Below are positions 1 through 64,000 of a stretch of 64,000 bases of DNA, piece after piece (positions within the stretch are counted from its first letter, which is position 1; each line of letters begins with the position of its first letter). The translations under genes were made by a program, and so were the position numbers. The stretch is from IMG/VR virus record IMGVR_UViG_3300033075_001021. The stretch is one strand, 5' to 3'. The DNA comes from a virus. Lineage: Duplodnaviria > Caudoviricetes. The notes beneath the pieces are model-generated. The model had not been told where the DNA came from, did not search any database, and saw nothing but the letters and a program-made list of their open reading frames with translations.

Positions 1-20
1 ATTTGTGAAGCAAGGGCAGC

Positions 21-151
21 CGCTAACAAGGTATTAGCAATATGGCGGCTGACGTGCTCGATTAAACATTTATTTTAAATTCAACTTTGGCTCTTCGTGT
101 CGGCTGTGGTGCGTTAATTCCGCCACATCGCTAATACCCGAACCGTTAGGC
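21..151 (-). repeat. attC-like integron cassette recombination site
   Basis: Minus strand GCCTAAC (R'') ... GTTAGCG (R') with inverted arms GGTATTAGCGATGTGGCGG / CCGCCATATTGCTAATACC; upstream ORF stops inside R''. Confidence 0.7.
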
Positions 152-433
152 GATATTTTGACACCACGCAATTACACCTTCATCTAATTCGTGTCCATCA
201 ATATCAATCTCCCAAATATTGTTCCCTAAAAAGTTTTTAAAATGAACTGTTACAACTCTTCCTTTAGTAGTTATTACCTCATAAAACCCAGTTTTTGTTG
301 GTTTAACATCTTCAATTAAATAAAAACATCGCCTAACATAGGGTTTGGCATTATTGGGGCTTGACGTAGTTACAATGGGCTTTTGTAACTCTATTGTGCT
401 GTTGTCCAAGCTGGACGGATTACTATTTGACAT
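146..433 (-). CDS. hypothetical protein in attC-bounded cassette (start uncertain)
   Basis: ORF ends in the TAA of GCCTAAC. Confidence 0.5.
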   Translation of the reverse strand: MSNSNPSSLDNSTIELQKPIVTTSSPNNAKPYVRRCFYLIEDVKPTKTGFYEVITTKGRVVTVHFKNFLGNNIWEIDIDGHELDEGVIAWCQNIA

Positions 434-529
434 TTGTATAAATTTTTAACTTTTGAATAAATATTGGGCTTTGGTTGTGTGCTGACGTATTTCAATTTCC
501 CCACCACCGCCAAGCCTTTTTCGTTATAA
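331..529 (-). repeat. attC-like site
   Basis: TTATAAC ... GTTAGGC ends with inverted arms GGCTTGGCGGTGGTGGGG / CCCCAATAATGCCAAACC. Confidence 0.7.
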
Positions 530-817
530 GCAATTGCTAAGAACCTGCTTCCAATTGACTTTTTCGCCACAATAAGGGCAGTAAACAAATCTGCTCAAAT
601 ACCCTTTTCTACCATCTACTATTTGACTTTTCGTTTGTGGTTCTCCATTCAATAAGCCATACTTTTTAAAAGTTGGTTGAATGTTTACAATCCTTTCTAC
701 TTCATAATCAATAGTAGATTTGTTTACTTTCTCACCGCTAAGAAATCCTACTAAGCAATCGCAACTGCTTATAACATCGGTTTTGCAATAGTGGGGCTTT
801 TGTGCTTTACTGGTCAT
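524..817 (-). CDS. hypothetical Zn-ribbon protein in cassette
   Basis: CDC ... YCPYCG motif; stops in R'' site. Confidence 0.6.
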   Translation of the reverse strand: MTSKAQKPHYCKTDVISSCDCLVGFLSGEKVNKSTIDYEVERIVNIQPTFKKYGLLNGEPQTKSQIVDGRKGYLSRFVYCPYCGEKVNWKQVLSNCL

Positions 818-875
818 TTGTACTTCTATTTAAGTTTAGTTGTGGGTTGAACATTTGTGCCTTGAAACCCCACCA
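769..875 (-). repeat. truncated attC-like site fused to HAD gene
   Basis: One arm and R' GTTATAA present; other arm stops after CCCCACCA (plus 868-875), where HAD coding sequence continues. Confidence 0.6.
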
Positions 876-1028
876 TCCTTTATGCGGCCAATCTTGTCCT
901 GTTTTTTCTTTATATTGAACATATCCTTTTTCTGGAACAGGTGTGTTTATGAGTGTTCCATCAAAGTCCCAAACACAAATTCGTGTAATATCAGACTTGT
1001 TTTTCTTTATATTTCCAAATGTACCCAT
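807..1028 (-). pseudogene. HAD-family phosphatase N-terminus (RNA-repair HAD-like), truncated
   Basis: WDFDGTL motif I; sequence switches to attC repeat after WPHKGWWG. Confidence 0.65.
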
Positions 1029-1680
1029 ATGCGTATTTTGTTTTTTTTCTTAAATTTGCACTAATATTTTTTCTATCTAAACCTAGTTTATTCTCAACAT
1101 CTTTAGCACTCTTCCATTCTCTAATAAATTCGCCATCTAATGTATATTGTAGAATTGGTTTCTTTCGCCCTTCAGCGTTATTTTTAATCCATTCTTCAGA
1201 TTTTATAATTTTCCGACCAATTGATTTCTCAGCTGCTAATTTTTGTGCTTCAGTAAAACCAACTTTTTTTCTATTTTCAGATATTTTTCTTTTAATTTCA
1301 TCAGAATGTCTTCTTAACTTACTCTTTTCTCCAATTTTTCTTTTTGTTTCTTCACTCATTACTCGGCCAGTACACCCTTCACCACCCAATGTTAAATTCA
1401 TCCCATTAATATTATCTCGATTAAAGCTATTATATAAACCAATATAATAGACTTCCAATTGATTTAACTCAATATCTGAATACACACCTTCTTTTATTAT
1501 TTCAATATTATGTTTATCAAAACCATATTTTTTTAATGAAGAACACAATATTTTTTGAGCGTTACAATTACATTTTTTATAGTCTTTAAATCTTACATCT
1601 AAATTTGTTGTTTTTCCAATGTAAATCTTCCCTGTTGGTGATATAATCTTGTAAATATACCCTTTTTTCATAAGCGACAT
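991..1680 (-). CDS. GIY-YIG homing endonuclease with NUMOD3/NUMOD1 domains
   Basis: GYIYKI..KIYIGKT, NLTLGGEG, SEETKRKI, YGYIWKY. Confidence 0.9.
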   Translation of the reverse strand: MSLMKKGYIYKIISPTGKIYIGKTTNLDVRFKDYKKCNCNAQKILCSSLKKYGFDKHNIEIIKEGVYSDIELNQLEVYYIGLYNSFNRDNINGMNLTLGGEGCTGRVMSEETKRKIGEKSKLRRHSDEIKRKISENRKKVGFTEAQKLAAEKSIGRKIIKSEEWIKNNAEGRKKPILQYTLDGEFIREWKSAKDVENKLGLDRKNISANLRKKTKYAYGYIWKYKEKQV

Positions 1681-1710
1681 TTATTATAAATATGTCGCTT
1701 CTTCTCAAAA

Positions 1711-1815
1711 TCAAAAAATAAGTGTCCCATCAAAATCGAATACAGCGATTCTAGTTATTTGGTCCTTAGATTTACCTTCTTTCAAGATTTCTCTTATTTT
1801 CTTTTTCTCGTTCAT
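1711..1815 (-). pseudogene. orphaned original 5' end of the HAD gene
   Basis: MNEKKKIREILKEGKSKDQITRIAVFDFDGTLIF*, paralogous to ITRICVWDFDGTLI downstream of the endonuclease. Confidence 0.85.
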
Positions 1816-2135
1816 CTGAACAAATTTAACAATTTCGTAATTAATGATTCTTTGTATTTTCCTAAAAGAGTACCATATATCCTCTTTGATGCCGACCCAA
1901 TAAGTTCTTTAGTTATCGGACCGTGAGCATTGATTGTCTGCTTTAGGGCACCATTTATTCGTCGCACATCAAGATTTTTCTCACGCTTGAGCTTATTAAT
2001 GGTGTCTAAATTATCTTTTTCATACATATCAACAATACTTAATATCTTGTCAATATTTGGGGTTGTTTTTGAAAGCTCTAACTCAATCTGTTCTTTTAGC
2101 CTTCCTTTTCTTGTTTTTAAAATATTAAATGCCAT
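1812..2135 (-). CDS. hypothetical protein
   Basis: ORF behind a TAnnTTTG promoter. Confidence 0.7.
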   Translation of the reverse strand: MAFNILKTRKGRLKEQIELELSKTTPNIDKILSIVDMYEKDNLDTINKLKREKNLDVRRINGALKQTINAHGPITKELIGSASKRIYGTLLGKYKESLITKLLNLFR

Positions 2136-2139
2136 GTTG

Positions 2140-2171
2140 CAAATATACGTATTTTATTTTTATTTTCCAAA
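2140..2171 (-). promoter_or_regulatory. Bacteroidota sigma-A type promoter (example of about 20 copies)
   Basis: TTTGGAAAATAAAATAAAATACGTATATTTG = -33 TTTG / -7 TAnnTTTG; similar near 6003, 9855, 14048, 18842, 20091, 23080, 26337, 31163, 35748, 35866, 38821, 45542, 49501, 51044, 53933, 54900, 62747, 63948. Confidence 0.8.
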
Positions 2172-2172
2172 T

Positions 2173-2817
2173 TTAAGGTACAGTATATGGGTCATGGTGT
2201 TGAAATAATTCAGTATTAGCATCCCCCATATATCCTGTTAATCCATCTAGAAATCCAGCGTCTTGCCAACGTCTTATTGTTTCTTCCCTTCTTCTATCCA
2301 TTTCGACTAAATTGATTTCACCATATAAGTTTGGATTTACTTCTACATTAGCATATCTAGCCGAAAGTCTATCTGGTATTTGATGGTCCCATTCAACGGC
2401 TTGTGGTGTTTCCATTACAGGTATATAAGGCGAATAAACATATCCAGCATCCACACCACCCCGATATTGATAATTCAAATAAACCAATTCGCCTCTAGGA
2501 CCTTCCATGGGTTGAACATCAACCAAATCCAACCCTATTGTTCTAGCTGCTACTTGTTGAACAAATGGGAAATACTTACCCTTATCATATTTAGGTGTCC
2601 ACCAATCGTTGAAATTAAATGCTTTGGTGTTGGTTTTAATCCAACTTTTGATATACCATTTAAGGCCCTTCTTATCTAAGCTAAATATTGTTTCAAGTTC
2701 CTTTATAAGGACATAAGAAGGTAAATCAAAATCATTATATAATTGTTGTCTTCTGACTTTGTTTTCTACTATGTGAAAGTGTTCAGATAGGTATCTATGG
2801 ATTAATTTTTTCATCAA
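2173..2817 (-). CDS. short protein carrying T4 gp23-like major capsid protein segments
   Basis: VAARTIGLDLVDVQPMEGPRGELVYLNY, GYVYSPYIPV, RWQDAGFLDGL. Confidence 0.65.
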   Translation of the reverse strand: MMKKLIHRYLSEHFHIVENKVRRQQLYNDFDLPSYVLIKELETIFSLDKKGLKWYIKSWIKTNTKAFNFNDWWTPKYDKGKYFPFVQQVAARTIGLDLVDVQPMEGPRGELVYLNYQYRGGVDAGYVYSPYIPVMETPQAVEWDHQIPDRLSARYANVEVNPNLYGEINLVEMDRRREETIRRWQDAGFLDGLTGYMGDANTELFQHHDPYTVP

Positions 2818-2983
2818 TTCAAATTAATATCTGGGCCAATGGTTGGTTCTTCCTCATTATCGTCAACAATGAGTAATCCTTCAATTATATCCCCATTTTC
2901 ATCCAAAACCCTTACGTCTAATTTACCAATTTTTTCATCATAGTCAATGGTTATAACATATTCACCAAGGTCGATTCTTTTTT

Positions 2984-3226
2984 TCATAGCAATCTAAGTT
3001 TTTCTTGTCGTGATAACTTTTTTATTCGATGTTCTTCCTTAGATGCTTCACTACGGTTTTTAGCCTCAAAAACAGCCCTTAAATGGACAGGGAGCCGCAT
3101 ACGTGTGTATTTAGCTCCCTTACCAGAATTATGCTCTAATAGCCTTCTATTGACGTCTGTGGTTATCCCAGTATAAAGCGTACCATCTTTTTCACATTCT
3201 AAGATGTAAACATACCATTTCTTCAT
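2984..3226 (-). CDS. small GIY-YIG nuclease (UPF0213-like)
   Basis: [31 protein letters not shown]. Confidence 0.85.
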
Positions 3227-3266
3227 ATTATATAAATATGACCTGATGTGCTAAATTTAAGCATAA

Positions 3267-3827
3267 TTAATAATAAATAAATTCTTCATCGACAAATGTT
3301 TCCTCAAATTTTTCCATCCCTTCTTTAAACTCTTTAGTTTGCATGTATGCATTAAGAGCCCTCCACCCCTTAAGTCTTTCCCATTCTTTTTTCTTAATTA
3401 CATACCTAACGTCTTCTGACCAACCTTTTTGCTCAACTATTTTAGCGGCTTCTTTTTCACCATCTTGGAAAGAAAAGAATGTATAATATTTCTCAGCCAA
3501 TCTTAAAACCTCATCTTTAGTTAAAGTTTTCTTTTTAAGATTTAACCCAATGTTTTGTTTTACTTTATCTAAAATGTTTAGCTTCTTGGCTTCAGAATAA
3601 GCGCCTTTATAATTTGTTTGAAAGGCTTTAAGACTTCGGCAATCTTTGGCTAAAAATAAGATATCTTCTTCAGTGTATTGCTTACGCTCACGTTTAGGTT
3701 GTGAAGTATTCTTCCAACCAAAAGTATCACATAACTTCTGAATCAAACCTTTACGCTTTGCCGCAGAATACGCCGCTGGATTATCCTTTTTGAATTCTGT
3801 TAATGACTTATATTTTGACTTTTCCAT
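3267..3827 (-). CDS. helical-repeat putative DNA-binding protein
   Basis: N-terminus paralogous to adjacent ORF; no nuclease motif. Confidence 0.6.
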   Translation of the reverse strand: MEKSKYKSLTEFKKDNPAAYSAAKRKGLIQKLCDTFGWKNTSQPKRERKQYTEEDILFLAKDCRSLKAFQTNYKGAYSEAKKLNILDKVKQNIGLNLKKKTLTKDEVLRLAEKYYTFFSFQDGEKEAAKIVEQKGWSEDVRYVIKKKEWERLKGWRALNAYMQTKEFKEGMEKFEETFVDEEFIYY

Positions 3828-4570
3828 TATTTCTTTTTAATCATATGTGAACAAATTTCATTTAGCCAACCATTTTTTTGCGCACTATTATATGCTGATT
3901 TATTATTTTTCCCCCAATCCCACAACGAATCATATTTTTTTGCTTCTTCAATACATTTTTCTTTAGTCCATTTCATTCTAGGATTAACCATATGTTTTGA
4001 ACATATAGTTAAAAGATTATTATCACATGCAAATTTATATGATGAAGATGATTGTTTTTGCCAGTCGCCCCTTGTTTTATATTTTTTTGCTTCTTCAATA
4101 CATTTTTCTTTAGTCCATTTAATATTCTCTTTACGCTTCTTTATCATATGTTTAATACAATCTTTTAACCAATTATTTCTTCTAGCAGCTTTCATTGAAC
4201 CATTACTATTAATTTGCCATTCTTTTTTTGTTTTATATCTCTTTGCCTCTCTAATACATTTTTCTTTAGTCCAAAAATTAGCAGGTGTATGTTTTTTCTT
4301 TTCCCAATTATTTAATTTACATAATAATTTCTCAATTTTAAATCTTTTAGCCGCACCATAAGCACCAGAATTCCCACTTCTAAACTCATTTAATGTTGCA
4401 TAGTTTTTTGATTCTTCGATACATTCTTTTTTAGTCCATTTTTTCTTTTTAATCCAACCGAATCTTTCACAAATTTCATTAATTAATTTTTGTCTACAAG
4501 CAGCTTGATACGCAGCGGGATTTGCTTCTCGCCATTCTTTAAATGATTTGTATTGTGATTTCTCCATCAT
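3827..4570 (-). CDS. tandem-repeat putative DNA-binding protein
   Basis: Four ~50-aa repeats WTKEKCIEEAKKY. Confidence 0.7.
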   Translation of the reverse strand: MMEKSQYKSFKEWREANPAAYQAACRQKLINEICERFGWIKKKKWTKKECIEESKNYATLNEFRSGNSGAYGAAKRFKIEKLLCKLNNWEKKKHTPANFWTKEKCIREAKRYKTKKEWQINSNGSMKAARRNNWLKDCIKHMIKKRKENIKWTKEKCIEEAKKYKTRGDWQKQSSSSYKFACDNNLLTICSKHMVNPRMKWTKEKCIEEAKKYDSLWDWGKNNKSAYNSAQKNGWLNEICSHMIKKK

Positions 4571-6033
4571 ATGTTACCCCTTGCAGATTCAAATATTTTT
4601 TCTTCGGTCCACTTTTCAATTCCAGATAATACAGCTCGATATTCACCAATAGTTGTGGTTTTATAAATACTAACTGGATTATCCAAATCATGAATGATGT
4701 TCTTAAATAAATCAATTACATCAATTGTAAATTCTGGTAAAATAAATTTTTTATTTGGTTTATTACCGCCCCCAATACCACCGCCAGAAGAACCACCACT
4801 GGTCTTAGTTTGCTTTATAACTGGGATTAACATACCATTAAAATTGCTACCGTTAAAGGTTGACAAGAACTTATTATCTGTCAACATTAATGCACCACAT
4901 ACGCAAGCGTGTGTGAAATCCATAAAACCATATTGCTGTGTAGTAACCTTCAAATAATATTTTTCCATACTAGGGTTACCTCTTAACACCCTTGAAAACA
5001 TTTGATTGATAAGGTTTGGATTGTGGGTACCAGACATATCAATGATATTCCAAAGATTATCGTCTGAATAACCTAATCTAGCTCTATCTACCACAACCAA
5101 TACATCAAATTCATTGTTTTTAAATTTCACTAATTCTGAACTATCAACGTCCCCTTCAGAATGAGAAACACCAACATTAACGTTATGTTTTTTAAGAATA
5201 TTATAAACATCATCAGCTTGTTTTACTGACCTACAAGTTATAAGTGTTTTTCCAAGTTTATTATACGTAAACGCCCAAGATTTAATTTTAGTTAAAAGTG
5301 ATGGGCTATTAAATTCTTCGGGTTTAAATTTCTTCTTAACCCTTTCAATTAACTTAAGAATAATTGATTCAAGTGTTGCTTCAGTATCTTTTTTTGGAAA
5401 CTTATACCTACCCTTAATTTCATAATTACTGTCGATTTGCCCAGTCCAATTGTATTTAGATGCAACCAGTTCAATATTAAGTTTTGCAAAATATTCTGGC
5501 GGTATTGAATTTATTGCCAATGGATAAAGAGGATATCCACCTTTTTTAATGAAAACAGACGGTGTACCAGTTAACAAAATTTGTTTCTTTGGTTTAACCG
5601 TCTCAACAATTTTTTGTACCTGAGGCGCTAAATAATTTTCATGGGCTTCATCCACAATAAGTAAATCATAGTGTCCCTTAATCTTCTTAATTGTTTGTGG
5701 TAAACAAACATGTACTTGAGTGTTTGGATTAAAATTATCTGAATAAGTAAAATTCACATTCACTTCATTCAAACGGTCCATATAATTAGACCTTAAAACA
5801 GTTGTAGAATGAGTTAAAACCAATGCTTTTGCTTTTTGGTTTATTTTAAGATACCTTTGAAGTATATCAATTGATATTTCAGTTTTACCAGCGTTAGGTG
5901 CAAGGCCAAGTACTGACACGCTATTTTTCATTGCAAATTCAACTGCTGGTTCTTGATATGCTCGAAGAATCAAATCTCTTTTCATTATTTTACTTTTAGG
6001 TACAAATATACCAAAAATCATTGACAAAAACAA
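4567..6033 (-). CDS. SF2 helicase/ATPase (ResIII-like); likely start MKRDL ~5985
   Basis: LRAYQE, PNAGKT, IVDEAH, LLTGT, QMFSRVLR. Confidence 0.85.
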   Translation of the reverse strand: MFLSMIFGIFVPKSKIMKRDLILRAYQEPAVEFAMKNSVSVLGLAPNAGKTEISIDILQRYLKINQKAKALVLTHSTTVLRSNYMDRLNEVNVNFTYSDNFNPNTQVHVCLPQTIKKIKGHYDLLIVDEAHENYLAPQVQKIVETVKPKKQILLTGTPSVFIKKGGYPLYPLAINSIPPEYFAKLNIELVASKYNWTGQIDSNYEIKGRYKFPKKDTEATLESIILKLIERVKKKFKPEEFNSPSLLTKIKSWAFTYNKLGKTLITCRSVKQADDVYNILKKHNVNVGVSHSEGDVDSSELVKFKNNEFDVLVVVDRARLGYSDDNLWNIIDMSGTHNPNLINQMFSRVLRGNPSMEKYYLKVTTQQYGFMDFTHACVCGALMLTDNKFLSTFNGSNFNGMLIPVIKQTKTSGGSSGGGIGGGNKPNKKFILPEFTIDVIDLFKNIIHDLDNPVSIYKTTTIGEYRAVLSGIEKWTEEKIFESARGNI

Positions 6034-6056
6034 AATTCTTGCCTATATTTATTCAT

Positions 6057-6191
6057 ATGAAAAAACCAGAAACAAAACTAAACATTACTCTCTCACCTGA
6101 AATCATCCAAAAAATCAAGGATAGTAATTATAATCGAAATAAGCTGATAATCAATCTTTTAGAACAACATGTCAAAAAATCTAAAAAATAA
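6057..6191 (+). CDS. small ribbon-helix-helix-like protein
   Basis: MKKPETKLNITLSPEIIQKI... behind a TATTTAT motif; not in ORF track. Confidence 0.55.
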   Translation: MKKPETKLNITLSPEIIQKIKDSNYNRNKLIINLLEQHVKKSKK

Positions 6192-6246
6192 TTACGGTTT
6201 TTTGACTGTTTTTACTTTTCTGTGATATTTATAAAAAACCAATATC

Positions 6247-6402
6247 ATGGGAAGAAAAAAGAAAGAAGACAAAGACAAAAAAGTTACGGTTAGCATACGC
6301 ATACCTGATGAATTATTGGCCAGCATAGCTGATATCCAGAATAAGAGTCAATTCTTTGAGTGGTTGCTTGAGGAGTACTTTGCTAAACTAAAAACGAAGT
6401 AA
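6247..6402 (+). CDS. small ribbon-helix-helix-like protein
   Basis: MGRKKKEDKDKKVTVSIRIPDELL...NKSQFFEWLL behind a TATTTAT motif. Confidence 0.6.
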   Translation: MGRKKKEDKDKKVTVSIRIPDELLASIADIQNKSQFFEWLLEEYFAKLKTK

Positions 6403-6404
6403 CA

Positions 6405-7295
6405 ATGGGGGTTAAGTTGACAACAGAAGAATTTATTACTAGAGTTAAAAAAATACATGGTGATAGATATGACTATTCTAAAGTTAATTACATATCTTTA
6501 GATAAAAAAGTTTTAATTATTGATGAAAACGGCTTCGAACATACTATTCGTCCAGACAATTTAATATCTGGTAATAAATTAAACATTAGAAGCGTAATTA
6601 AAAAAGAAGATTATTTAACACACAAATTCAATACTATTCATCAGGGAAAATATTCATACTACAACTTAAACTATAAAAATGGTGTTGTTACAATAACATG
6701 TAACACACACGGTAATTTTACTCAAACAGTTGACAATCATTTAAAGGGTAAAGGTTGCCCAAAATGTAAGGGTAAAAATAAAACAACAAGTGACATTATT
6801 ATAGAATTTAACAAAATACATAAAAACAAATATGATTATTCATTGGTCAAGTACAACGGAATAAAAAATAAAGTAACTATTATTTGTCCAAAGCATGGAA
6901 ACTTTAATCAAACACCTGAAGAACATATAAATGGTTGTGGTTGTCCTATTTGTAAAACATCAAAAGGAGAAAAATATATTGCTGAATTATTAGATAGCAA
7001 TAATATTAAATATATTCCCCAACATAGATTCCAAAATTGTAAAAATATATTACCATTACCGTTTGATTTCTATTTGCCTGATTTTAATACATGTATTGAA
7101 TACCATGGTGAACAACATTATAGACCAATTCAACATTTTGGTGGTATTAAAAAATTTAACCTAACAAAAAAAAGGGATGCGATTAAAAAAGAATATTGTG
7201 ATAACAATTGGATTAACCTTATTATAGTTCCATTTAATCAGACTTCAAAATTAGATATAACCAAGCTTACCCATAATTTTTTTAATCTCGTCTAG
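6405..7295 (+). CDS. homing endonuclease (YDYS/CPxHG repeats plus PD-(D/E)XK/Vsr-like domain)
   Basis: KYDYSLVKY..ICPKHG..GCPIC; LPFDFYLP..CIEYHGEQH. Confidence 0.8.
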   Translation: MGVKLTTEEFITRVKKIHGDRYDYSKVNYISLDKKVLIIDENGFEHTIRPDNLISGNKLNIRSVIKKEDYLTHKFNTIHQGKYSYYNLNYKNGVVTITCNTHGNFTQTVDNHLKGKGCPKCKGKNKTTSDIIIEFNKIHKNKYDYSLVKYNGIKNKVTIICPKHGNFNQTPEEHINGCGCPICKTSKGEKYIAELLDSNNIKYIPQHRFQNCKNILPLPFDFYLPDFNTCIEYHGEQHYRPIQHFGGIKKFNLTKKRDAIKKEYCDNNWINLIIVPFNQTSKLDITKLTHNFFNLV

Positions 7296-7703
7296 ACATG
7301 TAACTTGAGATTCATGAAGACATGTATATGCCTCGTCTAAAGTTATCCAACGATAGTCGTCCATTTCAGGGAATCCACCTTGACTTTCAGGTACAAATGA
7401 ATTGCATTTCAATTCAAATTTGTTAAAATCAATTGGATTTTGAATCTCGAATAAAACAAAAGGATGAAGTGTTTTTTTCATCCTTTTGTATTCAACTGGT
7501 GGTAAATTATGTATTACCCGCCAGTTTGAAACGTCAGCGTTGGTTTCTTCAAATGTTTCCCTAACTGCCGCTTCTAGTGGTTTTTCATTGTCGTCCAATC
7601 GGCCTTTTGGTATTCCCCAAAAGTTTGGCTTATGGTTGGTCGGATGACCAACCAAAAACCTATTGTCTTTCCTTATTAAAAATAGTCCAGCTGCGTGTAC
7701 CAT
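7251..7703 (-). CDS. NUDIX hydrolase
   Basis: PKGRLDDNEKPLEAAVRETFEET Nudix box. Confidence 0.9.
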   Translation of the reverse strand: MVHAAGLFLIRKDNRFLVGHPTNHKPNFWGIPKGRLDDNEKPLEAAVRETFEETNADVSNWRVIHNLPPVEYKRMKKTLHPFVLFEIQNPIDFNKFELKCNSFVPESQGGFPEMDDYRWITLDEAYTCLHESQVTCLDEIKKIMGKLGYI

Positions 7704-7715
7704 TACATTTTAGTT

Positions 7716-8945
7716 TTAAAAGTCATATTCATCAAATGCACCATATCCACTAGCATAACTACCCCTACCATATTTGTACATATCGTTGAATGCATAATCA
7801 TCCTGTACTGTCAAGATTACTTCACCATTTGGAAGATTAAATGGTGTTACCATTTTGGTTTGTATTTTCTTTTTCCGTTGTCTTGGTTTAGAACCAGATT
7901 TACCAGCTTCCTTAGCAGTACTTCTAAGTAATACATCCAAACTAGGTTCATCGCTTGATGGGCGACTACCAATATCTTCACCTTCTTCAGCCTCTACTTC
8001 ATATTCATTAACTTCTACTTTAATTGAGGTGAAATCAAGGACTTCTTGAATTTGACCAATATATGTGTCGTTAATATAAAAGCTTGAGTTAATACTGTGG
8101 TCACCAAAGTTGATTCTTGGGCTGATTTTAACGCCCTTCATGAGAAGTTCTGGTTTACCATCAACATCCATGAAAATTTTGTACTTACCTTTTCTGGTAC
8201 TAGCATTAAAGACATTTTTAAAGTTGAGCGGAGATTCCTCTTGAATATTAATCTCGTTGATGATTGATTTTACAATATCAACAGTGATGATTTCAAGTGT
8301 TGATGCATATGTAATACAATCATCTTTAAATTCTTTGTAAATCAATAAATCATCCACGATTTCCTCAACAATATCAGGTGATAGGTTACCAAATGTTTTA
8401 AGATACCTAACACGACTTGGCCTATCAATAAGATTGGTGTCGATGTAAAGATTATTTGTAGTCATTAAAAACACCCTTCTGAAAGGAGAATTTAATGCGC
8501 CATCCATAATGGTCAAAAGTTCATTTGACTCTTTATAGATTTTTTCATATTCATCAACAAACACAACAATATCCTGTGGAATGGCGTTGATGAATGTGTG
8601 TGCGTTTTCCATGTGTCTTGGAACAACAACAACGGGGAGGTTTAAGCTATTGCAGATAATTTTAGATGTAACTGTTTTACCTGTACCTTTAACTCCGTTA
8701 AGTAATATACCAAGATTACCTGAATCGGTTTTAAAGTAATACTTCAGTACTCTTTTTACCAAATCAGTTTCAAGGCCGTAAATCTTGTACGGGAATTCAA
8801 ATTTTTCAGACATCGGGGAAAGGTGAAAACCAAACATGTTTGGTTCCAACTCGTAAATGGCTGGTTCAAGTTTTTTAAATGTGTTTTTTTGCTTTTCGCT
8901 AAGATGAAAATTACCACCTTTAGCAACCCATACTAATTCACTCAT
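7716..8945 (-). CDS. AAA+ ATPase
   Basis: GVKGTGKT, VFVDEYEK, DRPSRV. Confidence 0.85.
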   Translation of the reverse strand: MSELVWVAKGGNFHLSEKQKNTFKKLEPAIYELEPNMFGFHLSPMSEKFEFPYKIYGLETDLVKRVLKYYFKTDSGNLGILLNGVKGTGKTVTSKIICNSLNLPVVVVPRHMENAHTFINAIPQDIVVFVDEYEKIYKESNELLTIMDGALNSPFRRVFLMTTNNLYIDTNLIDRPSRVRYLKTFGNLSPDIVEEIVDDLLIYKEFKDDCITYASTLEIITVDIVKSIINEINIQEESPLNFKNVFNASTRKGKYKIFMDVDGKPELLMKGVKISPRINFGDHSINSSFYINDTYIGQIQEVLDFTSIKVEVNEYEVEAEEGEDIGSRPSSDEPSLDVLLRSTAKEAGKSGSKPRQRKKKIQTKMVTPFNLPNGEVILTVQDDYAFNDMYKYGRGSYASGYGAFDEYDF

Positions 8946-8966
8946 GGTTTTTTTGTTTTTGTTTTA

Positions 8967-9395
8967 TTAAATAATACCGTGTTCGGTCAATTGACGTTCC
9001 ACTTCTGCCCAATCAATAAATTTTCTTGAACTAAGCTCAGGGTCTGTTTTCAATGGAGCGCCCAAAGCTGCATCGTCAATGTATAGATTGGCGTATTGTT
9101 TGTTACTGTTTGACCATCCACTAGCTTTTTGAGATGGGTTATGATTAACCGCCCAAAGTGGGATGTCATTTTTTTTGAACCATTCAACTGCTTCTTTAAG
9201 TGTTGCTCTGTTATTTTGTGGTTTAGTACCACGCATCGTCCATAGCATTATTTTATGGCCCCTTTCTGCAATTTTTTTAAGTACTGGTACGGCACCAATA
9301 TCTTTTCCTACATCGGGATATTCATGTGTTACGCACGTACCGTCAAAATCAACACCTATGATAAGTGTATTTCGTTCTCTTGTTGCAGCGCTCAT
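8967..9395 (-). CDS. HAD-like hydrolase (BT0820-like)
   Basis: GVDFDGT, LWTMR, YIDD. Confidence 0.8.
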   Translation of the reverse strand: MSAATRERNTLIIGVDFDGTCVTHEYPDVGKDIGAVPVLKKIAERGHKIMLWTMRGTKPQNNRATLKEAVEWFKKNDIPLWAVNHNPSQKASGWSNSNKQYANLYIDDAALGAPLKTDPELSSRKFIDWAEVERQLTEHGII

Positions 9396-9850
9396 TAAAA
9401 ATGTAATTTTTGTTTTGCTAAGGTTATATTTGAATATTCTTTAACTCCTGTTATTTCTGGACCAAACCAACCAATCGGTTTGAAAGTATCGCAATCCTCT
9501 TGAGACTTAAATTCAACTTCAGCGACAGTTAAACCATTAGGATATGTATCTACATCAACAACATAATTTCCATTGTGTGGAGATAACGTAGTTCTTATCT
9601 TTTCTAATTTATATTTACATTTGCTTAGGATTTCAAGAGCATCAATTAGAGGGATTTCATATTCGTATTCATCCCTGACTTTGTTTTTGGTGTATTTAAG
9701 ACAGAGAAAAGCTTTGTGGTCTATCACCCTAACCCTCAACTGTTTATTTTTATCTAACAAAACATACCCCTGTTTGATAAGTTTTTGTTCTCCTAAATTT
9801 GGTGATATCTCAGTCTCAATCAAAAACTTACGTTCAATTTCTTTTGCCAT
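9395..9850 (-). CDS. CYTH domain protein
   Basis: EIERKFL, LRVR, AEVEF. Confidence 0.85.
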   Translation of the reverse strand: MAKEIERKFLIETEISPNLGEQKLIKQGYVLLDKNKQLRVRVIDHKAFLCLKYTKNKVRDEYEYEIPLIDALEILSKCKYKLEKIRTTLSPHNGNYVVDVDTYPNGLTVAEVEFKSQEDCDTFKPIGWFGPEITGVKEYSNITLAKQKLHF

Positions 9851-9902
9851 GTTACAAATATACTAATTATTTTTGTAAGTAGCAAATAAAACACTAAAAA
9901 AA

Positions 9903-11495
9903 TTATTGCAATGTTGTATATTCACCGTTAATAAAGTTGATATGCTGTGCTTTACCATCATTGTGAATGATAACGTGTGACTGTAACCAAGAACTAGGTC
10001 CATGGTTGTAGTTTACCCTTAATGTTGTTGAAGTACCAACAGCCAATGCGCCGTCTTTACGACCTGGTGAGTGATAGTGGCCAACAATAATTTTAGTGTT
10101 TAATTTTCTAAATTGAAGAAGTGAACCACGACTTCCATTAGAGCCAATGTCACCATGTTGTCCAAGCTCCCAATTTTTTACCCTATATGATGAACGTCTA
10201 CCAAGTGTAATAAATTTTGGATACTTCTGATTAATTATTGCTGGAATAACACCTTTAACATCATATGGATTTTGTGCATATTGCTTTAACAACATTGCAC
10301 TGTATTCCATGTATGCAACAGAATTTTTTGTTGTTGGTTGTTTTTTCCAATCTTCATTTTTAAGCCAACGGTCTAAAAAGTCGTCATGGTTGCTTCTAAC
10401 AATAACAACATTTTTGTATTTCTCAAAAGGTTTTAGACCATTTAACATGTCATTGATTTCCTTTTCAATGGAGTTGGTACCGTGAATTTCCTTCGCATAT
10501 TGAATGAATGGGTCTTTTAATTCATGATGACTAATTGAATATCCATCAAAGACATCGTGAAGAACAACATGTTCTGGAACCAATTTATCCATCAACTCGA
10601 CTGTTTTATCTAATACCTCTTGGTCATGATGTCCATAGTGAATATCGCCTAGAATAATTGCAGCAACACTATCTGTTTTGTTTACTTGACCATTTTCAAC
10701 CTTATAAAATAAATCTGTAAATGCACCCGTTTTATCGTCAGCTGTTACTTGTCTAACAAAGAATGTTTCCTTGTCTTTAATTTCAACAATAACAAAACCA
10801 AATACATGATGAAACTCACCTTTTTTACCAGATTTTGAATCGGTATAATTCATCTGTGTAACGGCGCCAGTAGTTAACATCATCTTGGGTTTGTTGCCCT
10901 CAAGAACTGGAATCATTTCCAATTGTACTTTTGGTGAACCAAACACACAAGAGTTTATACCACTCATACCCTGCAATCCACTCATAGGATTAGTTGCTGT
11001 TGGTTGAATCTTAACATCGGACATAACAGAAACATACTTATGTATATTATGTCTGTTTGCATCCAAATATGGTGCGACTTCATCAACCCAATAATCTTCT
11101 TCCCTATCTGAAAATACACTGGTTGGGTTTTTGTATCTACCTGCTATAACATGGATGTCTGCCTCAATAAATTCAGCATAAGCTTTCATGTTATCAAAAA
11201 ACTTTGAATGAACAGGTGTATTGTTTTGTGCCCATGTTATGATAAAGCGTGATTTTGTTTTATCTGCTTTTCTCTTTTTGGCTTGTTCGTATTGTTCTGA
11301 TTCAATTTCAGGTTTTTCTTTAAAGCCTAATTTTTTAAACCATTTACGAACAGTTCTTTCAGAAACATTAAATTCGTTACCTAAATTTATTGCTAATTTT
11401 TCAACAGTTAAATTATTAATTAGTCTATTATCATATTCTAATTTAAACCGTTTAATTAAATCATCAGTTAAATCTTTGAACTTAAATTTATTCAT
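9903..11495 (-). CDS. metallophosphoesterase-fold nuclease (T5 A1-like) with N-terminal HTH
   Basis: GDIH, HDVFD, SNHD, GHYH motifs. Confidence 0.65.
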   Translation of the reverse strand: MNKFKFKDLTDDLIKRFKLEYDNRLINNLTVEKLAINLGNEFNVSERTVRKWFKKLGFKEKPEIESEQYEQAKKRKADKTKSRFIITWAQNNTPVHSKFFDNMKAYAEFIEADIHVIAGRYKNPTSVFSDREEDYWVDEVAPYLDANRHNIHKYVSVMSDVKIQPTATNPMSGLQGMSGINSCVFGSPKVQLEMIPVLEGNKPKMMLTTGAVTQMNYTDSKSGKKGEFHHVFGFVIVEIKDKETFFVRQVTADDKTGAFTDLFYKVENGQVNKTDSVAAIILGDIHYGHHDQEVLDKTVELMDKLVPEHVVLHDVFDGYSISHHELKDPFIQYAKEIHGTNSIEKEINDMLNGLKPFEKYKNVVIVRSNHDDFLDRWLKNEDWKKQPTTKNSVAYMEYSAMLLKQYAQNPYDVKGVIPAIINQKYPKFITLGRRSSYRVKNWELGQHGDIGSNGSRGSLLQFRKLNTKIIVGHYHSPGRKDGALAVGTSTTLRVNYNHGPSSWLQSHVIIHNDGKAQHINFINGEYTTLQ

Positions 11496-12387
11496 TTGAT
11501 TTTAATTTTAATATTTTCATTATTTTTTTAACGTTCTCATTATACTTTATTATTATTAACCTGATATTATTTTTTTCACAATATACTTTTTTAATAATGT
11601 CTTTTTTTTGCTGTTCTTTAAAACGTTTTTCACCTCCAAAATAATCAATAGCTTTATAGTGTTGTATTCCATTATATTCTATACATGTGTTATAATCAGG
11701 TAAATAAAAGTCAAATGGTAATTTAAGTTTATATTTACATTTATCAAATTTATATTGTGGGATAAAATTAACCGAAAAATTATTTAATAACTCTCTAATT
11801 TTATTTTCGCCTTTAGATTCTTTACAATATGGGCATTTTTGGCCCTTTAAATGATTTTGTGGTGTTTGTTCAAATTCACCATGAATCGGACAAATTATTT
11901 TTACTTTAGTTCCAAAACCAAAATATTCAACATTAGAATAATCATATTTATCGCTATGAATTAATTTTGCTTTTTCAACAAATTTATTTATTTTTGTCTT
12001 TCTTTTGATAAAAGAACACAACTCACAATCTTTACCTTTTAGATGGTTTGATGGAGTTTGTTCAAATTCACCATGAACAGGACAAATTATCTTTACTTTA
12101 GTGTCATAATTAATATATCTAACTTTAGAATAATCGAATTTGTTATCATGAATTAATTTACCTTTCTTAATAAAATCATTTATGGATATTTTTTGCTTAT
12201 CTTGTGAACATTTAGAACATCCATAACCACTTAAATGACCACTAGCTCTTTGTTCAAATTCGCCATGAATTGGACAAATTATTTTTACTTTAAATTTACT
12301 TTCTGTATAATCAACTAGTGAATAATCATATTTATCACCATGAATTAATTTTGCTTTTTGAATGAATTTTAGATTTTTATTTATCAT
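11488..12387 (-). CDS. homing endonuclease (YDYS/CPxHG repeats plus PD-(D/E)XK)
   Basis: Three KYDYS..ICPIHGEFEQ repeats; LPFDFYLP..IEYNGIQH; paralog of 6405-7295. Confidence 0.8.
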   Translation of the reverse strand: MINKNLKFIQKAKLIHGDKYDYSLVDYTESKFKVKIICPIHGEFEQRASGHLSGYGCSKCSQDKQKISINDFIKKGKLIHDNKFDYSKVRYINYDTKVKIICPVHGEFEQTPSNHLKGKDCELCSFIKRKTKINKFVEKAKLIHSDKYDYSNVEYFGFGTKVKIICPIHGEFEQTPQNHLKGQKCPYCKESKGENKIRELLNNFSVNFIPQYKFDKCKYKLKLPFDFYLPDYNTCIEYNGIQHYKAIDYFGGEKRFKEQQKKDIIKKVYCEKNNIRLIIIKYNENVKKIMKILKLKSNE

Positions 12388-12409
12388 AATTTTCTTTTAT
12401 GATAAATAT

Positions 12410-12577
12410 CTAAATAAAACTAAAAAGACAAAGTTTAAACCACTTACGGACAGTCCTTTCTGATTTACCAAATAAAGCCATGAGTTTTTTCATTCTATCA
12501 TCCCATGACAATTCTTTGTCGGTGTAGACAGTTTTAGCTTCTTGGATTTGTTCTTGTGTTAATTCAGTAAACTTCAT
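12410..12577 (-). pseudogene. orphaned original 5' end of the A1-like gene
   Basis: MKFTELTQEQ...GKSERTVRKWFKLCLFSFI*, matching NVSERTVRKWFK in 9903-11495. Confidence 0.85.
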
Positions 12578-12598
12578 TTTAACGGGTTTAGTAAAATC

Positions 12599-12973
12599 TT
12601 ATTGTTCATCAGACTTTTTCTTTTTCCAAGAAAATCTTTGATGAAACTTAGCACGATAATCACCAGTTTCAAATCCTTGGGTTCTTAATATAACCTCAAG
12701 GGCCAATGGAAGTTCGGACAATAACTTATCAAATTCATCCTTTTTTTCTTGGCTTATTGTTGGTAATTCGTCTGTAAAAGCTGGGTCAAAATCATCTGGC
12801 TTACCATTAAGTATCAAATCCATGTCTTCATAAACATCATCCCCACCAAATGGAGACTCGTCTCTTAAAAAATCTTCAGCCGATGTAATGAATCTATTAA
12901 GATGCAGCGACCAATTCATTGCCCTTAATAAAGCAATGTGTTCTTGTTTTAATGTAAAATTTAATATGCTCAT
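12599..12973 (-). CDS. hypothetical protein
   Basis: ORF in operon, overlapping stop/start. Confidence 0.7.
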   Translation of the reverse strand: MSILNFTLKQEHIALLRAMNWSLHLNRFITSAEDFLRDESPFGGDDVYEDMDLILNGKPDDFDPAFTDELPTISQEKKDEFDKLLSELPLALEVILRTQGFETGDYRAKFHQRFSWKKKKSDEQ

Positions 12974-13668
12974 AGTTCGTTATTCATGATTTTATTTACA
13001 ACTTCGGTTACACCTTCAACAGCTTTCTTCTTAACATAAGTTATATCCAATCCCCATCCTTGAAGCGCTGGGCTTGGGTTAGGGTCAATATAAATAACCT
13101 TTGCTTTAGGGTCTGCCGTTCCTACCATTCCAGATGTATAACTTATATCAAAGCCAGTGCCTATAACCAAAACGTAATCACATTTACGTAATGCTGCGTA
13201 TGCTTCTTCAACTTCAAAAGGATATTCACCAAACAAAACCAAATGTGGTCTTAGTTGAGACCCTCTCGGACATTTATCACCCATTTTGATGTCCTCTTTG
13301 CAATCGTATAAAAACTTAGGGCTAAAAGTACCCCTCATTTTTCTTAAATCACCGTGAAGATGTAATACATTAGAGGACCCACCACGTTCATGGAGGTCAT
13401 CAACATTTTGTGTGATAACAGTAACATCAAAGCGTTCTTCCAATTTGGCTAATGCTTTATGTGCATCATTGGGTTCAACGGTAGCCAATGCCTTTCGTCT
13501 TTCATTATAAAAACCCAGAACCTTTTCAGGTGTTTTGCGCCAAGCCTCAATCGTTGCGACCTCATCAATTTTATAGTTGTACCATAAGCCGTCCTTAACA
13601 TCCCTAAATGTTGGTATGCCACTTTCTTGGCTGATTCCAGCCCCAGTAAACACTGCTATCTTTTTCAT
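12970..13668 (-). CDS. cobB: Sir2/CobB NAD-dependent deacylase
   Basis: GAGISQESGIPTFR, TQNVDDLHERGG, HLHG. Confidence 0.9.
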   Translation of the reverse strand: MKKIAVFTGAGISQESGIPTFRDVKDGLWYNYKIDEVATIEAWRKTPEKVLGFYNERRKALATVEPNDAHKALAKLEERFDVTVITQNVDDLHERGGSSNVLHLHGDLRKMRGTFSPKFLYDCKEDIKMGDKCPRGSQLRPHLVLFGEYPFEVEEAYAALRKCDYVLVIGTGFDISYTSGMVGTADPKAKVIYIDPNPSPALQGWGLDITYVKKKAVEGVTEVVNKIMNNEL

Positions 13669-14042
13669 TAGAATTTCCCTTTAATTTGTTTTTGTGTTAA
13701 TAATTCTTCAGCTCTCTTTTCAACTTCTTCCTTAAATTTTCTTGTGATTAGCATATCACAAATCTTTTCAGCTGTTTGGTCTATTTTATAATTGATAAAC
13801 GATTCAGCATCTTTTTCAAACGTTTTGAAGTTCTCTTCGATTTGTTTGGTTAAATCATCTTCAATTTTTTTAATTACACGGTGAGATAAAAGTTTATACT
13901 CATGTTCAAGCATTTCATGTATGACTGACCTAGTTTCTTGTTTGGTTACAACCAAAATATCACCATTAGCATCACGTATTTGTATATAGTCGCTAGCTTC
14001 AAGGCGTTTAAGTCTTTGTGGTATTGGTTTTTGTCTTGGCAT
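13668..14042 (-). CDS. hypothetical protein
   Basis: ORF behind promoter. Confidence 0.65.
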   Translation of the reverse strand: MPRQKPIPQRLKRLEASDYIQIRDANGDILVVTKQETRSVIHEMLEHEYKLLSHRVIKKIEDDLTKQIEENFKTFEKDAESFINYKIDQTAEKICDMLITRKFKEEVEKRAEELLTQKQIKGKF

Positions 14043-14073
14043 AATACAAATATACCAATAAAACTTTAATTTA

Positions 14074-14349
14074 TCAAGTCTTTTCAGGCATTAAAGTTTC
14101 ATAACAACCAATTTTATCCCTGACTTCCTCTAAACGAGAATCATTTTTACAGTACAATACCGAATAGTTCATATGCACCTGAATCTCACCAGAATCAATT
14201 TTATCAAAGACCTCTTCAAGGTCTTCTTTATTAAAGAAGATTGATTCTTGTCCACCCCAATCTTGTCTGAATAAAAGGTAATCATAAGATAGGTCATGTT
14301 TGGGCCCGTCGCCACTACCATATCGATTTTCTAAATAGTATCGTTTCAT
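14074..14349 (-). CDS. hypothetical protein
   Basis: ORF in operon. Confidence 0.6.
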   Translation of the reverse strand: MKRYYLENRYGSGDGPKHDLSYDYLLFRQDWGGQESIFFNKEDLEEVFDKIDSGEIQVHMNYSVLYCKNDSRLEEVRDKIGCYETLMPEKT

Positions 14350-14903
14350 AGCATAAAACCAATTGGGTCTTTAATAAAGCTTTCCCACTGTGCTTTTTCT
14401 TGACGAAGGTCTTCACGAACATCCGTTATCACCTCACCAAGCCAGTTGGTACCTTGCCATTGTGATTCATCATGAACACGTGGGTCACTTTCAGCTAAAC
14501 CAATACCCCAGATTTTATCTTCTGGACTTGCTTCAACAAGAAGAGTGTCACCAGTTGCCATTAAATCATCATAGTAATGTTTATGTTGTGTGAATTTAGC
14601 TTGATTAGCACGATACACAACACTCTTAGCTACTGATTCCCATCGGTCCTTATCAAAATCCTTCACCCTACGACCTAACGCTTTCTGTTCATATGGCTGT
14701 TCAGCTTTCATTATCGCTTCATAAGATTCCATATCTTTAAAGGTAAGAGCTTTTTGTGCCATCATGTATTGCTCACAGCAATTGTATTTTACCCCGTCTA
14801 TGAGGATTTCAGCGGGTGCCCATTGACTGAACGGGCCACCCCAAAAGAATGTATATTTTTCCATATTAACTTGTTTTAAAACCGATTCCACTGGTTCTGT
14901 CAA
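14346..14903 (-). CDS. NADAR (YbiA-like) hydrolase; likely start MEKYTFF
   Basis: FSQW, EQYMMAQKA, LVEASPEDKIWGIG, GTNWLG. Confidence 0.9.
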   Translation of the reverse strand: MTEPVESVLKQVNMEKYTFFWGGPFSQWAPAEILIDGVKYNCCEQYMMAQKALTFKDMESYEAIMKAEQPYEQKALGRRVKDFDKDRWESVAKSVVYRANQAKFTQHKHYYDDLMATGDTLLVEASPEDKIWGIGLAESDPRVHDESQWQGTNWLGEVITDVREDLRQEKAQWESFIKDPIGFML

Positions 14904-16182
14904 CTTGACTCATATAAAAACCTTTGTATGACTCTTTAATCAAAGAGATTGTATCCTCAAGTGTCCATTCGCCATCGTCTTCTGACATTTCTTTGATATT
15001 ATCTGCTAAGTTGGCAATAAAAGCACCAGTGATTTTTGCTTTTTTACCATTGATTGTCCCATTAAGAGCGTCATAAACCTCTGGAATCTGGTATTCCTTT
15101 GGAAGATGTATTTCACAAACTTTAGCAATTTGTTCTTCTGTTAAGAAAGTATAGTCAAGTGTCATATTAAAACGACCTGGTCTTTCTGCCGCCCTGTCGA
15201 CCAAACCTTTATCATTGGTTGATGCAAGAAGACTGATTTTCCTTTTCTTTACACCATCAAAAAATGATAAGAACTGGCCTAAAAGCATTGTGTAGCTACC
15301 CTTATCCCTTGACCCTAAGAAAAGGTCAATATCATCCATGATGATAACAACATTGTCAAAGATTTCACATGCCTCTAAGATTACCGTAAGGTCATCTGTT
15401 GTTGAGAAATCAGGAATGACAAACGTTACATTCGGTATGAGTTTTCTGATGATTTCACGAATACTTTCAGTTTTGCCTGTACCTGGCTCACCATTCAAAA
15501 GATATCTAGCACTACCGCCTCTGCTTACCCTTGAAATAAAGTGGTCAATGAATTTTCTTTGCGTATCATTCAAAATCAAATCAGTAGTAAAGTTGGAGAT
15601 ATCGATGATTTCGATACCTTTAAAGTTATTTTCATTGAGTTTGACTTTGATACACTTACCCACATATTTTGAATTGTTAAAAGCAAGTTTCTTAAGTTTC
15701 TTTACTGTATCATAAAGATACTCAACCGAAGCACCATTTTTTATTGTAAGATGTAGTTCTGTGATTAAATCCCTACGATTATCAAGATAACTTTTTGTTT
15801 GAATTACGAATTCATTATCTGGTTCATCGGCAAATTTTACATGAAACCACCAAGGGTTGGTCATGTTATACGGACCACCAAGATATACCCTACCAACCGA
15901 ATCTGTGGAACCATATAATGACACGATTACATCTTTGTTTGGCTTTCGATGAGATTCAAAAAGATACTCATTAATGATTGCAAATTCAATAAGTGTAATT
16001 AAAACAGTTTCAGCACTAGTTTTGTAGTCGTCAGAATAATTTTCTTGTGCTCCAATTTCTGATTCCTCATTCAAAGCATCAATTAAACTCTGTATTGATT
16101 CCTCATCATTTGTAGATGGAGTAGTTACCCCGATTGACAGTTCATTTTGTGATTCTTGTTGCTTATTTGACATATTTGACAT
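14866..16182 (-). CDS. AAA+ ATPase
   Basis: GEPGTGKT, MDDID, ERPGRF. Confidence 0.85.
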   Translation of the reverse strand: MSNMSNKQQESQNELSIGVTTPSTNDEESIQSLIDALNEESEIGAQENYSDDYKTSAETVLITLIEFAIINEYLFESHRKPNKDVIVSLYGSTDSVGRVYLGGPYNMTNPWWFHVKFADEPDNEFVIQTKSYLDNRRDLITELHLTIKNGASVEYLYDTVKKLKKLAFNNSKYVGKCIKVKLNENNFKGIEIIDISNFTTDLILNDTQRKFIDHFISRVSRGGSARYLLNGEPGTGKTESIREIIRKLIPNVTFVIPDFSTTDDLTVILEACEIFDNVVIIMDDIDLFLGSRDKGSYTMLLGQFLSFFDGVKKRKISLLASTNDKGLVDRAAERPGRFNMTLDYTFLTEEQIAKVCEIHLPKEYQIPEVYDALNGTINGKKAKITGAFIANLADNIKEMSEDDGEWTLEDTISLIKESYKGFYMSQVDRTSGIGFKTS

Positions 16183-16186
16183 ATTC

Positions 16187-16774
16187 CTAGTTTAATTTTT
16201 TTATTACTTCGGTGTATGAAATGGGTGTATAATTAATCAAGTTACATCCAACATCCATAACTTTCCTACCAATATAAAATCCAGCATCCTCACCATGATG
16301 AAGGTTCCCATGACAATGCCCATGTAAATGATATGAACCATGATGAGCTTTGTTCCATGAATAAATTGGGTAGTGACAAAGAACAAATGGAATATCTCCT
16401 TTGATATTTCCACCTGAAATCTTCAGGTCAACTAAGTCATTTATTGACTCAAATCTGTTGTAACTAGCGATGTCTTTGTATTTATCATGATTACCCATTA
16501 TGTAATGGATTTTCCCTTTTAAGGCATGAACAATACCGTTTGCCCATTCTGGCCTACCAAAACATAAATCACCAAGATAAAAAACAACATCGTTATCGTC
16601 AACGACACTATTCCAATTTTTGATAATCACTTTATGCATGGCTTCCACATCTGGGTCACCATTTGGTTTTCTGAAGGGTCGATTATCAAACCCTATTACG
16701 TTTTTGTGATAAAGATGAAAATCACTTATGAACCACACGTTTTTTCCATCACTCACATCAATCTTTATCCTCAT
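16187..16774 (-). CDS. calcineurin-like metallophosphoesterase
   Basis: SDFH, LGD, GNHD, HGHCH. Confidence 0.9.
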   Translation of the reverse strand: MRIKIDVSDGKNVWFISDFHLYHKNVIGFDNRPFRKPNGDPDVEAMHKVIIKNWNSVVDDNDVVFYLGDLCFGRPEWANGIVHALKGKIHYIMGNHDKYKDIASYNRFESINDLVDLKISGGNIKGDIPFVLCHYPIYSWNKAHHGSYHLHGHCHGNLHHGEDAGFYIGRKVMDVGCNLINYTPISYTEVIKKLN

Positions 16775-16779
16775 AATCT

Positions 16780-17364
16780 TTATTCTTTAAATTTTTCTTT
16801 TAGTTTTTTAAAGGCTTCCGTTTCTCCAAGAGTATACGTAGCCACTTTGTTTGTTTTCTTTTTTATTTCTTGTACTTTTTGTTGTACCTCAACATCTTCA
16901 ATATTTTCAGCCATTTCAATCATTGATGTTTTCCTGATTGACCTTAAAAGCCAATTAATGTGTTTGTCATTTTTCAATGACTTTGTTAACACCCAATTAT
17001 AGAATTCTCGCATTGCAATAACAGACATAAAAGTTGTTGTATTTACACCAGTTACACCCATTTTTCTTTCACCAATCAATTTAACCATTGGATGTTCTGA
17101 CTGAGGCCCATCACTAAACATGGATTTTAAATTTTCCATAAAGTCTTTCTTAAATTCTTCTGTCGCCATACCCTCAAGAATATCTTGGACAGAAAATAAA
17201 TCATCCCCAGTTATCACACATTTGAATTGCCCCTTTGGTCGGTCCCAAACCTTATCTATATTGGTTATTGGGAAATAGGCTCTAATCAAATGGTTAAGAA
17301 AGTTCTTCGTTTTAGGGTTTTCTAACATCGCATCCAAGTGCGCATGAATCTCTTGTTGTGTCAT
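16780..17364 (-). CDS. hypothetical protein
   Basis: ORF in operon. Confidence 0.7.
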   Translation of the reverse strand: MTQQEIHAHLDAMLENPKTKNFLNHLIRAYFPITNIDKVWDRPKGQFKCVITGDDLFSVQDILEGMATEEFKKDFMENLKSMFSDGPQSEHPMVKLIGERKMGVTGVNTTTFMSVIAMREFYNWVLTKSLKNDKHINWLLRSIRKTSMIEMAENIEDVEVQQKVQEIKKKTNKVATYTLGETEAFKKLKEKFKE

Positions 17365-17759
17365 TATAGTGTTTTAATTAAGTAATAGGTTGTGAAAAGC
17401 TGAACGTAATGAAGTACTTGGTCAAAACCAACACTTACAAAAAAGTTATGTACATCACCCTTAGCCCACAGCTTTGAGTTTAACCTACTCGTAAAATAGT
17501 CTGTTATCCAGTGACAAATAAATGTTATACAACTAAACATCAAGCCAAAAATTATTCCACCAATCAAATTAAACGGACCAATATAGAATAAAACTCCCAT
17601 TGGTAATAACCAGCATAGTGAATAAGTTGCAACATGATATGTCAATGCACGGTTATTTTTACTCTTGTTTGTAGCTTGCCAGTGAGTTTGCAACACAAAA
17701 TCACCTATAAAGTGAGTTGCCAATATTGTAAAAATCTCTATAAAATTTAATTCCCACAT
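17364..17759 (-). CDS. DUF3307-like membrane protein
   Basis: HFIGDFVLQ, H..TD, DQVLH. Confidence 0.8.
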   Translation of the reverse strand: MWELNFIEIFTILATHFIGDFVLQTHWQATNKSKNNRALTYHVATYSLCWLLPMGVLFYIGPFNLIGGIIFGLMFSCITFICHWITDYFTSRLNSKLWAKGDVHNFFVSVGFDQVLHYVQLFTTYYLIKTL

Positions 17760-18316
17760 TTTTTTGTTATTAGTTTACACAAATATTTAAAATACTCTTC
17801 ATCTAAATCCCGTTTAATGTAATTAATATCTTTATGTACCCATTGAACATTTCCTTCAATATAACCTTTAGATGAATCAATACGGTCTAATGATGCTGTT
17901 ATATTAGGACAACCTTTTTTTCTACTAATACTTCGCTCAAGTTTAATTGGTAATCCTGATAAAGCACACATTTCATTTTGTTTCAAATATAAATCCCAAG
18001 CATATTCTTTATTTATTAAAAAATCATGTCCACGTAACTTAGCCGATTTAATAACTCTTGACCAAAACGTATCACTTATATTACCAACATAACTTCTAAT
18101 TTCTCTCATTTTATCAAATGCTCGGCATGGACATCCTTTCGTTTTACCAGTTTGTAATGCCGATATCCTTACTAAGGATTCGGTTCCACATTTACATTTA
18201 CATAATACTGCATAGTTTCTATTTTTGATTTCCTTAATTTCATTATCAATAACAGTCCAATAATCAAATACATCACCATTATTAGGTGTTAAATATTTTA
18301 ATTTTCTTTTATTCAT
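17747..18316 (-). CDS. His-Me/HNH-type homing endonuclease (start MNKRKL)
   Basis: CKCKCG, CALSG, SLDRIDSSKGYIEGNVQWV. Confidence 0.75.
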   Translation of the reverse strand: MNKRKLKYLTPNNGDVFDYWTVIDNEIKEIKNRNYAVLCKCKCGTESLVRISALQTGKTKGCPCRAFDKMREIRSYVGNISDTFWSRVIKSAKLRGHDFLINKEYAWDLYLKQNEMCALSGLPIKLERSISRKKGCPNITASLDRIDSSKGYIEGNVQWVHKDINYIKRDLDEEYFKYLCKLITKKCGN

Positions 18317-18368
18317 ACATTTATTTAACAATAAATATATCTTGCCAATTAAAAAGTTAAAATATTTT

Positions 18369-18437
18369 TCAAACAAATCTGCAACCTGCAAACCAATGTA
18401 CAAAAATGATTGTGAATATTTCGGCAAAGTTTAACAT
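18369..18437 (-). pseudogene. orphaned original 5' end of the DUF3307 gene
   Basis: MLNFAEIFTIIFVHWFAGCRFV* vs MWELNFIEIFTILATHFIGDF. Confidence 0.75.
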
Positions 18438-18820
18438 ATATTTTCTTTTGCAATTGTACTCAAGGTCTTACCATCATATTGACCATCATAATTGGCTTTA
18501 AAATGTTTCATAATAGCACCCATATCTTTAACAGATAGAAGAGATATAATTTGACGCATTTCAGCTTCTGAAAGTTGCTTTGGAAGATATGTCTCCAAAA
18601 TGGAAAGCTCATCTTGATTATTTGTGGTTTCTTTAATACCTTCAACCAGCTTTTTAACAAGTTTAATAACATCGCCATCGGTGAGTTCAACTTTCCCATT
18701 GGCCCCTTGTTCAGAACGCTGAATTTCGGCTTTTAAAACCCTTAAAATACCCAATTTTACGGTATTTTTTTCTTTCATCGCAGTTTTTAAATCCTCTGAT
18801 ATTGAATTAATTAGATTCAT
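18431..18820 (-). CDS. GatB/YqeY domain protein
   Basis: DLKTAMKEK, YLPKQLSE, KDMGAIM. Confidence 0.85.
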   Translation of the reverse strand: MNLINSISEDLKTAMKEKNTVKLGILRVLKAEIQRSEQGANGKVELTDGDVIKLVKKLVEGIKETTNNQDELSILETYLPKQLSEAEMRQIISLLSVKDMGAIMKHFKANYDGQYDGKTLSTIAKENIC

Positions 18821-18873
18821 AGTTTACCTTTTATTCGATGACAAATATACAAAGAAAAAACGAATAATGCAAA

Positions 18874-19290
18874 TTATTCGCCTGTTAATTTTTCAAAAGT
18901 TAACCCATGTTGGAATGGTTTCCTGTCCTTCATTGCAACAAACGTAAAGTTAGCCGCACAAATTTCTTCGATTTCACCTAAAGTGCTTTCACGATTGACC
19001 GTGATTCTAACTTGAACTGAAGACTTGCCTAATGATTTAATCTCAGATGTCATTACAATAAGGTCACCAAGAAAGGCTGGCTTGTGAAAATCAATTCTGT
19101 CAACACAAGCGGTTACACAACCATCAGCTCCAGTTCCATATAACGCTCTTCTAACAACCTTGACACCAGCAATGTCCATTTCGGCCATTATTTTGCCACC
19201 AAATAGTGTATCATTATAATTTAAGTCCTGTGGGAAAACGGTAAAAGAATGTGTTGACGTCAATCTGTTTACCCTATCAAATGTTTTCAT
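18874..19290 (-). CDS. acyl-CoA thioesterase (HotDog)
   Basis: DLNYNDTLFGGKIMAEMD, FTFVA. Confidence 0.85.
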   Translation of the reverse strand: MKTFDRVNRLTSTHSFTVFPQDLNYNDTLFGGKIMAEMDIAGVKVVRRALYGTGADGCVTACVDRIDFHKPAFLGDLIVMTSEIKSLGKSSVQVRITVNRESTLGEIEEICAANFTFVAMKDRKPFQHGLTFEKLTGE

Positions 19291-19852
19291 TTATTTTGTA
19301 TTTTTTCTTTGTTCCGTCTGGTTTTGAATAAAGAACCTCTGAAGATTCTACTTCAATTGGTTCGACGTTTGAAAGATTTTTAACATATTTTTTTGCTGTT
19401 CCTTTTTTTAAGTAACATATTGTTGCATGTGGATGATAATTTGGAAATTCTGTTGTGTGTGGTAGTTCTTTAAACTTCTTATTCAACGCATGAAGGTCTG
19501 GGCTTTCAATATCAAATTTTAATACATCAAACAATTCATTCTCAAACGCTGAAATTTTTTTCAGTGTTAATTCTGGTCGTTTGATTTCATCAATTAATGT
19601 TTCAACCGCTTCATCTTTTACGTCTTCATGAACACCAAACAAAATTGTAACGTGTGGGTCTAATTCCCTACCATAACCACCATTTTCTCCATCACCAAAA
19701 TATATATCATCTTCATCAACCATATTTTGAATTTCATTCCATTTTTCGGTTGACGTATCTAACCCAATCATTACGCAACCGTAATCATACTTTCTGTTCT
19801 GTCTCTTCAGAAGAGCTTCCCTCAGTGTTTTCTTTAGGTTCATCAGTTTCAT
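19277..19852 (-). CDS. 2H phosphodiesterase (Acb1/gp57B-like)
   Basis: Two HxT motifs, PHVTIL and PHATIC. Confidence 0.7.
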   Translation of the reverse strand: MKLMNLKKTLREALLKRQNRKYDYGCVMIGLDTSTEKWNEIQNMVDEDDIYFGDGENGGYGRELDPHVTILFGVHEDVKDEAVETLIDEIKRPELTLKKISAFENELFDVLKFDIESPDLHALNKKFKELPHTTEFPNYHPHATICYLKKGTAKKYVKNLSNVEPIEVESSEVLYSKPDGTKKKYKINENI

Positions 19853-20087
19853 AAGTTAATGCTTCATTAACCGTTTTAATAACACCATTAACTAACATTT
19901 GTTTAATGTTTGAGTCACTGGTTAAAATGATTAATTGTTTTATTGCGTAGGATAAAGTTGCCACATCATCGACAACCATTTTGTATGCACCTTCTTTGGT
20001 AGCTGGGAGTTCAGTATCGGGGGGCTTGCTAAATAATATTGGACGTTCCCTTTCAGAGTCAAAATCGACTAATATTGAATTTTTCAT
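19785..20087 (-). CDS. hypothetical protein
   Basis: ORF behind promoter. Confidence 0.6.
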   Translation of the reverse strand: MKNSILVDFDSERERPILFSKPPDTELPATKEGAYKMVVDDVATLSYAIKQLIILTSDSNIKQMLVNGVIKTVNEALTYETDEPKENTEGSSSEETEQKV

Positions 20088-20126
20088 AAAACAAATATAC
20101 TAAAAAAAGTTGAATAATGCAACTTT

Positions 20127-21200
20127 TTAGTGTTGTGTTAATAAAATGGTTTTAACATCTTTCCTAGCTGCTGCATCGTCACCATCATTCGGTGTAACCA
20201 ATACATGCCATTTCATTAATTTTGGGTTTTCTGGTGTTTTTAATAATTCAGCATAAGTAATAATATCTTTAAGTGGTAAATTGAAATATTCCGCTACTTT
20301 TTGTTTTAACAGTTGTTTATCTGAAATCTTAGCTAAATCTAACCCCTTAAATAATTCAGTTGGTACCCAAACAGATATTTTTTGTTTGTCAGTATCAATT
20401 TTTGAGCGCTCTTTTTTAGAACCACCAAGTGAGAATGCAACAGAACCAATGTTTGAAGACTTTGCAACATCGGCCATTTTAGTATAAGCATCATCAATTA
20501 TGTTAAAGCCTTCTTCTTGTAATTTCTTAATAACCTTTTCAGCAATAGACACATACTTTTTTGTAAAAAAATCACCAGAATCATTCCATCTTAAAATAAT
20601 CTTAGATTCATAACCTTTAAGTGCTTTATGTTTTGTACATATTTGCTTAAGCTCAACGTACAACTGATTTTCATATTCATTTGGATAATTCAATAAATAA
20701 TTCAAACGACGTGTCATCAAATCATATGAATTTGGGTATTGAATATATCGACCTTTTAAAGCATAACAAATAACACGACATTCACCAGCACCTGGGCAGG
20801 TATTGATTACATAAAATCTATTTTTGCTGATATCATAGGCAATTCCTCTGAAAGCTGGAACACCTGTTTTGTAGAAGTATTCATTGGGTTGACCACTCTT
20901 TAACATCTTTTCATTGGTGTTGATTAATGAATTTGGTTTTTCTGTGATTCTTTTGGCAAAATCTTCTATATCTAATTTACCACCCTTAAATAACTTTGAT
21001 TTTGAATGAATAAACGGCATCTTTGGTGAAAACTTTTCTCTTTCACCATAACCCTTGTTTGCGTTTGAAATTACCCTATTAAGATAGCTTTTTAATTCTT
21101 CTGGAGAAAGACATTCTTTTTGAACATCAGCAAAGTCTTTTTCCCAACTAATCTCATTAATATATTGGTTAATGGCCTCGTTTAATAACTTTTTAATCAT
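20127..21200 (-). CDS. Gp88-like protein
   Basis: TCPGAGEC..CYA, RWNDSGDF, YTK. Confidence 0.7.
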   Translation of the reverse strand: MIKKLLNEAINQYINEISWEKDFADVQKECLSPEELKSYLNRVISNANKGYGEREKFSPKMPFIHSKSKLFKGGKLDIEDFAKRITEKPNSLINTNEKMLKSGQPNEYFYKTGVPAFRGIAYDISKNRFYVINTCPGAGECRVICYALKGRYIQYPNSYDLMTRRLNYLLNYPNEYENQLYVELKQICTKHKALKGYESKIILRWNDSGDFFTKKYVSIAEKVIKKLQEEGFNIIDDAYTKMADVAKSSNIGSVAFSLGGSKKERSKIDTDKQKISVWVPTELFKGLDLAKISDKQLLKQKVAEYFNLPLKDIITYAELLKTPENPKLMKWHVLVTPNDGDDAAARKDVKTILLTQH

Positions 21201-21619
21201 TATTGGGTTTTAATATAAATATCATTTGATTTTAATAAAACCACGTTAAATGACACCCAATATCGTTGTTACTGGGACTTTGAATAGACGTATAAGATAG
21301 GGAAAATTAAGACAAGATAAATACGTTTATTTTAGAATGTGCTATCCAAAGCAACGTATTTTGTTTCGGTATAACCTACTTCAATGTAACAACGATAGGT
21401 TGGTTAGTTAGTATCGTCTTTAACGAACATTACTCTAAGTATCATAATTAAGGTCCATAAACAAGCGTTGAAAAATAACACCATGGTTATGGTTTCGATT
21501 ATTGGGCTAAAACTAGCAAAAAAGCTAAGTATAAAGCACAATACACTACCTAGAATACTAATCGGTGAATAATATGACATAAAATTCTTCATACCAATAA
21601 ATATCACCAATTTTGTTTT

Positions 21620-21696
21620 TGGAGCCCCCAGTCGGCTTCGAACCGACGTCCCGTCTATACCACAGACAGATTTTGAACCAACTAAACTATGGCGGC
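21620..21696 (-). tRNA. tRNA-Thr(GGT), atypical loop GTGGTAT
   Basis: Cloverleaf, encoded CCA. Confidence 0.75.
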
Positions 21697-21964
21697 TTAT
21701 TTCATAAACGGCTTAGATATTCTCCAAGCCTCTGAAATGTGTTTTTCGGCTTCTTCAATCGCCTCAGCAGCTCTATACAGAGCCAAGGCTAGCTTTTTTC
21801 TTCCACCTTGATGGTCTTTATTACCATCAATATTCAGCTTAATTTTAAGGTGTTCTAAAAGCTCTGAAAGCGCTTCATAATGAAGGTCTCCAATATCGGT
21901 GGCCAATCCTTGAAGGTCACCGTCGTATTTTTCTACAACCTTTTTATGTTTTTCACAACTCATA

Positions 21965-22037
21965 GAGCAGTGGAGCAGAATCGAACTGCCGTCTGAACCT
22001 TGGCAAGGTCCCATAATAGCCGCTATACGACCACTGC
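21965..22037 (-). tRNA. tRNA-Gly(GCC)
   Basis: Cloverleaf, loop TTGCCAA. Confidence 0.9.
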
Positions 22038-22092
22038 ATTGGTGGCTATCTAAACCCCGAACATGGGGAACTTCGCCAATTAGTTTTTACCA

Positions 22093-22164
22093 GAGCAGCA
22101 TGTGGGAGTCAAACCCACGCCCCCGACTTGGAAGGACGGTATGCTATCGTAACACCTATGCTGC
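22093..22164 (-). tRNA. tRNA-Gly(TCC)
   Basis: Cloverleaf, loop CTTCCAA. Confidence 0.85.
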
Positions 22165-22227
22165 ATGGACCAGAGGGGCGGTGTCCCCACCGTGGATTCC
22201 CTTTCAACTCTGGATAATATAAATATA

Positions 22228-22924
22228 CAAGATTGAGCTTAGCCGCCATTTTGTTTTAGGCTATCATTTATCTATGCACCAACCCGACCTCTCAGGGGAA
22301 CCGACACCCACCGCTAAATTATTTTGTTATTAACTTTTAAGTAAATTAAGTCACAATCTAATCCTTCAAGATGTAAACCAATAATTTCTTTTATTAGGTT
22401 TTTATCAATTCCGCACATAATTCTATCTGCCGAATTAGATGATTTATCAACCCATCTTAAATTTTTACTGCGATTATCGTTACGTTTTTTGTTTTTATGG
22501 TCTACCTCCCAACCTTTGGGTTTAATTCCATGAAAAACTTCTGCAACAATACGATGAACCCTAAACGTTTTATTTATTTTGTTAATTTTAATATCAATTA
22601 ACTCATAACCTTCACGTTGTTGTCTTTTTTTCAAAATTCTTCCAGTGATTCTATTTTTAATATCACCATTAGAAGAAACATCGTAATCATAATCTCTAAA
22701 TTGCTTCCAAATAACTGTTTTCATATTTTCTCTTTATAATAAATATAAAGAAATTTAGCGAAAACCGACACCTATGAAAAAAATGTCGGTTTTTTCAGGT
22801 CTGTTTGGCTTGCTACTTCTTTGGTGGTAACGGATTTTCGATAATTTACTGGTCCTCCCAAATTAGGTTCCGTAGTGGCGAACTTCCTCCAGCATTACTG
22901 CCAGCGATAGCTTCTCTTACCTTG
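22228..22924 (-). ncRNA. rnpB: minimal RNase P RNA interrupted by an HNH gene
   Basis: GAGGAAGTTCGCCA pairs with TGGCGGCT (P4); GCTATC/GATAGC (P2); GTAA-capped P3; AGATAAATGAT..AACAAAA 3' signature. Confidence 0.8.
22314..22724 (-). CDS. NUMOD4-HNH homing endonuclease
   Basis: YDVSSNG, RVHRIVA, VDHKNKKRNDNRSKNLRW. Confidence 0.9.
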   Translation of the reverse strand: MKTVIWKQFRDYDYDVSSNGDIKNRITGRILKKRQQREGYELIDIKINKINKTFRVHRIVAEVFHGIKPKGWEVDHKNKKRNDNRSKNLRWVDKSSNSADRIMCGIDKNLIKEIIGLHLEGLDCDLIYLKVNNKII

Positions 22925-23120
22925 TTTATTCTTCTTTGTTTAATACTTCTGCAATTTTCTTAATATCAACATTCGTATTAAATGCTGAAACATCACCTTC
23001 CAGAAGTAAATCTTCGTATTCTTCAGGGAAATTACTTTCAAAAATTTCCGCTGGTACTATGTAATATTTTTCCATAACACAAAGATACGAAATCTTTTTT
23101 AAATGTCAAATAACTCTAAA

Positions 23121-23195
23121 GTCACCCCCACGGGGTTCGAACCCGTAACCTTCGGCTTAAGAGGCCGTAGCTACTTCCACATGAGCTTGAGGGTG
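23121..23195 (-). tRNA. tRNA-Lys(CTT)
   Basis: Cloverleaf, loop CTCTTAA. Confidence 0.85.
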
Positions 23196-23408
23196 ATAAA
23201 ATAAGGATTAATAATCCTTATCGTTTATTAGTTGAACAAGTTCTTCAAATAATTGAATTTTTCTTGGTGCTGTTATTATCCTATAACTCTCAAGAGGGTT
23301 AATAGGAAATAACGTCACACAAGTTGAAAACTTGCTGTACTGTACCCAAATTCTTCTGAATCTATCCCCAAAATGATTCACCAATAACTGTTCCATTTTT
23401 GCGTTTTT

Positions 23409-23495
23409 TGGTGGCCCCGATGGGATTCGAACCCATGATGGTCTTGCGACATCAGTTTAAAAGACTGTTGGTATCAACCACTAACCGACGGAGCC
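23409..23495 (-). tRNA. tRNA-Lys(TTT) with long variable arm
   Basis: Loop CTTTTAA; variable arm TGTCGCAAGAC. Confidence 0.8.
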
Positions 23496-23512
23496 AAAAT
23501 TAATCTTATTTT

Positions 23513-23546
23513 GTACCCCCGTTAGGAATCGAACCAACGTGAGGCA
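23513..23546 (-). pseudogene. 3' fragment of a split tRNA-Lys
   Basis: T-arm-like GTTCGATTCC plus CGGGGGT complementary to GCCCTCG of fragment 24157-24200. Confidence 0.7.
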
Positions 23547-23547
23547 C

Positions 23548-23999
23548 TTAAGTTTTTTGCTTTTCATTTAAGAATTTATACCAACCAAATTGTATTGCAG
23601 TTTTACGTCTGTGACAATTAGCACACCTAACATCACATTTATTAATCTCTGCGAATACTGTTTCTAACCTATAACCCTGTGATACTAATGTGCTAATATC
23701 TTTATATTTATTAGAATCATCTCTATGGTCAAATTCTAAAACAATTGGGTCAGTTTCACCACAATCAATACATGGATGGGTTGATAAATATTCAAATACT
23801 TTTATCCTAATTAAATCTCTATTCTTTCTATTTCGTTCATAAACATCAACCTTATGTTTTTCACGGTTATTGTTATAATACGCTTTAGATTTTATTCGAC
23901 TACATTCCCGACAAATAGTACTGTAACCATCACGTTTGGTTTTATTCTTATTGAAAAGAGCTAAGTCTTTTTCTTGTTTACAAATGCTACATATTTTCA
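23548..23999 (-). CDS. HNH endonuclease (tRNA-associated)
   Basis: CIDCGETDPIVLEFDH..CANCHRRKT. Confidence 0.85.
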
Positions 24000-24056
24000 T
24001 AATTCTATTTTTATATAAATATGTGGCTTTTAACAAAAAGACAATTTAAAAGCTTA

Positions 24057-24133
24057 GGTGGGCCCCAAGGGAATCGAACCCTTTTTTTGACTGGTTAAAA
24101 GCCAGTGGCAATACCAAATTTTGCTAGAAGCCC
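24057..24133 (-). tRNA. tRNA-Lys(TTT), replacement copy on the HNH element
   Basis: Complete cloverleaf between the two halves of a split tRNA-Lys. Confidence 0.8.
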
Positions 24134-24156
24134 AATTTTATACCCCCACTAGCTTT

Positions 24157-24200
24157 AACGGTTTAAAAGACCGTTGCCTACACCAGTTTGCTACGAGGGC
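24157..24200 (-). pseudogene. 5' fragment of a split tRNA-Lys(TTT)
   Basis: Acceptor 5' strand, D arm and anticodon arm ACGGT CTTTTAA ACCGT; no T arm. Confidence 0.75.
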
Positions 24201-24376
24201 TTGTACATGACTTCCCCCAGCATCTCTGGTGAGAAGTCTTATCGTTTACGTTTACGTTTTATCATGTTATATTTAATCATACGTGAAATACAATTACTTT
24301 TAGCTACATCAGCCAAATATGCGTCTATTAATCTATAATCAATTTGTATATACATCTTTTTTAATTTTTAATTGTT

Positions 24377-24492
24377 GTGGGGGCGGCTGGAATTGCACCA
24401 ACGTTTTTCAAATTTACAGTTTGTTGATTAAATTTGTTTTTGCTGCAAACATTCTTAACCAGAATGTATTAGTCTAACATTTCAACACCCCC
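24377..24492 (-). tRNA. tRNA-Tyr(GTA)-like with insertion in the D region
   Basis: Acceptor, CAAA CTGTAAA TTTG arm and T-like arm; D arm replaced by a CAGCAA-motif insert. Confidence 0.5.
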
Positions 24493-24499
24493 ATATTTT

Positions 24500-24573
24500 G
24501 AGCCTCATTGGTTACTCGAAAACCATTCCCCTATTTACGAAACAGGTGCGTCACCATATACGCTTATGTGGCA
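24500..24573 (-). tRNA. tRNA-Thr(CGT)
   Basis: Cloverleaf, loop TTCGTAA. Confidence 0.75.
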
Positions 24574-24615
24574 TTTGCTAGGTTTTAATTTTCACCAGAC
24601 CTAACAACTGGCTGA

Positions 24616-24699
24616 GAGCCTTCGGCCAGATTCGAACTGGCGGGGGATTACTCCGCTCGCTTACAAGGCGAGTGCAATCGACCACTATGCGACGAAGGC
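24616..24699 (-). tRNA. tRNA-Thr(TGT) with long variable arm
   Basis: Loop CTTGTAA. Confidence 0.8.
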
Positions 24700-24761
24700 A
24701 TTTTGAATTTCTATGATACTTCTCCACACGGAAGTTCTATGAAATTCTAACAGTCTCATAC

Positions 24762-24852
24762 GGTGCAGATGGAGAGAATCGAACTCTCGTCCGCTGGTTG
24801 GAAGCCAGCTATAATATGTCGTTAATTCGACGAACCACTATACGACATCTGC
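24762..24852 (-). tRNA. tRNA-Gly(TCC) with extra D-loop hairpin
   Basis: Loop CTTCCAA; GTCG-AATTAA-CGAC in D loop. Confidence 0.75.
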
Positions 24853-24910
24853 ATTACAGGATGATTTTTTTTCCAATAAAAGTGGTTTAACTTTGCTGAA
24901 CTCATCCTTT

Positions 24911-24994
24911 GTGGGTCGTGAAGGACTCGAACCTCCGAAAGTCGAATGACGGGGAGGTTACAGCTCCCTGTGATTGCCGCTACACAAACGACCC
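24911..24994 (-). tRNA. tRNA-Tyr(GTA)
   Basis: Cloverleaf. Confidence 0.9.
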
Positions 24995-25148
24995 ATATGT
25001 TCATTTTTTCTCTAACATTTTCCAGAAATGAACAAAACTACATACTCACTCGTTTGATGCTTGTCGCCATACCGCAGTAGTCCAACGGTCAGCTGCTAGC
25101 CTCACAGCCTTAATCATCTCCAATAATCAGGCGCAAGCATCGCTATAT

Positions 25149-25232
25149 GTGGGTGAGGTCGGATTCGAACCAACCATCCATGCGGATTAAGTAATTTACA
25201 GTCACTCGCCTAACCAACTCGGCATCTCACCC
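25149..25232 (-). tRNA. tRNA-Tyr(GTA)
   Basis: Cloverleaf. Confidence 0.85.
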
Positions 25233-25310
25233 AATTTAACCCATTTAATCGTAAGGACTTAGTCTTCATCAAATCACTAGGGTTATCATGATTGATTACT
25301 TCCTTACTTT

Positions 25311-25385
25311 GTTACCCCAGAAGGATTCGAACCCTCACCCAGCCACGCTCAAAACGTAGGATGCTAACCGTTACACCACAGGGCA
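25311..25385 (-). tRNA. tRNA-Gln(TTG)
   Basis: Cloverleaf. Confidence 0.85.
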
Positions 25386-25492
25386 ATATAATTTTAACAT
25401 CAACATCGATTACCACAATTACGATGAACCTTCGGGCCAACCGCCCAATATTCTTTTTTTGCTACGTGGATAAAGAACTTTGATGTTGTAGC

Positions 25493-25567
25493 GTTGCGCT
25501 GAATGGAGTCGAACCATTGTCCTCTGCTTCAAAGGCAGTTATAATAAAGCCGTTATACGACAGCGCA
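25493..25567 (-). tRNA. tRNA-Gln(TTG)
   Basis: Cloverleaf. Confidence 0.85.
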
Positions 25568-25584
25568 ATATTTAAAGAACTTCA

Positions 25585-25657
25585 GTTGCCTCATTAGGAC
25601 TCGAACCCAAACTTAAGCGCTCAGAACGCCCAGTGCTTGCCATTACACCATGAAGCA
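25585..25657 (-). tRNA. tRNA-Gln(CTG)
   Basis: Cloverleaf. Confidence 0.85.
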
Positions 25658-25662
25658 ATATT

Positions 25663-25750
25663 GTCGGGGTGACAGGAATCGAACCTGCGGGGAGACTTGC
25701 TCACTCGGCTCCAAACCGAGACCGCTACCTGACTACGGGCCTACACCCCG
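25663..25750 (-). tRNA. tRNA-Pro(TGG) with long variable arm
   Basis: Loop TTTGGAG. Confidence 0.8.
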
Positions 25751-25814
25751 ATAATTTGAATTTCTACGATTCCTCCTCCTAACGGAAGTTCTATGAAATC
25801 CTAACAGTCTCCAC

Positions 25815-25889
25815 GGTAGGGTAGACAGGACTCGAACCTGCACCGTCTTCATCCCAAATGAAGTGACCTACCAATTGGTCAACTACCCT
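25815..25889 (-). tRNA. tRNA-Pro(TGG)
   Basis: Cloverleaf. Confidence 0.9.
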
Positions 25890-25895
25890 ATAAAT

Positions 25896-25930
25896 AAAAA
25901 ACCCCAGTCAAATTATGAACTGGGGTTTTT
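25896..25930 (-). terminator. attenuator terminator of the KYTQPG tRNA operon
   Basis: CCCCAGT-loop-ACTGGGG followed by T6. Confidence 0.85.
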
Positions 25931-25948
25931 GCTTATTCCTGATTATCT

Positions 25949-26053
25949 TTACACCAAATCGATGTCTTTTACAGTATATAACATACCCAGTCCATTAAGA
26001 GGTGTGCCCCCTTGTGGTTTTTGTTTCGGTTGATATGTCGTATACTTTTTCAT
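25949..26053 (-). CDS. leader peptide MKKYTTYQPKQKPQGGTPLNGLGMLYTVKDIDLV
   Basis: Codons 2-18 are all K/Y/T/Q/P/G, matching the downstream tRNAs. Confidence 0.9.
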   Translation of the reverse strand: MKKYTTYQPKQKPQGGTPLNGLGMLYTVKDIDLV

Positions 26054-26076
26054 GACTTTATTTGTTATTGTTGTTT

Positions 26077-26118
26077 ATAAATATGTACAAAGATACAAAA
26101 GTTTTTTGAAATGTCAAA
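26077..26118 (-). promoter_or_regulatory. tandem TAnnTTTG promoter plus TATTTAT motif
   Basis: TTTGACA..GTATCTTTG then TATTTAT. Confidence 0.8.
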
Positions 26119-26122
26119 TTTT

Positions 26123-26320
26123 TTATGAACTTTTTTTCTCTTTTTTTGTTTTTTCTTTTTTGTCAGCTTTTTCAGCTTCTGTTTTTTGTTTTTTGTTAAG
26201 GTCTCTTTCGTTTTGCTTCCACTCTGATTTTGGTGTGTATTTCCAGCCAGATTTCACTTTTGATTCTGCTTCAGTATCACTCAATCTCAGGTATTTACCA
26301 TCTTTAGAAACTGTTTTCAT
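26123..26320 (-). CDS. small basic hypothetical protein
   Basis: ORF behind promoter. Confidence 0.6.
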   Translation of the reverse strand: MKTVSKDGKYLRLSDTEAESKVKSGWKYTPKSEWKQNERDLNKKQKTEAEKADKKEKTKKEKKSS

Positions 26321-26372
26321 TTATTAATTATTTATGCAAATATACGAAGGGTTTTTCAATTTTCCAAATTTT

Positions 26373-26813
26373 TTATGAACTTTTTTTCTTCGCTTCTGAA
26401 ACCATCTCTTTTAAGTTGTTGATTTTATCACGTAACTTGATGGCAAGCTCGTAATCTTCATTGTCAACCGCCTCTTGAAGTTGCTCGTCTAATGTCTTCT
26501 TATTTTCTACGTTAGATTCACCAGCAAGAACATCGGTTACAACAATTTTTACAAATCTTCCGTTTGGTGTATCCCAAGTTAATTTTGTAAACCTAAGACC
26601 ATCTTCAATAATTTCTTCTGAACTGGTTGGTTCACCAAGATTGATACCTAGTTTATTGGCAATCATTTCTTCAGCATCCAAGGCCTCAGTTTCCTTAAAA
26701 CTTGATAGCGCCTCCATGAGTTTTTTTATTTCCTCATGTACTGGATTGGTGTATTTTCTTTCATTAGGTTGTTCGTTGAAAAAATCGTTGAACAAATCAT
26801 CAAAACTTTTCAT
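26373..26813 (-). CDS. UVR-domain protein
   Basis: QLQEAVDNEDYELAIKLRDKI. Confidence 0.75.
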   Translation of the reverse strand: MKSFDDLFNDFFNEQPNERKYTNPVHEEIKKLMEALSSFKETEALDAEEMIANKLGINLGEPTSSEEIIEDGLRFTKLTWDTPNGRFVKIVVTDVLAGESNVENKKTLDEQLQEAVDNEDYELAIKLRDKINNLKEMVSEAKKKSS

Positions 26814-27070
26814 TTTTGTTTGGTTTTTATTCGCTTGGTTATTTTCTTTGTTCTATTGGTAAACTCAGTTATTGGATTTATCTTATAGAAAAGAAAGAAT
26901 AATATAAAGAATAGGGCCGCAGCAGCATATAATATATGCATTGTAGTCCAGTAGTCTTTCGTTAATTGCGTCAATTTGTAGACAAGAAGGTCGTACCCAA
27001 ACGGGTTTAGAAAACTCGCTATCACTAGACACATGGTTCCTAGTTTTTTTCGTGTCGCTTCGGTCATCAC
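26810..27070 (-). CDS. small membrane protein
   Basis: Two hydrophobic segments. Confidence 0.6.
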   Translation of the reverse strand: MMTEATRKKLGTMCLVIASFLNPFGYDLLVYKLTQLTKDYWTTMHILYAAAALFFILFFLFYKINPITEFTNRTKKITKRIKTKQK

Positions 27071-27166
27071 AATCCATAGTTTTGGGTTTAATTACAACAA
27101 TAAGGAAATCTCCAATATTGTTCTTATGCTAGGTATAAGAAGGGACAATCAAGCCCCTTCTATACA

Positions 27167-27352
27167 TTACTTTACACTCTTTACTGAATCAGTAGCTACT
27201 GAATCCACTTTGGTGCTGTCAATTTGAATGCCAGTGGTGGTATCAGCTTTTAATTGTGCCGTACTGTCAGTTACACTGTCATTTTGTGTTGCTACGCTGT
27301 TGCAAGATGTCATTGCGACAACTAAGCAAATCGCAAAAATGGCTTTTTTCAT
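27167..27352 (-). CDS. putative lipoprotein (start MKKAIF)
   Basis: Signal peptide with lipobox-like MTSC. Confidence 0.6.
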   Translation of the reverse strand: MKKAIFAICLVVAMTSCNSVATQNDSVTDSTAQLKADTTTGIQIDSTKVDSVATDSVKSVK

Positions 27353-27516
27353 GTTCTTTCCTTTTTGTTTTTTTTGTTTGTTGTTATTATTATAAATATC
27401 TCCAGAATGCAAATATACGCCTTTTTTTCCCTTTCCATGATAATTATGCAAATATACTAATAAAAATCAAAACATGCAAATTTTTACATAAAAAAAGGGG
27501 CCATTTGGCCCCTTTT

Positions 27517-29436
27517 TTATGATTGAATTGTTACTGTCATTGTTCGTATTACTCCTTGACCATCCTTAGCTCGTATTGTATATGTTCTACCAGCAACCAA
27601 ATTACTAAAGGTTGCATTGGTTGAGAATATACTATTATCAATACTATATGATAATGGTGTTGTACCGTTTTTTGTTCTTACCGTTAACCCACTAATTACA
27701 AATGGGGATATTGGTTGTGTTAATGTCAATGTTGTAGATGTTCTAGCGCTATTTGCATCAATAACATGGAATGTATATGTTCCAGCGGTTAAACCACTAA
27801 AAACATTTCCTGTAACAAAGGTTACGTTATCTCTAGAGTATCTATATGGTGATGCACCACCCGAAGCATTAAGCGTTACGCTTGTTGTACCATTAATTGT
27901 TGTAATTTGTGAATAGTTAGCTGTAACAACAAGTTGTGCTACTTGAGAAATTGTAACAGATTTTGTTGCTGTTGACCCAGATGCGTCGGTTACCGTGAAT
28001 TCATGTGTTCCCGCTTGTCTTGAAAATGTTCCAGTACCACTATATGGTGGTACACCGCCAGATGCACCGACAGTTACTGTTGATAAACCGCCATTTATCA
28101 ATATTGGTGTGAAGCTTACACTAATATTCAACGGTTGTGGTATTGCTTGATTATATTCTATAATACCAATATCTGGATTTCCAACAATAGTATTACCATT
28201 TATGTCTTGTGTATAACCAACTGTTGTACCACTATTAATTAATATACTATTAACCGCTGGTGTAAAATCCCAATATAATGGGTTTGCATTTGTTGTGTCT
28301 TTCCAAATAACACTGGTTGTTATTGTTTCGGATGAGTGGGGGGTAAAATTCAACACACTACCACTACCTAACTTATAAACGTTGTTTTGGCTAACCAAAG
28401 CACCAGCTGTACCCCACTGCGCCCTACATACATCAATTGTACCGTATAATTGAACTACATTGTTTTTCAAAACTAAGCTTGATGCGGTTGTTGCTGAAGC
28501 TTTAAATGCAAAACAAGCACTTGATGATATACGATATGGCTCCGATTCGACAATGATATTATTATAAAATTGTAAATTTGTTACTGTTGTGGCAAATCCA
28601 CCAGAATTACTAACATATGATATTGACCCGTTATTAATACACTTATTATATGATAATATAGTATCTGTAACCGTATTGCCACCAGAACCACCAATTTCAA
28701 TAACACCATTACAATCTACAAATGTATTTTTGGTGATTAGGGTATTTTCAATTAACGGTACATCTGCATAGATATCTATAGCCCCACCATCAACACCATA
28801 GTCAAATGACTGAGCCCAGCAATCATGAAAATAGTTTTCACTGATTGTATTATTACTTGATGAAATTACAATCGGATTTGCGCCGTAATCATCATCATTT
28901 CCTGGAGGTGGTCCATCGTTTGTATTAACAACCATCCTAAGATTACCAATATCACACTTAGTCATAGTATTATAACCACTTACCCAATAAGCACCAACAC
29001 CAACCAATTCAATTTTACAATTGCTTATTGTATTATAGCTATTTATAGTACCATCAAATGTAAATGCTCTTTGAATTTTAGATTGGACTGTTCTATCTGT
29101 TGGGCTTATTGATGTATCTGTAATCCATAAGTTATCAAATATAATATAAGACCGATTATACATATAAAATAGGTGTGATATTTGCGCACCAGTACCTATA
29201 AACTTTGGTTTATTTCCTGAGCCATAAGAACCAAATTTTATTGGAGCTAATGCAGTACCAGATTTATTTACTGTTAATGTACCTGAAAATGTATCACCAC
29301 ACTTAAATAAAATTGAATCACCAGGTTGAAATGCTGACATTGAAGATTGAACCTGTGATAATGATTTCCACGGTGTTGATAATGAACCATTTGATGTTCC
29401 ACCAGTGTAGGATGAGCTTACGTAATAAGTTGCCAT
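27517..29436 (-). CDS. beta-helix repeat protein with SprB-like C-terminal repeats
   Basis: YYVSS..GSLSTPWKSL..PGDSILFKCG; GASGGVPPY and LTAGTYTFHVIDAN repeats. Confidence 0.75.
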   Translation of the reverse strand: MATYYVSSSYTGGTSNGSLSTPWKSLSQVQSSMSAFQPGDSILFKCGDTFSGTLTVNKSGTALAPIKFGSYGSGNKPKFIGTGAQISHLFYMYNRSYIIFDNLWITDTSISPTDRTVQSKIQRAFTFDGTINSYNTISNCKIELVGVGAYWVSGYNTMTKCDIGNLRMVVNTNDGPPPGNDDDYGANPIVISSSNNTISENYFHDCWAQSFDYGVDGGAIDIYADVPLIENTLITKNTFVDCNGVIEIGGSGGNTVTDTILSYNKCINNGSISYVSNSGGFATTVTNLQFYNNIIVESEPYRISSSACFAFKASATTASSLVLKNNVVQLYGTIDVCRAQWGTAGALVSQNNVYKLGSGSVLNFTPHSSETITTSVIWKDTTNANPLYWDFTPAVNSILINSGTTVGYTQDINGNTIVGNPDIGIIEYNQAIPQPLNISVSFTPILINGGLSTVTVGASGGVPPYSGTGTFSRQAGTHEFTVTDASGSTATKSVTISQVAQLVVTANYSQITTINGTTSVTLNASGGASPYRYSRDNVTFVTGNVFSGLTAGTYTFHVIDANSARTSTTLTLTQPISPFVISGLTVRTKNGTTPLSYSIDNSIFSTNATFSNLVAGRTYTIRAKDGQGVIRTMTVTIQS

Positions 29437-29833
29437 ATGATTTATTTTACAATAAATATCTGGAACTATAACAAAAAAAAGGGAAACCCAAGGTTCCCCA
29501 AAATAAATTTAAAAATCTAAGACGTGGGCTTCGAACCCCCAAAACACTCACATTTGTGTACCCTCCCGTATGTCCTAACCAAAGTAACTTACATATCTTA
29601 GATTTTCTGTATTAAGATGGGAATTTATGTGCTAATTCCAAGATACGGGCTACATCTTAATAATAAGTTTATCAAAATTGATTAACAGGATTCCCGATTC
29701 TCCACCTGTATACTTGCCGTCTAAGTCTATTAATCCTAGAGTTATAGATTTCACTGCTAAAAAACAAGCGTATTAATTTGTTTATCGTGTCTAACAACTT
29801 AACGTCTCATTATACGATAATCAATTTTGATTT

Positions 29834-29907
29834 GTTGCCACGGGTGGACTCGAACCACCGACTCTCCCCTAAACACGGGGCCCCTCTAACCGCTGAGGTA
29901 CGTAGCG
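29834..29907 (-). tRNA. tRNA-Asn(GTT)-like, atypical loop GTGTTTA
   Basis: Normal D and T arms. Confidence 0.6.
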
Positions 29908-30058
29908 AAACAATAGCTTCATATGCATCTTCCACCATTGTTTATCATGGCCTTCCGACCATAATATTTTCCTGTGGCGGTGATACGGAGGGACTTCTCA
30001 CATCCCACACATCATAATCACGATGTGTTGAGAACCATATCACACCACAGAAACAGAT

Positions 30059-30133
30059 GCGGACCGTAAGGGACTCGAACCCTCGACCTTCCCCGTGACA
30101 GGGGGATGTTGTAACCAACTCTACTAACAGTCC
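30059..30133 (-). tRNA. tRNA-Asp(GTC)
   Basis: Cloverleaf. Confidence 0.9.
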
Positions 30134-30135
30134 GT

Positions 30136-30628
30136 TCGTAGGGACTTTATTGGCTCCCTACTACCTAGTTGACCATTCAAATCAACACCAGAGGTCTCTG
30201 CTTTTTGGTCTTATGCTACAAGCTGAGTGGCTAACTCAACCTAAGACTCTTTGTAGATGTATCTACAAACGTTATCTCGGAAATAACGTGGGCCATGGAC
30301 AACCCAAAATTTTGATGTAACAGATTCATTACCCTGTTAGATGTAGACAACATCAGCACGGGCAGTATGGTCGCCGTATAACTTGTTTTTTCGGTCCGAG
30401 AGTCTATCCTCGTTGAACCAGACCATATACAAGCCACTGGGCACGTCCGTTTTCGTAACCTATTACTAGGCTTACCTAATCACGGAATATCGTTCTTTCG
30501 TTTCCGAACGCCACTACCTTAGGACCGTTATTTCTTTTTGATTGCAGAAATGAATCTTTATCAATGAACTATCTAATGTCACCTTTATTTAATGGTCTTG
30601 GCGGTGACGTGCCTTAATACCCATTCGC
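30136..30628 (-). ncRNA. candidate ~500-nt structured ncRNA
   Basis: GC-richer, hairpin-rich stretch with no convincing ORF, next to tRNAs. Confidence 0.4.
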
Positions 30629-30636
30629 TTTTTTTA

Positions 30637-31107
30637 TTAGAGTTTATATGAAACACCCAACCCAACATTTGATGATACGTTTCCATCACCAACAATTGAA
30701 CTAATAAATCTTTGTGTTACGTCAAGCTTCCAAACCCTGTAGGTAATTGATGGGCTATAGGTAAATTTGGTTCCAACACTTTCGTTTGCAAACATGGCAC
30801 CAGCTTCTAAACCAGCAGAAAGCTTGTTTGTCAATGAATAACGAGCACCAACCATCACTGGAATTTGAACAAATCTATGTCTGTTCTGTAAATAGGACGC
30901 GGACACACTGTATCCAATTTTGCCAGTTGGTTGACACATTACCATTAATGTTTGACCAAACGCTGGTGTTTTAGTATCCACACTTTCTGATTCAGAAATT
31001 GGCATGAACATTGCAGCGCCAACGTGATAGGTTACAGGTGATTTGGATTGACCAAACGATACCATTGAGATAGCGATTACCGCTAAGGCTAAAAATACTT
31101 TTTTCAT
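30637..31107 (-). CDS. outer-membrane beta-barrel protein
   Basis: Signal peptide; C-terminal VGLGVSYKL. Confidence 0.75.
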   Translation of the reverse strand: MKKVFLALAVIAISMVSFGQSKSPVTYHVGAAMFMPISESESVDTKTPAFGQTLMVMCQPTGKIGYSVSASYLQNRHRFVQIPVMVGARYSLTNKLSAGLEAGAMFANESVGTKFTYSPSITYRVWKLDVTQRFISSIVGDGNVSSNVGLGVSYKL

Positions 31108-31180
31108 ACTTTTTTTTGTTTTTCTTTTTTTGTTTTTAAAATTTAATTGTTATTTGAACCACAAAGATACTAACAAAAAT

Positions 31181-31387
31181 TCAAATGTCCAATTTTTTTT
31201 CGTCTTTTTTTGAAAAATTTTCATTAACTTGTTGATTACCACGCTGATGCCTAGGCTCATAAGGACATCTTAAACAGCCACTGCCGCAGCAATAACCACG
31301 ATTTAGGTGATATTCTTCTGTCATTACCACGTTTCCACCATCATAATAATAATCCAATCCTTCCTCAAATCTTTTTTTATCCTTCAT
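31181..31387 (-). CDS. DUF5522-like protein
   Basis: HLNRGYCCGSGCLRCPY. Confidence 0.75.
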   Translation of the reverse strand: MKDKKRFEEGLDYYYDGGNVVMTEEYHLNRGYCCGSGCLRCPYEPRHQRGNQQVNENFSKKDEKKLDI

Positions 31388-32027
31388 AGGTTTTTCCAGC
31401 TTGTTTTAATTCTTCCGCAAATTGATTTGGTAATCTGGCCCTAAGCCTTTTAAACCAATCGTTGGTCTTTATTTTACAAGAATAAATATTGTCAACACCT
31501 TTTTTGGTTTTGGCAACACCCTTGCAAATAACACCTTCGGATAAATTAAACTCATTGTTTTTAACCCTTTGAACAAATTCTATGTTCAAATTTCCTTCAT
31601 AGACAATTTTAGGAATACCTAAATGTCCAAAATCCCTGACAAATTGTTTTGGTTGAATAAAGCCTTTTTTGTATTGAGAGATATCAAAAAGTACGATATC
31701 AAATTCATCATTTCCAAACTCATGTTGTCCAAATGCTGATTTGGTCCCTAAAAGTTCAGCAAAACATACAAATGATAATGTGTTTCGATATTCCCTCGAC
31801 TTAAAAATTTCCGTTAAACCCTTTTCATATTTTTCTCTAAAGAGTTTTATTGCAAACCCAAATTGTTCATTTGATTCATCAATCATTACATTTCTTGAAC
31901 CAAACTTATAAAACCCTCTTTTGTGTGAATATTCAAACCTTAAGTTTGAACCATCCAATTTATCAAATGCTATAATGGGTAATCCCCAATAATCCCCGTA
32001 ATACGGTATACTCTCATAATGTTTCAT
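31377..32027 (-). CDS. RNA ligase-like nucleotidyltransferase
   Basis: KLDGSN, FAE, LFDI, EGVICK, KIK. Confidence 0.75.
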   Translation of the reverse strand: MKHYESIPYYGDYWGLPIIAFDKLDGSNLRFEYSHKRGFYKFGSRNVMIDESNEQFGFAIKLFREKYEKGLTEIFKSREYRNTLSFVCFAELLGTKSAFGQHEFGNDEFDIVLFDISQYKKGFIQPKQFVRDFGHLGIPKIVYEGNLNIEFVQRVKNNEFNLSEGVICKGVAKTKKGVDNIYSCKIKTNDWFKRLRARLPNQFAEELKQAGKTYEG

Positions 32028-32241
32028 ATAATCGCTTTAATACTTTTTGTTTTAATCTGTTATTAAAATCGGTTAAAAGCGATTCTGGGATTTTGATACC
32101 GTGTTTTTCAAACTCACCCAATATCTCTTGTTTTGTGAAGCAACCTTCAGCAATACCATCGGTCCATTGGTTGAGCCATAAACCCCAACTTTTTTTACCA
32201 ATGATTACACCCCTCGAAATGTTTGGGTGTTGAGATACCAA
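32014..32241 (-). CDS. hypothetical protein
   Basis: ORF in operon. Confidence 0.55.
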   Translation of the reverse strand: MVSQHPNISRGVIIGKKSWGLWLNQWTDGIAEGCFTKQEILGEFEKHGIKIPESLLTDFNNRLKQKVLKRLYETL

Positions 32242-32515
32242 CTTGTTGTTATTGAAAAATCCGTTATCGAATTGTCTGAAAGTGTATTTGCCATCGAACC
32301 CATCTGGGTCATATTCTACGACAACATCAACACCACAGAACGTTAGAATGCCGCTCCGATATGATTTTAAGAAGAACGTAAATATTTCATTGAAGTTATC
32401 AGAATACTTCCGTAACTTCCTGTCTTTTCTTGAACCAATGAGCGACTTGCGTTCTTCTATACGCCCATTGGTGTTAATGCGTCCAGCCTTTTCATGATAG
32501 TTTGTTTTTAATTTT

Positions 32516-32653
32516 GCGGACGTGAGGGGAATCGAACTTAATGACCTTATCGGTCAAACCCTGACTTTAGCGTGACAAGCTAATTGATTTTGTTGCTGAA
32601 TATAATCTTGACAGATTACTTTTTTTAACGTTATACCACTTAACTACACGTCC
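32516..32653 (-). tRNA. tRNA-Asp(GTC) with two insertions
   Basis: Acceptor, D and anticodon arms intact; ~45-nt insert after D arm and ~21-nt hairpin in T stem. Confidence 0.6.
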
Positions 32654-32762
32654 ATAAATCTATTATTATTTTTTGCTACTCTGCCCGTGTCGGAATCGAA
32701 CCGATACAGATGGAGATTCGCACTCCCTTTTCACTAATACCCTACTACCTTTCGGATAGATT

Positions 32763-32835
32763 GTATGATGTGTTGGACTTGAACCAACGTCCCCGCCCTG
32801 CACGGGCAGTATCCTAGTCCCCTAGACGAACATCA
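32763..32835 (-). tRNA. tRNA-Ala(TGC)-like, atypical loop CGTGCAG
   Basis: Cloverleaf, G33. Confidence 0.5.
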
Positions 32836-32928
32836 CTAACTACAACCTCACCATCGGCAAACAGATTGGTCGTAGAAAGGACTTTAGCTTGTATAAGGTT
32901 GCCGCCCTATATTTTGCATTACCTTTTT

Positions 32929-33004
32929 TGGTGGAGCGCTAGGAAATCGAATCCTACCACAGTGCTTGCAAAGCACCATCGCCAGCCTTGGTACATGGCA
33001 CCCC
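32929..33004 (-). tRNA. tRNA-Ala(TGC)
   Basis: Cloverleaf, G3-U70, CCA. Confidence 0.85.
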
Positions 33005-33013
33005 ATAAATTAA

Positions 33014-33087
33014 GTGGACCGTATCGGAGTCGAACCGATGACTCGACAGTGCAAATGTCGTGTGTTAGCCAGCTATACCAACAGCCC
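33014..33087 (-). tRNA. tRNA-Ala(TGC)
   Basis: Cloverleaf, G3-U70. Confidence 0.9.
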
Positions 33088-33162
33088 ATTACCAGATATT
33101 ACCAGATAATATAATAATGTCTTGATTATCAATATTATTTATCTGGAAATATTACCAGAAAA

Positions 33163-33234
33163 GCCGAGACTGGGGGGTTCGAACCCCGACCTTCACCGTG
33201 ACAAGGTGGTATGCAGCCATTACACCACAGCCTC
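33163..33234 (-). tRNA. tRNA-Asp(GTC)
   Basis: Cloverleaf, 4-bp T stem. Confidence 0.8.
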
Positions 33235-33293
33235 GAAAAAAACATGGCCCCTCATGTGACTAGCACGAAGTTTGGTTGTCATCCAGCCATTTA

Positions 33294-33377
33294 GTAGCCC
33301 CCGTGGGAATCGAACCCACTCCGACCTGACGGCCCCGACTTGAAAGGACGGTCACTCACCCAATTGTATTGAGGGCC
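33294..33377 (-). tRNA. tRNA-Glu(TTC) with long variable arm
   Basis: Loop CTTTCAA. Confidence 0.75.
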
Positions 33378-33385
33378 ATTCTGCT

Positions 33386-33473
33386 GTACCGCCGACGGGG
33401 GTCGAACCCGCACGTTCTTTTTCAGAACACCGCCTTGAAAGGGCGGCGACATAACCAATTAGTCGACAGCGGC
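33386..33473 (-). tRNA. tRNA-Glu(TTC) with long variable arm
   Basis: Variable arm GTTCT-GAAAA-AGAAC. Confidence 0.8.
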
Positions 33474-33479
33474 ATTTTT

Positions 33480-33553
33480 GTAGCCTCGCACGGATTCGAA
33501 CCGAAATTTCTGCCGTGAAAGGGCAGCGTCCTGACCAGTTAGACGACGAGGCC
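33480..33553 (-). tRNA. tRNA-Glu(TTC)
   Basis: Cloverleaf. Confidence 0.9.
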
Positions 33554-33555
33554 AT

Positions 33556-33915
33556 TTATTTTCCTTTATAACTACGAGCTTCTGTTAAAAACTTTTCATC
33601 ATCTCTATTGCTATGTTCAATATTATGGCAATTTGAACATATCAACTCGCATTTATCCAATTCTTTAATAATAATATCCCAAGCTCGATTTGCGACATTA
33701 CCAATTGTAAATTCTTTTTCTGCTGGATTCTTATGATGAAACTCCAAAGCAGATGGATGTTTATCATAACCACACCTATTACACTTTCCACCAAGGTATT
33801 CAATAGCTTTTAATTTTGTTCTATAACGTCTAATCTTAGTGTTACATGAATTACATCTAGTTCTATTTTTACCCTGTAATTGTTTAATAGGTTTATCACA
33901 TAATTTACAATTCAT
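33556..33915 (-). CDS. HNH endonuclease (tRNA-associated)
   Basis: CNRCGYDKHPSALEFHH..CSNCH; wedged between tRNA-Phe and tRNA-Glu. Confidence 0.85.
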   Translation of the reverse strand: MNCKLCDKPIKQLQGKNRTRCNSCNTKIRRYRTKLKAIEYLGGKCNRCGYDKHPSALEFHHKNPAEKEFTIGNVANRAWDIIIKELDKCELICSNCHNIEHSNRDDEKFLTEARSYKGK

Positions 33916-33990
33916 GTGGTACGAGTCGGAATCGAACCGACGTTGTCGTGGCTCTTCAGGCCACCGCTAAACCATCTCAGCTACCGCACC
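33916..33990 (-). tRNA. tRNA-Phe(GAA)
   Basis: Cloverleaf. Confidence 0.9.
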
Positions 33991-34055
33991 ATTTTGATAT
34001 GTTGGGGATATTGAAATCATATCCCCTTTTCTCGGCCCACATATCAAGGACACCT

Positions 34056-34129
34056 GTGGTACAGGTCGGGCTCGAACCGACGACCATTGCGCCTTCAACG
34101 CAACACTCTACCATCTGAGTTACTGCACC
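34056..34129 (-). tRNA. tRNA-Phe(GAA)
   Basis: Cloverleaf. Confidence 0.9.
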
Positions 34130-34190
34130 TTGTTTAGGAACTGGTTTTACAACCACGGCTTGTACTTCACCTACATTTCTGAATTCCCAA

Positions 34191-34262
34191 GCGGATGGTA
34201 CGGGAATTGAACCCGTGACCTTGGCGTGACAAGCCAATAGTTTACCACTAGCCTAACCATCC
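34191..34262 (-). tRNA. tRNA-Asp(GTC)
   Basis: Cloverleaf. Confidence 0.85.
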
Positions 34263-34360
34263 ATAACGGGATAATCATTATGTTTTGGACGAAACTTTTT
34301 AAGCTATCACATATCTCGATATCGTCTCTAATATCGACATTTTGATGTGCCACTATCCCA

Positions 34361-34448
34361 GCGGACCCTACGAGATTCGAACTCGCCTGTCAGATAAATC
34401 TGTTCTGGGTTGACAGCCCAGCGGCCACACCAAGCAGCCCCAGAGTCC
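34361..34448 (-). tRNA. tRNA-Asp(GTC) with long variable arm
   Basis: Variable arm CAGA-TTTA-TCTG. Confidence 0.8.
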
Positions 34449-34453
34449 ATAAC

Positions 34454-34483
34454 AAAAAACCCCTCGATTTGTGGTCGAGGGGC
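34454..34483 (-). terminator. attenuator terminator of the FEDA tRNA operon
   Basis: CCCCTCGA-loop-TCGAGGGG followed by T6. Confidence 0.85.
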
Positions 34484-34507
34484 TCAAATTATGTTTTAAG
34501 ATAAACG

Positions 34508-34594
34508 TTAATTTTGGGCAATACTCGACCTCTGTGACCAATCGGCCTCAGCTGCATCAAAGTTAAACTCAAATATGTTGTTAACGTTTCTCAT
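34508..34594 (-). CDS. leader peptide MRNVNNIFEFNFDAAEADWSQRSSIAQN
   Basis: Codons 8-18 FEFNFDAAEAD match the Phe/Glu/Asp/Ala tRNAs downstream. Confidence 0.85.
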   Translation of the reverse strand: MRNVNNIFEFNFDAAEADWSQRSSIAQN

Positions 34595-34627
34595 TGTTTT
34601 TATGTTTGTGGGTTTCCCCGTTAAGTA

Positions 34628-34669
34628 ATAAATATATGCAAATATACGAAAGATTTTCGAAAAAGCAAA
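34628..34669 (-). promoter_or_regulatory. tandem TAnnTTTG promoter plus TATTTAT motif
   Basis: Near-identical to 61528-61569 and 40144-40185. Confidence 0.8.
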
Positions 34670-34692
34670 TATTTTGTAAAGATTTTTTTTTA

Positions 34693-34766
34693 GCACGGGA
34701 AGATGTTAACGAAACACCGTCCTCAAGGCTCAACGCCTTGCGCTCTTCAACTGAGCTATTCCCGTA
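34693..34766 (-). tRNA. tRNA-like RNA (TTG loop with G33, aberrant T loop)
   Basis: Acceptor ACGGGAA/TTCCCGT, canonical D arm. Confidence 0.5.
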
Positions 34767-34769
34767 AAT

Positions 34770-35735
34770 TAAGACTGAGTACTTGGTCTTGGGAGAAGGA
34801 ATTTTTCACACAGATTTCTCTGGTAGTACACACCTACATTTCTGTTGGTATCCTCCATACAGACTGATTATAGGTTCAGCAACCACTACGTACTGCTATA
34901 TAGTTTACTCCTTTCACTCTCAGCCCCTTGGAAGGGTGAACAATCTCCCGACTGCTACTGATTAGCTACTTGTTTCAGCTCTCCACATTTCCTTGAGGTA
35001 CTCTGTGGGCCAACATATTGTCTTTCGACGCAGCTGGATAACTGTATTGTCACAGCACGTGCCCAATGCTTTCTCTTTTTTATAATTTGCATTAACAAAG
35101 TTGCAATGCCAAATAGTCATTTAGAAGGTTGTGATTGGGCTCTGAACCGTGCCACCTTTTGAGTAGTTTAGGTTCAAACAACCTCCTGTTTTCAGCCGCC
35201 AAGCTTACTCACTTTACTGAGTCTATCATCCCACCATTTCTGCCAGAGCAGCACCACCTGTTCACGTGGTAGACACAATCAATGAGTAGAAACCCATCGA
35301 TTGTTGGTTCGTCATATGGGATGACAATAACCTTTCATCAATAACTGCTGAAAATTGGCGGTCCTTAGCAGTTAAAGCAACATCAATTTGTCGGTGTTAC
35401 CACCCAAGTCAGGCCGACCAAGCCCGACCCACCCTACTTTCACGTCTGCCCGACGATACTCCATAAGATGGTATAATGCTGTGTTTCGTGTGAACAGACT
35501 TTCATCTGCGCCAAACATTCTTAGGCGATTGTTTGACTTTTCCGACTTATGAATTCATCGGTTATTCTAACGAGGAGAACACCCCCGAACCAAATTAGTA
35601 ACTGGTCAAGCCAGCTTATTCACACGGACCGTGCGTATTTCAACGCTGAAGGTTTTGGATACCCGTGCTTTTGTGTGGCTGTCTTAAGAGTGCCTCTCAT
35701 ACAACAGATTCGCGAATGGCATTTAACCCACACAT
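34770..35735 (-). ncRNA. candidate ~950-nt structured ncRNA
   Basis: Own TAnnTTTG promoter near 35748, no minus-strand ORF, GC-richer, many hairpins. Confidence 0.55.
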
Positions 35736-35914
35736 TTGTTTGGATTGCAAAGATACGAATAACTTTTTAATCCACCAAATTTTTTAAGAACTTTTTTTGA
35801 GACATCGGAGTCATTTGGCCTAACTCACCATGTTATTGTAATCGCTCGGTGTCTCAATTAGAATGCAAATATACAACAGATTTTTCAATTTTCCAAATTT
35901 TCTGTCAACTTTTT

Positions 35915-36742
35915 TTAATTAAAGTGATTTTCTAGTGATTCAATCAATTTAATCATATTACACTCATAGAATCCAGCAGAATTGATGTTATTTACTTCGA
36001 CAATCTTTAATTCATCGTCAGCTAAACAAACATCTAATACAAATGCTTCGGCTGGTTGATATTTGTCAACCATGCTTTGTGCAAAGTCAACGAAATAAGA
36101 TTCATCATCGTAATTAGCGTAGATAACTCTATTACCAATCTTATATCTACTAGCTGTAACCACATTTCCACCAACAACCCAGCATCTAACTTCTTGTTGA
36201 ATGTTTTTAAGCGGAGAAACCAAAATTTGAGTTTCTTCTGTAATAACATTAACCGTATCGTGGTCGTTACAAGTTTTTGTGTAATCAGCCCAAGCCGCTT
36301 TAGAAAACACTTGACCAGAAAATACTTTGCTATCTTTTGTTGGTCTAGCAAAGAAAAATTCATTATCAAAAGGTATAGCGTCTGTAAAATTGATTACTTG
36401 ACCATCGCCATTTAACATGTTTTCAAACCCATATTGTGGTGCGTAAACATTGTAGTCATGATTGTCATTCAACATACTGCCTGGTTTCCAACCACGTTTA
36501 GCCGCTGCCGCAGCCATGGCCACGGCACCAAAACAAAAAATGTTTGTTTTATCGGTTTGATAAACCTTAGGGTTAAAATCTGGAATCTTATCAGCTTCTT
36601 CAGAATCATACCATTCATAGATATCACCAGCAAATGGAATATACTTTACAATATCGTATTCAAACTTGAAACGATTCATTGTATCTAAAAGCGTCTGATA
36701 ATGATGCTCTTTAAATAAGTTTTCTTGTATTACGTAAAACAT
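35915..36742 (-). CDS. ATP-grasp domain protein (DUF4343-like)
   Basis: FFARP..K.FSG, EVRCWVV, VLDV, IVEVN..SAGFY. Confidence 0.8.
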   Translation of the reverse strand: MFYVIQENLFKEHHYQTLLDTMNRFKFEYDIVKYIPFAGDIYEWYDSEEADKIPDFNPKVYQTDKTNIFCFGAVAMAAAAAKRGWKPGSMLNDNHDYNVYAPQYGFENMLNGDGQVINFTDAIPFDNEFFFARPTKDSKVFSGQVFSKAAWADYTKTCNDHDTVNVITEETQILVSPLKNIQQEVRCWVVGGNVVTASRYKIGNRVIYANYDDESYFVDFAQSMVDKYQPAEAFVLDVCLADDELKIVEVNNINSAGFYECNMIKLIESLENHFN

Positions 36743-36983
36743 TATTTTTTAGCGTTTCGTAGAGATTGATTTTTTTCATGAAAAAAATCCACCCACATTT
36801 TAACAAAAGCTGATGCTTTTTTATTGATATCTTCTTCCGTTCTAGCAGAAAAATAAACATCGATTTCTGGCATATAACATGAGAACATTTCATCACTTTC
36901 TGGGTTATCTGTCATAACCGTAAAGTCAACTGATACTGTTCGTTTTTGATTGTATATTTCGTTTTGTTTCATAAAACTGTTTT

Positions 36984-37073
36984 GTGAGGATGGTCGGACT
37001 CGAACCGACACGCTACTATTATTTCGCCCCAGATTCTAAGTCTGGTGTGTGCTGCCAATTTCACCACATCCCC
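36984..37073 (-). tRNA. tRNA-Leu(TAG)
   Basis: Type II cloverleaf. Confidence 0.9.
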
Positions 37074-37076
37074 ATA

Positions 37077-37508
37077 TTATTTTTTACGCCTAAATGTTGG
37101 TGTTTGTGAATGACAATTCGGGCAAAGAACTCTAAGGTTTTCTAACCTATTATCATTATTATCACCATTAATATGGTCAATTTCTAATGTGATTGGTTTT
37201 CCATTCCAAATCCCATTATTTGAACATTCAGCGCATTCATTTTTTAAAACTCCATCATTAATAAGTCTTATTCTTAAGTAACTGCTATTAAACTTAACTT
37301 TATTATTAATAATATCATCTAGACTAACTTTTGGTTTTCTCAACCCTTTACCAGCCATATTCCCATCATACTCAATACCCATTAATTTTAAATAATTGTT
37401 AAGTGTATCTTGTTTACATTTAAGTTGTTTAATAATGTAAGCTTTAGATTGTTTTTCAACAATCCATTTTAGTATTTCTTCTTTTCTTTCTATTATATCT
37501 TTTCTCAT
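37077..37508 (-). CDS. HNH endonuclease (start MRKDI)
   Basis: LEIDHINGDNNDNRLENLRVLCPNCHSQT. Confidence 0.9.
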   Translation of the reverse strand: MRKDIIERKEEILKWIVEKQSKAYIIKQLKCKQDTLNNYLKLMGIEYDGNMAGKGLRKPKVSLDDIINNKVKFNSSYLRIRLINDGVLKNECAECSNNGIWNGKPITLEIDHINGDNNDNRLENLRVLCPNCHSQTPTFRRKK

Positions 37509-37563
37509 ACTTATAAATATAAGGTAGATACATAAAAAGTAAATAGACATGTATACCAATTTT

Positions 37564-37646
37564 GTGACCCTAGTAGGACTCGAACCTACACGCCTTACGG
37601 CAGCTGCTTCTTAGACAGCTCTGTCTACCAATTCCAGCATAGAGCC
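37564..37646 (-). tRNA. tRNA-Leu(AAG)
   Basis: Loop CTAAGAA. Confidence 0.85.
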
Positions 37647-37745
37647 ATTTGTTGTCTTTCCAACCGTCACGATTTTTTTGCGATTATTTGAGATATTGTT
37701 TATCCCATTATCATCTCTTTTCACACTCCATATCGCTTTGAGTTT

Positions 37746-37830
37746 GTGACCATGACAGGCTTCGAACCTGCACATCCTTAAGGACCTGCGGGTCTAAACC
37801 GCAGCTGTATTCCAGTTCCAGCACATGGCC
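37746..37830 (-). tRNA. tRNA-Leu(TAG)
   Basis: Loop TTTAGAC. Confidence 0.85.
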
Positions 37831-37874
37831 ATTACAAGATGATTTTGAAAGGTTTGAACTTTCTCGTTTCTATT

Positions 37875-38201
37875 TTAGGTAGATTCTTTATCCTGAAATT
37901 TGCTGAAATCATCTTTTGTGGCCGTAAAAGGACTCGAACCTTCACTCCTTTCGGAACCTGATTTTGAGTCAGGCGTGTCTACCAATTCCACCATACGGCC
38001 ATTTATTATTTCAAATATCTTTCGTGGACTAATTTGTATCGCTTTTTGTGATATTTCATCCACTCTTTTTTTTGGTATATCATAATGATTTTTATGAAAC
38101 CAACACTTTTTAATGTTAAGGTCTTTAGCCATCTGATGAAGGTTCTCTATTGAATAAGGAACGCACACCAAATGTCTCATATTATCATAATAATATACCA
38201 T
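37875..38201 (-). CDS. DUF4031-like protein reading into tRNA-Leu(CAA)
   Basis: HLVC..LHQMAKDLNIKKCWFH..HYDI. Confidence 0.55.
   Translation of the reverse strand: MVYYYDNMRHLVCVPYSIENLHQMAKDLNIKKCWFHKNHYDIPKKRVDEISQKAIQISPRKIFEIINGRMVELVDTPDSKSGSERSEGSSPFTATKDDFSKFQDKEST
37918..38000 (-). tRNA. tRNA-Leu(CAA)
   Basis: Cloverleaf. Confidence 0.9.
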
Positions 38202-38202
38202 T

Positions 38203-38286
38203 GTGACCTTGACAGGCTTCGAACCTGCATGTCCTACGGACCAGTGGGTTTAAGCCACCGCTGTATTCCAGTTCCAGCACAAGGCC
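38203..38286 (-). tRNA. tRNA-Leu(TAA)
   Basis: Cloverleaf. Confidence 0.85.
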
Positions 38287-38371
38287 ATTTGAGAGACCCA
38301 AAAACTACACCATCGAAACAGGGACCTGTACCCCATAACATTCTCATTCTTGGTTTTACCTCTCTAGGTTT

Positions 38372-38459
38372 TGTAGGGCGAGAGGGAGTCGAACCCTCAC
38401 GGTCCTTTCGGACCACAGGATTTTAAGTCCTGCGTGTCTACCAGTTCCACCACCGCCCC
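38372..38459 (-). tRNA. tRNA-Leu(TAA)
   Basis: Cloverleaf. Confidence 0.9.
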
Positions 38460-38463
38460 ATTT

Positions 38464-38551
38464 GTAGAGATGGAAGGATTTGCACCCTCACGCTTATTCC
38501 TAAGCACAAGGCTTCTCGGCCTTGCGTGTCTACTAATTTCACCACATCTCA
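38464..38551 (-). tRNA. tRNA-Leu(GAG), C33
   Basis: Loop CCGAGAA. Confidence 0.75.
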
Positions 38552-38553
38552 AC

Positions 38554-38775
38554 TTATTTCCACTTAGTTTTCCTATTATATTTCCAAGTTTGGTATTCTC
38601 TTGCTTTATAATATTGCAACTGTTTATTCGGATTTTTATATCCTCTTCTATATCGTGGATAGAAGCTGATTCCTTCGTCCCAATATATAGGATAAAGAAT
38701 GTTTATCCAAATAATGTGATATTCTATACCACTAGTTGCTTTGCTAAGCTTTGCTCTGTTTCTATTTTTTGACAT
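38554..38775 (-). CDS. small basic hypothetical protein
   Basis: ORF behind promoter near 38821. Confidence 0.6.
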   Translation of the reverse strand: MSKNRNRAKLSKATSGIEYHIIWINILYPIYWDEGISFYPRYRRGYKNPNKQLQYYKAREYQTWKYNRKTKWK

Positions 38776-38842
38776 ATTAGGTTATTTACCTAATACATGT
38801 CAAGTCTTTTTTTCATATTGCAAATATACAGAACTTTTTTTA

Positions 38843-39139
38843 TTAATCCAAATATTTTACAAATTCGCTTTCAATTCTTTCAACGCCACTGCTATCCAAG
38901 GCATCAATATAGCCCAGTGGTGACGTACCAGCAGCAAGCATACAGATATTTTTAAATCCGTTTTCTTTAGTTATCTGGCTATCAGCTTCTGTAATAACAT
39001 CATCCATTTTAGCATATACCGATTCTAATCTTTTGGTTGCTGGATTAACGTTTCCCCACGAAACATGCGGGTCTCCGATTTCTTCAACCATAAATTTTCT
39101 TCCACTTTTTAGGTGGACTGTGTAACGTCTGTTGCTCAT
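38843..39139 (-). CDS. hypothetical protein (start MSNRR)
   Basis: ORF between tRNAs. Confidence 0.65.
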   Translation of the reverse strand: MSNRRYTVHLKSGRKFMVEEIGDPHVSWGNVNPATKRLESVYAKMDDVITEADSQITKENGFKNICMLAAGTSPLGYIDALDSSGVERIESEFVKYLD

Positions 39140-39152
39140 AAAATATTTTTTA

Positions 39153-39225
39153 GTGGCCCCTAACAGAATTGAACTGTTGACCTCTCCCATGTCAAAGGAG
39201 CGCTATCCCACTTAGCTAAAGGGCC
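39153..39225 (-). tRNA. tRNA-Val(GAC)
   Basis: Cloverleaf. Confidence 0.85.
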
Positions 39226-39230
39226 AATTT

Positions 39231-39316
39231 GTGGGTCCACTCGGACTCGAACCGAGATTAACTGCTCGTCTCCACCTTGTAAGGATGGGATGTTTATCCT
39301 GTTACACCATGGACCC
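39231..39316 (-). tRNA. tRNA-Val(TAC) with long variable region
   Basis: Loop CTTACAA. Confidence 0.8.
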
Positions 39317-39320
39317 ATTT

Positions 39321-39396
39321 GTAGGAGTGGACGGAGTCGAACCGCCGACCCTCTGCTTGTAAGGCAGATGCTCTAAACCAGCTGAGCTACACTCCC
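39321..39396 (-). tRNA. tRNA-Val(TAC)
   Basis: Cloverleaf. Confidence 0.9.
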
Positions 39397-39400
39397 ATGT

Positions 39401-39473
39401 GAAGCGGTGACAAGATTCAAACTTGTGTTTCAGAGGTTGCAGCTCTGCGCCTAAATCACTCGGCCACACCGCC
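39401..39473 (-). tRNA. tRNA-Cys(GCA)
   Basis: Cloverleaf, U73. Confidence 0.9.
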
Positions 39474-39698
39474 TTATACTATCCAACGACTCAATATTTG
39501 TGCTGGCATCTTTGATAAGAAATCAGCTTCACCCATATCAGAAATTGGAACTTCAAAGAAGACACCCATTGTTTGACTAATTGGGTTCCCTTCGGTACTA
39601 ATTCTTGTATTATAATAAGCAACCCCTTTTCTAATATACAATAATTCCGCTTCTGGTTTTTGCTTATAAAGCAATTTTTTGATTTCGTTCTTTTCCAT
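39474..39698 (-). CDS. hypothetical protein
   Basis: ORF between tRNAs. Confidence 0.65.
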   Translation of the reverse strand: MEKNEIKKLLYKQKPEAELLYIRKGVAYYNTRISTEGNPISQTMGVFFEVPISDMGEADFLSKMPAQILSRWIV

Positions 39699-39893
39699 AA
39701 TCTTTTTTAATTAAAACCTTTGTTGGTCTCCAATCACCGATGTCAATTGTAACCTCAATAAAATCATCGTTTTCTATATTATTTACATTAACATCTTCAA
39801 TAGCATCATTTGATAGCATTGGTGATTTATTAACCCCTTTTCGATTAAATAAATTTTTAATGTTAAGTAACTTTTTCATAAAACATGTGTTTT

Positions 39894-39981
39894 GAACCCA
39901 TGACAGGATTTGAACCTGTGGTGAGGGATAACCCTTACAGTTTTGCAGACTGTCATCTTCGGCCACTCGAATCACATGGGC
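39894..39981 (-). tRNA. tRNA-Cys(GCA) with long variable arm
   Basis: Variable arm AGGG-TTAT-CCCT. Confidence 0.8.
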
Positions 39982-39985
39982 AAAT

Positions 39986-40017
39986 AAAAAACCCCAGCTA
40001 TACTCTAGACTGGGGCT
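39986..40017 (-). terminator. attenuator terminator of the LVC tRNA operon
   Basis: GCCCCAG-loop-CTGGGGT followed by T-tract. Confidence 0.85.
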
Positions 40018-40041
40018 TAATGTTATTATTAGATTTCAAAT

Positions 40042-40122
40042 TTATAACATAGGAATCCCAGTCGTGTTAGATAACACTAGCACACACAATACAAGGAGCA
40101 ATATGTTTGATAAATTTTTCAT
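40042..40122 (-). CDS. leader peptide MKNLSNILLLVLCVLVLSNTTGIPML
   Basis: Codons 8-17 are all L/V/C, matching the downstream tRNAs. Confidence 0.9.
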   Translation of the reverse strand: MKNLSNILLLVLCVLVLSNTTGIPML

Positions 40123-40143
40123 CTTAGTTTTTTGTTGTTGTTT

Positions 40144-40185
40144 ATAAATATATGCAAATATACGAAAGAATTTTTAAAAAGCAAA
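40144..40185 (-). promoter_or_regulatory. tandem TAnnTTTG promoter plus TATTTAT motif
   Basis: TTTGC..TTCGTATATTTGCATATATTTAT. Confidence 0.8.
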
Positions 40186-40203
40186 TTTTTTTGAAACTTT
40201 TTT

Positions 40204-40701
40204 TTAAAGATTTTTTACGTACTCAACGGTGATATCATTTTTCTTAATAAATCCTCTTAATTGTTCAAATGCTAATAAACTTGGTGGTTCACTCATTTCA
40301 TCGTCATTTTGGGGTAGATTATGAGGTATTGATACTTCTATTTTAATCAAGGATTTACTGATATCGACACCCATTGGGTATTTGAGTAAACTTACCCTTT
40401 CTTCAGATTCGTCTTCTTTACCCCTACCATAACCAGCCCTAACATCAGCATATGATTGTAATCTATATCTATTTGATAATGAATTACCATCAATAGTAAT
40501 TCTAACCTGCATTGGTATAGAATAAGACTTAAACCATTTATTTCTAGTAAAAGAAACATATGGTTGAATACTAGATGTTAATTTAAAATCATTTGCTATT
40601 ATTCCCATTAAACCACGATAGTTTGTAAAGTGATATAAAGGGCCAATATTTTTACCCTCTAATAACCCCTCTCTCAATAATTGTTTAATTAAATCTTTCA
40701 T
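40204..40701 (-). CDS. hypothetical protein (possible ADP-ribosyltransferase-like fold)
   Basis: LYHFT, VSFTR, ESEER; N-terminal LREGLLE motif. Confidence 0.5.
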   Translation of the reverse strand: MKDLIKQLLREGLLEGKNIGPLYHFTNYRGLMGIIANDFKLTSSIQPYVSFTRNKWFKSYSIPMQVRITIDGNSLSNRYRLQSYADVRAGYGRGKEDESEERVSLLKYPMGVDISKSLIKIEVSIPHNLPQNDDEMSEPPSLLAFEQLRGFIKKNDITVEYVKNL

Positions 40702-41273
40702 TATATATCAATCATTTTAAGTTTTCCCATTTTATCGTATGCAACATTTCCAATATGAAGGTCCAACGGCCTTCCAAGGTCTTTTTCAATTATTGGTGCA
40801 ACGGCTCTTAAAAATTTTGCCCATCTATAAAGAATAGATAATATAAATGGATTATCACCATTATCCGCTGCATCAATAACAGTATTAAAACACTCCCCCT
40901 CAAAAAAATTATTTATTGTAATAAAACCATTACTGCAAGATATTTCACCAGATAGGTTCAATAAAAATCTATCTATTTCATTTAATTCATATGCGGCCTC
41001 TGCTGTTTTTAATTTTTCAATCTCAACAACTGTTAATGTTGGGTCTTTTCTAAATGGAAAAGTACGATAGACTTTAGGAAAGTATTTTGGATTCTCTTGG
41101 AATGTACTTAGCCACTCATGCACCGTATCTTCATCACCAATCTTAAAAAGTCTGTCTGGATATTTGTTTGATGCATAAACCTTATGATAAGCGCCCTTAC
41201 CAAATTCTTTTTTTGGTTTAATTGACATCTCTTCTAATGATTCCCTAAGATATGTCCTAATCCATTGTTTCAT
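40701..41273 (-). CDS. kinase-like protein
   Basis: GKGAYHKVY, DLHIGNV, KMIDI. Confidence 0.7.
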   Translation of the reverse strand: MKQWIRTYLRESLEEMSIKPKKEFGKGAYHKVYASNKYPDRLFKIGDEDTVHEWLSTFQENPKYFPKVYRTFPFRKDPTLTVVEIEKLKTAEAAYELNEIDRFLLNLSGEISCSNGFITINNFFEGECFNTVIDAADNGDNPFILSILYRWAKFLRAVAPIIEKDLGRPLDLHIGNVAYDKMGKLKMIDI

Positions 41274-41860
41274 TATATGTCAATTATTTTTATATTCTTA
41301 TTCATATCATATGCAACATTCTGAGAGTGTAAATCTCTGTCAAAATAGTCATATTTATTTTCCAAATACTTATACATCGTGTAAATTGTTTTGGTCCATT
41401 TTAAAATCTTTTTCATATCCGCATCACTAGGTCGTATTTCATTTAAGTAAACCTTAAAATCCCTTAAAAACCCCATATGTCCATTTGGGTAATAGTTATC
41501 AATTTTATGAATATGGAGCAAGCTATAAGCACCTTTAGGAAAATTTTTAATTACTTGATTTACCATATCAAAATCGGCTTTAGCATTTACAGTGTCTAAT
41601 TTTTCTATTTCAGCAATATAGTAATAAGGATTTTTTTTTGATGGGAAAATACGATAGACTTTAGGGAATATTTTCGGATTTTCTTGAAATATCTTTGACC
41701 AAAACTCTACATCATTTTTTCTCCCGATTTTATATAATCTATCAGGGTGTTTATGTGACTTCAAAACAGTGTGCTGTACCCCACTACCAAATATTGGTTT
41801 TGGGGTTATGGATACTTCCTCCAAGGACTCTTTTAAACGTTGTTTAATCCATTGTTTCAT
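41273..41860 (-). CDS. kinase-like protein (tandem paralog)
   Basis: GSGVQH, DLHSQNV, KIIDI. Confidence 0.7.
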   Translation of the reverse strand: MKQWIKQRLKESLEEVSITPKPIFGSGVQHTVLKSHKHPDRLYKIGRKNDVEFWSKIFQENPKIFPKVYRIFPSKKNPYYYIAEIEKLDTVNAKADFDMVNQVIKNFPKGAYSLLHIHKIDNYYPNGHMGFLRDFKVYLNEIRPSDADMKKILKWTKTIYTMYKYLENKYDYFDRDLHSQNVAYDMNKNIKIIDI

Positions 41861-41908
41861 ATTCCATAAATATTTACATATTCAAAGAAAATCCCTAATC
41901 TTAAGAAT

Positions 41909-42235
41909 ATGGGATATGTTTATTTATTACTTGAAACCGATAAGGACGGAAATGAGCGCCATAAAATTGGTATAACCAAAAATTGGCCAGAAAAACGTGT
42001 AAAACAACTGCAAACGGGAAATTCTAACGTTATTAGGTTATTACAGACTTATGAGAGCCCTAATTATAAGAAGGTTGAGCAATGGCTCCATAGTCGATTC
42101 TCTGGGCTTAAAACGGAAACAAATAACGAATGGTTTAAGTTAAATGATGACCAAGTTTTAGGGTTTCAAGATATATGCAAAAAGCTGGACGAAACCATCC
42201 AGCTCTTATTAAAAGAAAATCCATTTTTTAAATAA
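41909..42235 (+). CDS. GIY-YIG/T5orf172-family protein
   Basis: GYVYLL..HKIGIT..RVKQLQTGN..EWF. Confidence 0.8.
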   Translation: MGYVYLLLETDKDGNERHKIGITKNWPEKRVKQLQTGNSNVIRLLQTYESPNYKKVEQWLHSRFSGLKTETNNEWFKLNDDQVLGFQDICKKLDETIQLLLKENPFFK

Positions 42236-42515
42236 CTTCAATAACCTTTCCATACACTTGTTTGGTCCACCCATTGATGCCGCCTTTATTGTTTCCAATT
42301 TGGCATCCTTTATCTGGGTTCTTAGCTTTAACCAAATGTGTATAAAAACGTCCTTTGACTTTACAATACACAATATCCCCAACTTGAGCTTCTTCCCAAG
42401 TTATCGGTGCCAATTTATGTTCCTGACCAGATTTAATAAGGGGAACCATTGAGTTCCCCTTTTCCTTGGTTATAAACGTCTCACCCTTCTGCAATTTTTC
42501 CAATTTCCAGTTCAT
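42228..42515 (-). CDS. S24/S26 peptidase-like protein
   Basis: GNSMVPLI, GDIV, HLVK. Confidence 0.55.
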   Translation of the reverse strand: MNWKLEKLQKGETFITKEKGNSMVPLIKSGQEHKLAPITWEEAQVGDIVYCKVKGRFYTHLVKAKNPDKGCQIGNNKGGINGWTKQVYGKVIEVI

Positions 42516-43137
42516 GCAAATAATCTTCAAATTCTTTATAAATCTCAAATGTGTCGGTATGGATGATGAAATCATTATAGGAATTGTAGTGTTCGGTTAC
42601 ATATTTCCTAAATCCTTCTAGCACCTCACCAAGCTTCTTCCCTTCAAATCCATACCTTCTCATTACATCCCCACCATTGAATTTGGATTGTACGTAAAGC
42701 TTGCGACACTCCAAGTATTCCAACCTTCTTACCTCAGTTACAATATTTGCTTCTGGGAAGAAATCGTCAATCATAATGAAGTATGATGTTTTATCCTCAG
42801 CAAATTTGAATTCATGGTTTTCGTCGGCAACATTCTCAGTCATCCACTCCAAAAAGGTCATATATGATGCTCTCTTTTTGTTACGGTCACGGTTGATTTT
42901 ATTGAGTTCTTCCATTTGGAATTTCTTCCAGTTGAAGTATGGTGACTCAGCAATGAATGTAAAGATATCCTCAAGTTCATCAAATCCCTTTTCGTATCTT
43001 TCATATGAAAGACCCAAGAATTTAAAGATTTTTGGATAATCCTTTGATACTGGAATACTACCTAATTTACCACGTTTATTATATACGTTCATAAATAAAC
43101 CTTCTTGCCCATATTTTAAATTATATTCTATTTTCAT
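42481..43137 (-). CDS. C-terminal half of a split nucleotidyltransferase-like gene
   Basis: Begins LKYGQEGL, which appears to continue GNFIGRLAH in 43918-44325. Confidence 0.7.
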   Translation of the reverse strand: MKIEYNLKYGQEGLFMNVYNKRGKLGSIPVSKDYPKIFKFLGLSYERYEKGFDELEDIFTFIAESPYFNWKKFQMEELNKINRDRNKKRASYMTFLEWMTENVADENHEFKFAEDKTSYFIMIDDFFPEANIVTEVRRLEYLECRKLYVQSKFNGGDVMRRYGFEGKKLGEVLEGFRKYVTEHYNSYNDFIIHTDTFEIYKEFEDYLHELEIGKIAEG

Positions 43138-43140
43138 ATT

Positions 43141-43857
43141 TTAATTTTTATATTTCCATATAAAACCACATGCTGTTTTAGTTAATCCTCGACAACAATT
43201 TCTACAATTAATTTTAAGTGTCCTATACACATCCATTGTTGATTCCCATTCTTTAATGAATTCACCAGCTATTGTATATTGTAAGACCCTTTTTTTATTC
43301 GCTTTTTCTGATAATATTTTTTTCGTTTTTTCTGAGTGATTTTTATTGAAGAAAGGGTTGTTATGCTTAGTTCTTTTACTACCCTTAAATGGATTATTAT
43401 CTCTAAAATATGTATTATGATTTAATAACCATTTTGTTTTTTTCTCTATAACCTCTTCATCGGTTAATCCTTTTTCCTTCCAAATATCTTCAAATGTTTT
43501 GCCGTACATTGGATTATTAGCACCGCTAACGTCTACGTGATTGAATGACATTTTTAACTTTGTTCTATCGTTATGTTTATTTCCTTCCATTGGAGAGGTT
43601 TCTCCACCGATAAGAATATTATATCCAATTGCTTTATTTTGACTGTTAAGTTTATTAACCCAAAATTTTTCTTTTTGATTTAACTCTTCAATATTCGAGG
43701 CAAAATCTATTATTTCTTTCTTAAAATTTTTCCTACCATATTTTTTTATCGCTTCTTTCAAAAGTTTACCGCCACCTAAATAATATTCATTATTTTTGCT
43801 ATCCTTACCAATATAGATTTTACCATTAACTAAATTTGTTGTTTTGTATATCACCAT
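43141..43857 (-). CDS. GIY-YIG homing endonuclease (NUMOD3/NUMOD1)
   Basis: IYKTTNLVNGKIYIGK, GYNI, NNPMYGK. Confidence 0.9.
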   Translation of the reverse strand: MVIYKTTNLVNGKIYIGKDSKNNEYYLGGGKLLKEAIKKYGRKNFKKEIIDFASNIEELNQKEKFWVNKLNSQNKAIGYNILIGGETSPMEGNKHNDRTKLKMSFNHVDVSGANNPMYGKTFEDIWKEKGLTDEEVIEKKTKWLLNHNTYFRDNNPFKGSKRTKHNNPFFNKNHSEKTKKILSEKANKKRVLQYTIAGEFIKEWESTMDVYRTLKINCRNCCRGLTKTACGFIWKYKN

Positions 43858-43917
43858 AACATTTATTTAATAATAAATATCACGACTGGTCAAGAAGGAC
43901 TATGCTTTATTAAAAAA

Positions 43918-44325
43918 TTATAGGTCATCTGTATCAATTTCACCAGAAAATCCATGAGCAAGTCTACCAATGAAGTTTCCAAGGTCATTATATGACAAAT
44001 ACATTGCGTTTGAATCAAAATGTTCTGGTGCGCAAGTAATGATGTCTACTTGCAATTCCTTGTAATCAAATGACCAGCAGTTACCGTTATGAAAGATTTC
44101 ATTCGGTGTAAATGTGTTTTCAATGTATTCCCTCATTTGTGGGTAATCCTTGCTGGTTACAAGAATATCAGCATCACCAAATGTTTGCTTGTTCTTGTAA
44201 AACAACGGCATAGTAACCCTGTCAAAGGTTCTTTTAAGAATGTCAATTAGCTCTTTGCTAATTTCTTCAAATTCGGGTCTATCATATCGCCTTGTTACCG
44301 TATTTTTTAGTGCTCTTCCACCCAT
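43918..44325 (-). CDS. N-terminal half of a split nucleotidyltransferase-like gene
   Basis: MGGRALK, FGDADILV, QVDII. Confidence 0.7.
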   Translation of the reverse strand: MGGRALKNTVTRRYDRPEFEEISKELIDILKRTFDRVTMPLFYKNKQTFGDADILVTSKDYPQMREYIENTFTPNEIFHNGNCWSFDYKELQVDIITCAPEHFDSNAMYLSYNDLGNFIGRLAHGFSGEIDTDDL

Positions 44326-44383
44326 TTTTTATTATTTTATTCGTTTTATAATTATGTTTCTTTTTATGCTAAATAATTTAACC

Positions 44384-44725
44384 TTACCAGTTATCACCTA
44401 TTGAGTTAATACTTGATTTATGCTTTGGGTGACTCCAAGTATCGGTTTCTTTATCATAGTTATAACCTCGTTGGTCTGTAAGTGTATATTTAGTTATTGT
44501 TACACCATCAACATCACAAACTTCTGTTAAGAATGTTTTTTCATGTTTAGTACCAGCAAGCGTTGTCCAAACCTCAAGTCTAAAATTTTTAGGTATTAAT
44601 TTGCCTGTTGCTATTACTCTACAACAAGTCCCTTCACCTAAAACGTGAACCCTTAATCCTTCCATATCTTTATATGGATGTGTTGGGATACCATAACCAC
44701 ATCCACACATTCTTTGTTTACCCAT
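44384..44725 (-). CDS. hypothetical protein
   Basis: ORF in operon. Confidence 0.6.
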   Translation of the reverse strand: MGKQRMCGCGYGIPTHPYKDMEGLRVHVLGEGTCCRVIATGKLIPKNFRLEVWTTLAGTKHEKTFLTEVCDVDGVTITKYTLTDQRGYNYDKETDTWSHPKHKSSINSIGDNW

Positions 44726-44730
44726 AGTAT

Positions 44731-45246
44731 TTATTTTGGTTTGATTGTTATATGCATCTTCTTACCTTCCAATTTTGGCATGTATTCCAATGCACCATTT
44801 TCTTTACATTGGCTAGCAAAACTCAAAAGAACAATCTCACCTCTTTCTTTATGGACAATTTGTCGTCCTCTGAATTGAATAACGCATTTTACTTTGTTAC
44901 CTTCAGATAAGAAGCCGATTGCATTTTTGACACGATATGAAATGTCGTTTTCAGATATTTCAACACCTAAACGTATCTCTTTAATTTCACCACCCTTATT
45001 GTTCTTCTTTTGTTCTTTTGCTTTCTGTTTTTCTTGATATTGATACTTGCTGAACTCCATCAATTTACAAATTGATGTGTCACCTTGATTCTTTATCTCA
45101 ATAAGGTCAAGTCCTTCAGACCTACCTAATGAAAGGGCCTCAGAAAGTGTATATACCCCGTCGTATTGTTCTGACCCAACAATTCTAATGTTAGGCGATT
45201 TAATCCATGTGTTAATTACGTAATTGTGTTTCTTTCTTTTATTCAT
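44731..45246 (-). CDS. infC: translation initiation factor IF-3
   Basis: GLDLIEI, CKLMEFSKYQY, KEIRLG, GNKVKCVIQFRGR, PKLEGK. Confidence 0.9.
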   Translation of the reverse strand: MNKRKKHNYVINTWIKSPNIRIVGSEQYDGVYTLSEALSLGRSEGLDLIEIKNQGDTSICKLMEFSKYQYQEKQKAKEQKKNNKGGEIKEIRLGVEISENDISYRVKNAIGFLSEGNKVKCVIQFRGRQIVHKERGEIVLLSFASQCKENGALEYMPKLEGKKMHITIKPK

Positions 45247-45544
45247 TTTCTTTTTTATCAAATGATGACGGTAAAACATTGATTCCAAATTTCTTACCGA
45301 ATTTTACTAAAAATATGATTAGAATTCCAGAACCTGGCACAATGAATAAAGCACTTAAGACGGTTAATTTGAAAACGTCAAGGCTTTGATTTTTTACCTT
45401 CGCTTTTTCCTCTTTGGTTAGTGATTTGCTTTTTGCAGCCCAAAGAAGTTTTATAAGTTCTTTTGTTTCTATCGCTTCCAGTTTTGTATCACCAATAAGC
45501 TGTTTTACCGATTTTTTTATCTTTTCCACTATATTAAAACGCAA
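45239..45544 (-). CDS. LETM1-like small membrane protein
   Basis: EEKAKVKNQSLD..FIVPG..LPSSF. Confidence 0.55.
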   Translation of the reverse strand: MRFNIVEKIKKSVKQLIGDTKLEAIETKELIKLLWAAKSKSLTKEEKAKVKNQSLDVFKLTVLSALFIVPGSGILIIFLVKFGKKFGINVLPSSFDKKENE

Positions 45545-45574
45545 ATATACAACTTGTTATCGGAAAAATCAAAT

Positions 45575-45820
45575 TTATTTTCTTTTCCCTTCTTTAAATG
45601 ACTCTTTGGTCATTTCTTTCATTTTTATAAGGTCATCCAGCTTTAAGTTAAATTGCTTCTCAGCATATGCTTCAATCGCCCCTATGAGGTCACATAATTC
45701 ACAAATAATCAAAACATTAGCGTTTTGCGATTTAGCGTCTTCTAATTCTTGTATTTCCTCGGTGATTTTTGAGTATTCACCCAAGACACCTTTTTGAATG
45801 TTAACTTTGTGGTAACCCAT
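45575..45820 (-). CDS. MazG-like small protein
   Basis: KITEEIQEL..ELCDLIGA. Confidence 0.5.
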   Translation of the reverse strand: MGYHKVNIQKGVLGEYSKITEEIQELEDAKSQNANVLIICELCDLIGAIEAYAEKQFNLKLDDLIKMKEMTKESFKEGKRK

Positions 45821-46361
45821 ATAAATTAATTAATTTTGACATTCTTGGTTCAGCACAGCCAGTACCATATATCCAAGTTAAAAAATCACATTCACGAATC
45901 CCATATGAACCTAATTCAATTTTTCCATCACATAAAATATCAAAACCATCAGTCGTGGCAATTACTGATATTTCATTATACGGGAAATATTGACGATAAA
46001 AATTCAACGCACAATCAACTACGAAATTTAACCCAGATTTGTTTACTTCATCGGTTTTGATTAACTCATTCTTCATGAAATATTTTGTATGTAGAAAATC
46101 AAAACTTTCATAACGATAACACGGTGTTATTGTTTGAAATTGACCCTTGGGTAAAAATTCTTTGAGGTAAAGGTACAAGAAAGATTGTTCACCAGATGCG
46201 ACCAAACACTTATCATTATGTTTTAGTTGAAACGATATACGGTCCTTAGGTTTTGTAATATTGTCAACAAATTCAGACACTGTCCATGGTGCTTCAATGC
46301 GTTTAAAACCTTGCGCTTCATAAAACTTTAGTGAATCGTCGAGTAATTTATAGTTTATCAT
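45801..46361 (-). CDS. stand-alone class II aaRS-like catalytic core
   Basis: IEAPW, LVASGEQ, TPCYRYE..FMKNEL, ELGS, GTGCAEPR. Confidence 0.7.
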   Translation of the reverse strand: MINYKLLDDSLKFYEAQGFKRIEAPWTVSEFVDNITKPKDRISFQLKHNDKCLVASGEQSFLYLYLKEFLPKGQFQTITPCYRYESFDFLHTKYFMKNELIKTDEVNKSGLNFVVDCALNFYRQYFPYNEISVIATTDGFDILCDGKIELGSYGIRECDFLTWIYGTGCAEPRMSKLINLYGLPQS

Positions 46362-46669
46362 TTTTTAAGTTTAAATTCAAAAAATGCACCATAAGATTCG
46401 TTATAACCTGGTTTGTCATAATTTACAATCCAACCAGCCTTTCGGTACGCATTTTCAAAATCCATCCAATGCTTATCAAATACTTCTTGGCGTGTTGTTC
46501 CTTCAGGTGCCAATTTCAAGATTTCATCTAGAATTTCATCCTGTTTAATTGTAAAAGATGACTTACCGAAATAATGACGATTGATGCAATTGTTTACCGC
46601 TTCGAATACAAAATCTGGAAACGCTTTTTCAACGTTATCCAATGCTTGTTGTGGTGTAATTGGTTTCAT
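46358..46669 (-). CDS. hypothetical protein
   Basis: ORF in operon. Confidence 0.65.
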   Translation of the reverse strand: MKPITPQQALDNVEKAFPDFVFEAVNNCINRHYFGKSSFTIKQDEILDEILKLAPEGTTRQEVFDKHWMDFENAYRKAGWIVNYDKPGYNESYGAFFEFKLKK

Positions 46670-47202
46670 GTTATTAATCCTGTTTTAACTAATCGATGTA
46701 TGTATTTAGAATGTTCGATGTTCTTTTCATTCGCATATCCAATGGTCATGTGTAACCCCCAAAATGGTCTTCCTAAACCTAATTCGGCTCTTATGCCATG
46801 CAAACCATCACGATGTTCGTGTGAAACTGGTAGCCACCAGTGTTTATCATCGGTTCTTGGCTCAATATCAAGCATGATTGGTACTTCAATACCATCCCAC
46901 TTTTTCTTGACCGAATTCCAAATTTGTTTTACTTCGTCCATTGAACGTTTTCCGTTCATTGACATTTCTTTAAAACTGTCATTGATGAATGAAACGTGAC
47001 CACCACGAAGAGGTTTATTCAAAACCAAATTATAACGCTTCTTGATAAACCAAGCGTAATAATCGGTTATATCACCATCAAATAATACCAACGCCATATG
47101 CTTCCAAGAAGCTTGCAAATTATGCTTTTTGGTAATGTTCTCTGGTTCGAACTCTATTCTTCCTGTAAGTAATATCTTATCCACAACATTAGTGTTATGC
47201 AA
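46666..47202 (-). CDS. 2H phosphoesterase-like protein
   Basis: HVSF and HMTIG motifs. Confidence 0.6.
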   Translation of the reverse strand: MHNTNVVDKILLTGRIEFEPENITKKHNLQASWKHMALVLFDGDITDYYAWFIKKRYNLVLNKPLRGGHVSFINDSFKEMSMNGKRSMDEVKQIWNSVKKKWDGIEVPIMLDIEPRTDDKHWWLPVSHEHRDGLHGIRAELGLGRPFWGLHMTIGYANEKNIEHSKYIHRLVKTGLIT

Positions 47203-47875
47203 GTTTAAAATTTGGTAAGAAGGTTCTTAAGAATGCGTTGGTTTCACCACCAATTCTCTCAAGCCATCCTTGATATTGTTTTTCGTTTGCTTCATCAGTA
47301 ACCATTTCGTTCCTAACAAAGTCTGGGTAGTAATCACGTTTGAAAACCCTTTCATCAACAAGAAATACAACAGCTGTAAGTGTATCGTTAAGGTCTGGTT
47401 CTCTAAACTCAGCAACCATTACACCGTTGTTACGAAGTGTTTGTGCATGTTGTTGAAGAGTCCCAAGTCTTTCAGGATTCTCATTGGTTGTACCACCGTT
47501 AAGAATAATGAATGTTTTATCCTTATTGGCAAACTTATTATAGATTGGGTCAAATGGTGGAATACCTCTTACCAGCTGACCGTATTCAACAACAGCATGT
47601 CCAAATTGAATACCTTGTTGAATTGGTGATAGATTATAGGGAACCAATCCATACATTCTATATTCAAGGAACATTTCTGATTTCCTAGGCATAGAGTTTG
47701 GTTTAAGGTCACATTTTCTAATTCTGTCGAGATAATCAATATATGTAATCTTTTCTTCAAAAAAAGAAGCCATATAGAATCCCCAACTTGTTTGCCATTG
47801 TTTTAAATCAAGTGGGCGCACTCTATCAAGTACGCACCACTCAAATCCTGTTTTTTTTTCTTCCATGTTTACCAA
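47195..47875 (-). CDS. peptidyl-tRNA hydrolase (Pth2-like)
   Basis: RMY..LSPIQQGIQFGHA, FREPDLNDTLTAV. Confidence 0.65.
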   Translation of the reverse strand: MVNMEEKKTGFEWCVLDRVRPLDLKQWQTSWGFYMASFFEEKITYIDYLDRIRKCDLKPNSMPRKSEMFLEYRMYGLVPYNLSPIQQGIQFGHAVVEYGQLVRGIPPFDPIYNKFANKDKTFIILNGGTTNENPERLGTLQQHAQTLRNNGVMVAEFREPDLNDTLTAVVFLVDERVFKRDYYPDFVRNEMVTDEANEKQYQGWLERIGGETNAFLRTFLPNFKLA

Positions 47876-48072
47876 TTTCTTGTTACATCTGCAAACAAGT
47901 TTGGATTGGTTTTAATCCAATTCAAAACCAGTGCTTGCATATTAGGAGGTATTGGAAATCCTTGCATATACACGACATCCATTACAACCTCGATTTCTTG
48001 CCCTTCAGCCAAGGTTACACCATTCTGAAGAGTCGTTTTTTTCAAAAGCTTAAATACTTTGTTCTTTATCAT
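47869..48072 (-). CDS. hypothetical protein
   Basis: ORF in operon. Confidence 0.6.
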   Translation of the reverse strand: MIKNKVFKLLKKTTLQNGVTLAEGQEIEVVMDVVYMQGFPIPPNMQALVLNWIKTNPNLFADVTRNW

Positions 48073-48080
48073 ACGAATTT

Positions 48081-48422
48081 TTATTTACCATATACACCTG
48101 ATTCCCAACCCAAACGAATACCATATTTTTGGCCAATCGCTTCAATATCGGCATCAGCTTTATCATCCCAATAGTCTTCATCAAAGTAAGGTTCAATGGG
48201 TATAATTTCAAGACTATCATAAGTCTGGGTACCAAACCACGTTCTGTTTGTTAAGCGAAAATCTTCAATCTTACAACCACATACTTCGTTGTTCTTAAAG
48301 TATTCTTCAAGCTCAAGTTTAATCTTAGCTTCTTTTACTTTAAATTCAGCCTCAAGTTGTGAGTTGTATTTATCAACAATCGCTTTTGCTTGTTCGTATT
48401 GTTCTTGTGTTACCTTTTCCAT
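48081..48422 (-). CDS. hypothetical protein
   Basis: ORF in operon. Confidence 0.6.
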   Translation of the reverse strand: MEKVTQEQYEQAKAIVDKYNSQLEAEFKVKEAKIKLELEEYFKNNEVCGCKIEDFRLTNRTWFGTQTYDSLEIIPIEPYFDEDYWDDKADADIEAIGQKYGIRLGWESGVYGK

Positions 48423-48427
48423 GATTT

Positions 48428-49495
48428 TTATTTTAAACCAACTTCTTCATTTTGCTTTGCAAAGAAATATAGTCGGCATCTTTCAGAAACCTTTGAGTTA
48501 ATATCCTTTGGCTCCAACCCAGCTTCAGCAATGGTATCGCTTTCTTCCTTCATGATGTCTTGAACAACATTTCTGATAAAGTCACCCATCTTCTTGATGT
48601 CGATGCTACCACCGTTCATAAGGTCAAAGGTCTTGTCAAGCATTTGTTCCAAACGCCAGTCAGGTGTAACCTTATTAACCACATCGATAATCTTGTTTAG
48701 CTTAGCATCATCAACTGGCTTTAAGGTTGTTACCTTTGAAGCCTTGCTGTGCTTTTCACCCTTAGACTTGAAACGATAAACCTTACCTTCTGGAGTCATG
48801 TGTGAAAATACAACACCTTCACCAATACCCACGTGTCCGAAAGCCTTACCAACAGGACATTCTTCTTCAACCTCAAGAGTCATTTCAATTATCTTGTTTT
48901 GAGCCAATTGAGGCATATTGAAGTCGATTTCGACAGAATAGGTCTTGTAGTCTTCAATGTTGTAAATCCTAGCCTCTGGGCATCTTAAATCAGAAGAATC
49001 AACCCAATAAGCAACTGGCTTGTCATCTTCACTCTTTGGATGCGGAGTAATCTTCACACCAAAGATGAACATGGACTTATCAATGTTAGAGATTGCTACG
49101 CTCTTTTGAATACCCTTACCAGCCCACTCACCATAGATAGTGATAGTGTTTTCCTTCATGTCAAGATTATGCTTTAAGCTGATATGATAGAATAGGTTCT
49201 GGAACGCACCTCTGTTGGTTTCAACAAAGAACGCAGAGCCAGCATTATCCTTTTCAGGTGTAATGATGTTCTCTCTGGATTGAGCCCACATACCTTCCAA
49301 TTCGTTGTAGGACACACCGAAGTTGGTACCATGAAGCTTGATTGTACCCTTAAAAGTCAATACAGGCTTTGGTCTTGATGGGTCGTAAATGGCATCGCCA
49401 TTCTCGTCCAATCCAACGAAATTATAGCTCCTATTGATATCAGCAATCACGTTCTTGAATTGCTCGATGCTTGGAAATGATATATGCTTCTTCAT
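48428..49495 (-). CDS. Rnl2-family RNA ligase
   Basis: KLHGTN, YGEW, GEGVV, FKSK. Confidence 0.85.
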   Translation of the reverse strand: MKKHISFPSIEQFKNVIADINRSYNFVGLDENGDAIYDPSRPKPVLTFKGTIKLHGTNFGVSYNELEGMWAQSRENIITPEKDNAGSAFFVETNRGAFQNLFYHISLKHNLDMKENTITIYGEWAGKGIQKSVAISNIDKSMFIFGVKITPHPKSEDDKPVAYWVDSSDLRCPEARIYNIEDYKTYSVEIDFNMPQLAQNKIIEMTLEVEEECPVGKAFGHVGIGEGVVFSHMTPEGKVYRFKSKGEKHSKASKVTTLKPVDDAKLNKIIDVVNKVTPDWRLEQMLDKTFDLMNGGSIDIKKMGDFIRNVVQDIMKEESDTIAEAGLEPKDINSKVSERCRLYFFAKQNEEVGLK

Positions 49496-49533
49496 AGTTG
49501 CAAATATACGATTTTATTGTGAATAAATCAAGT

Positions 49534-50913
49534 TTACTTCAAACCTTTCGCCATGGCTTCAATCTCTTTGATTGATTCCAATGTATCGCAGGTGTTTTTA
49601 TCATCCCTAAGTGTCTTAAACACTGGGTGTAAAAGGGCATAGTTACCCTCAGAATCATTGGATAAACCGCAACACTTAACTTCAAGGATGGTGCCCAAAA
49701 GCTTATCTTGGTTATCCGTAATATACTGCATCATTTCTTCATTGATGCCAGTTGGACGAGTGAATACCTTGCCATCGGCTGATTCAGCATTTACACTGGA
49801 GATAACATTTGCGTTCTTACCAGTACCGTAGTTAAAACCAACAATCTTCAGGTCCACATCCATCTCCAACTTCATCTTAACTTGCCAGTTGGGTTTGCCA
49901 TCTTTCCATGTTCCTTCATAAGCTTTAAGGATAGTTCCTTCTTGACCTTGATTTAACATATCTTGGAAATGGCCCATAGCCTCATCATATGAATCAACAG
50001 CTTTGGTTTCAACAAGGCTAATCATGCTTGGTTTACGTTCAAACAGCATATCTGATACACGATTCAACCTTAAGTAGTAAGGTGTATCTGACTTCTGCTC
50101 AAAGTATTCGTCAACATGAATGGTATCCCATACGGTAAACCTGATGGCATCCAAAGCATCTTGATAATTCATATGTTTTTCTTCAAACTTCTTGATTTCT
50201 TTGGTTACATCTTCACCATCCAATTTCTTCTTACCAATGCTTACCAGAGATGCTACGATACCGTTGCTTTCATAACGACTGATACCATCCATGGTAAGTT
50301 CACCATTCAAAACACAATCCTCAAAACCAGCAAGTTCATCCAAGAACTTAGCACCAGTAAGAATTGTTGGTTCACCTTGACGACTTTCCAATTCAACATC
50401 ACCAGAACGAATAATAGCGTTGCAATAACGGCCATCCATTTTGATTTGGCTGTAACCCTTACCACCTTTTTCAAAAATCTTTTTAGCCAGCTTTTCATCA
50501 TAGGATTTAGCACCCATGTAAGGTGTTTCTTCAATGAGCTTCGGGAAAACCTTATTGATAAGACTTGTACCTAGGTTCATCTTACAATCCTTTTCGATGA
50601 TACGCTCAATGATATAAGCATCGTCAGCATCACATAAAGATAAAATTGCTGATAAGTGTAAAAGAGCCGCCTTACCTGTAAGTGTTCTTTCACTCAATAA
50701 AGATAACGCATCTAATGCATCTGTTAAGTCATGTGATAAGATTGATTTATCATAAGATGGTACCTGTTTGATATAGAACTTTACACGCTTGCTGTTGGCA
50801 AGATATAACACCTGCTTTAACAGGTCGTTATCTTTGTATTTACTCAGGATTTCAACTTTCTTTTTGGTTGATGATTCGCCAGCGATTTCATCAAAGATTT
50901 GTTTGATTTTCAT
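49534..50913 (-). CDS. ATP-dependent DNA ligase
   Basis: KMDGRY, LNGEL, EGTILK, KMK, LLHPVF..RDDK. Confidence 0.9.
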   Translation of the reverse strand: MKIKQIFDEIAGESSTKKKVEILSKYKDNDLLKQVLYLANSKRVKFYIKQVPSYDKSILSHDLTDALDALSLLSERTLTGKAALLHLSAILSLCDADDAYIIERIIEKDCKMNLGTSLINKVFPKLIEETPYMGAKSYDEKLAKKIFEKGGKGYSQIKMDGRYCNAIIRSGDVELESRQGEPTILTGAKFLDELAGFEDCVLNGELTMDGISRYESNGIVASLVSIGKKKLDGEDVTKEIKKFEEKHMNYQDALDAIRFTVWDTIHVDEYFEQKSDTPYYLRLNRVSDMLFERKPSMISLVETKAVDSYDEAMGHFQDMLNQGQEGTILKAYEGTWKDGKPNWQVKMKLEMDVDLKIVGFNYGTGKNANVISSVNAESADGKVFTRPTGINEEMMQYITDNQDKLLGTILEVKCCGLSNDSEGNYALLHPVFKTLRDDKNTCDTLESIKEIEAMAKGLK

Positions 50914-51080
50914 CTTTTTTATATCGATTTTTTTTAACGATTATTGTTGCAGATTGATTTTTATCTGGTTTGGTTGTTTTTATTGATATCACTCGCATAT
51001 TCATGACAGTCGATATATCAATTGGTTTTTTGTTCTTCATATGCAAATATATGGGGAATCTTTCGATTCCCCAAATTTTT

Positions 51081-52214
51081 TTACAACATTTTGTACAATT
51101 TTTTATCATCGTACTCCATCATGTATTCCTTTATGGTTCCAACCTTGCCTGTTTGAAGTGCGAAATACAAGCCTGTAAAGGAATCCAGACCCATTTTCTT
51201 TGTAACTTCGAATACCGCAGTAGCATACGCTTTCCTTTCGGCAGCTGTTATGTTCTTTGGCTTTCTTGGTTCCAATTCAACCCAAGCTTCGTTAAGCTTA
51301 GCTATCAACGCATCGTAGCTAGCCTTTAACCTGAAGATTTCTTCACGTCTTTCTGGGAAAGTCGCAGCAAATTCTTCGATTTCATTGGCTTTAACGACAG
51401 TCAATATGTTATGCTCAGCAGTTTTTGACTTTAAGTGGTGAACCGCAACATACGCTGGGTTCTTGATTTTAACACGATTGAAGTTACCGTCCACAACCAC
51501 ATAACCTTCTTCAGACCATGGCATACCTTCAAATGTTCTTATCAAAGCACCGAAGTCCTTTGCGTTCAAATCAAAAGCTTTAACCAACGGGATACCAGTC
51601 AACAAAGAAAAGTTTTTCAACACTTCATAGTTGTCCTCAACCAAAGTTTCTGCATTTCTTGCGGCCAATAATGTAATAGATGATTCACCGTGAGGCTTTA
51701 CTACTATATTATATGGTGTTGTTAATTCAAATACAAAGGTTGTTTTCTTGAAAGACTTGAACAATGATTTCTCAATATTATACTTTTCTTTCAATACCTT
51801 CCAGAATAACTCATTGAAAGTAGTTCCCATCTTGTTGTTTACTTCCCCTTCACCTTCAGCAGTACCAGTAGTTGCAGCAAACCATTCTTGCTTATGCCAA
51901 TCCCAATAAACTTGAATCATTGTACCATCGACTTTTTCAAGTACAACGGCAGAATTCCAGTCTATCTTAGCGGCTTGTGATTCACCGTGATTGAAGAACT
52001 TTCTGAATGACATAGACATAACCTTCCATGTATCCCTTTCAAGAATAAGACCACGACAGTCTTGTACCTCTGGGCATGACATATCAGATTCAATTTGGTC
52101 ATATTTCAAATGAATCTTTGAGGTATATGTACGACATTTTAATTTAAAATCTTGTATTGCCTTAGCTAACCCAAATTTTTTTATATACTTAACTACTGAT
52201 AACTCCTGTATCAT
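51081..52214 (-). CDS. Rnl1 (T4 RnlA-like) RNA ligase
   Basis: DCRGLI, KFFNHGE, EKVDGT, FEL, EGYVV, RVKIKN. Confidence 0.9.
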   Translation of the reverse strand: MIQELSVVKYIKKFGLAKAIQDFKLKCRTYTSKIHLKYDQIESDMSCPEVQDCRGLILERDTWKVMSMSFRKFFNHGESQAAKIDWNSAVVLEKVDGTMIQVYWDWHKQEWFAATTGTAEGEGEVNNKMGTTFNELFWKVLKEKYNIEKSLFKSFKKTTFVFELTTPYNIVVKPHGESSITLLAARNAETLVEDNYEVLKNFSLLTGIPLVKAFDLNAKDFGALIRTFEGMPWSEEGYVVVDGNFNRVKIKNPAYVAVHHLKSKTAEHNILTVVKANEIEEFAATFPERREEIFRLKASYDALIAKLNEAWVELEPRKPKNITAAERKAYATAVFEVTKKMGLDSFTGLYFALQTGKVGTIKEYMMEYDDKKLYKML

Positions 52215-52938
52215 TATTTCTTTTTTTATGTGACTCTGAAATTTTTCTTTTTGTTTCTTCACTCAAAACACGCCCACTTCTTTTTTTACTTTGTTCAATT
52301 TTTAATTGTATTGCCGCATCAACACCCATAATTTCTTCATACGTTTTACCTTTATTCGGATTTTTCCACCCTTTTCTAGCCTTAGATAAACTTTCTTTAT
52401 GTTTATCTGACATTGGTTTTTTCTTTCCTTTATTAGATTCTGAAATTTTTCTTTTTGTTTCCTCACTTAAAGGACGAAATTTTTTCTTTTTACCTTTTAA
52501 TAATTCCGACATTTTTTTTGCTGTTTCTGATGCCCACGGTTTTTGTTTTCCTTTATGTGCATCACTTATTTTTTTCTTATGTTCATCAGTTAATTTTTTA
52601 CCTTTATGAAATTTTGAAACATTAGCTCGAAGAACTTCTTTTTTAGGGTTATTTGAAAATGTATCACCCCCAGTGCCCCCCTCTGCAATATTATAACCAC
52701 CAATATTTTTACTAATAAACTCTTTTTCTTTTTCGTTTAAAGTATCGATATTGTCACATTCAAATATTATTTCCCATTTAAAATTATGAAAACCATATTT
52801 TTTAATCGCATTATAAAATAACCATTTCTTTTTATTAAAGGCTAATTTATGTGATTGTATTCTTTTTTCTAATGTCCCCTTTGTTTTACCAATATAAAAT
52901 TTACCATTTATTGTGTTGGTTGCTTTGTAAATTATCAT
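52189..52938 (-). CDS. GIY-YIG homing endonuclease with NUMOD3 repeats
   Basis: IYKATNTINGKFYIGKT, GYNIAEGG, SEETKRKISES repeats. Confidence 0.9.
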   Translation of the reverse strand: MIIYKATNTINGKFYIGKTKGTLEKRIQSHKLAFNKKKWLFYNAIKKYGFHNFKWEIIFECDNIDTLNEKEKEFISKNIGGYNIAEGGTGGDTFSNNPKKEVLRANVSKFHKGKKLTDEHKKKISDAHKGKQKPWASETAKKMSELLKGKKKKFRPLSEETKRKISESNKGKKKPMSDKHKESLSKARKGWKNPNKGKTYEEIMGVDAAIQLKIEQSKKRSGRVLSEETKRKISESHKKRNNDTGVISS

Positions 52939-52995
52939 AGATTTTAATTTATATTATGTTATATAATATAAATATACTCAAATTGTAATTTAGTT

Positions 52996-53115
52996 TCATG
53001 AACCACAAACATATTTCAAATGAATCTTGTTTTCATACACTTTAGCCTTAAGCTTGAATTTTTCAATAGCTTTAGCTAAACCATTTTCCTCAATAAATTT
53101 TATTATCGCTAACAT
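52996..53115 (-). pseudogene. orphaned original 5' end of the Rnl1 gene
   Basis: MLAIIKFIEENGLAKAIEKFKLKAKVYENKIHLKYVCGS*; 19-bp direct repeat at 52100-52118 and 53010-53028. Confidence 0.9.
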
Positions 53116-53118
53116 GAG

Positions 53119-53367
53119 CTATTCTTTAAACGTTCTACAATATTGTTGGTAATCCTCAAGCCATAATTGATATAAACAGAATTCGCAGCTGTGTTTTTGG
53201 CCCGTGCAGTCGCCATAATGACGACCATCATAGGGCTTCTTGCCTTCAGATAGGATATTTGTGTGGATACGTTTTACCCATTGAATAACATCCTCTCTGG
53301 ACATTTCAAAGGGTAAATCATCGACTTGTGTTTCTTTCTCAACAAGCCAATCTATAAAACATTTCAT
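53119..53367 (-). CDS. hypothetical protein
   Basis: HYGDCT..SCEFC. Confidence 0.6.
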   Translation of the reverse strand: MKCFIDWLVEKETQVDDLPFEMSREDVIQWVKRIHTNILSEGKKPYDGRHYGDCTGQKHSCEFCLYQLWLEDYQQYCRTFKE

Positions 53368-53369
53368 CT

Positions 53370-53443
53370 TGTAGGACCATCAAGAATCGAACTTGAATCT
53401 AGAGCTTAGAAGGCACTCGTTCTATCCATTGAACTATGGTCCC
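53370..53443 (-). tRNA. tRNA-Arg(TCT)
   Basis: Cloverleaf. Confidence 0.85.
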
Positions 53444-53557
53444 ATATGGGCTGCTAAGTAATTTCAGGACCGTCTCCGTGTAGTACCTCTTCCCTCGCTT
53501 ACCCGTCAGTAAGCTACTCTTGGCACTCTCTACCACCTTAGCACTAATTAAGCCCAA

Positions 53558-53920
53558 TTATTTTGTTTCTGAATCACCAGAATCTTTCGGCTGTTCTTCT
53601 TTTCCTTCAGATTTCTTAGTTTGTGGTTCATCCTTTTTTGGGGTTGTTCTTTTCTTTAAGAGAAGTTGAGCTAAAATTTTTCTTTCCAGTTTTTCAGCCT
53701 CTGTTCCTTCTTCGAGTATTCTTTTAGCCGCAAACATAGCACAAAGTTCAGAGAAGATAAACATATCTTCATCACTTACAATTAATTTACTTATTAAAAG
53801 CATAATTGTGCCCGATTGCGCTACCGTGTAATCTTTACCACCAGTTCCTTCATCTATAAGGGCTTGACCCATTTGTTTGATTTTTCCGCTAAGTTCTGTA
53901 CGCCTTGTTTCGTTTTCCAT
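53558..53920 (-). CDS. hypothetical protein
   Basis: ORF behind promoter. Confidence 0.65.
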   Translation of the reverse strand: MENETRRTELSGKIKQMGQALIDEGTGGKDYTVAQSGTIMLLISKLIVSDEDMFIFSELCAMFAAKRILEEGTEAEKLERKILAQLLLKKRTTPKKDEPQTKKSEGKEEQPKDSGDSETK

Positions 53921-53965
53921 AATATATTTTTACAAATATACCACATAAATTTTAAATCTCCAAAT

Positions 53966-54895
53966 TTATTTTGAAATATTTGTTACAACACCACGAATTT
54001 TTATTTTTTGTGTTGGTTTCCAATCAGTTATTTGATTTGACATGACAGGTTTACCGCCATTTGGATTCACTGCTAACGTAACATGAGGAATCGCATTTTT
54101 TGATGGATATCCATTAACTTCTAAAGCAATTGCCATATCACTTTTACCTAAACGCTTAGTTGTCAAGCCAACTTCTTTACCTAAATCCTCTTTATTAGCG
54201 CTTTTTCCAAATTCAATTGTCATGTGATGGCCAATAAAATTCCATCCATCTGGAATTTCATCTTTATACATGCGATAAAGCATATTCCTTGATATTTCAT
54301 CCAACACAACACCTGAATACAAGATATTGGAATCGGGATACATATCCTTAGATTCCAATATCTTCTTAAGTGTTAACGGACCCACACTCTTATGTGTCTT
54401 AACCATTTGTTCAATTTTGTCAAATGGAACACCATGCTGATTCCTTGCTGCCAAGGCTTCAGTTGTTAATCCACCAGTACCAATGTCAACAATTTGGATA
54501 TTTTCATCTGCGTACCCCAACTTCAATGCATGTACAACGTAAGCCTTAGCCTCGTTTGCCTTTAAGTTGGTGTTGTCAATAACAACTGGTGAAATTCCTT
54601 CATCCATTGACCTTTTAGCATTGGTAAGGTTTTTTGAGTGCATACGACTAAGGTCAATAAAGTTTTTAGATTCATTCATCTTAGCGAAAAAGCCTCTGTA
54701 ATCACCAGTTGCTTCAATCAAGTTGTCGGTTGAGTGTATAACACCTTCGCCAACCAAAGACTTAGCTTTGGTTGACTTGCCGCCACCAGATATTCCACGC
54801 ATGATAACCAATACCTTATCTGGTCTTGTTACAGGTACACCCAATGAGTTCTTTTGAACTTCTTCACGTAATATTTCTTTGATTTTATTCTTCAT
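53966..54895 (-). CDS. polynucleotide kinase plus 2',3'-cyclic phosphodiesterase fusion (RNA end healing)
   Basis: GISGGGKST, IDNTN, RNQHGVP; HHMTI and PHVTL. Confidence 0.8.
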   Translation of the reverse strand: MKNKIKEILREEVQKNSLGVPVTRPDKVLVIMRGISGGGKSTKAKSLVGEGVIHSTDNLIEATGDYRGFFAKMNESKNFIDLSRMHSKNLTNAKRSMDEGISPVVIDNTNLKANEAKAYVVHALKLGYADENIQIVDIGTGGLTTEALAARNQHGVPFDKIEQMVKTHKSVGPLTLKKILESKDMYPDSNILYSGVVLDEISRNMLYRMYKDEIPDGWNFIGHHMTIEFGKSANKEDLGKEVGLTTKRLGKSDMAIALEVNGYPSKNAIPHVTLAVNPNGGKPVMSNQITDWKPTQKIKIRGVVTNISK

Positions 54896-54936
54896 CTGGC
54901 AAATATACGAAGATTAATTGAAACCACCAAATCTTT

Positions 54937-55434
54937 TTAAAGATTGATATATACTAATCCATTGGTATCAGTAAAAGTATCCCCAGAATTGTATTTCTGT
55001 AACATATCTTTCCAACCCAAACCAAATGTTTTTTGAAGATGTGGGTTATCTTGGAACTTCCAAGTGCCACCCCATTCCCATCCAGCTCTTCTGAATACGT
55101 TTACTACTTCCATCCAATCAGCAATTTTATCACCGTCCCAATCTTTTTTAATATCCCATGAGACTTCTTTGTCATTAATTAATAACGCAAAATCAAATGC
55201 AACCCCATAATTATGGAAACTTTGACCACCTTTAGCTTGGGTTACTTTTTTGCCTGGTTTTGTACGACCTTGCGCATAAAGTGCATTTTGTTCATCAAAT
55301 GTTCTAAGTGCTTGTACAATTCTTATTTCAGAGTGGGTTGTTAATTGAGCGTTAGCTTGATTAATTAAAAACGTAACTTCATTTCTTAATTTAGGATGAA
55401 GTAGTTGAATCCTTTGTTGTGTAACATTATCCAT
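54937..55434 (-). CDS. M15 peptidase endolysin
   Basis: RTFDEQNALYAQGRT, SFHNYGVAFD, DNPHLQ. Confidence 0.9.
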   Translation of the reverse strand: MDNVTQQRIQLLHPKLRNEVTFLINQANAQLTTHSEIRIVQALRTFDEQNALYAQGRTKPGKKVTQAKGGQSFHNYGVAFDFALLINDKEVSWDIKKDWDGDKIADWMEVVNVFRRAGWEWGGTWKFQDNPHLQKTFGLGWKDMLQKYNSGDTFTDTNGLVYINL

Positions 55435-55437
55435 GTT

Positions 55438-56091
55438 TTAATATTTTATTCTTCTTTTATTATAATGTGTGTCATAAACACCTTGTGTTAAACCATAGTC
55501 AACTATTACCAATGAATCACTACCACCTCTATTAACCAAACCCCATGAACTTAATCTACCAAGGTCACCAGAATCACTATCGGAACTCATAAGAAAATCC
55601 ATAACATCATTTGCAAATTCACTGTTATCCAAAAATTCTTTAACTTCTGGGTCAATAGAAAAATATGCTTTTCGACCCCTATTTTCAGCAGTTTGATTTC
55701 TGAGATATAGACTAAACGTTAAAATATCAACACCAACAATTTTTTTAAATACGCTTGGTGATACCTTACGTGCCAATTCCATTTCCACCCATAAAGCATC
55801 ATTATGATATTCATATATTTGTGCAACTATATTTGAAAAGTATCTTTCATTACCATATTGTATTTCAACTTCGTTTTGTGCGATACCTTTTCTATTTTTA
55901 GCAAGTTTTAAAACTTTTTCGTTGTCCACTTTATATGCAATCCTTCCAGAACCAGATGAAATACGTTGAAGATGTTGTTCGCAATATCGTTGTCTTTCAG
56001 CAAAAGACCTTAGTGCTGCAAATTGCTCTATATTCCATGTAGTTGGATAATCTTCACCCATTACATCCTCATATATGTCTAATATCTTCAT
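55438..56091 (-). CDS. kinase-like protein
   Basis: SSGSGRIAY, VLKLA, AQNEVE, DLG..SWG, IVDYG. Confidence 0.65.
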   Translation of the reverse strand: MKILDIYEDVMGEDYPTTWNIEQFAALRSFAERQRYCEQHLQRISSGSGRIAYKVDNEKVLKLAKNRKGIAQNEVEIQYGNERYFSNIVAQIYEYHNDALWVEMELARKVSPSVFKKIVGVDILTFSLYLRNQTAENRGRKAYFSIDPEVKEFLDNSEFANDVMDFLMSSDSDSGDLGRLSSWGLVNRGGSDSLVIVDYGLTQGVYDTHYNKRRIKY

Positions 56092-56518
56092 TATTTAAAT
56101 GATGTGTTTTTTATTAACCTTGATTTTTTATTGACAATTTGTAACGCTGAATCTAATAGTATTTCTCTACGGTCCATTTTTTCTGGTACTGGTGAAAATA
56201 CAACCGTATCGGCCATTGGACCAGAGGCAGTTGCAATATCAGTTGGTGACATATCAAGAGGTATTGTGCTGGTTGAGTCAAATGTATACCTTGATTTTTC
56301 GGCTGATTCTTTGCCCATTTCCCTTATTATTGCTGATAACTTAACATAATCATCTAAAAGAGCCCTATTTTCAGCGACCAATTTAGAACAATCATCACTT
56401 TTAAAATATGTGCCAATGAGATAGGTTCCTGAACCAAAAACCAATAAAACCAAAAGAACCACAAAACGCTGTTTCATGGTAAAAAGCTGTAAAATCTTAG
56501 CATATTCTTTCATATTCA
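56091..56518 (-). CDS. membrane-anchored hypothetical protein
   Basis: N-terminal TM segment; follows TATTTAT motif. Confidence 0.55.
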
Positions 56519-56567
56519 TAAATATGCCCCATAAATGAAAAAAGGTGCCAAAAAGCACCTTTATTTT

Positions 56568-56659
56568 GCGGAGAACAGCGGAGTCGAACCGCACCCAGCT
56601 TCTTAAGCCGAGCGTCACGCTTAGCAGGCGGACCCCCTCACCGTCAGGGTTTGCTCTCC
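56568..56659 (-). tRNA. tRNA-Ser(GCT)
   Basis: Type II cloverleaf. Confidence 0.85.
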
Positions 56660-56664
56660 GTAGT

Positions 56665-56738
56665 GTAGTCCCAAAGGGATTCGAACCCCTATAGTCTGCT
56701 TAGAAGGCAGACGTCCTATCCAGTTGAACGATGGAACC
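56665..56738 (-). tRNA. tRNA-Arg(TCT)
   Basis: Cloverleaf. Confidence 0.9.
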
Positions 56739-56742
56739 ATTC

Positions 56743-56834
56743 TGGACCGCTAGGCGGGATTCGAACCCACATTTGATATTATCGCAGCTCCAATTACAGA
56801 TAACGGTTTAGAAGACCGATTTGGCTACAAGCGG
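56743..56834 (-). tRNA. D-armless tRNA-Arg(TCT)-like RNA
   Basis: Acceptor, 8-nt linker, CTTCTAA arm, long variable region, T arm, CCA. Confidence 0.65.
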
Positions 56835-56879
56835 ATGTGTGAATTTATTTGACTTGATTAACAATATCACTAAAAAGTA

Positions 56880-56953
56880 GGTGGCCTCGGCGGGGGTCGA
56901 ACCCACAACAAACGTTTAGGAAACGCTTATGATAACCATTTCACCACGAAGCC
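56880..56953 (-). tRNA. tRNA-Arg(CCT)
   Basis: Cloverleaf. Confidence 0.85.
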
Positions 56954-56955
56954 AT

Positions 56956-56984
56956 TGGTAGTCCCAGAAGGATTCGAACCCTCT
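56956..56984 (-). pseudogene. 3' fragment of a split tRNA-Arg(ACG)
   Basis: GAGGGTTCGAATCCTTC TGGGACT ACCA; pairs with GGTCTCA of 57522-57566. Confidence 0.8.
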
Positions 56985-57396
56985 AATTATTTTCAACATA
57001 GTGTAATTTTCTATGGCAATTTGAACATAAAATAATACACTTCTCAACTTCCCTCATTATTTTTTCAAGACTGTATGTGTTATAGATTAAATTTGAAACT
57101 TCAAATTCTTTACTATTCCTATCTTGATGATGAAAATCTAAACAGGCTATATGTGTTTCGCCACATTTTTCGCATTTTAGTTTAGACTTAAAATCACGAT
57201 ACCATTCTTGGTTTCTTTTCTTATTTTTTAGATTTCTATTTAGCGTTGTTTGTTTATTACGGTTGTAAGATTCTTTTCTAATTTCTTTCCAACATAATAC
57301 ACAAGCGCTATGATAAACACCATTTTTTTTATTTTTAAAAGGAAATTGATTCAACTCTTTTTCCTTTTTACACCTTGAACAAAATTTTCTTTCCAT
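56983..57396 (-). CDS. HNH endonuclease (tRNA-associated; start MERKF)
   Basis: CEKCGETHIACLDFHH..CSNCHRKLH. Confidence 0.85.
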   Translation of the reverse strand: MERKFCSRCKKEKELNQFPFKNKKNGVYHSACVLCWKEIRKESYNRNKQTTLNRNLKNKKRNQEWYRDFKSKLKCEKCGETHIACLDFHHQDRNSKEFEVSNLIYNTYSLEKIMREVEKCIILCSNCHRKLHYVENN

Positions 57397-57442
57397 AACT
57401 TTTTTTAATAAATATTGCGAATTATTAAAAAAGTTCGTAACT

Positions 57443-57519
57443 GTGACCTTAGAGGGATTCGAACCCACCACTTCTCTTGGTTCGTAGCCAAGTGTTTTAT
57501 CCAGTTAAACTATAAGGTC
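57443..57519 (-). tRNA. tRNA-Arg(ACG), replacement copy on the HNH element
   Basis: Complete cloverleaf. Confidence 0.85.
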
Positions 57520-57521
57520 AT

Positions 57522-57566
57522 ATCTGATTCGTAGTCAGGTGCTTTATCCAGTTAAGCTATGAGACC
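57522..57566 (-). pseudogene. 5' fragment of a split tRNA-Arg(ACG)
   Basis: GGTCTCATAGCTTAACTGGATAAAGCACCTGACTACGAATCAG. Confidence 0.8.
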
Positions 57567-57570
57567 ATTT

Positions 57571-57645
57571 GTGGTTCCAGAAGGATTCGAACCCTCACCA
57601 AACTTACTTCGAAGGCAAGTATGCTGTCCATTACACCATGGAACC
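57571..57645 (-). tRNA. tRNA-Arg(TCG)
   Basis: Cloverleaf. Confidence 0.85.
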
Positions 57646-57819
57646 ATTAATATTCCCAACCCTTATGTTTTATGTTAGGAATTTCGGTTTTAGGAACCCT
57701 GCGAATCTTACGGTTGCGCTGGTTCTTTAACCATTTTCTTGAATGTGACTTATGACCAAGAAATCTTTCAAGATGTTCAATCTTTTCTAAACATAAACTC
57801 ATAAAATAAGATTATTTTA

Positions 57820-57890
57820 GTCGCGTAGAAGGGAGTCGAACCCTCTTGGCCTGCCTTATGAGAGCTGGCTGTATTCCAATAACCTACGCA
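57820..57890 (-). tRNA. tRNA-Met(CAT) with reduced D arm
   Basis: Loop CTCATAA. Confidence 0.65.
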
Positions 57891-57900
57891 ATGTGGTTAA

Positions 57901-57975
57901 GCGGGTCAGGTGAGAGTCGAACTCACATCTCGCAACTTAACAGGTTGCCGTTTTAACCATTAGTACTACCGACCC
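57901..57975 (-). tRNA. tRNA-Asn(GTT)
   Basis: Cloverleaf. Confidence 0.85.
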
Positions 57976-58040
57976 ATGAGCCCCGTAATTCAATTTCATT
58001 ATCGTATCCCAAACGGGGCCACAAGAATACGATTCCAATT

Positions 58041-58113
58041 GAGGACTGTGAGAATTTCGAAATCTCGACCCGCACCTTAACAGGGTGCCGCTCTGCCTCT
58101 GAGCTAACAGTCC
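58041..58113 (-). tRNA. tRNA-Asn(GTT)
   Basis: Cloverleaf. Confidence 0.85.
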
Positions 58114-58183
58114 ATTGGTGTCCATGAACGTTTTAAACCGTGTGTGCCCCATGGACAGAGTGCTCACAACCTTCTATCTTTAT

Positions 58184-58474
58184 TTAATCTTTAATGATTA
58201 AATGTATATCAACCCCATTGACTGAATTATTAAAATGTAAAAATGATTTCTCAATATCAATCAGTGTGAAATCATAATCGACAATTTCAACATAATAATT
58301 TTTATCAATTTGTTTACAACCGTTATTTTTTAATTGTACCGAATTAAATATTTCGTCACCTTTTTGTGTATTAAAAAATGCCCAGATTGTATCTAACTTA
58401 TTTAATTGTGAACACATGTTATCAATGTATTCTTTAGTTTGGTTTTCAAACCCTAAAATTTTTATCAAATTCAT
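58184..58474 (-). CDS. hypothetical protein
   Basis: ORF after endonuclease. Confidence 0.55.
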   Translation of the reverse strand: MNLIKILGFENQTKEYIDNMCSQLNKLDTIWAFFNTQKGDEIFNSVQLKNNGCKQIDKNYYVEIVDYDFTLIDIEKSFLHFNNSVNGVDIHLIIKD

Positions 58475-58475
58475 A

Positions 58476-59123
58476 TTATTTACGACCTTTTAGCCAGCCG
58501 TCCAATATATAAGTATGTAACTCGTCAAGTTTTACTTTTTTGTTAATCCCATCCTTAGTTATCCAGCAGGTACCATATTGAGAGTTCGTTTTTCCAATAC
58601 CGTAACCTACTTTCTTTTGGCTCATCAATTTTTTTGTTTCCTCTGAATGTGACATTCCTAAAAATCCAGAGCTACCAATATGATTGTGGTTTCCACTTTG
58701 ATATGTTTTACGAACACTTTCACTTAGCTTTCTTTTCCATTCTTCATAAAATTTTTTATCTGTTTTTAACTTAGTTGTAAACGCTTTATTTCCTTCTCTA
58801 CAACAATTAATTTTTTGTTCTTCAGTTAAGAAACCTCCAGTACCACCTAAACCTAAATTCATACATTTGTCATCTTGTATCAACTCTAAATTTACAATAG
58901 CTTTTTCACGCTCAATTAATAATTCTCTACTTTCACAGAACTCCAAGATTTCTTTTATATGGTTCTCTTTACCATATTTCCTGATGCTATATCTAAGACG
59001 TTTCCCACTTCCCATGTAACCATCGTCAAGATTACTGGTACTATGCATTCCGATATAATATCTACCAGTGACCACACAAGTGGTTTTATAGATATAGTGT
59101 ATGTTTGCTTTTTGCCTTCCCAT
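58476..59123 (-). CDS. GIY-YIG (Seg-like) homing endonuclease (start MGRQK)
   Basis: YIYKTT..YYIGMHST..DGYMGSG, HSEETKKLMS. Confidence 0.85.
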   Translation of the reverse strand: MGRQKANIHYIYKTTCVVTGRYYIGMHSTSNLDDGYMGSGKRLRYSIRKYGKENHIKEILEFCESRELLIEREKAIVNLELIQDDKCMNLGLGGTGGFLTEEQKINCCREGNKAFTTKLKTDKKFYEEWKRKLSESVRKTYQSGNHNHIGSSGFLGMSHSEETKKLMSQKKVGYGIGKTNSQYGTCWITKDGINKKVKLDELHTYILDGWLKGRK

Positions 59124-59157
59124 ATAAATAAATATACGGGAAGTACAAAAAAGTCGA

Positions 59158-59245
59158 TGGAGGATTGGGTGGGATTCGAACCCACGATGGTCTTGCGACA
59201 CTGGGTTAACAGCCCAGACTTTTCGGCCTCTAAAGCAACCAATCC
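59158..59245 (-). tRNA. tRNA-Asn(GTT) with long variable arm
   Basis: Variable arm TGTCGCAAGAC, CCA. Confidence 0.8.
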
Positions 59246-59250
59246 ATTAT

Positions 59251-59342
59251 GTCGTGCAGATGGGATTCGAACCCACATTTGATGTTATCTCAAGATGCCA
59301 GTTACAAGTGTGATGTATATAAGACACCGCTGCTACTGCACG
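59251..59342 (-). tRNA. D-armless tRNA-Ile(TAT)-like RNA
   Basis: Same architecture as 56743-56834. Confidence 0.6.
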
Positions 59343-59554
59343 AATTTGTAGCGACGACGGGAGTTGCGCCCGCTTATCCTCTTAATACCGCTCTAACTCT
59401 ACATGGTGATAATTTTCTTCTGTCCCAACATCCCGTTGAACGCAGTTACTCTCTTATCGTTTGCTTTGTTAGAAGCATTAGTCTGGACCCCTATTAAGGG
59501 TTACTCGGTTCGTCCGAGCGAGGTCTGACCTCCCCATCCCCAATTAAAGAACTT

Positions 59555-59627
59555 GTTGACCCTACAGGATTTGAACCTGTGACCTTATGATTATGAGTCA
59601 TTTGCTCTACCGCTGAGCTAAGGGTCA
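59555..59627 (-). tRNA. tRNA-Met/Ile2(CAT)
   Basis: Cloverleaf. Confidence 0.85.
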
Positions 59628-59806
59628 GAAAATAAAAGTATTTTTTAATAGTAGATATTCATCGATTGATAATTCTTTTGCTAAAATCATGTCAATCTTC
59701 TCAACATCTATATTCGGCGTATTAAGGATTTTGAATAAAACTTCTAATGTTTTATCCTTAGATACACCAGCATCTTTAAATGCCTCTATTAGTTTCTCTA
59801 TCATTG

Positions 59807-59888
59807 TTGTGCCCGTGGGAGTCGAACCCACCTTGTTCCGAAGAACCCACCGTATCAGGATGGTGCCTAAACCGCTCGACCAGAGCAC
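59807..59888 (-). tRNA. tRNA-Ile(GAT) with long variable arm
   Basis: Variable arm GTTC-TTCG-GAAC. Confidence 0.8.
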
Positions 59889-59894
59889 AATATT

Positions 59895-59967
59895 GTGGGC
59901 ATACCAGAAATCGAATCTGGGTTTCTTGAGTATCAGTCAAGCGTTATAACCACTCTACTATACGCCC
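59895..59967 (-). tRNA. tRNA-Ile(GAT)
   Basis: Cloverleaf. Confidence 0.85.
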
Positions 59968-60041
59968 AATTTTGCAGTTTTTAAGTCATATCAAGGGACG
60001 GAGGTGCAAGCTCCAAAACTTGGGGAGGGGTTTAACCCTAA

Positions 60042-60133
60042 GGGCGCATGATGGGATTCGAACCCACGGTGTTTGATATAATCTCATTCTGGTTCACAGC
60101 CAGATTCCATCGACCACTAGGACAACACACGCC
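60042..60133 (-). tRNA. tRNA-His(GTG) with long variable region
   Basis: Loop CTGTGAA. Confidence 0.75.
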
Positions 60134-60219
60134 ATGTTGCTGTTACGGTTGGATTTACACCAACTTCTCCGCTTGTACTTTACGGTGCATTATTCACATA
60201 TGCTACACTAACAATGTTT

Positions 60220-60295
60220 GGGTAATTGAAGGGGCTCGAACCCTCGACCTCCTGAATCACAATCAGGCGCTCTAACCAACTGAGCTACAACTACC
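60220..60295 (-). tRNA. tRNA-His(GTG)
   Basis: Cloverleaf with G-1. Confidence 0.9.
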
Positions 60296-60391
60296 ATTTT
60301 GATAAATCCAAGGTTATCAACCTTGCATACGGATGAGGTATGTCCTTATGGAATCGAACCAACACAGCCAGTGCATCGGAAGATTTATCTT

Positions 60392-60482
60392 GCGGAGAGA
60401 ATGAGACTCGAACTCATGCGGCAACTTTCGTCACCGACTCGCTTTCCAAGCGAGACCGATACCAACTTCGGATGACCTCTCC
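60392..60482 (-). tRNA. tRNA-Ser(GGA)
   Basis: Type II cloverleaf. Confidence 0.9.
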
Positions 60483-60488
60483 AATTTA

Positions 60489-60576
60489 CATACCCGTGTG
60501 GGATTCGAACCCACGGACCCCGATTAGGGGCCTCCGATTTCAGGTCGGTGCATTCAGCCTCTCTGCCAACAAGTAT
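60489..60576 (-). tRNA. tRNA-Ser(TGA), atypical (C33, possible 8-bp acceptor)
   Basis: Loop CCTGAAA; ATACTTGT/ACGGGTAT. Confidence 0.65.
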
Positions 60577-60580
60577 ATAA

Positions 60581-60672
60581 GCGGAAGCGGACGGATTCGA
60601 ACCCTCAGACGATATTGCTACCGCCCCACTGTTTTCAAGACAGGGCCCCGCACCAATGGGGTCAGCGCTTCC
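60581..60672 (-). tRNA. tRNA-Ser(TGA)
   Basis: Type II cloverleaf. Confidence 0.9.
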
Positions 60673-60676
60673 AATT

Positions 60677-60847
60677 GCTAATGGGGGAGGACTCGAACGC
60701 TCCACGGTGCGATTCAATAAACAGCAATTTGTGCTAGCTAGCTTGTGGTCAACCCGTTACTGCTTATCTATCTCGTTATCACCACCCCTGAGACAAAGGG
60801 GTATGTCTGCCATTGAGTCTTTTGACTCAGATTTCATCACCCATTAA
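60677..60847 (-). ncRNA. oversized tRNA-like RNA (~170 nt)
   Basis: Acceptor TAATGGG/CCCATTA, D-loop hairpin, CCCCT-TTGTCTC-AGGGG arm, ~75-nt variable region, T arm. Confidence 0.6.
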
Positions 60848-61006
60848 TTTGGTTTTCAATTCAATCAAAGAACTATAAACTGATTCAAGCCAATCAACGA
60901 TTTCTTTTGCTGAATAGTTGTTGTTTTTATACGCATCTAATTCTTCTTTGGTAATGCGTATTTGTTCATCTAATGTTAATTTTGTTTCGAAATTACTATT
61001 ATTTTA

Positions 61007-61092
61007 GCACGGATGGTTGAAGTCGAATCAACAAGCTACTATTACTTCGCACAGTTTTGGAGACTGCTTACCTCGCCAATGGATGCACCCGT
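61007..61092 (-). tRNA. tRNA-Trp(CCA) with long variable region
   Basis: Loop CTCCAAA. Confidence 0.75.
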
Positions 61093-61097
61093 ATTTT

Positions 61098-61170
61098 GCA
61101 CGAACATTCAGATTCGAACTGAAAACTGTAGTTTTGGAGACTATTATGATGCCGTTTCACCATGCTCGTG
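61098..61170 (-). tRNA. tRNA-Trp(CCA)
   Basis: Cloverleaf. Confidence 0.85.
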
Positions 61171-61334
61171 TATATATAAGAACTTTTCCTTTCTCTTTTA
61201 CAAACTTCAGCTCTGTTGAAAGGCCCAGTGCTAAAGCTTTTTGTTGATATTCCTCAACAATCTTGTCAAAATCCCTTTCTAACTCTTTGGGTTTCACCGT
61301 TCCTAGTTTCCTATAAAGTTCATCTGACATAATG

Positions 61335-61367
61335 AAAAAAGCCTCTGGATTTTAGGTCAGAGGCTTT
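61335..61367 (-). terminator. attenuator terminator of the RINHMSW tRNA operon
   Basis: AAGCCTCTG-loop-CAGAGGCTT followed by T-tract. Confidence 0.85.
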
Positions 61368-61395
61368 ATATTGTGAATCGTGATTTGCTGAGTTT

Positions 61396-61494
61396 TTATC
61401 CCCAAGTATCGTCACTATTAAGCATGACCTGTCCGTTTGAATTACTACGTATAATCCAATTAATCGAATTCATATGTCTGTTAATAGTTCTCAT
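61396..61494 (-). CDS. leader peptide MRTINRHMNSINWIIRSNSNGQVMLNSDDTWG
   Basis: 19 of the first 20 codons are R/I/N/H/M/S/W, matching the downstream tRNAs. Confidence 0.9.
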   Translation of the reverse strand: MRTINRHMNSINWIIRSNSNGQVMLNSDDTWG

Positions 61495-61527
61495 TGTTTT
61501 TATGTTTGTGGGTTTTCCCGTTAAGTA

Positions 61528-61569
61528 ATAAATATATGCAAATATACGAAAGATTTTTTAAAAAGCAAA
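61528..61569 (-). promoter_or_regulatory. tandem TAnnTTTG promoter plus TATTTAT motif
   Basis: Part of a ~70-bp near-identical repeat (61489-61558 vs 34589-34658). Confidence 0.8.
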
Positions 61570-61599
61570 TTTTTTATGAACTTTTTTTAAAAAAAATTT

Positions 61600-61989
61600 T
61601 TAGGCATACATATCGTCGTCATCGTCATCATGATTATCATGACCATGATGATGCCCATGATGGTGTCCATGCCCATGTCCATGACCTTCATGCTCACGGT
61701 CTTTTTCCTTTTCTTTTTCTTGTTTTTTCTCTTGCTCTTTTTGGTGTTTATACTCTTTTTTTCCATCACGAAGCTTAGAAGCTACAATTCTTTGAAATCT
61801 ATCATAAATAACATAACCCCTATTTGGGTTATCATCTAAATTTTTAGCAAATGCCAAAGCATCTTCTAATGAATCGGCGATAATTTCATTAACTTTTGGT
61901 ATAATACTATCTAAATATTTTACACTAATTATGTGTTTGTCGCATAAATTTTGGCGATTGTCTTTTTTTTCTGGTCTTTGATTTTTCAT
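61600..61989 (-). CDS. hypothetical protein with His/Gly/Asp-rich tail
   Basis: HEGHGHGHGHHHGHHHGHDNHDDDDD. Confidence 0.65.
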   Translation of the reverse strand: MKNQRPEKKDNRQNLCDKHIISVKYLDSIIPKVNEIIADSLEDALAFAKNLDDNPNRGYVIYDRFQRIVASKLRDGKKEYKHQKEQEKKQEKEKEKDREHEGHGHGHGHHHGHHHGHDNHDDDDDDMYA

Positions 61990-62006
61990 TTTTTTTGGTT
62001 TATAAA

Positions 62007-62366
62007 TTAGTATTCATCGATATCATCCCATTCTTCTTCATCACTTTCTTCATCTAACTCAGCTTCGCCATCCAATATTGATTGAAGATATTCTTCCCCA
62101 ATAAAGGTACCGAATTCACCCCCAAATATTTTATTAAATGTATCGTATTCATCTTTGGTGATTTCTTTAAATTCTATTCTTGATAATAGGTCTTCGCCGT
62201 TTGAATAATATAAACATTCAGAATTAGCATAATACTCAAAACTCCATGTGATGCTGGTTGCAATATCTTCAAAATCATTAACTTCTTTCTCAGTCATTAT
62301 TTTAAATCCATGCACATCAAACTCTTCACCATGGTTATCTATAAAAATTGCTAAATACCTTGCCAT
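62007..62366 (-). CDS. acidic hypothetical protein
   Basis: ORF after TATTTAT motif. Confidence 0.65.
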   Translation of the reverse strand: MARYLAIFIDNHGEEFDVHGFKIMTEKEVNDFEDIATSITWSFEYYANSECLYYSNGEDLLSRIEFKEITKDEYDTFNKIFGGEFGTFIGEEYLQSILDGEAELDEESDEEEWDDIDEY

Positions 62367-62448
62367 ATTTTTTTATATAAATATCTAGGTAACGACAAAA
62401 AAAATAGCCCCATAAAAATGGGGCTATTAGCTTAAGGTCTTAATTAAA

Positions 62449-62709
62449 TTAAAGACTGTTGTAAGTCTTTAACAAAGAAAGGAATGTTTGGTAGGTGTCT
62501 TTGTCTACATTTTTATTCCTGTAGTTTTCTTTGATTCTAGCCTTTACATCAGAAAGGTAATTTCTACCAAATTGATTTTGTCTAGAGGCTTCTGAAAGAG
62601 ACAACTTTCCTTTGATTGCGGTCTTAAGGATTTTAATACCGTTTTCAACACTAGATTGGGTTCTAGTCTTCTTCGTTTTAGCTGACCTTGCGGTTTTTGT
62701 GTTTGGCAT
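62449..62709 (-). CDS. basic HTH-like hypothetical protein
   Basis: ORF with own promoter and terminator (62405-62428). Confidence 0.6.
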   Translation of the reverse strand: MPNTKTARSAKTKKTRTQSSVENGIKILKTAIKGKLSLSEASRQNQFGRNYLSDVKARIKENYRNKNVDKDTYQTFLSLLKTYNSL

Positions 62710-62783
62710 AGTACTGGATTTTTAATTCGTGTTATTTATTAGATTACAAATATACGAAAAAAAATCAGTTCGTGCAAGTTTTT

Positions 62784-63941
62784 TTACAACAATTTTTGAA
62801 AATTATTATATTCAGCCCTAGCGATTGCGTCTCCAAGCTCTTTACCCTGCTTTAAACCATGTGTTTTCATTAGTTCTTCACCAGAAACTGTCAATTTGAA
62901 TACTATAAAAGCTTTAAGTAGCTTAGAATCAATATTTTCATGACCGCCAAATTTACTAATCTGACCATCTGTTACACCTGAAACTTTTTGCATTCTTTTA
63001 AGCTGAACAGCTGTTTCAGGTGTAAGATTTAACAAATTAAGTAAAAATGTAATACCTCTAATTTCGTCAACGGTATATTTCAAGTTGTTTAGTTGTTTAG
63101 AAACAACGCTTGGATTATTCCCAACCAAAAGAGTGCTGATAACCAGAATAGGGTCTCTTTCTTCAAGAAAATCGTTGTTTACTCTCAATCCTTTGAATAT
63201 CCAATCAAACAGACCATATTTGTCAATAAGGCTCAAAAAGTGTTTAACAGACTTAGCTGATTGGATACCTTTGATAAACTCATCGCGAATCCTTTCACCT
63301 GAAATACCATCAAGACTAGCATCGTTTCTTAATGCAGAGTCAACCTGAGGGTCCAAACCTGACCCAAACCTACCAGCAAATCTTATAGCTCTAAGAATTC
63401 TAAGTCTATCTTCGTTAAACCTTTCTTCAGGGGTACCCACGGTTCTTACTACACCGTTTTTAAGGTCTTCTATGCCACCCACAAGGTCAACAACCTCATG
63501 GGTATCTATGTCATAAAAAAGGGCGTTAATAGTCAAATCTCGACGTTTAACATCATTCTCTATGTTGGTGAACTTTACGGAATCTGGTCTTCGAGAATCA
63601 GAAGACCCAATATCTTCACGAAAAGTAGCGATTTCGTATTCCCCTTGGTTGGTAAAAACATTGATTACACCAAACGCTTTACCTGTTGGGAGTGTCCTGA
63701 ACCCAGCTTGGGCCATGATTTGTTCAACCCTATCTGGAAGGGCGTCAGTGGCCAAATCAAAGTCTTTTGGCTGTTTACCCAACAAAGCATCACGCACAGC
63801 ACCACCAACAACATAAAGCTTATGGCCGTTATTTTTAAAAACGTCCTTTATAGCCAATATATCGCTAGGTATGTTGATATCGTATTTAACCCTATTTTCC
63901 ATTAGTTTGAAACGCAATGATTCGCGTATAAAATTTTTCAT
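62784..63941 (-). CDS. cca: CCA-adding tRNA nucleotidyltransferase (class II)
   Basis: VGGAVRD..KDFDLAT, EIATFR, RRDLTINA, EDRLRILRAIRF, SGERIRDE. Confidence 0.9.
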   Translation of the reverse strand: MKNFIRESLRFKLMENRVKYDINIPSDILAIKDVFKNNGHKLYVVGGAVRDALLGKQPKDFDLATDALPDRVEQIMAQAGFRTLPTGKAFGVINVFTNQGEYEIATFREDIGSSDSRRPDSVKFTNIENDVKRRDLTINALFYDIDTHEVVDLVGGIEDLKNGVVRTVGTPEERFNEDRLRILRAIRFAGRFGSGLDPQVDSALRNDASLDGISGERIRDEFIKGIQSAKSVKHFLSLIDKYGLFDWIFKGLRVNNDFLEERDPILVISTLLVGNNPSVVSKQLNNLKYTVDEIRGITFLLNLLNLTPETAVQLKRMQKVSGVTDGQISKFGGHENIDSKLLKAFIVFKLTVSGEELMKTHGLKQGKELGDAIARAEYNNFQKLL

Positions 63942-64000
63942 TCTATACAAAGATACACCATTTTTATCAGACGACAAAATCTTTTTAGGCATATTTTCGT

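What the first reader, a model, noticed from the sequence alone, without database searches (positions are those of the whole stretch)
56743..59342. Two D-armless tRNA-like RNAs with a D-loop-like motif moved behind the anticodon arm
56743-56834 (TCT) and 59251-59342 (TAT) both run: acceptor, TAGC linker, anticodon arm, TGTAAYTGG..GATAAYATCAAA, T arm TGTGGGTTCGAATCCC. The AAYTGG D-loop-like signature sits in the variable region. Their anticodons read AGA and ATA, both present in the operon leader, and both fit the operon's amino-acid set. This could be a rewired tRNA fold.
Basis: partly seen in the sequence, partly recalled or inferred. Interest (0 to 1): 0.7.

Follow-up and report, generated by a model that had tools for sequence, protein, structure and literature searches.

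The report
Rewired phage tRNAs for Ile and Arg
Both flagged elements are real genes from a large, phage-borne family of isoleucine and arginine tRNAs whose D-loop lies after the anticodon arm instead of before it, which suggests the cloverleaf is not the only layout bacterial translation may accept.

Summary
RNA1 (56834-56746, minus strand, anticodon TCT, CCA encoded at 56745-56743) and RNA2 (59342-59252, minus strand, TAT) lie in a 56-tRNA array of a 35% GC huge-phage-like contig. RNA1 sits in the Arg block and RNA2 next to the Ile block.

They are not isolated. Pattern scans and a covariance model found 127 distinct relatives, 75-92 nt long, in viral and metagenome contigs. Anticodons are only Ile (GAT, TAT), CAT, Arg (TCT, TCG, CCT, ACG) and one TCA.

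They are not truly D-armless. Three nucleotides after U8-A pair with three nucleotides 3' of the anticodon arm. This short D-like helix encloses the anticodon arm and is followed by U-A14-R15-Y-G18-G19.

- Helices covary: 96.6% of cells paired against 72.8% in shuffles.
- R15 and the base before the T stem covary as a Levitt pair in 126 of 127 sequences, with about 17 independent switches.
- A20, the ArgRS identity base, is present in 52 of 52 Arg members and in none of the 74 Ile and CAT members.

The best reading is working tRNAs with a permuted core. Expression and charging are untested. ARAGORN misses them; Rfam scores them at or below threshold.

I found no paper describing this layout. 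This scan has reported the same family before on other DNA, Felix O1 included, which I re-checked.

The parts
56746..56834 (-). RNA1: rewired tRNA-Arg(UCU)-type gene, long form, 89 nt
   Evidence: R1 model 52.7 bits; Rfam tRNA 29.0 bits with the D arm deleted; segment parse
56743..56745 (-). Encoded CCA after discriminator T of RNA1
   Evidence: Sequence
56828..56834 (-). RNA1 acceptor 5' strand CCGCTTG, pairing with 56747-56753 (CTAGCGG); one U6xU67 mismatch
   Evidence: U-U at this pair is seen in 8 of 63 family members
56821..56823 (-). RNA1 D-like helix 5' strand CAA, pairing with CTG at 56797-56799 (C-G, A-U, then an AxC mismatch)
   Evidence: A-U here against G-C in relatives L079 and L064 is a two-sided change
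56802..56820 (-). RNA1 anticodon arm: 6-layer stem ATCGGT/ACCGTT, loop CTTCTAA (56808-56814), anticodon TCT (56810-56812)
56789..56796 (-). RNA1 displaced D-loop: U, A14, A15, UU, G18, G19, A20
   Evidence: A15 with U48 (56771) fits the Levitt rule. A20 is present in all 52 Arg-type members
56772..56788 (-). RNA1 long-form insert GC-TGC-GATAATA-TCA-AA, between A20 and U48
   Evidence: Invariant GATARYATCA motif; the hairpin is not supported by covariation
56754..56770 (-). RNA1 T arm GTGGG-TTCGAAT-CCCGC
59252..59342 (-). RNA2: rewired tRNA-Ile(UAU)-type gene, long form, 91 nt, discriminator A, no encoded CCA
   Evidence: R1 model 92.9 bits; Rfam tRNA 24.7 bits, below threshold; parse
59336..59342 (-). 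RNA2 acceptor 5' strand CGTGCAG, pairing perfectly with 59253-59259
59330..59332 (-). RNA2 D-like helix 5' strand CAG, pairing with TTG at 59305-59307 (C-G, A-U, G.U)
59311..59329 (-). RNA2 anticodon arm: stem CGGTGT/ACATCA, loop CTTATAT (59317-59323), anticodon TAT (59319-59321)
59297..59304 (-). RNA2 displaced D-loop: U, A14, A15, CU, G18, G19, C20
   Evidence: A15 with U48 (59277) fits the Levitt rule
59278..59296 (-). RNA2 long-form insert ATCT-TGA-GATAACA-TCA-AA
59260..59276 (-). RNA2 T arm GTGGG-TTCGAAT-CCCAT

Best explanation
RNA1 and RNA2 are most likely working phage tRNAs. RNA1 would decode AGA as Arg and RNA2 would decode AUA as Ile. Both belong to a conserved family with a permuted core.

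The order along the chain is:
1. Acceptor 5' strand.
2. U8-A.
3. The descending D-stem strand, which runs straight into the anticodon arm (a 26-44-like layer plus a 5-bp stem and a 7-nt loop with U33 and A37).
4. A 2-3 nt bulge.
5. The ascending D-stem strand.
6. U-A14-R15-Y16(17)-G18-G19-N20.
7. A connector. In these two long forms it carries a conserved GATARYATCA insert.
8. Y48, then the T arm, then the acceptor 3' strand.

In canonical numbering, segments 10-20 and 21-47 have swapped places.

Shown here: the family exists, the helices covary, the Levitt pair covaries, and identity bases track the anticodon.

Inferred from the known tRNA 3D structure (my own knowledge):
- The new joins connect positions that are already neighbours in the canonical fold: U8 next to A21/22, and 44-45 next to 10.
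- The normal L shape, the 12-bp acceptor/T minihelix and the anticodon-to-elbow distance (3-4 plus 6 stacked layers) can therefore be kept.
- RNase P, the CCA enzyme, IleRS or ArgRS, EF-Tu and the ribosome could then still use these RNAs.

Why phages keep this layout beside ordinary copies is unknown. My guess, weakly held, is escape from nucleases that target tRNAs.
For: Family:
- 63 distinct long forms were recovered by pattern scans.
- A generic scanner found 127 distinct long and short forms.
- 89 of 90 held stretches also carry ordinary tRNAs, median 7 per stretch.

Structure:
- On a plain MAFFT alignment of 39 Ile-type members, 96.6% of cells pair against 72.8% in shuffles. Covariation is 0.672 against 0.201, and slid controls pair at about 40%.
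- For 24 Arg-type members, 91.5% pair against 66.5%.
- RNAalifold, unguided, predicts the acceptor, the D-like helix, the anticodon stem and the T arm.
- Unbiased MI-APC ranks exactly these pairs on top. R15-Y48 ranks 13th and nucleotide 35 with N20 ranks 15th.

Tertiary contact and identity:
- R15/Y48 is A/U in 74 sequences, G/C in 52 and mismatched in 1.
- On a tree with those columns masked, R15 changes 17 times, and 8 of 8 supported independent pairs switch together.
- A20 is present in 52 of 52 Arg-type members and 0 of 74 Ile and CAT members. The discriminator is A in all 67 Ile-type members. Position 37 is A in all 63 long forms, and the scanner required U33 and a purine at 37.

Demand and context:
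- In the window's ORFs, AGA is 45% of Arg codons and ATA is 27% of Ile codons.
- The window has no ordinary TAT tRNA.
- Only 8 of 64 stretches with a rewired TAT also hold an ARAGORN-detected TAT tRNA.
- A CCA-adding enzyme is encoded at 62784-63992.
Against: - There is no evidence of transcription, processing, aminoacylation or decoding.
- Single-sequence folding is not distinctive. Z-scores are -0.55 for RNA1 and -1.64 for RNA2, and the minimum-energy folds differ from the consensus.
- No 3D model could be made, so retention of the L shape is inference.
- The A20-to-anticodon link rests on only about 2 changes on the tree, so it is weak as independent evidence.
- RNA1 is redundant with two ordinary tRNA-Arg(TCT) genes. 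It has only 2 Watson-Crick pairs in the D-like helix, a U-U mismatch in the acceptor, and a discriminator U.
- Most phages carry rewired and ordinary isoacceptors side by side, so the rewired copies are not obviously required.
- The fourth D-layer (N opposite the invariant U) is mostly C/U or U/U.
- In Arg-type members, an alternative pairing of CCRA with UUGG is nearly as compatible.
Confidence: 0.74

Rival explanations
1. The RNAs are tRNA look-alikes that are made but do not decode. They would act as decoys or sponges for host tRNA-cleaving defence nucleases, or as ligands for phage tRNA repair or modification enzymes.
For: - They coexist with ordinary copies of the same anticodon.
- The window carries Rnl1-like and Rnl2-like ligases, a kinase-like protein and a CCA enzyme. 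This fits an arms race over tRNAs.
- The invariant GATARYATCA insert looks like a binding site rather than a structural need, because short forms lack it.
Against: - A decoy needs neither a Levitt pair that co-switches about 17 times, nor A20 tied to C35, nor A73 in all Ile types.
- A decoy also needs no intact 12-bp acceptor/T minihelix with rich compensation.
- The rewired TAT gene is usually the only TAT tRNA in the held stretch.
Confidence: 0.13
2. The RNAs are truly D-armless tRNAs of the mitochondrial kind, as the first reader drew them. There would be a short D-replacement linker and a long, independently folded variable region, with no helix closing around the anticodon arm.
For: - The Rfam tRNA model aligns RNA1 in just this way, with the D arm deleted and a 29-nt insert in the variable region.
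- The D-like helix is only 2-3 bp. In RNA1 it has 2 Watson-Crick pairs plus an AxC mismatch.
Against: - The two inner pairs of the helix are Watson-Crick in 39 of 39 Ile-type and 23 of 23 Arg-type long forms, with G-C, A-U, C-G and U-A variants.
- The D5(2)-D3(2) pair ranks 6th among all column pairs by MI-APC.
- RNAalifold predicts the helix without guidance.
Confidence: 0.06
3. One or both window copies are decaying pseudogenes of the family. RNA1 is the more likely case, being a redundant and slightly defective copy.
For: - RNA1 scores 52.7 bits against 92.9 for RNA2. The model was built from Ile types, which explains part of the gap.
- RNA1 has a U6xU67 mismatch, an AxC in the D-like helix, and TGC instead of TGA before the insert.
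- Two ordinary tRNA-Arg(TCT) genes lie nearby.
Against: - Every one of these 'defects' is shared by a subgroup of distinct sequences (L080, L079, L064, L119, L128).
- Against L080, RNA1 differs only by three compensatory pairs and one acceptor base. There is no change in the 57-nt core.
- U-U at pair 6-67 occurs in 8 of 63 members.
Confidence: 0.07

Closest known systems
Canonical class I bacterial and phage tRNA-Ile and tRNA-Arg (Rfam RF00005), e.g. the window's own tRNA-Arg(TCT) at 56665-56738
   Same: They share a 7-bp acceptor, a 5-bp T stem with a TTCRANY loop, and a 5-bp anticodon stem with U33 and A37. They also share U8, A14, R15-Y48, G18 and G19. A20 is present in Arg types and A73 in Ile types. 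Both kinds lie in tRNA arrays.
   Different: The D-stem strands lie on either side of the anticodon arm, and the D-loop follows the 3' strand. The RNA has three helical branches from the acceptor rather than a four-arm cloverleaf. Rfam scores are 24.7-29.0 bits here, against 43-72 bits for ordinary neighbours.
D-armless mitochondrial tRNAs (e.g. mt-tRNA-Ser(AGY); PMC9427863, PMC4013460)
   Same: No hairpin lies between the acceptor and the anticodon stem, only a 4-5 nt connector.
   Different: Mitochondrial forms lose the D-loop and its contacts and are short. Here the D-loop motif, the G18-G19 pair of bases and the Levitt pair are all retained, only relocated, and the RNAs are 75-92 nt long.
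Class II tRNAs and allo-tRNAs with long variable arms or 8/4 and 9/3 branches (Mukai et al. 2017, PMC5389517)
   Same: Extra sequence lies between the anticodon arm and the T arm. They are non-standard tRNAs found in phages and metagenomes, and UAU is a frequent anticodon among allo-tRNAs.
   Different: Those tRNAs keep a normal D arm in its normal place and change the acceptor/T split. Here the split is 7/5 and the D arm is permuted.
Permuted tRNA genes of red and green algae (from my own knowledge, Soma et al. 2007; not checked here)
   Same: tRNA segments lie in a non-standard order in the gene.
   Different: In the algal genes the 3' half precedes the 5' half, and a circular intermediate restores a normal cloverleaf. 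Here the acceptor strands are at the two ends, and no splicing or circularisation can restore the canonical order.

Membership tests
Canonical tRNA (Rfam RF00005) | Score at or above the curated gathering threshold (29 bits) | tested here: inconclusive
   RNA1 scores 29.0 bits, exactly at threshold, and is not listed in the whole-window gathering run. RNA2 scores 24.7 bits, below threshold. 13 of 36 relatives pass, at 30-42 bits.
Canonical tRNA (Rfam RF00005) | D arm (stem 10-13/22-25 with its own loop) between position 9 and the anticodon arm | tested here: not met
   Only 4-5 nt lie there. cmscan deletes the 15 model positions of the D arm. ARAGORN finds neither RNA, and 0 of 22 relatives.
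Canonical tRNA (Rfam RF00005) | 7-bp acceptor, 5-bp T stem with T loop, 5-bp anticodon stem with a 7-nt loop carrying U33 and R37 | tested here: met
Canonical tRNA (Rfam RF00005) | Core tertiary signature: U8, A14, R15-Y48 Levitt pair, G18 and G19 | tested here: met
   All are invariant or covarying: 126 of 127 sequences obey the Levitt rule, with 17 switches on the tree. They are present in a different order along the chain. The physical contacts themselves were not tested.
Rewired phage Ile/Arg tRNA family (as defined here by model R1) | D-like helix enclosing the anticodon arm, followed by U-A-R-Y-G-G, with Y48 before the T arm | tested here: met
   RNA2 scores 92.9 bits and RNA1 52.7 bits, against 31 bits or less for ordinary tRNAs. 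The segment parse fits both.
Rewired phage Ile/Arg tRNA family, long form | GATARYATCA insert between N20 and Y48 | tested here: met
   GATAATATCA in RNA1 and GATAACATCA in RNA2.
D-armless mitochondrial-type tRNA | Loss of the D-loop and of D-loop/T-loop contacts; short length | tested here: not met
   The D-loop motif is retained and the Levitt pair covaries. ARAGORN in mitochondrial modes finds nothing.
tRNA with an intron, or a permuted tRNA gene | Removing or rejoining a segment yields a canonical cloverleaf | tested here: not met
   ARAGORN intron mode finds nothing. By inspection, no single excision leaves both a D arm and an anticodon arm, and the acceptor strands are already at the ends.
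tmRNA or YrlA tRNA-like RNAs | Match to the family covariance model | tested here: not met
   The tmRNA model matches only 15 nt of the T arm, at 10.9 bits. YrlA scores 12.6 bits against a threshold of 69. The Stenotrophomonas phage blast hits are tmRNA 3' ends that share only the T arm.
Functional aminoacyl-tRNA (Arg or Ile) | Expressed, CCA-tailed, charged, and used by the ribosome | not testable with these tools
Only indirect sequence evidence is available.

The most novel reading that the evidence does not exclude
Bacterial translation accepts a second, non-cloverleaf way of wiring an L-shaped tRNA. Phages keep this rewired version of Ile and Arg tRNAs beside ordinary copies because the altered core escapes tRNA-targeting nucleases, whether host defence enzymes or the phage's own host-shutoff enzymes, while still being charged and decoded.
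Probability: 0.3. Interest if true: 0.92.

Novelty: new variant of a known kind. Interest (0 to 1): 0.8.

Why it matters
If these RNAs are charged and decoded, the cloverleaf connectivity is not a requirement of bacterial translation. Only the three-dimensional arrangement of its parts would be required. That would give a natural test case for what RNase P, the CCA enzyme, ArgRS, IleRS, EF-Tu and the ribosome really read in a tRNA. It would also give a new scaffold for engineered or orthogonal tRNAs.

There are practical consequences too. Phage tRNA counts are underestimated, because ARAGORN found 0 of 22 members and Rfam found 13 of 36. Phages thought to lack an AUA or AGA decoder may in fact have one. 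In Felix O1 the gene is unannotated and is overlapped by the start of a predicted CDS.

Felix O1 is cultivable, so the question can be tested directly.

Tried and rejected
- ARAGORN with relaxed thresholds gave implausible folds (Asp atc, Val cac) that use the anticodon hairpin as a D arm. Its mitochondrial and intron modes found nothing.
- An intron in the D arm is rejected, because excision leaves no anticodon arm.
- blastn of RNA2 against 50,697 phage records gave no match.
- blastn of L010 hit Stenotrophomonas, Streptomyces and other phages only over the T arm. In the two Stenotrophomonas records I inspected, the matches lie at annotated tmRNA or pseudo-tRNA features and share only the T arm, so they are not relatives.
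- An alternative helix, CCRA with UUGG (G18 and G19 paired), is compatible in Arg types. It fails in Ile types: the outer pairs form in 21 of 39 and 11 of 39, and pair 3 in 31 of 39. The D-like inner pairs form in all sequences.
- A hairpin TTGA/TCAA around GATARYA has invariant pairs, a closing pair broken in 18 of 63 sequences, and is not predicted by RNAalifold. It remains unresolved.
- Single-sequence minimum-energy folding was uninformative.
- The whole-genome search was not possible, because no genome is held for this window.
- tblastn of the 639-aa ORF against phages gave no match.
- Six literature searches and three papers read gave no description of this layout. This shows only that it is absent from the searched library.
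Full report
**What is there.** The window is a 35% GC stretch with 56 ARAGORN tRNAs, all on the minus strand and grouped by amino acid. No whole genome is held for it.
- The best DNA and protein matches are uncultured phages of 484-636 kb.
- PHROG and Pfam matches show phage helicases, a DNA transfer protein and homing endonucleases. They also show a tRNA toolkit: an Rnl2-like ligase, a T4 Rnl1-like ligase, a kinase-like protein and a CCA-adding enzyme.
- RNA1 (56834-56746, followed by CCA) lies between tRNA-Arg(CCT) and tRNA-Arg(TCT).
- RNA2 (59342-59252) lies just downstream of tRNA-Met(CAT) and two tRNA-Ile(GAT) genes.
- ARAGORN misses both. Rfam's tRNA model aligns RNA1 at 29.0 bits by deleting the D arm, and RNA2 at 24.7 bits.

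**Relatives.** Exact-pattern scans built on the conserved GATARYATCAAA-plus-T-arm motif found relatives as follows.
- Viral contigs yielded matches in three scans.
- Metagenome contigs yielded 118 stretches, of which 80 were fetched.
- 63 distinct full-length sequences of 88-92 nt parse into one common plan. Their anticodons are TAT 33, TCT 20, GAT 6, TCG 2, ACG 1 and TCA 1.
- In one genome each of 185,579 prokaryote species, the same pattern gave 22 matches. Only one is a true member, on a 2.4-kb MAG contig. The long form is therefore essentially viral.
- A covariance model built from the 39 Ile-type sequences (R1) finds only RNA2 (92.9 bits) and RNA1 (52.7 bits) above the ordinary-tRNA background of 31 bits or less in the window.
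- In the fetched loci, R1 also finds short forms of 75-82 nt that lack the insert.
- A generic scanner for the architecture, with any anticodon allowed, recovers 127 distinct sequences. Their anticodons are only GAT, TAT, CAT, TCT, TCG, CCT, ACG and one TCA.

**The fold.** The common plan along the chain is:
1. Acceptor 5' strand (7 nt).
2. U-A.
3. 1-2 nt.
4. A 3-nt strand.
5. A six-layer stem whose outer layer behaves like 26-44 (U-A, G.U, CxA, GxA).
6. A 7-nt loop with U33 and A37.
7. The returning stem strand.
8. A bulge of 2-3 nt.
9. A 3-nt strand complementary to the first.
10. An invariant U.
11. A-R-Y(Y)-G-G-N.
12. A connector.
13. Y, then the T arm, then the acceptor 3' strand, then the discriminator.

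The evidence for this fold:
- On a plain MAFFT alignment of the Ile types (A1), the structure pairs in 96.6% of cells against 72.8% in shuffles. The covariation score is 0.672 against 0.201, and partners slid by one to three columns pair at about 40%.
- The Arg types (A2) give 91.5% against 66.5%.
- The short helix that closes around the anticodon arm has its two inner pairs Watson-Crick in all 62 parsed Ile- and Arg-class long forms, with G-C, A-U, C-G and U-A variants.
- RNAalifold predicts that helix without guidance.
- In an unbiased MI-APC ranking of all column pairs over 127 sequences, the top ranks are exactly the proposed pairs.

The RNAs are therefore not D-armless. The D stem is present, but its strands lie on either side of the anticodon arm.

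**The displaced D-loop is functional.**
- The second base of the A-R-Y-G-G motif and the base before the T stem are A/U in 74 sequences, G/C in 52 and mismatched in one.
- On a tree built with those columns masked, R15 changes 17 times and Y48 18 times. All 8 well-supported independent pairs switch together, sign test p about 0.008.
- This is the behaviour of the Levitt pair R15-Y48. It is an isolated pair: its neighbours do not covary.
- The base after G-G is A in 52 of 52 Arg-anticodon members and in none of the 74 Ile and CAT members. A20 is the major ArgRS identity element in E. coli (established knowledge; see the identity review PMC9976931, which I did not re-read).
- On the tree this link rests on only about two changes, so it is consistent with the reading rather than independent proof.
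- The discriminator is A in all 67 Ile types.

**Mapping and mechanism (inference).**
- In canonical numbering the chain runs 1-8, then 21-47, then 10-20, then a connector, then 48-76.
- From the known tRNA structure, U8 lies against A21/22, and 44-45 lie against the 10-25 pair. The new joins therefore connect neighbours.
- The stacked D-like helix plus anticodon stem has 9-10 layers, as in a normal tRNA.
- The acceptor/T minihelix that RNase P, the CCA enzyme and EF-Tu read is intact.
- I therefore think these are working tRNAs. RNA2 would be the phage's only UAU tRNA, since the window has no ordinary one. ATA makes up 27% of Ile codons in the window's ORFs.
- RNA1 would be a third AGA reader. 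AGA makes up 45% of Arg codons.
- RNA2 lacks an encoded CCA, and a CCA-adding enzyme is encoded 3.4 kb away.

**The two window copies.**
- RNA2 is a typical member.
- RNA1 has a U6xU67 mismatch, an AxC at the third D-like pair, and TGC instead of TGA before the insert.
- A subgroup of distinct sequences shares each of these traits.
- Against its nearest relative, L080, RNA1 differs only by three two-sided compensatory changes and one acceptor base. This points to selection on structure, not decay.

**What remains open.**
- Expression and charging are untested.
- The GATARYATCA insert that defines the long form is invariant in sequence, and its hairpin is not supported. It lies where a variable arm would be, and it may be a protein-binding site.
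- Most phages carry rewired and ordinary isoacceptors together. In this window many other amino acids also have two versions, one ordinary and one with a long variable arm. This suggests deliberate structural diversification of tRNAs, possibly against tRNA-targeting defences. That is speculation.

**Prior knowledge.**
- Six full-text searches and three papers gave no description of this layout.
- After I had reached my own reading, the scan's notebook showed that other agents have reported the same family on other DNA since October 2026.
- One of those notes says that a later check of the same claim on other DNA found that part of it fell. It does not say which part.
- I therefore keep two claims narrow. 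'Gene finders miss it' holds for ARAGORN (0 of 22), but Rfam's model passes 13 of 36 at low scores. 'Viral only' was tested for the long-form motif only.
- I re-checked the Felix O1 lead. R1 scores 39.2 bits at NC_005282 25951-26029, against 25 bits or less for that phage's annotated tRNAs. The site is unannotated and runs into the start of an HNH CDS.
- Pseudomonas phage IME180 carries one too, at 44.4 bits.

Noticed in passing
window 23409-23495, 24616-24699, 33386-33473, 34361-34448, 39231-39316, 39894-39981, 59158-59245, 59806-59889, 60042-60132 (all minus strand): Nine tRNAs for class I amino acids (Lys, Thr, Glu, Asp, Val, Cys, Asn, Ile, His) are 84-91 nt long and have a hairpin in the variable region. 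Most sit beside an ordinary-length copy with the same anticodon. The Lys and Asn copies share the arm GTCGCAAGAC.
   Followed up: partly
window 24764-24852 (-), 25664-25750 (-), 24378-24492 (-): Three further tRNA-like genes are missed by ARAGORN but hit weakly by model R1. They have paired acceptor ends and T arms. One has a Gly-type loop CTTCCAA and an extra hairpin after the D-loop. One has a Pro-type loop TTTGGAG. One is 115 nt long.
   Followed up: no
window 56568-56659 (-) and 60583-60672 (-): tRNA-Ser(GCT) is drawn by ARAGORN with an 8-bp acceptor and a 4-bp T stem. tRNA-Ser(TGA) passes the Rfam tRNA-Sec threshold (54.4 against 47 bits). This looks like the 8/4 phage tRNA-Ser of Mukai et al. 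(PMC5389517).
   Followed up: no
window 38464-38551 (-): A Leu-like tRNA with a 6-nt anticodon loop, reported by ARAGORN as tRNA-??? (ag). Rfam scores it 33.5 bits.
   Followed up: no
window 48428-54895 and 62784-63992 (-): A tRNA repair and maturation set: Rnl2-like RNA ligase, ATP-dependent DNA ligase, T4 Rnl1-like ligase, an AAA_33 kinase-like protein and a CCA-adding enzyme.
   Followed up: partly
window 52189-52938, 56983-57471, 58476-59201 (-): GIY-YIG, HNH and another homing endonuclease gene are interspersed among the tRNA genes. The last two flank the stretch that holds RNA1 and RNA2.
   Followed up: partly
window 61396-61494 (-) with a hairpin and U run at about 61336-61366: A small ORF (MRTINRHMNSINWIIRSN...) rich in codons for the amino acids of the downstream tRNA block, followed by a terminator-like hairpin. 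It contains AGA and ATA codons. The attenuator idea was not tested.
   Followed up: partly
L009:440-527 (+): A long-form rewired member with loop CTTCAAA (anticodon TCA, which reads UGA) and the Arg-type A20. It is a possible opal suppressor derived from an Arg tRNA.
   Followed up: no
L008:4761-4837, L020:11809-11885, L127:9868-9944 and four others: Seven distinct 77-nt rewired members have anticodon CAT, an Ile-like U20 and A73. They could be lysidine-dependent Ile tRNAs or Met tRNAs.
   Followed up: no
L187 (Felix O1, NC_005282) 25951-26029: An unannotated rewired tRNA-Arg(TCT)-type gene. The annotated HNH endonuclease CDS starting at 26003 overlaps its 3' part, so that start codon may be mis-called.
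   Followed up: partly
L017 and L018 (Stenotrophomonas phages Ps15 and Marzo): The same locus is annotated as a pseudo tRNA-OTHER in one record and as a tmRNA in another. The sequence looks like a two-piece (permuted) tmRNA.
   Followed up: no

Follow-up and report, generated by a model that had tools for sequence, protein, structure and literature searches.

An HNH endonuclease gene and a complete tRNA-Arg(ACG) lie between the two parts of a split tRNA-Arg(ACG) gene in a phage tRNA array

The sequence analyzed here, referred to as the window, is the whole stretch of 64,000 nucleotides of the phage record. It is AT-rich (35% G+C) and holds 56 tRNA genes called by ARAGORN, every one of them on the minus strand, as well as several unusual tRNA-like genes that were missed by this program. 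Other tRNA fragments and odd tRNAs are found in the window at sites away from the HNH genes, and the T-arm sequences of the tRNA array are highly repetitive. The genes nearby include an endolysin-type peptidase, RNA ligases, DNA ligases, and a CCA-adding-enzyme-like gene. A search for a close relative in the GenBank phage set found none and gave generic tRNA matches only, and a synteny search of IMG/VR with a 217-amino-acid neighbor protein gave no match.

The locus at the center of this analysis lies between the genes for tRNA-Arg(TCG) and tRNA-Arg(CCT) and consists of the following features, listed from upstream to downstream on the minus strand.

57571 to 57645, minus strand: tRNA-Arg(TCG), the upstream neighbor (ARAGORN; Rfam, 57.7 bits), with a 4-nt spacer to B5
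57520 to 57566, minus strand: B5, an orphan 5' fragment of tRNA-Arg(ACG), 47 nt, covering tRNA positions 1 to 46
57443 to 57519, minus strand: A, a complete tRNA-Arg(ACG) with a 7-nt variable loop (ARAGORN; Rfam, 58.6 bits)
57397 to 57442, minus strand: the HNH leader, 46 nt, with a palindrome and the promoter-like box ATATTTAT
56983 to 57396, minus strand: the HNH endonuclease gene, 137 amino acids, whose stop codon TAG overlaps the start of B3
56956 to 56984, minus strand: B3, an orphan 3' fragment, 29 nt, comprising position 48, the T arm, TGGGACT, A73, and an encoded CCA
56880 to 56953, minus strand: tRNA-Arg(CCT), the downstream neighbor (ARAGORN, Rfam), with a 2-nt spacer after the CCA of B3

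B5 contains the acceptor strand GGTCTCA, the D arm, the entire anticodon arm (ACG), and the initial three nucleotides of the variable loop. It is directly abutted by A, which is the sole complete ACG tRNA in the window and is identical to B5 at 37 of 47 positions. Taken separately, neither B5 nor B3 is called as a tRNA by ARAGORN or Rfam. Joined together (57566 to 57520 plus 56984 to 56956), they form a sequence of 76 nt that ARAGORN calls as tRNA-Arg(ACG), with seven of seven pairs in the acceptor stem (two of them G.U), normal D and T arms, and one C27.A43 mismatch. This joined gene, B, is broken at the variable loop (positions 46/47) by an insert of 535 nt (∼0.54 kb), which is made up of tRNA A, the 46-nt leader, and the HNH open reading frame (ORF). 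The first-pass annotation of this DNA had described a split tRNA-Arg(ACG) whose halves are separated at the variable loop by a complete, diverged tRNA with the same anticodon plus an HNH gene; both the split gene, at the minus-strand coordinates listed above, and the content of the insert were confirmed.

In order to judge whether B5 and B3 belong to one gene, we considered the pairing of their acceptor strands. A plain search for 7/7 acceptor pairing discriminates weakly, with control matches at 3 of 8 loci, and we therefore used an empirical null derived from 631 distinct 3' acceptor strands of ∼1,000 phage-array tRNAs. GGTCTCA pairs 7/7 with only five of these strands (0.8%), and for each of the four fragment pairs that flank HNH genes such pairing is rare, being found with 0.2 to 0.8% of real tRNA 3' strands. 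B3 is not uniquely assignable at the Arg locus alone, given that B3 with its spacer is identical at 29 of 32 positions to the 3' end of tRNA-Arg(TCG) with its spacer and that TGGGACT is the native 3' acceptor strand of tRNA-Arg(TCT) (56665 to 56738) as well. Both fragments retain a native spacing of 2 to 4 nt to their outer neighbors, which fits one insertion better than several rearrangements. Furthermore, an intact B-like tRNA occurs in L229, with the same D arm, the same TGGGACTAC end at the 3' acceptor, and 64 of 73 positions identical overall. Judged from the sequence, B5 and B3 are the halves of one tRNA-Arg(ACG) gene, even though the locus alone does not assign them uniquely; the spacing, the rarity of the pairing, the intact version in L229, and the recurrence of the design described below all speak for this.

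At least six independent assemblies show the same arrangement at the Arg locus. Four Logan contigs match it exactly, JGI and Logan contigs do so with 99.8% identity, and the identity is 99.2% for a 22.7-kb contig from a freshwater run; an ENA contig of 304 kb has the same gene and tRNA order with a 99% identical HNH. The phage is present in freshwater, riverine, and wastewater samples. Given this identical or 99.2 to 99.8% identical layout in JGI, ENA, and several Logan contigs, an assembly artifact is excluded.

A second locus in the same window, at a tRNA-Lys(TTT), repeats the order seen at the Arg locus: a 5' piece, a complete tRNA with the same anticodon, a leader, an HNH gene, and a 3' piece.

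24141 to 24200, minus strand: orphan 5' part of tRNA-Lys(TTT), with acceptor strand GCCCTCG, D arm, and anticodon arm, lacking a T arm
24057 to 24133, minus strand: complete tRNA-Lys(TTT), upstream of HNH#2 (ARAGORN)
24001 to 24056, minus strand: HNH#2 leader, with a perfect palindrome and ATATTTAT (24022 to 24015)
23548 to 24000, minus strand: HNH#2, a paralog of the Arg-locus HNH, 34% identical
23511 to 23538, minus strand: orphan T arm and acceptor CGGGGGT-A, 9 nt past the HNH#2 stop codon

The strand CGGGGGT pairs 7/7 with GCCCTCG at 24200. The 5' part is linked through 9 nt to a 3' acceptor-like sequence, TGGGGGTA, and the locus contains a direct repeat of 15 nt that spans acceptor strand and trailer (13 of 15 positions identical).

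The design is found for a third time in L017, a distant relative whose HNH protein is 62% identical to that of the Arg locus (67% in the coding sequence). Here, a 40-nt 5' piece (GGCCTCA...) is joined directly to a complete tRNA-Arg(ACG); next come the leader and the HNH gene, whose reading frame runs through a 3' piece that ends in TGAGGTC-A. GGCCTCA and TGAGGTC are complementary at 7/7 positions and differ from the pair in the window by a compensatory change at 3:70 (T-A to C-G). The remnants in L017 are decayed, with the 3' strand of the anticodon stem lost and a T loop of 5 nt. The compensatory difference would fit insertions into B genes that had already diverged, while the decay of the L017 remnants argues against the alternative of selection on pairing. 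Hence, the same ordered design was found three times (Arg locus, Lys locus, and L017), each time with a tRNA of the same anticodon and with the break falling after the anticodon loop and before the T stem. L031 has a Trp-like 5' piece, an HNH gene, and a T arm that matches, but no spare tRNA lies between them. L032 has a duplicated HNH N terminus and a partial tRNA.

Comparison with these relatives also bears on the inheritance of the inserted parts. A and the tRNA that precedes the L017 HNH gene share 64 of 77 positions overall and ∼97% in the core, with hardly any differences outside the acceptor stem. For the leader core, the identity amounts to 94% with L017 and to 88 to 91% with L025 and L021, compared with 66 to 70% for the coding sequences. 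Since A and the leader are more alike than the coding sequence across relatives, tRNA, leader, and nuclease gene were coinherited, and the higher identity of the leader indicates that it is under stronger constraint than the HNH gene.

In related phages, the slot between Arg(TCG) and Arg(CCT) is occupied as follows.

L025: Arg(GCG), HNH, small ORF
L007 (flanks 92 to 96% identical to the window): a 56%-identical HNH straight after Arg(TCG), a different orphan T arm, two small ORFs, Arg(GCG)
L029: HNH, then an intact Arg(ACG)
L021: a D-armless Arg(ACG), then HNH

That three other HNH configurations occur in this slot in related phages marks it as a recombination hot spot; no empty slot was seen among L025, L007, L029, and L021. 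All near-identical contigs carry the insert, and L007, the next relative, has a different insert with a nuclease of the same family in the slot. The first-pass annotation had suggested looking for the empty allele in relatives. We sought such an HNH-free allele with intact B in near-identical contigs, read sets, and IMG/VR and found none: exact-protein look-ups with four flanking or internal proteins, the contigs of four runs, and DNA patterns in IMG/VR yielded no HNH-free locus. Two apparent empty-allele joints turned out to be unrelated tRNAs elsewhere (26-nt short sides, foreign letters between, and unlike flanks), and the intact B-like tRNA of L229 was ruled out as an empty allele because it sits in a different array. 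The same annotation had read the locus as an element that brings its own replacement for the gene it breaks. This reading is strengthened by the coinheritance of spare tRNA, leader, and HNH gene and by the recurrence of the design at the Lys locus and in L017; given the lack of an HNH-free allele, the targeting of B and the immunity of the carried A are parts of it that we infer.

The HNH ORF matches the HNH endonuclease family phrog_2255 with an E value of 1.7e-34 and phrog_3106 with an E value of 5.8e-26, while a Pfam-A search gave no match at E ≤ 1 and McrA (6ghc) was weakly matched across the HNH core. The AlphaFold model of the protein is confident (pLDDT, 95.7) and predicts an N-terminal Cys4 zinc-ribbon-like unit, a 39-residue helix, and a beta-beta-alpha-Me core. 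Its structural matches are weak (Hpy99I over residues 1 to 41, Z score of 6.3; Gme HNH over residues 59 to 137, Z score of 3.6). An identity as endonuclease VII, hinted at by PHROG, found no backing in the structure comparison, which yields a zinc ribbon plus HNH and little more. Invariant in 37 homologs are H89, H90, N126, H128, and H132, with the catalytic His/Asn/His among them, and nine zinc-binding cysteines (C6, C9, C32, C35, C75, C78, C120, C124, and C127).

We retrieved 606 homologs of the 137-amino-acid HNH at E ≤ 1e-3 and examined the family context at 166 nonredundant loci from metagenomes and IMG/VR. Most copies at these loci sit in phage tRNA arrays, within ∼60 nt of tRNAs, with the start codon usually 40 to 60 nt past a tRNA and the stop codon anywhere from a few nucleotides inside the next tRNA to ∼60 nt before its start. 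Almost all relatives with more than 50% identity adjoin tRNA-Arg(ACG) or tRNA-Arg(GCG). The enzyme family is thus tied to particular tRNAs of phage arrays. In at least nine lineages, orphan fragments of T arm and acceptor are found a few nucleotides from the HNH stop codon, showing that the right-hand junction (approximately tRNA position 46 to 48) is a family trait.

The association with particular tRNAs extends to the leader. At the Arg locus, the leader contains an imperfect palindrome with the arms TTACGAA (57440 to 57434) and TTCGCAA (57421 to 57415), which overlaps ATATTTAT (57415 to 57408). In the window, ATATTTAT is enriched, with 32 matches versus 11 expected and 26 of the 32 on the coding strand; it also precedes GIY-YIG genes and other ORFs, and we read it as a promoter-like box. 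Located immediately upstream of this putative promoter element, the palindrome would be in the position of an operator. One of its arms corresponds to the anticodon loop (7 nt) of the tRNA with which the gene is associated, the other to the reverse complement of this loop. The palindrome is (C)TACGAA ... TTCGTA(G) at Arg(ACG) loci and has TTCGAA in both arms in L007, where the HNH gene follows Arg(TCG). That of HNH#2, GCTTTTAA (24053 to 24046) and TTAAAAGC (24033 to 24026), equals the anticodon loop of Lys(TTT), and further palindromes of the family match Gly(TCC), Glu(TTC), Trp(CCA), and Arg(TCT), with at least seven anticodons seen across the family.

We assessed this match by permuting the loops among loci (2,000 permutations), using the 48 genes that have a called neighbor and no tRNA in the leader. 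The exact loop is present in both orientations at 9 of the 48, compared with a permuted mean of 1.2 and a maximum of 6, so that none of the 2,000 permutations reaches 9. When a match of at least 6/7 in each orientation is accepted, the count is 20, versus 7.4 ± 2.2 in the permuted sets, again reached by 0 of 2,000. The tRNA matched by the palindrome lies downstream in 15 cases and upstream in 8. Palindromes as such are only modestly more frequent than in shuffled sequences (72 versus 51 of 83 AT-rich leaders), suggesting that the signal is the match to the anticodon loop and not the palindrome itself. In the window, L025, and L029, the 5' arm is of the ACG type and the 3' arm complements a loop of the GCG type, a combination that gives an A.C mismatch as an RNA hairpin and two valid half-sites as DNA. 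The T loop (TTCGAA) was considered as the second half-site of the Arg palindrome and discarded as a general rule, since it fails for Lys, Gly, Glu, and Trp.

Our literature search found no description of a leader that copies an anticodon loop in this way, and the palindrome is the most novel and most testable element of the locus. We tentatively propose that it may be a functional address label, which couples the expression or the targeting of the nuclease to one tRNA identity and changes when the gene unit moves. One option is that the palindrome is the putative binding site of the enzyme, a recognition half-site reused as an operator, in which case the family would read anticodon-loop DNA and cut ∼10 bp away, at the variable loop. 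Another is that it forms an RNA hairpin whose codon-bearing arm could pair with the mature tRNA. Since A and B both carry the copied anticodon loop, the palindrome element cannot discriminate A from B. If the palindrome is indeed a recognition or control element, it would amount to a code from which the target choice of a homing-endonuclease family could be read and to a new case of a selfish element that regulates itself via a copy of its target.

Taken together, the locus is probably a free-standing HNH homing-endonuclease cassette, consisting of A, the 46-nt leader, and the HNH gene, that lies inside the resident tRNA-Arg(ACG) gene B at the boundary of variable loop and T stem, with B5 and B3 most likely representing a nonfunctional scar. 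As for a free-standing homing endonuclease gene, the nuclease ORF lies outside any intron, and its leader has a promoter-like ATATTTAT box of its own. Given that A keeps up the decoding of CGN codons, the disruption of B would cost the phage nothing. In such a mechanism, the HNH enzyme would have made or exploited a break in its target gene, located between the anticodon loop and the T arm, as suggested by analogy to SegB, with its T-psi-C motif, and by the constant right-hand junction, and the A-leader-HNH unit would have been copied into such a break in B to generate the locus of the window. During coinfection, B5, B3, and the flanking Arg genes could provide the homology through which the cassette is copied into intact alleles of B. 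A might escape cutting by virtue of its longer variable loop (7 nt versus 4 to 5 nt in B; 6 versus 5 nt at the Lys locus), a difference that would alter the spacing between anticodon loop and T arm and hints at a possible source of immunity.

Besides the failure to find an HNH-free allele, the resemblance of B3 to the 3' end of tRNA-Arg(TCG), and the anticodon loop common to A and B, several observations count against a homing cassette. At the left junction, a fragment directly abuts a complete tRNA, which goes beyond simple homologous repair and implies that the first insertion event was illegitimate. In many members of the HNH family, the cognate tRNA is intact and located downstream of the HNH gene, so that disruption is not the rule. 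Finally, the GIY-YIG genes in the same array show a clean presence/absence polymorphism: two of them, present in L004 and absent from the window, are clean insertions in 5-nt spacers that left no fragments.

The serious alternative, which we consider less likely, is that the locus is debris of ectopic recombination triggered by endonucleases, where breaks repaired via short homologies in T arms and D arms lead to duplications, deletions, and chimeras. B would then not have been targeted, and A would be a resident paralog. Such a process has a parallel in SegB, which drives the segmental amplification of units of tRNA and truncated segB (PMC13096335), and it could account for the duplicated HNH N terminus and partial tRNA of L032, for the tRNA fragments and odd tRNAs apart from HNH genes in the window, for the resemblance of B3 to the end of Arg(TCG), and for the 15-nt direct repeat at the Lys locus. 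It is harder to reconcile with the threefold occurrence of an ordered design with a same-anticodon tRNA and a constant break region, with remnants that keep their native spacing to the neighbors, and with the fact that A is closer to the corresponding tRNA of L017 than to the adjacent B, and we therefore favor the homing cassette.

It is highly improbable that the split tRNA is functional, i.e., that its halves are transcribed and joined in cis or in trans, for example, by phage RNA ligases and a kinase, with the HNH unit behaving like an intron. Both halves in the window are complete and CCA is encoded in the 3' half, genes for Rnl1-like and Rnl2-like RNA ligases and a kinase-like gene lie within a few kilobases, and a 260-nt contig from an RNA library (56777 to 57036) covers the 3' end of the HNH gene, B3, and tRNA-Arg(CCT), but this contig may be derived from DNA or from an unprocessed precursor. 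Against a functional split tRNA, the insert is wholly taken up by tRNA, leader, and ORF, and the break is in the variable loop and not in the anticodon loop. No ribozyme family was identified: a search for a group I intron or ribozyme found no Rfam family at threshold in the window and none at E ≤ 10 in the region. In addition, the 3' strand of the anticodon stem and a portion of the T loop are gone from the remnants of L017, and at the Lys locus the remnant is without a T arm. The idea of the first-pass annotation that the halves might be rejoined is thus without support, given the visible decay of the L017 pieces and the lack of a helix flanking the break. The duplex flanking the break has an energy of −11.6 kcal/mol, compared with −9.3 ± 2.6 kcal/mol for shuffled sequences (P ∼ 0.19), and is no better than shuffles, in contrast to what is expected for a trans-joined split tRNA of the Nanoarchaeum type, in which complementary sequences flank the halves. 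Integrase-mediated insertion was rejected as well, since there is no integrase in the insert and no repeated segment at the Arg locus. A chance resemblance or misassembly, in which the pieces are not gene remnants at all, could draw on the highly repetitive T-arm sequences of the array but is of negligible probability in view of the same layout in independent assemblies from several studies, the unmistakable D arm and anticodon arm of the 5' piece, and the empirical pairing null of 0.8%.

Homing endonucleases in phage tRNA clusters are already known, and the closest precedent for the cassette is SegB of phages T4 and T6. SegB is a free-standing GIY-YIG homing endonuclease within the tRNA gene cluster of T-even phages, which recognizes the T-psi-C motif of the T arm (GGTTCRANTCC) and cuts inside tRNA genes, leading to mobilization of the flanking tRNA genes, to preferential inheritance of the tRNA region, and to tandem units of a whole tRNA and a truncated segB (PMC2330249; PMC13096335). 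In both cases, the nuclease gene is free-standing and sits in a tRNA array of a phage. They differ in that the nuclease described here is an HNH enzyme with a zinc ribbon instead of a GIY-YIG enzyme, that its cassette lies within a tRNA gene and not between genes, that it is tied to one tRNA identity whereas SegB has no isotype preference, and that its leader has a palindrome copying the anticodon loop.

tRNA genes are also targets of integrating islands and prophages, whose attP supplies a replacement for the 3' end. The tRNA fragments linked to such elements are discussed in PMC9897764. As with these islands, a tRNA gene is disrupted here, its function is restored by sequence that was brought along, and a displaced fragment is found at the far end. 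In contrast to them, the element described here is only ∼0.54 kb in size, has no integrase, and brings a whole tRNA in place of a 3' segment fused to the resident 5' part, leaving both the 5' and the 3' orphan behind.

A gene split by a free-standing endonuclease gene is known from the Aeromonas phage Aeh1, where nrdA is split by mobE. Such genes, split by the insertion of a homing endonuclease, have been referred to as “fractured genes” (PMC2677866). The similarity lies in a free-standing endonuclease gene inside a conserved gene without an intron. In fractured genes, both halves are functional, through protein assembly or split inteins, whereas at the locus described here the function is replaced by the carried spare. 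With regard to the leader, the intron endonuclease I-TevI represses its own expression by binding to a mimic of its homing site, which serves as an operator at its promoter. The candidate logic here would be similar, with a copy from the target gene at the promoter-like box of the nuclease gene; unlike the I-TevI operator, this putative operator holds a 7-nt anticodon loop as an inverted duplicate that varies with the associated tRNA across the family.

In the literature searched, we found no cassette that breaks a tRNA gene while carrying a spare copy of it. By carrying such a copy, a small endonuclease cassette is able to reside in a conserved RNA gene in the absence of a self-splicing intron. 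Huge phages carry dozens of tRNAs, and the locus provides a concrete route by which such arrays could be built and shuffled. The cassette also accounts for orphan tRNA halves and duplicated isoacceptors in tRNA arrays, and the tRNA pseudo-fragments are a warning for annotators. The same HNH family, whose small nucleases (∼140 amino acids) are apparently tied to specific tRNA genes, is widespread across the tRNA arrays of many phages.

Contig L004, 99.8% identical to the window across the common Arg-cluster stretch, carries two GIY-YIG homing-endonuclease genes (phrog_314) that the window lacks:

L004:8580-9353, corresponding to window 56743-56739, extra GIY-YIG gene (phrog_314)
L004:~4733-5430, corresponding to window ~59894-59890, extra GIY-YIG gene (phrog_314)

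Since both genes are cleanly inserted in 5-nt inter-tRNA spacers and leave the tRNAs undamaged, they represent true presence/absence polymorphisms.

In L021, a relative, a D-armless tRNA-Arg(ACG) (L021:2866-2942) lies immediately 5' of the HNH leader, and its variable loop reads AGAAGTG, as in the tRNA carried by the window's Arg cassette, followed by a D-loop-like insert. This arrangement ties the D-armless tRNAs located elsewhere in the window's genome to these HNH cassettes. In L032, positions 1 to 620 hold a tandem partial duplication of the HNH N terminus and the 3' part of a tRNA-Arg(TCT), after which come a full HNH gene and an orphan T arm. The partial duplication is similar to the amplification units in phage T6 of SegB, the free-standing GIY-YIG homing endonuclease of the T4/T6 tRNA gene cluster.

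The window itself contains two more members of the Arg-locus HNH family. The second, HNH#2, lies at the tRNA-Lys(TTT) locus (23511-24200), whose design is identical; the left remnant there has the appearance of a T-armless tRNA, running from the anticodon arm through a 9-nt loop into the 3' acceptor strand, and the absent T arm is located past the HNH#2 stop codon. The third and more distant member (33556-33914) exactly occupies the gap between tRNA-Phe and tRNA-Glu, without a leader or tRNA fragments.

Five tRNA-like genes with 7/7 acceptor stems were not called by ARAGORN (~24770-24852, ~25670-25750, ~33295-33377, 56746-56834, and ~59255-59342); they comprise a Gly(TCC)-like gene (+16 nt), a Pro(TGG)-like gene with a long variable arm, a Glu(TTC)-like gene, and two D-armless ones. 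A 5'-truncated Asp(GTC)-like piece was found at ~32515-32590. Two tRNA genes of the window have in common a 31-nt segment, covering the long variable arm and T arm, with 1 mismatch:

23409-23495, tRNA-Lys(TTT), 87 nt, CCA encoded
59158-59245, tRNA-Asn(GTT), 88 nt, CCA encoded

This common segment suggests recombination between tRNA genes differing in identity.

With regard to expression, a wastewater metatranscriptome library yielded a 260-nt contig that agrees with window 56777-57036 at every position. It joins the 3' end of the HNH gene to the 3' piece of the split tRNA and to tRNA-Arg(CCT), which is compatible with, but does not prove, their cotranscription. The box ATATTTAT is likely to serve this phage as a promoter element. 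It has 32 sites in the window where 11 would be expected; 26 of the sites fall on the coding strand, and they frequently lie 10 to 25 nt 5' of start codons. Examples are as follows:

57408-57415, ATATTTAT site
24015-24022, ATATTTAT site
59128-59135, ATATTTAT site
56518-56525, ATATTTAT site
61528-61535, ATATTTAT site

Follow-up and report, generated by a model that had tools for sequence, protein, structure and literature searches.

A putative leader-peptide attenuator with control codons for seven amino acids at the head of a phage tRNA operon

The locus described here lies in a stretch of 64,000 nt of viral DNA (Duplodnaviria; Caudoviricetes; IMG/VR record IMGVR_UViG_3300033075_001021), which was analysed over its full length and is called the window below. 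It has a G+C content of 33% and nearly all of its genes are carried on the minus strand. ARAGORN identified 56 tRNA genes in the window, 46 of which exceed the Rfam gathering score, and these are scattered among GIY-YIG endonuclease-like ORFs and several ORFs without assignment. The following features were found at and around the tRNA operon, all of them on the minus strand:

61539–61569 (minus strand): promoter, TTTG followed by 19 nt and then TATATTTG, with Bacteroidetes-type -33/-7 boxes (motif scan)
61510–61519 (minus strand): 5'-UTR hairpin GGG-AAAA-CCC (folds; compensatory change GGA/TCC in L035-L037)
61396–61494 (minus strand): leader ORF, 32 codons and TAA (ORF calling, orthologues)
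61435–61491 (minus strand): control codons 2–20 of the leader, 18 of the 19 being W, S, H, I, M, N or R and all seven present
61335–61367 (minus strand): intrinsic terminator with a 10-bp stem, a 10-nt loop and a T6 tract (fold, -13.8 kcal/mol)
61157–61330 (minus strand): conserved 57-residue ORF, first gene after the putative attenuator (conservation in relatives)
61098–61169 (minus strand): tRNA-Trp(CCA) (ARAGORN, Rfam)
61008–61093 (minus strand): tRNA-like gene with a CCA anticodon loop and a long extra arm, possibly a second tRNA-Trp (30 bits, below threshold)
56568–60672 (minus strand): the other 17 tRNA genes (Ser x4, His x2, Ile x2, CAT x2, Asn x3, Arg x4)
56541–56562 (minus strand): terminator closing the unit, directly after tRNA-Ser(GCT) (terminator scans)
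62784–63992 (minus strand): CCA-adding enzyme flanking the operon
53966–54895 (minus strand): kinase flanking the operon
51081–52214 (minus strand): RNA ligase flanking the operon

The RNA ligase is of the T4 Rnl1 type, while the kinase shows a faint, sub-threshold match resembling a tRNA-ligase phosphodiesterase, and together with the CCA-adding enzyme they could form a tRNA-repair set. The gene directly upstream, 61600–61989 (minus strand), encodes a His/Gly-rich and then Asp-rich tail at its end and has no family match, and no terminator was found between it and the leader promoter.

When scanning the window for the motif TTTG-N18-21-TAnnTTTG, the form of the Bacteroidetes housekeeping promoter, 23 matches appeared compared to 3.6 ± 2.2 in shuffled sequences, and 19 of the 23 are situated on the coding strand just 5' of ORFs. 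A scan of the window for E. coli-type sigma-70 promoters was uninformative (28 sites, 21 expected). The leader ORF begins about 40 nt 3' of the promoter at 61569–61539, near-identical copies of which are located 5' of three other leaders in the window. Two uncultured phages, LR745206 and LR756502, with genomes of 635 and 642 kb, encode the CCA-adding enzymes closest to that of the window (38–39% identity). Genomes above 634 kb fall within the Mahaphage clade and have predicted Bacteroidetes hosts (PMC7162821), and the excess of promoter motifs agrees with this prediction.

A further feature of the tRNA genes is that many amino acids are represented by a tRNA of canonical length and by a second copy of 84–91 nt, though these are class I tRNAs. 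Such long second copies were seen for His, Asn, Ile, Cys, Val, Asp, Glu, Thr and Lys, and they are located at 60042–60132, 59158–59245, 59806–59889, 39894–39981, 39231–39316, 34361–34448, 33386–33473, 24616–24699 and 23409–23495. In tRNA-His 60042–60132, the only long copy inspected, the extra 10–20 nt are inserted in the variable region and apparently lack structure. LR745206 (L002) shows this doubling of tRNA lengths as well.

The unit that follows the terminator at 61335–61367 covers about 5 kb and ends at the second terminator, 56562–56541. No full promoter motif was found between 61539 and 56541, and with the promoter at 61569–61539 on one side and the next terminator on the other the unit can thus be delimited without reference to the leader. 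Its 18–19 tRNA genes cover precisely the set of seven found in the leader: W, S, H, I, M, N and R. ARAGORN and Rfam identify them as Trp(CCA) x1, Ser x4 (TGA, TGA, GGA, GCT), His x2, Ile(GAT) x2, CAT x2, Asn x3 and Arg x4 (TCG, ACG, CCT, TCT); a fifth Arg tRNA (TCT), at 53443–53371, is located outside the unit. Among the tRNA genes within 56568–60672 there are one ORF with a weak GIY-YIG-like match and several others without assignment. The original prediction, made without any database searches, had listed four Ser, two His, two Met(CAT), three Asn as well as Arg tRNAs, all of which were confirmed by ARAGORN and Rfam, together with a single Ile tRNA, which has to be corrected to two Ile(GAT) genes. 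It had also counted two tRNAs for Trp. One of these is the tRNA-Trp(CCA) while the second corresponds only to the tRNA-like gene at 61008–61093, which is not called by ARAGORN and matches no model other than that of tRNA-Sec, with 30 bits and below the gathering score. The relative L005 harbours two ARAGORN-called tRNA-Trp genes at this position.

The 57-residue ORF starts with its ATG 5 nt past the T tract of the terminator and overlaps tRNA-Trp by 13 nt, its own 3' end running into the 5' end of the tRNA gene. All relatives with this unit type carry the ORF in the same place, between terminator and tRNA-Trp, with 56% identity and conservative substitutions, and it belongs to no Pfam or PHROG family; a search among 5.8 billion clusters gave close homologues only. 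Apart from this ORF and the 18–19 tRNA genes, the genes downstream of the terminator include no amino-acid biosynthesis or aminoacyl-tRNA synthetase genes.

When analysing the leader itself, the ORF at 61494–61396 was recovered as originally described, with 19 of its first 20 codons specifying M, R, I, N, H, S or W and with AGA (twice), CGT, ATA and TGG all found among them; the only residue outside the set in codons 2–20 is a Thr (ACT) at codon 3. The seven amino acids make up 29.8% of the residues in the long ORFs of the window, and with this background the probability of at least 18 out of 19 is 4.7e-9. With a six-frame background it becomes 7.7e-8, or 0.004 after multiplying by 47,861, the number of stop-free 19-codon stretches in the six frames of the 64-kb window, all of which were scored. 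The leader has the top score of these 47,861 stretches and a score of 17 or 18 is reached only by stretches overlapping it. The first five codons are weak evidence since they are shared with a paralogous leader at 34594 and similar N-termini are present also in leaders whose operons lack the corresponding tRNAs; in codons 6–20, 15 out of 15 are within the set (P 1.3e-8). No Shine-Dalgarno sequence is visible at the leader ORF. The 5'-UTR hairpin GGG-AAAA-CCC is common to the leaders at 61494 and 34594, the second copy being located at 34610–34620 (minus strand).

The leader ORF is open from ATG to stop in 11 out of 11 orthologues and its internal indels are multiples of three. Such an arrangement bears on the possibility that tRNAs are bound by the untranslated leader RNA itself, codon to anticodon, in the manner of a T-box. 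Direct binding would likewise match the codons of a leader to the downstream tRNAs, but the matching triplets are kept in one frame, from ATG to stop in all orthologues and with indels in threes. Nor does a search of 61620–61170 against Rfam give any leader family, T-box or other match, either at the gathering score or at E ≤ 1, and the leader matches none of the His, Trp, Thr and Leu leader covariance models; we therefore hold direct binding to be very improbable.

It could also be asked if the ORF merely specifies a micro-protein with a function of its own, or if the AT-rich composition produced the match by chance, since N, I, S and R (as AGA) are common in AT-rich DNA and the leader at 40122, which belongs to one of the sister units described below, looks like a membrane helix. 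This is hard to reconcile with the P values of about 5e-9 to 8e-8, with the unique maximum in the window and with the pattern of substitutions. Among seven orthologues 79% of the substitutions in the control region stay within the set, although the exchanges are chemically radical (e.g. I with R; mean BLOSUM62 -1.12), whereas the adjacent 57-residue gene in the same loci shows conservative changes (mean BLOSUM62 +0.31). The rare residues W, H and M are kept in all orthologues of the leader. Closer relatives recovered through the 57-residue protein show the same pattern, all keeping Trp, at least one His and an internal Met. As judged from these comparisons of sequences, selection is acting on membership of the set and not on the chemistry of the peptide.

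One codon within the control region stands apart. The Ser codon TCG and its flanks, 61465–61453 on the minus strand (AATTCGATTAA), are invariant or nearly so in 11 out of 11 orthologous leaders, while the neighbouring control codons vary freely; TCG makes up 3% of the Ser codons in the long ORFs.

Three segments of the transcript are of importance for the alternative structures discussed in the following:

61476–61488 (minus strand): segment 1, codons 3–7, pairing with codons 23–27 in the ribosome-free fold (folds)
61420–61430 (minus strand): segment 2, 5' strand of the putative antiterminator, AGGTCA-T-GCTT, codons 22–25 (duplex, covariation)
61354–61366 (minus strand): segment 3, 5' arm and first loop bases of the terminator, AAGC-CTC-TGACCT (duplex, covariation)

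The terminator at 61367–61335 was missed by one terminator scan, the loop limit of which is 8 nt. The pairing of AGGTCA with TGACCT and of GCTT with AAGC, which had been proposed from the letters alone, proved to be real, with a duplex of -12.2 kcal/mol to be compared with -13.8 kcal/mol for the terminator hairpin. In the fold of the full leader (-40.7 kcal/mol, z -4.0) the terminator is formed and the start of the ORF is paired to codons 23–27. When the upstream part is removed or masked, as it would be by a ribosome stalled at codons 2–17, the antiterminator becomes the minimum-energy fold, as it also is when just the stretch from codon 19 through the terminator loop is folded (-17.4 kcal/mol, z -2.2).

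The antiterminator helix is 92% paired in nine orthologues, compared to 15–45% when the strands are slid. One of its pairs is A-U in five of the nine sequences and G-C in four, and broken in none; the 3' base of this switching pair (alignment column 148) is positioned in the terminator loop, where it is not constrained by the terminator itself. In L004 and L005 the stem of the terminator is different and segment 2 is changed to match (GAATCGG with CCGATTC). Pairing between segments 1 and 2 is found in the own fold of each orthologue, but in a fixed register only 70% of the cells are paired and the covariation is not significant, and the 1:2 (protector) helix is thus suggestive only and not proven.

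The unit of promoter, leader, copy of the terminator arm and terminator is not confined to this operon but is present also 5' of the other three tRNA blocks of the window:

40185–39985: sister unit before the C/V/L block
34669–34458: sister unit before the D/F/E/A/N block
26118–25899: sister unit before the P/Q/Y/T/K/G block

When each leader is compared with each set of tRNAs the resulting matrix is dominated by its diagonal (18, 11, 14 and 17 of 19 for the four units), and the four tRNA sets of the window jointly cover all 20 amino acids. A lone tRNA-Gln(TTG) gene, 34693–34765 (minus strand), is situated just 5' of the D/F/E/A/N promoter; two more promoters (35897 and 35779) precede it, and none of the four leaders obviously controls it.

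Automatic screening of 30 fetched loci and the window gave 33 units, to which LR756502 adds seven. The tRNAs of LR745206 and LR756502 fall into other groupings (H/F/W/K; R/S; E/Y; I/G/M/A; N/R/L/V/I/T/M; P/D; Q) and every leader is enriched in the codons of its own tRNA set; even three or four tRNA-Gln genes are preceded by a leader with a run of glutamine codons. The largest sets, of seven amino acids, are those of the unit with the leader at 61494 and of the N/R/L/V/I/T/M unit of LR745206. In the former unit type alone, the terminator and the first tRNA gene are separated by a small conserved protein gene. When the leaders of 11 units were permuted against the tRNA sets, the observed match was reached in none of 100,000 permutations. 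In 18 units the duplex between each leader and its own terminator arm has a mean of -13.0 kcal/mol, compared to -9.5 ± 0.58 kcal/mol when permuted; the observed mean was not reached once in 200,000 permutations, and the segment forming the antiterminator duplex is always located just after the control codons. With both permutation tests at zero, the micro-protein and the chance product raised above were rejected on the six-frame maximum, the permutations, the substitution pattern and the P values, and neither retains any real plausibility.

A separate idea, that synonymous codons are used to sample isoacceptors, was tried and found no support: the four leaders of the window use 38 distinct codons compared to 36.1 expected (P 0.27), and the diversity of synonymous codons in the leader at 61494 is 12 compared to 11.6 expected.

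We consider it likely that this element is a ribosome-mediated (trp-type) transcription attenuator heading a phage tRNA operon and providing feedback on tRNA supply, with translation, stalling and read-through being inferred. The original prediction of an attenuator is supported in so far as the hallmarks that can be read at the sequence level are present, conserved and co-varying with the tRNA content across relatives. What sequence and comparison establish is the promoter motif, a conserved ORF, the terminator, an alternative pairing that covaries, and the match of codons and tRNAs across genomes. That the ORF is translated, that ribosomes stall on it and are coupled to the polymerase, and in which direction the system responds are inferences.

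According to this model transcription would start about 40 nt 5' of the 32-codon ORF. With prompt translation the ribosome would either overrun segment 2 or leave it bound to the ORF start. This would allow the hairpin 61367–61338 to form, and RNA polymerase would stop at the T tract without reaching the 57-residue ORF and the 18–19 tRNA genes. If an aminoacyl-tRNA is scarce the ribosome would instead stall, at any of the control codons, and keep the start of the ORF off segment 2, which when free would capture the emerging 5' arm and loop of the terminator, so that no terminator is formed and transcription may continue to 56541. The phage would, if the sequence has been read correctly, probably make the tRNA block only when ribosomes decode the leader codons slowly: the block is predicted to stay off while host and phage tRNAs together suffice for W, S, H, I, M, N and R, and to be made when those for any of the seven become limiting. 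Since the products are the very tRNAs tested by the leader this would constitute negative feedback on tRNA supply.

The proposed switch leaves one step less well defined. The stop codon is located 21 nt beyond segment 2, and a ribosome parked there would therefore leave segment 2 uncovered, unlike in trpL. In a simple footprint model with the ribosome at the stop codon the antiterminator is still predicted and termination is not reproduced, so that termination behind an unstalled ribosome must rely on timing or on the 1:2 pairing. In the same model a ribosome stalled at the last control codons (about 18–20) would mask segment 2. As the model does not explain how an unstalled ribosome blocks the antiterminator, and as the hairpin has only -13.8 kcal/mol and a long loop of 10 nt which may make it leaky, the terminator could be suggested to act merely as a leaky damper that is always on, or to mark where a small independent gene ends, with an ORF that is translated without control over termination. 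This would however account neither for a segment 2 that co-varies with the terminator arm of each unit nor for a leader composition that tracks the tRNA content across genomes, and there is no promoter between the terminator and the downstream genes; it is in our view decidedly unlikely.

For the attenuator, the physiological signal also remains a matter of inference. The device reads the speed of decoding, and a missing amino acid can therefore not be distinguished from a missing or damaged tRNA. The same hardware could respond to amino-acid starvation, in which case uncharged tRNA for any of the seven amino acids would raise transcription of the block. The structural evidence fits this equally well, a stalled ribosome being unable to distinguish an uncharged from an absent tRNA, and all classical attenuators sense charging. 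Such a loop would on the other hand be futile, as extra tRNA gives no relief from a lack of amino acids. In addition, the regulated genes are tRNAs and one small ORF instead of biosynthetic or charging enzymes, and the neighbouring CCA-adding enzyme and RNA ligase act on the ends and breaks of tRNAs and not on metabolism. Starvation as the signal thus appears unlikely, and tRNA supply is the likelier cue because the regulated products are tRNAs themselves. The seven-amino-acid sensor initially proposed consequently holds for the match of the codons to seven amino acids, but as to what is sensed, tRNA supply makes more sense than the amino acids.

The presence of the CCA-adding enzyme, the kinase and the RNA ligase in the same region fits a phage that manages tRNA damage, and from the neighbouring CCA-adding enzyme and RNA ligase it may be inferred, as a suggestion, that damage to tRNAs is a relevant cue. 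More speculatively, and with some doubt on our part, the four leaders could form a decoding checklist for all 20 amino acids working as a sensor in counter-defence. Host anticodon nucleases or phage-induced turnover would deplete tRNAs and only the operon holding the replacements would be de-attenuated, in concert with the CCA-adding enzyme and the T4 Rnl1-type RNA ligase mending the ends and breaks of tRNAs; the unit with the leader at 61494 (unit A) would be the arm for W, S, H, I, M, N and R.

To our knowledge the timing and dosing of phage-carried tRNAs are not understood, and we know of no evidence that tRNA genes in general are under leader-peptide attenuation. Nor do we know of any ribosome-mediated leader-peptide attenuator that controls genes other than those for amino-acid biosynthesis or aminoacyl-tRNA synthetases. 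Full-text literature searches gave no description of leader-peptide control of tRNA genes, and a paper on huge phages makes no mention of it (PMC7162821). If the proposed mechanism is true, decoding capacity would be under direct product feedback, a textbook mechanism would be extended to a new class of genes with seven specificities in one leader, and there would be a simple and testable link between the tRNA arrays of phages and host defences that target tRNAs. Transcription units and tRNA identities in the genomes of uncultured phages could furthermore be predicted from the covariation of leaders and tRNAs.

Among known systems, multivalent leader-peptide attenuators are found in enterobacteria, with the ilvGMEDA leader responding to Ile, Leu and Val and thrL to Thr and Ile, next to trpL, hisL and pheL. 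In common with these, the phage unit has a short promoter-proximal ORF whose control codons specify more than a single amino acid. Its structural genes are likewise preceded by an intrinsic terminator, and its antiterminator and terminator exclude each other in a choice that would be set by the position of the ribosome. It differs in controlling tRNA genes instead of biosynthetic enzymes, in having seven specificities compared to one to three or four, in control codons that are interspersed and not in runs, in the distance of 21 nt from segment 2 to the stop codon, and in being phage-borne, with a Bacteroidetes-type promoter, no visible Shine-Dalgarno sequence and no match to a leader family in Rfam. 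Also in E. coli, the pheST operon is attenuated through the pheM leader and encodes the synthetase for one amino acid. As in the phage unit a gene of the translation apparatus is here controlled by the speed at which cognate codons are decoded, whereas the phage products are the decoding tRNAs themselves, giving direct product feedback. The pheL leader-peptide attenuator has been described previously (PMC3082878). T-box riboswitches (RF00230) likewise consist of a terminator/antiterminator switch that reports the status of tRNAs and controls tRNA-related genes, but they bind uncharged tRNA directly and without a ribosome, while the phage leader contains an ORF and has no T-box match.

The element at 61494 meets the structural criteria of multivalent attenuators, with the protector helix being suggestive only, yet it is a member of no described family, since it matches no Rfam leader or T-box and controls tRNA genes and not biosynthetic or synthetase genes. 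It resembles its three sister units and those of LR745206, LR756502 and the IMG/VR contigs in the combination of a promoter, a codon-matched leader, a copy in the leader of the 3' arm of the terminator, the terminator and a tRNA block, and it is set apart by its seven specificities together with a conserved small ORF that would also be under its control.
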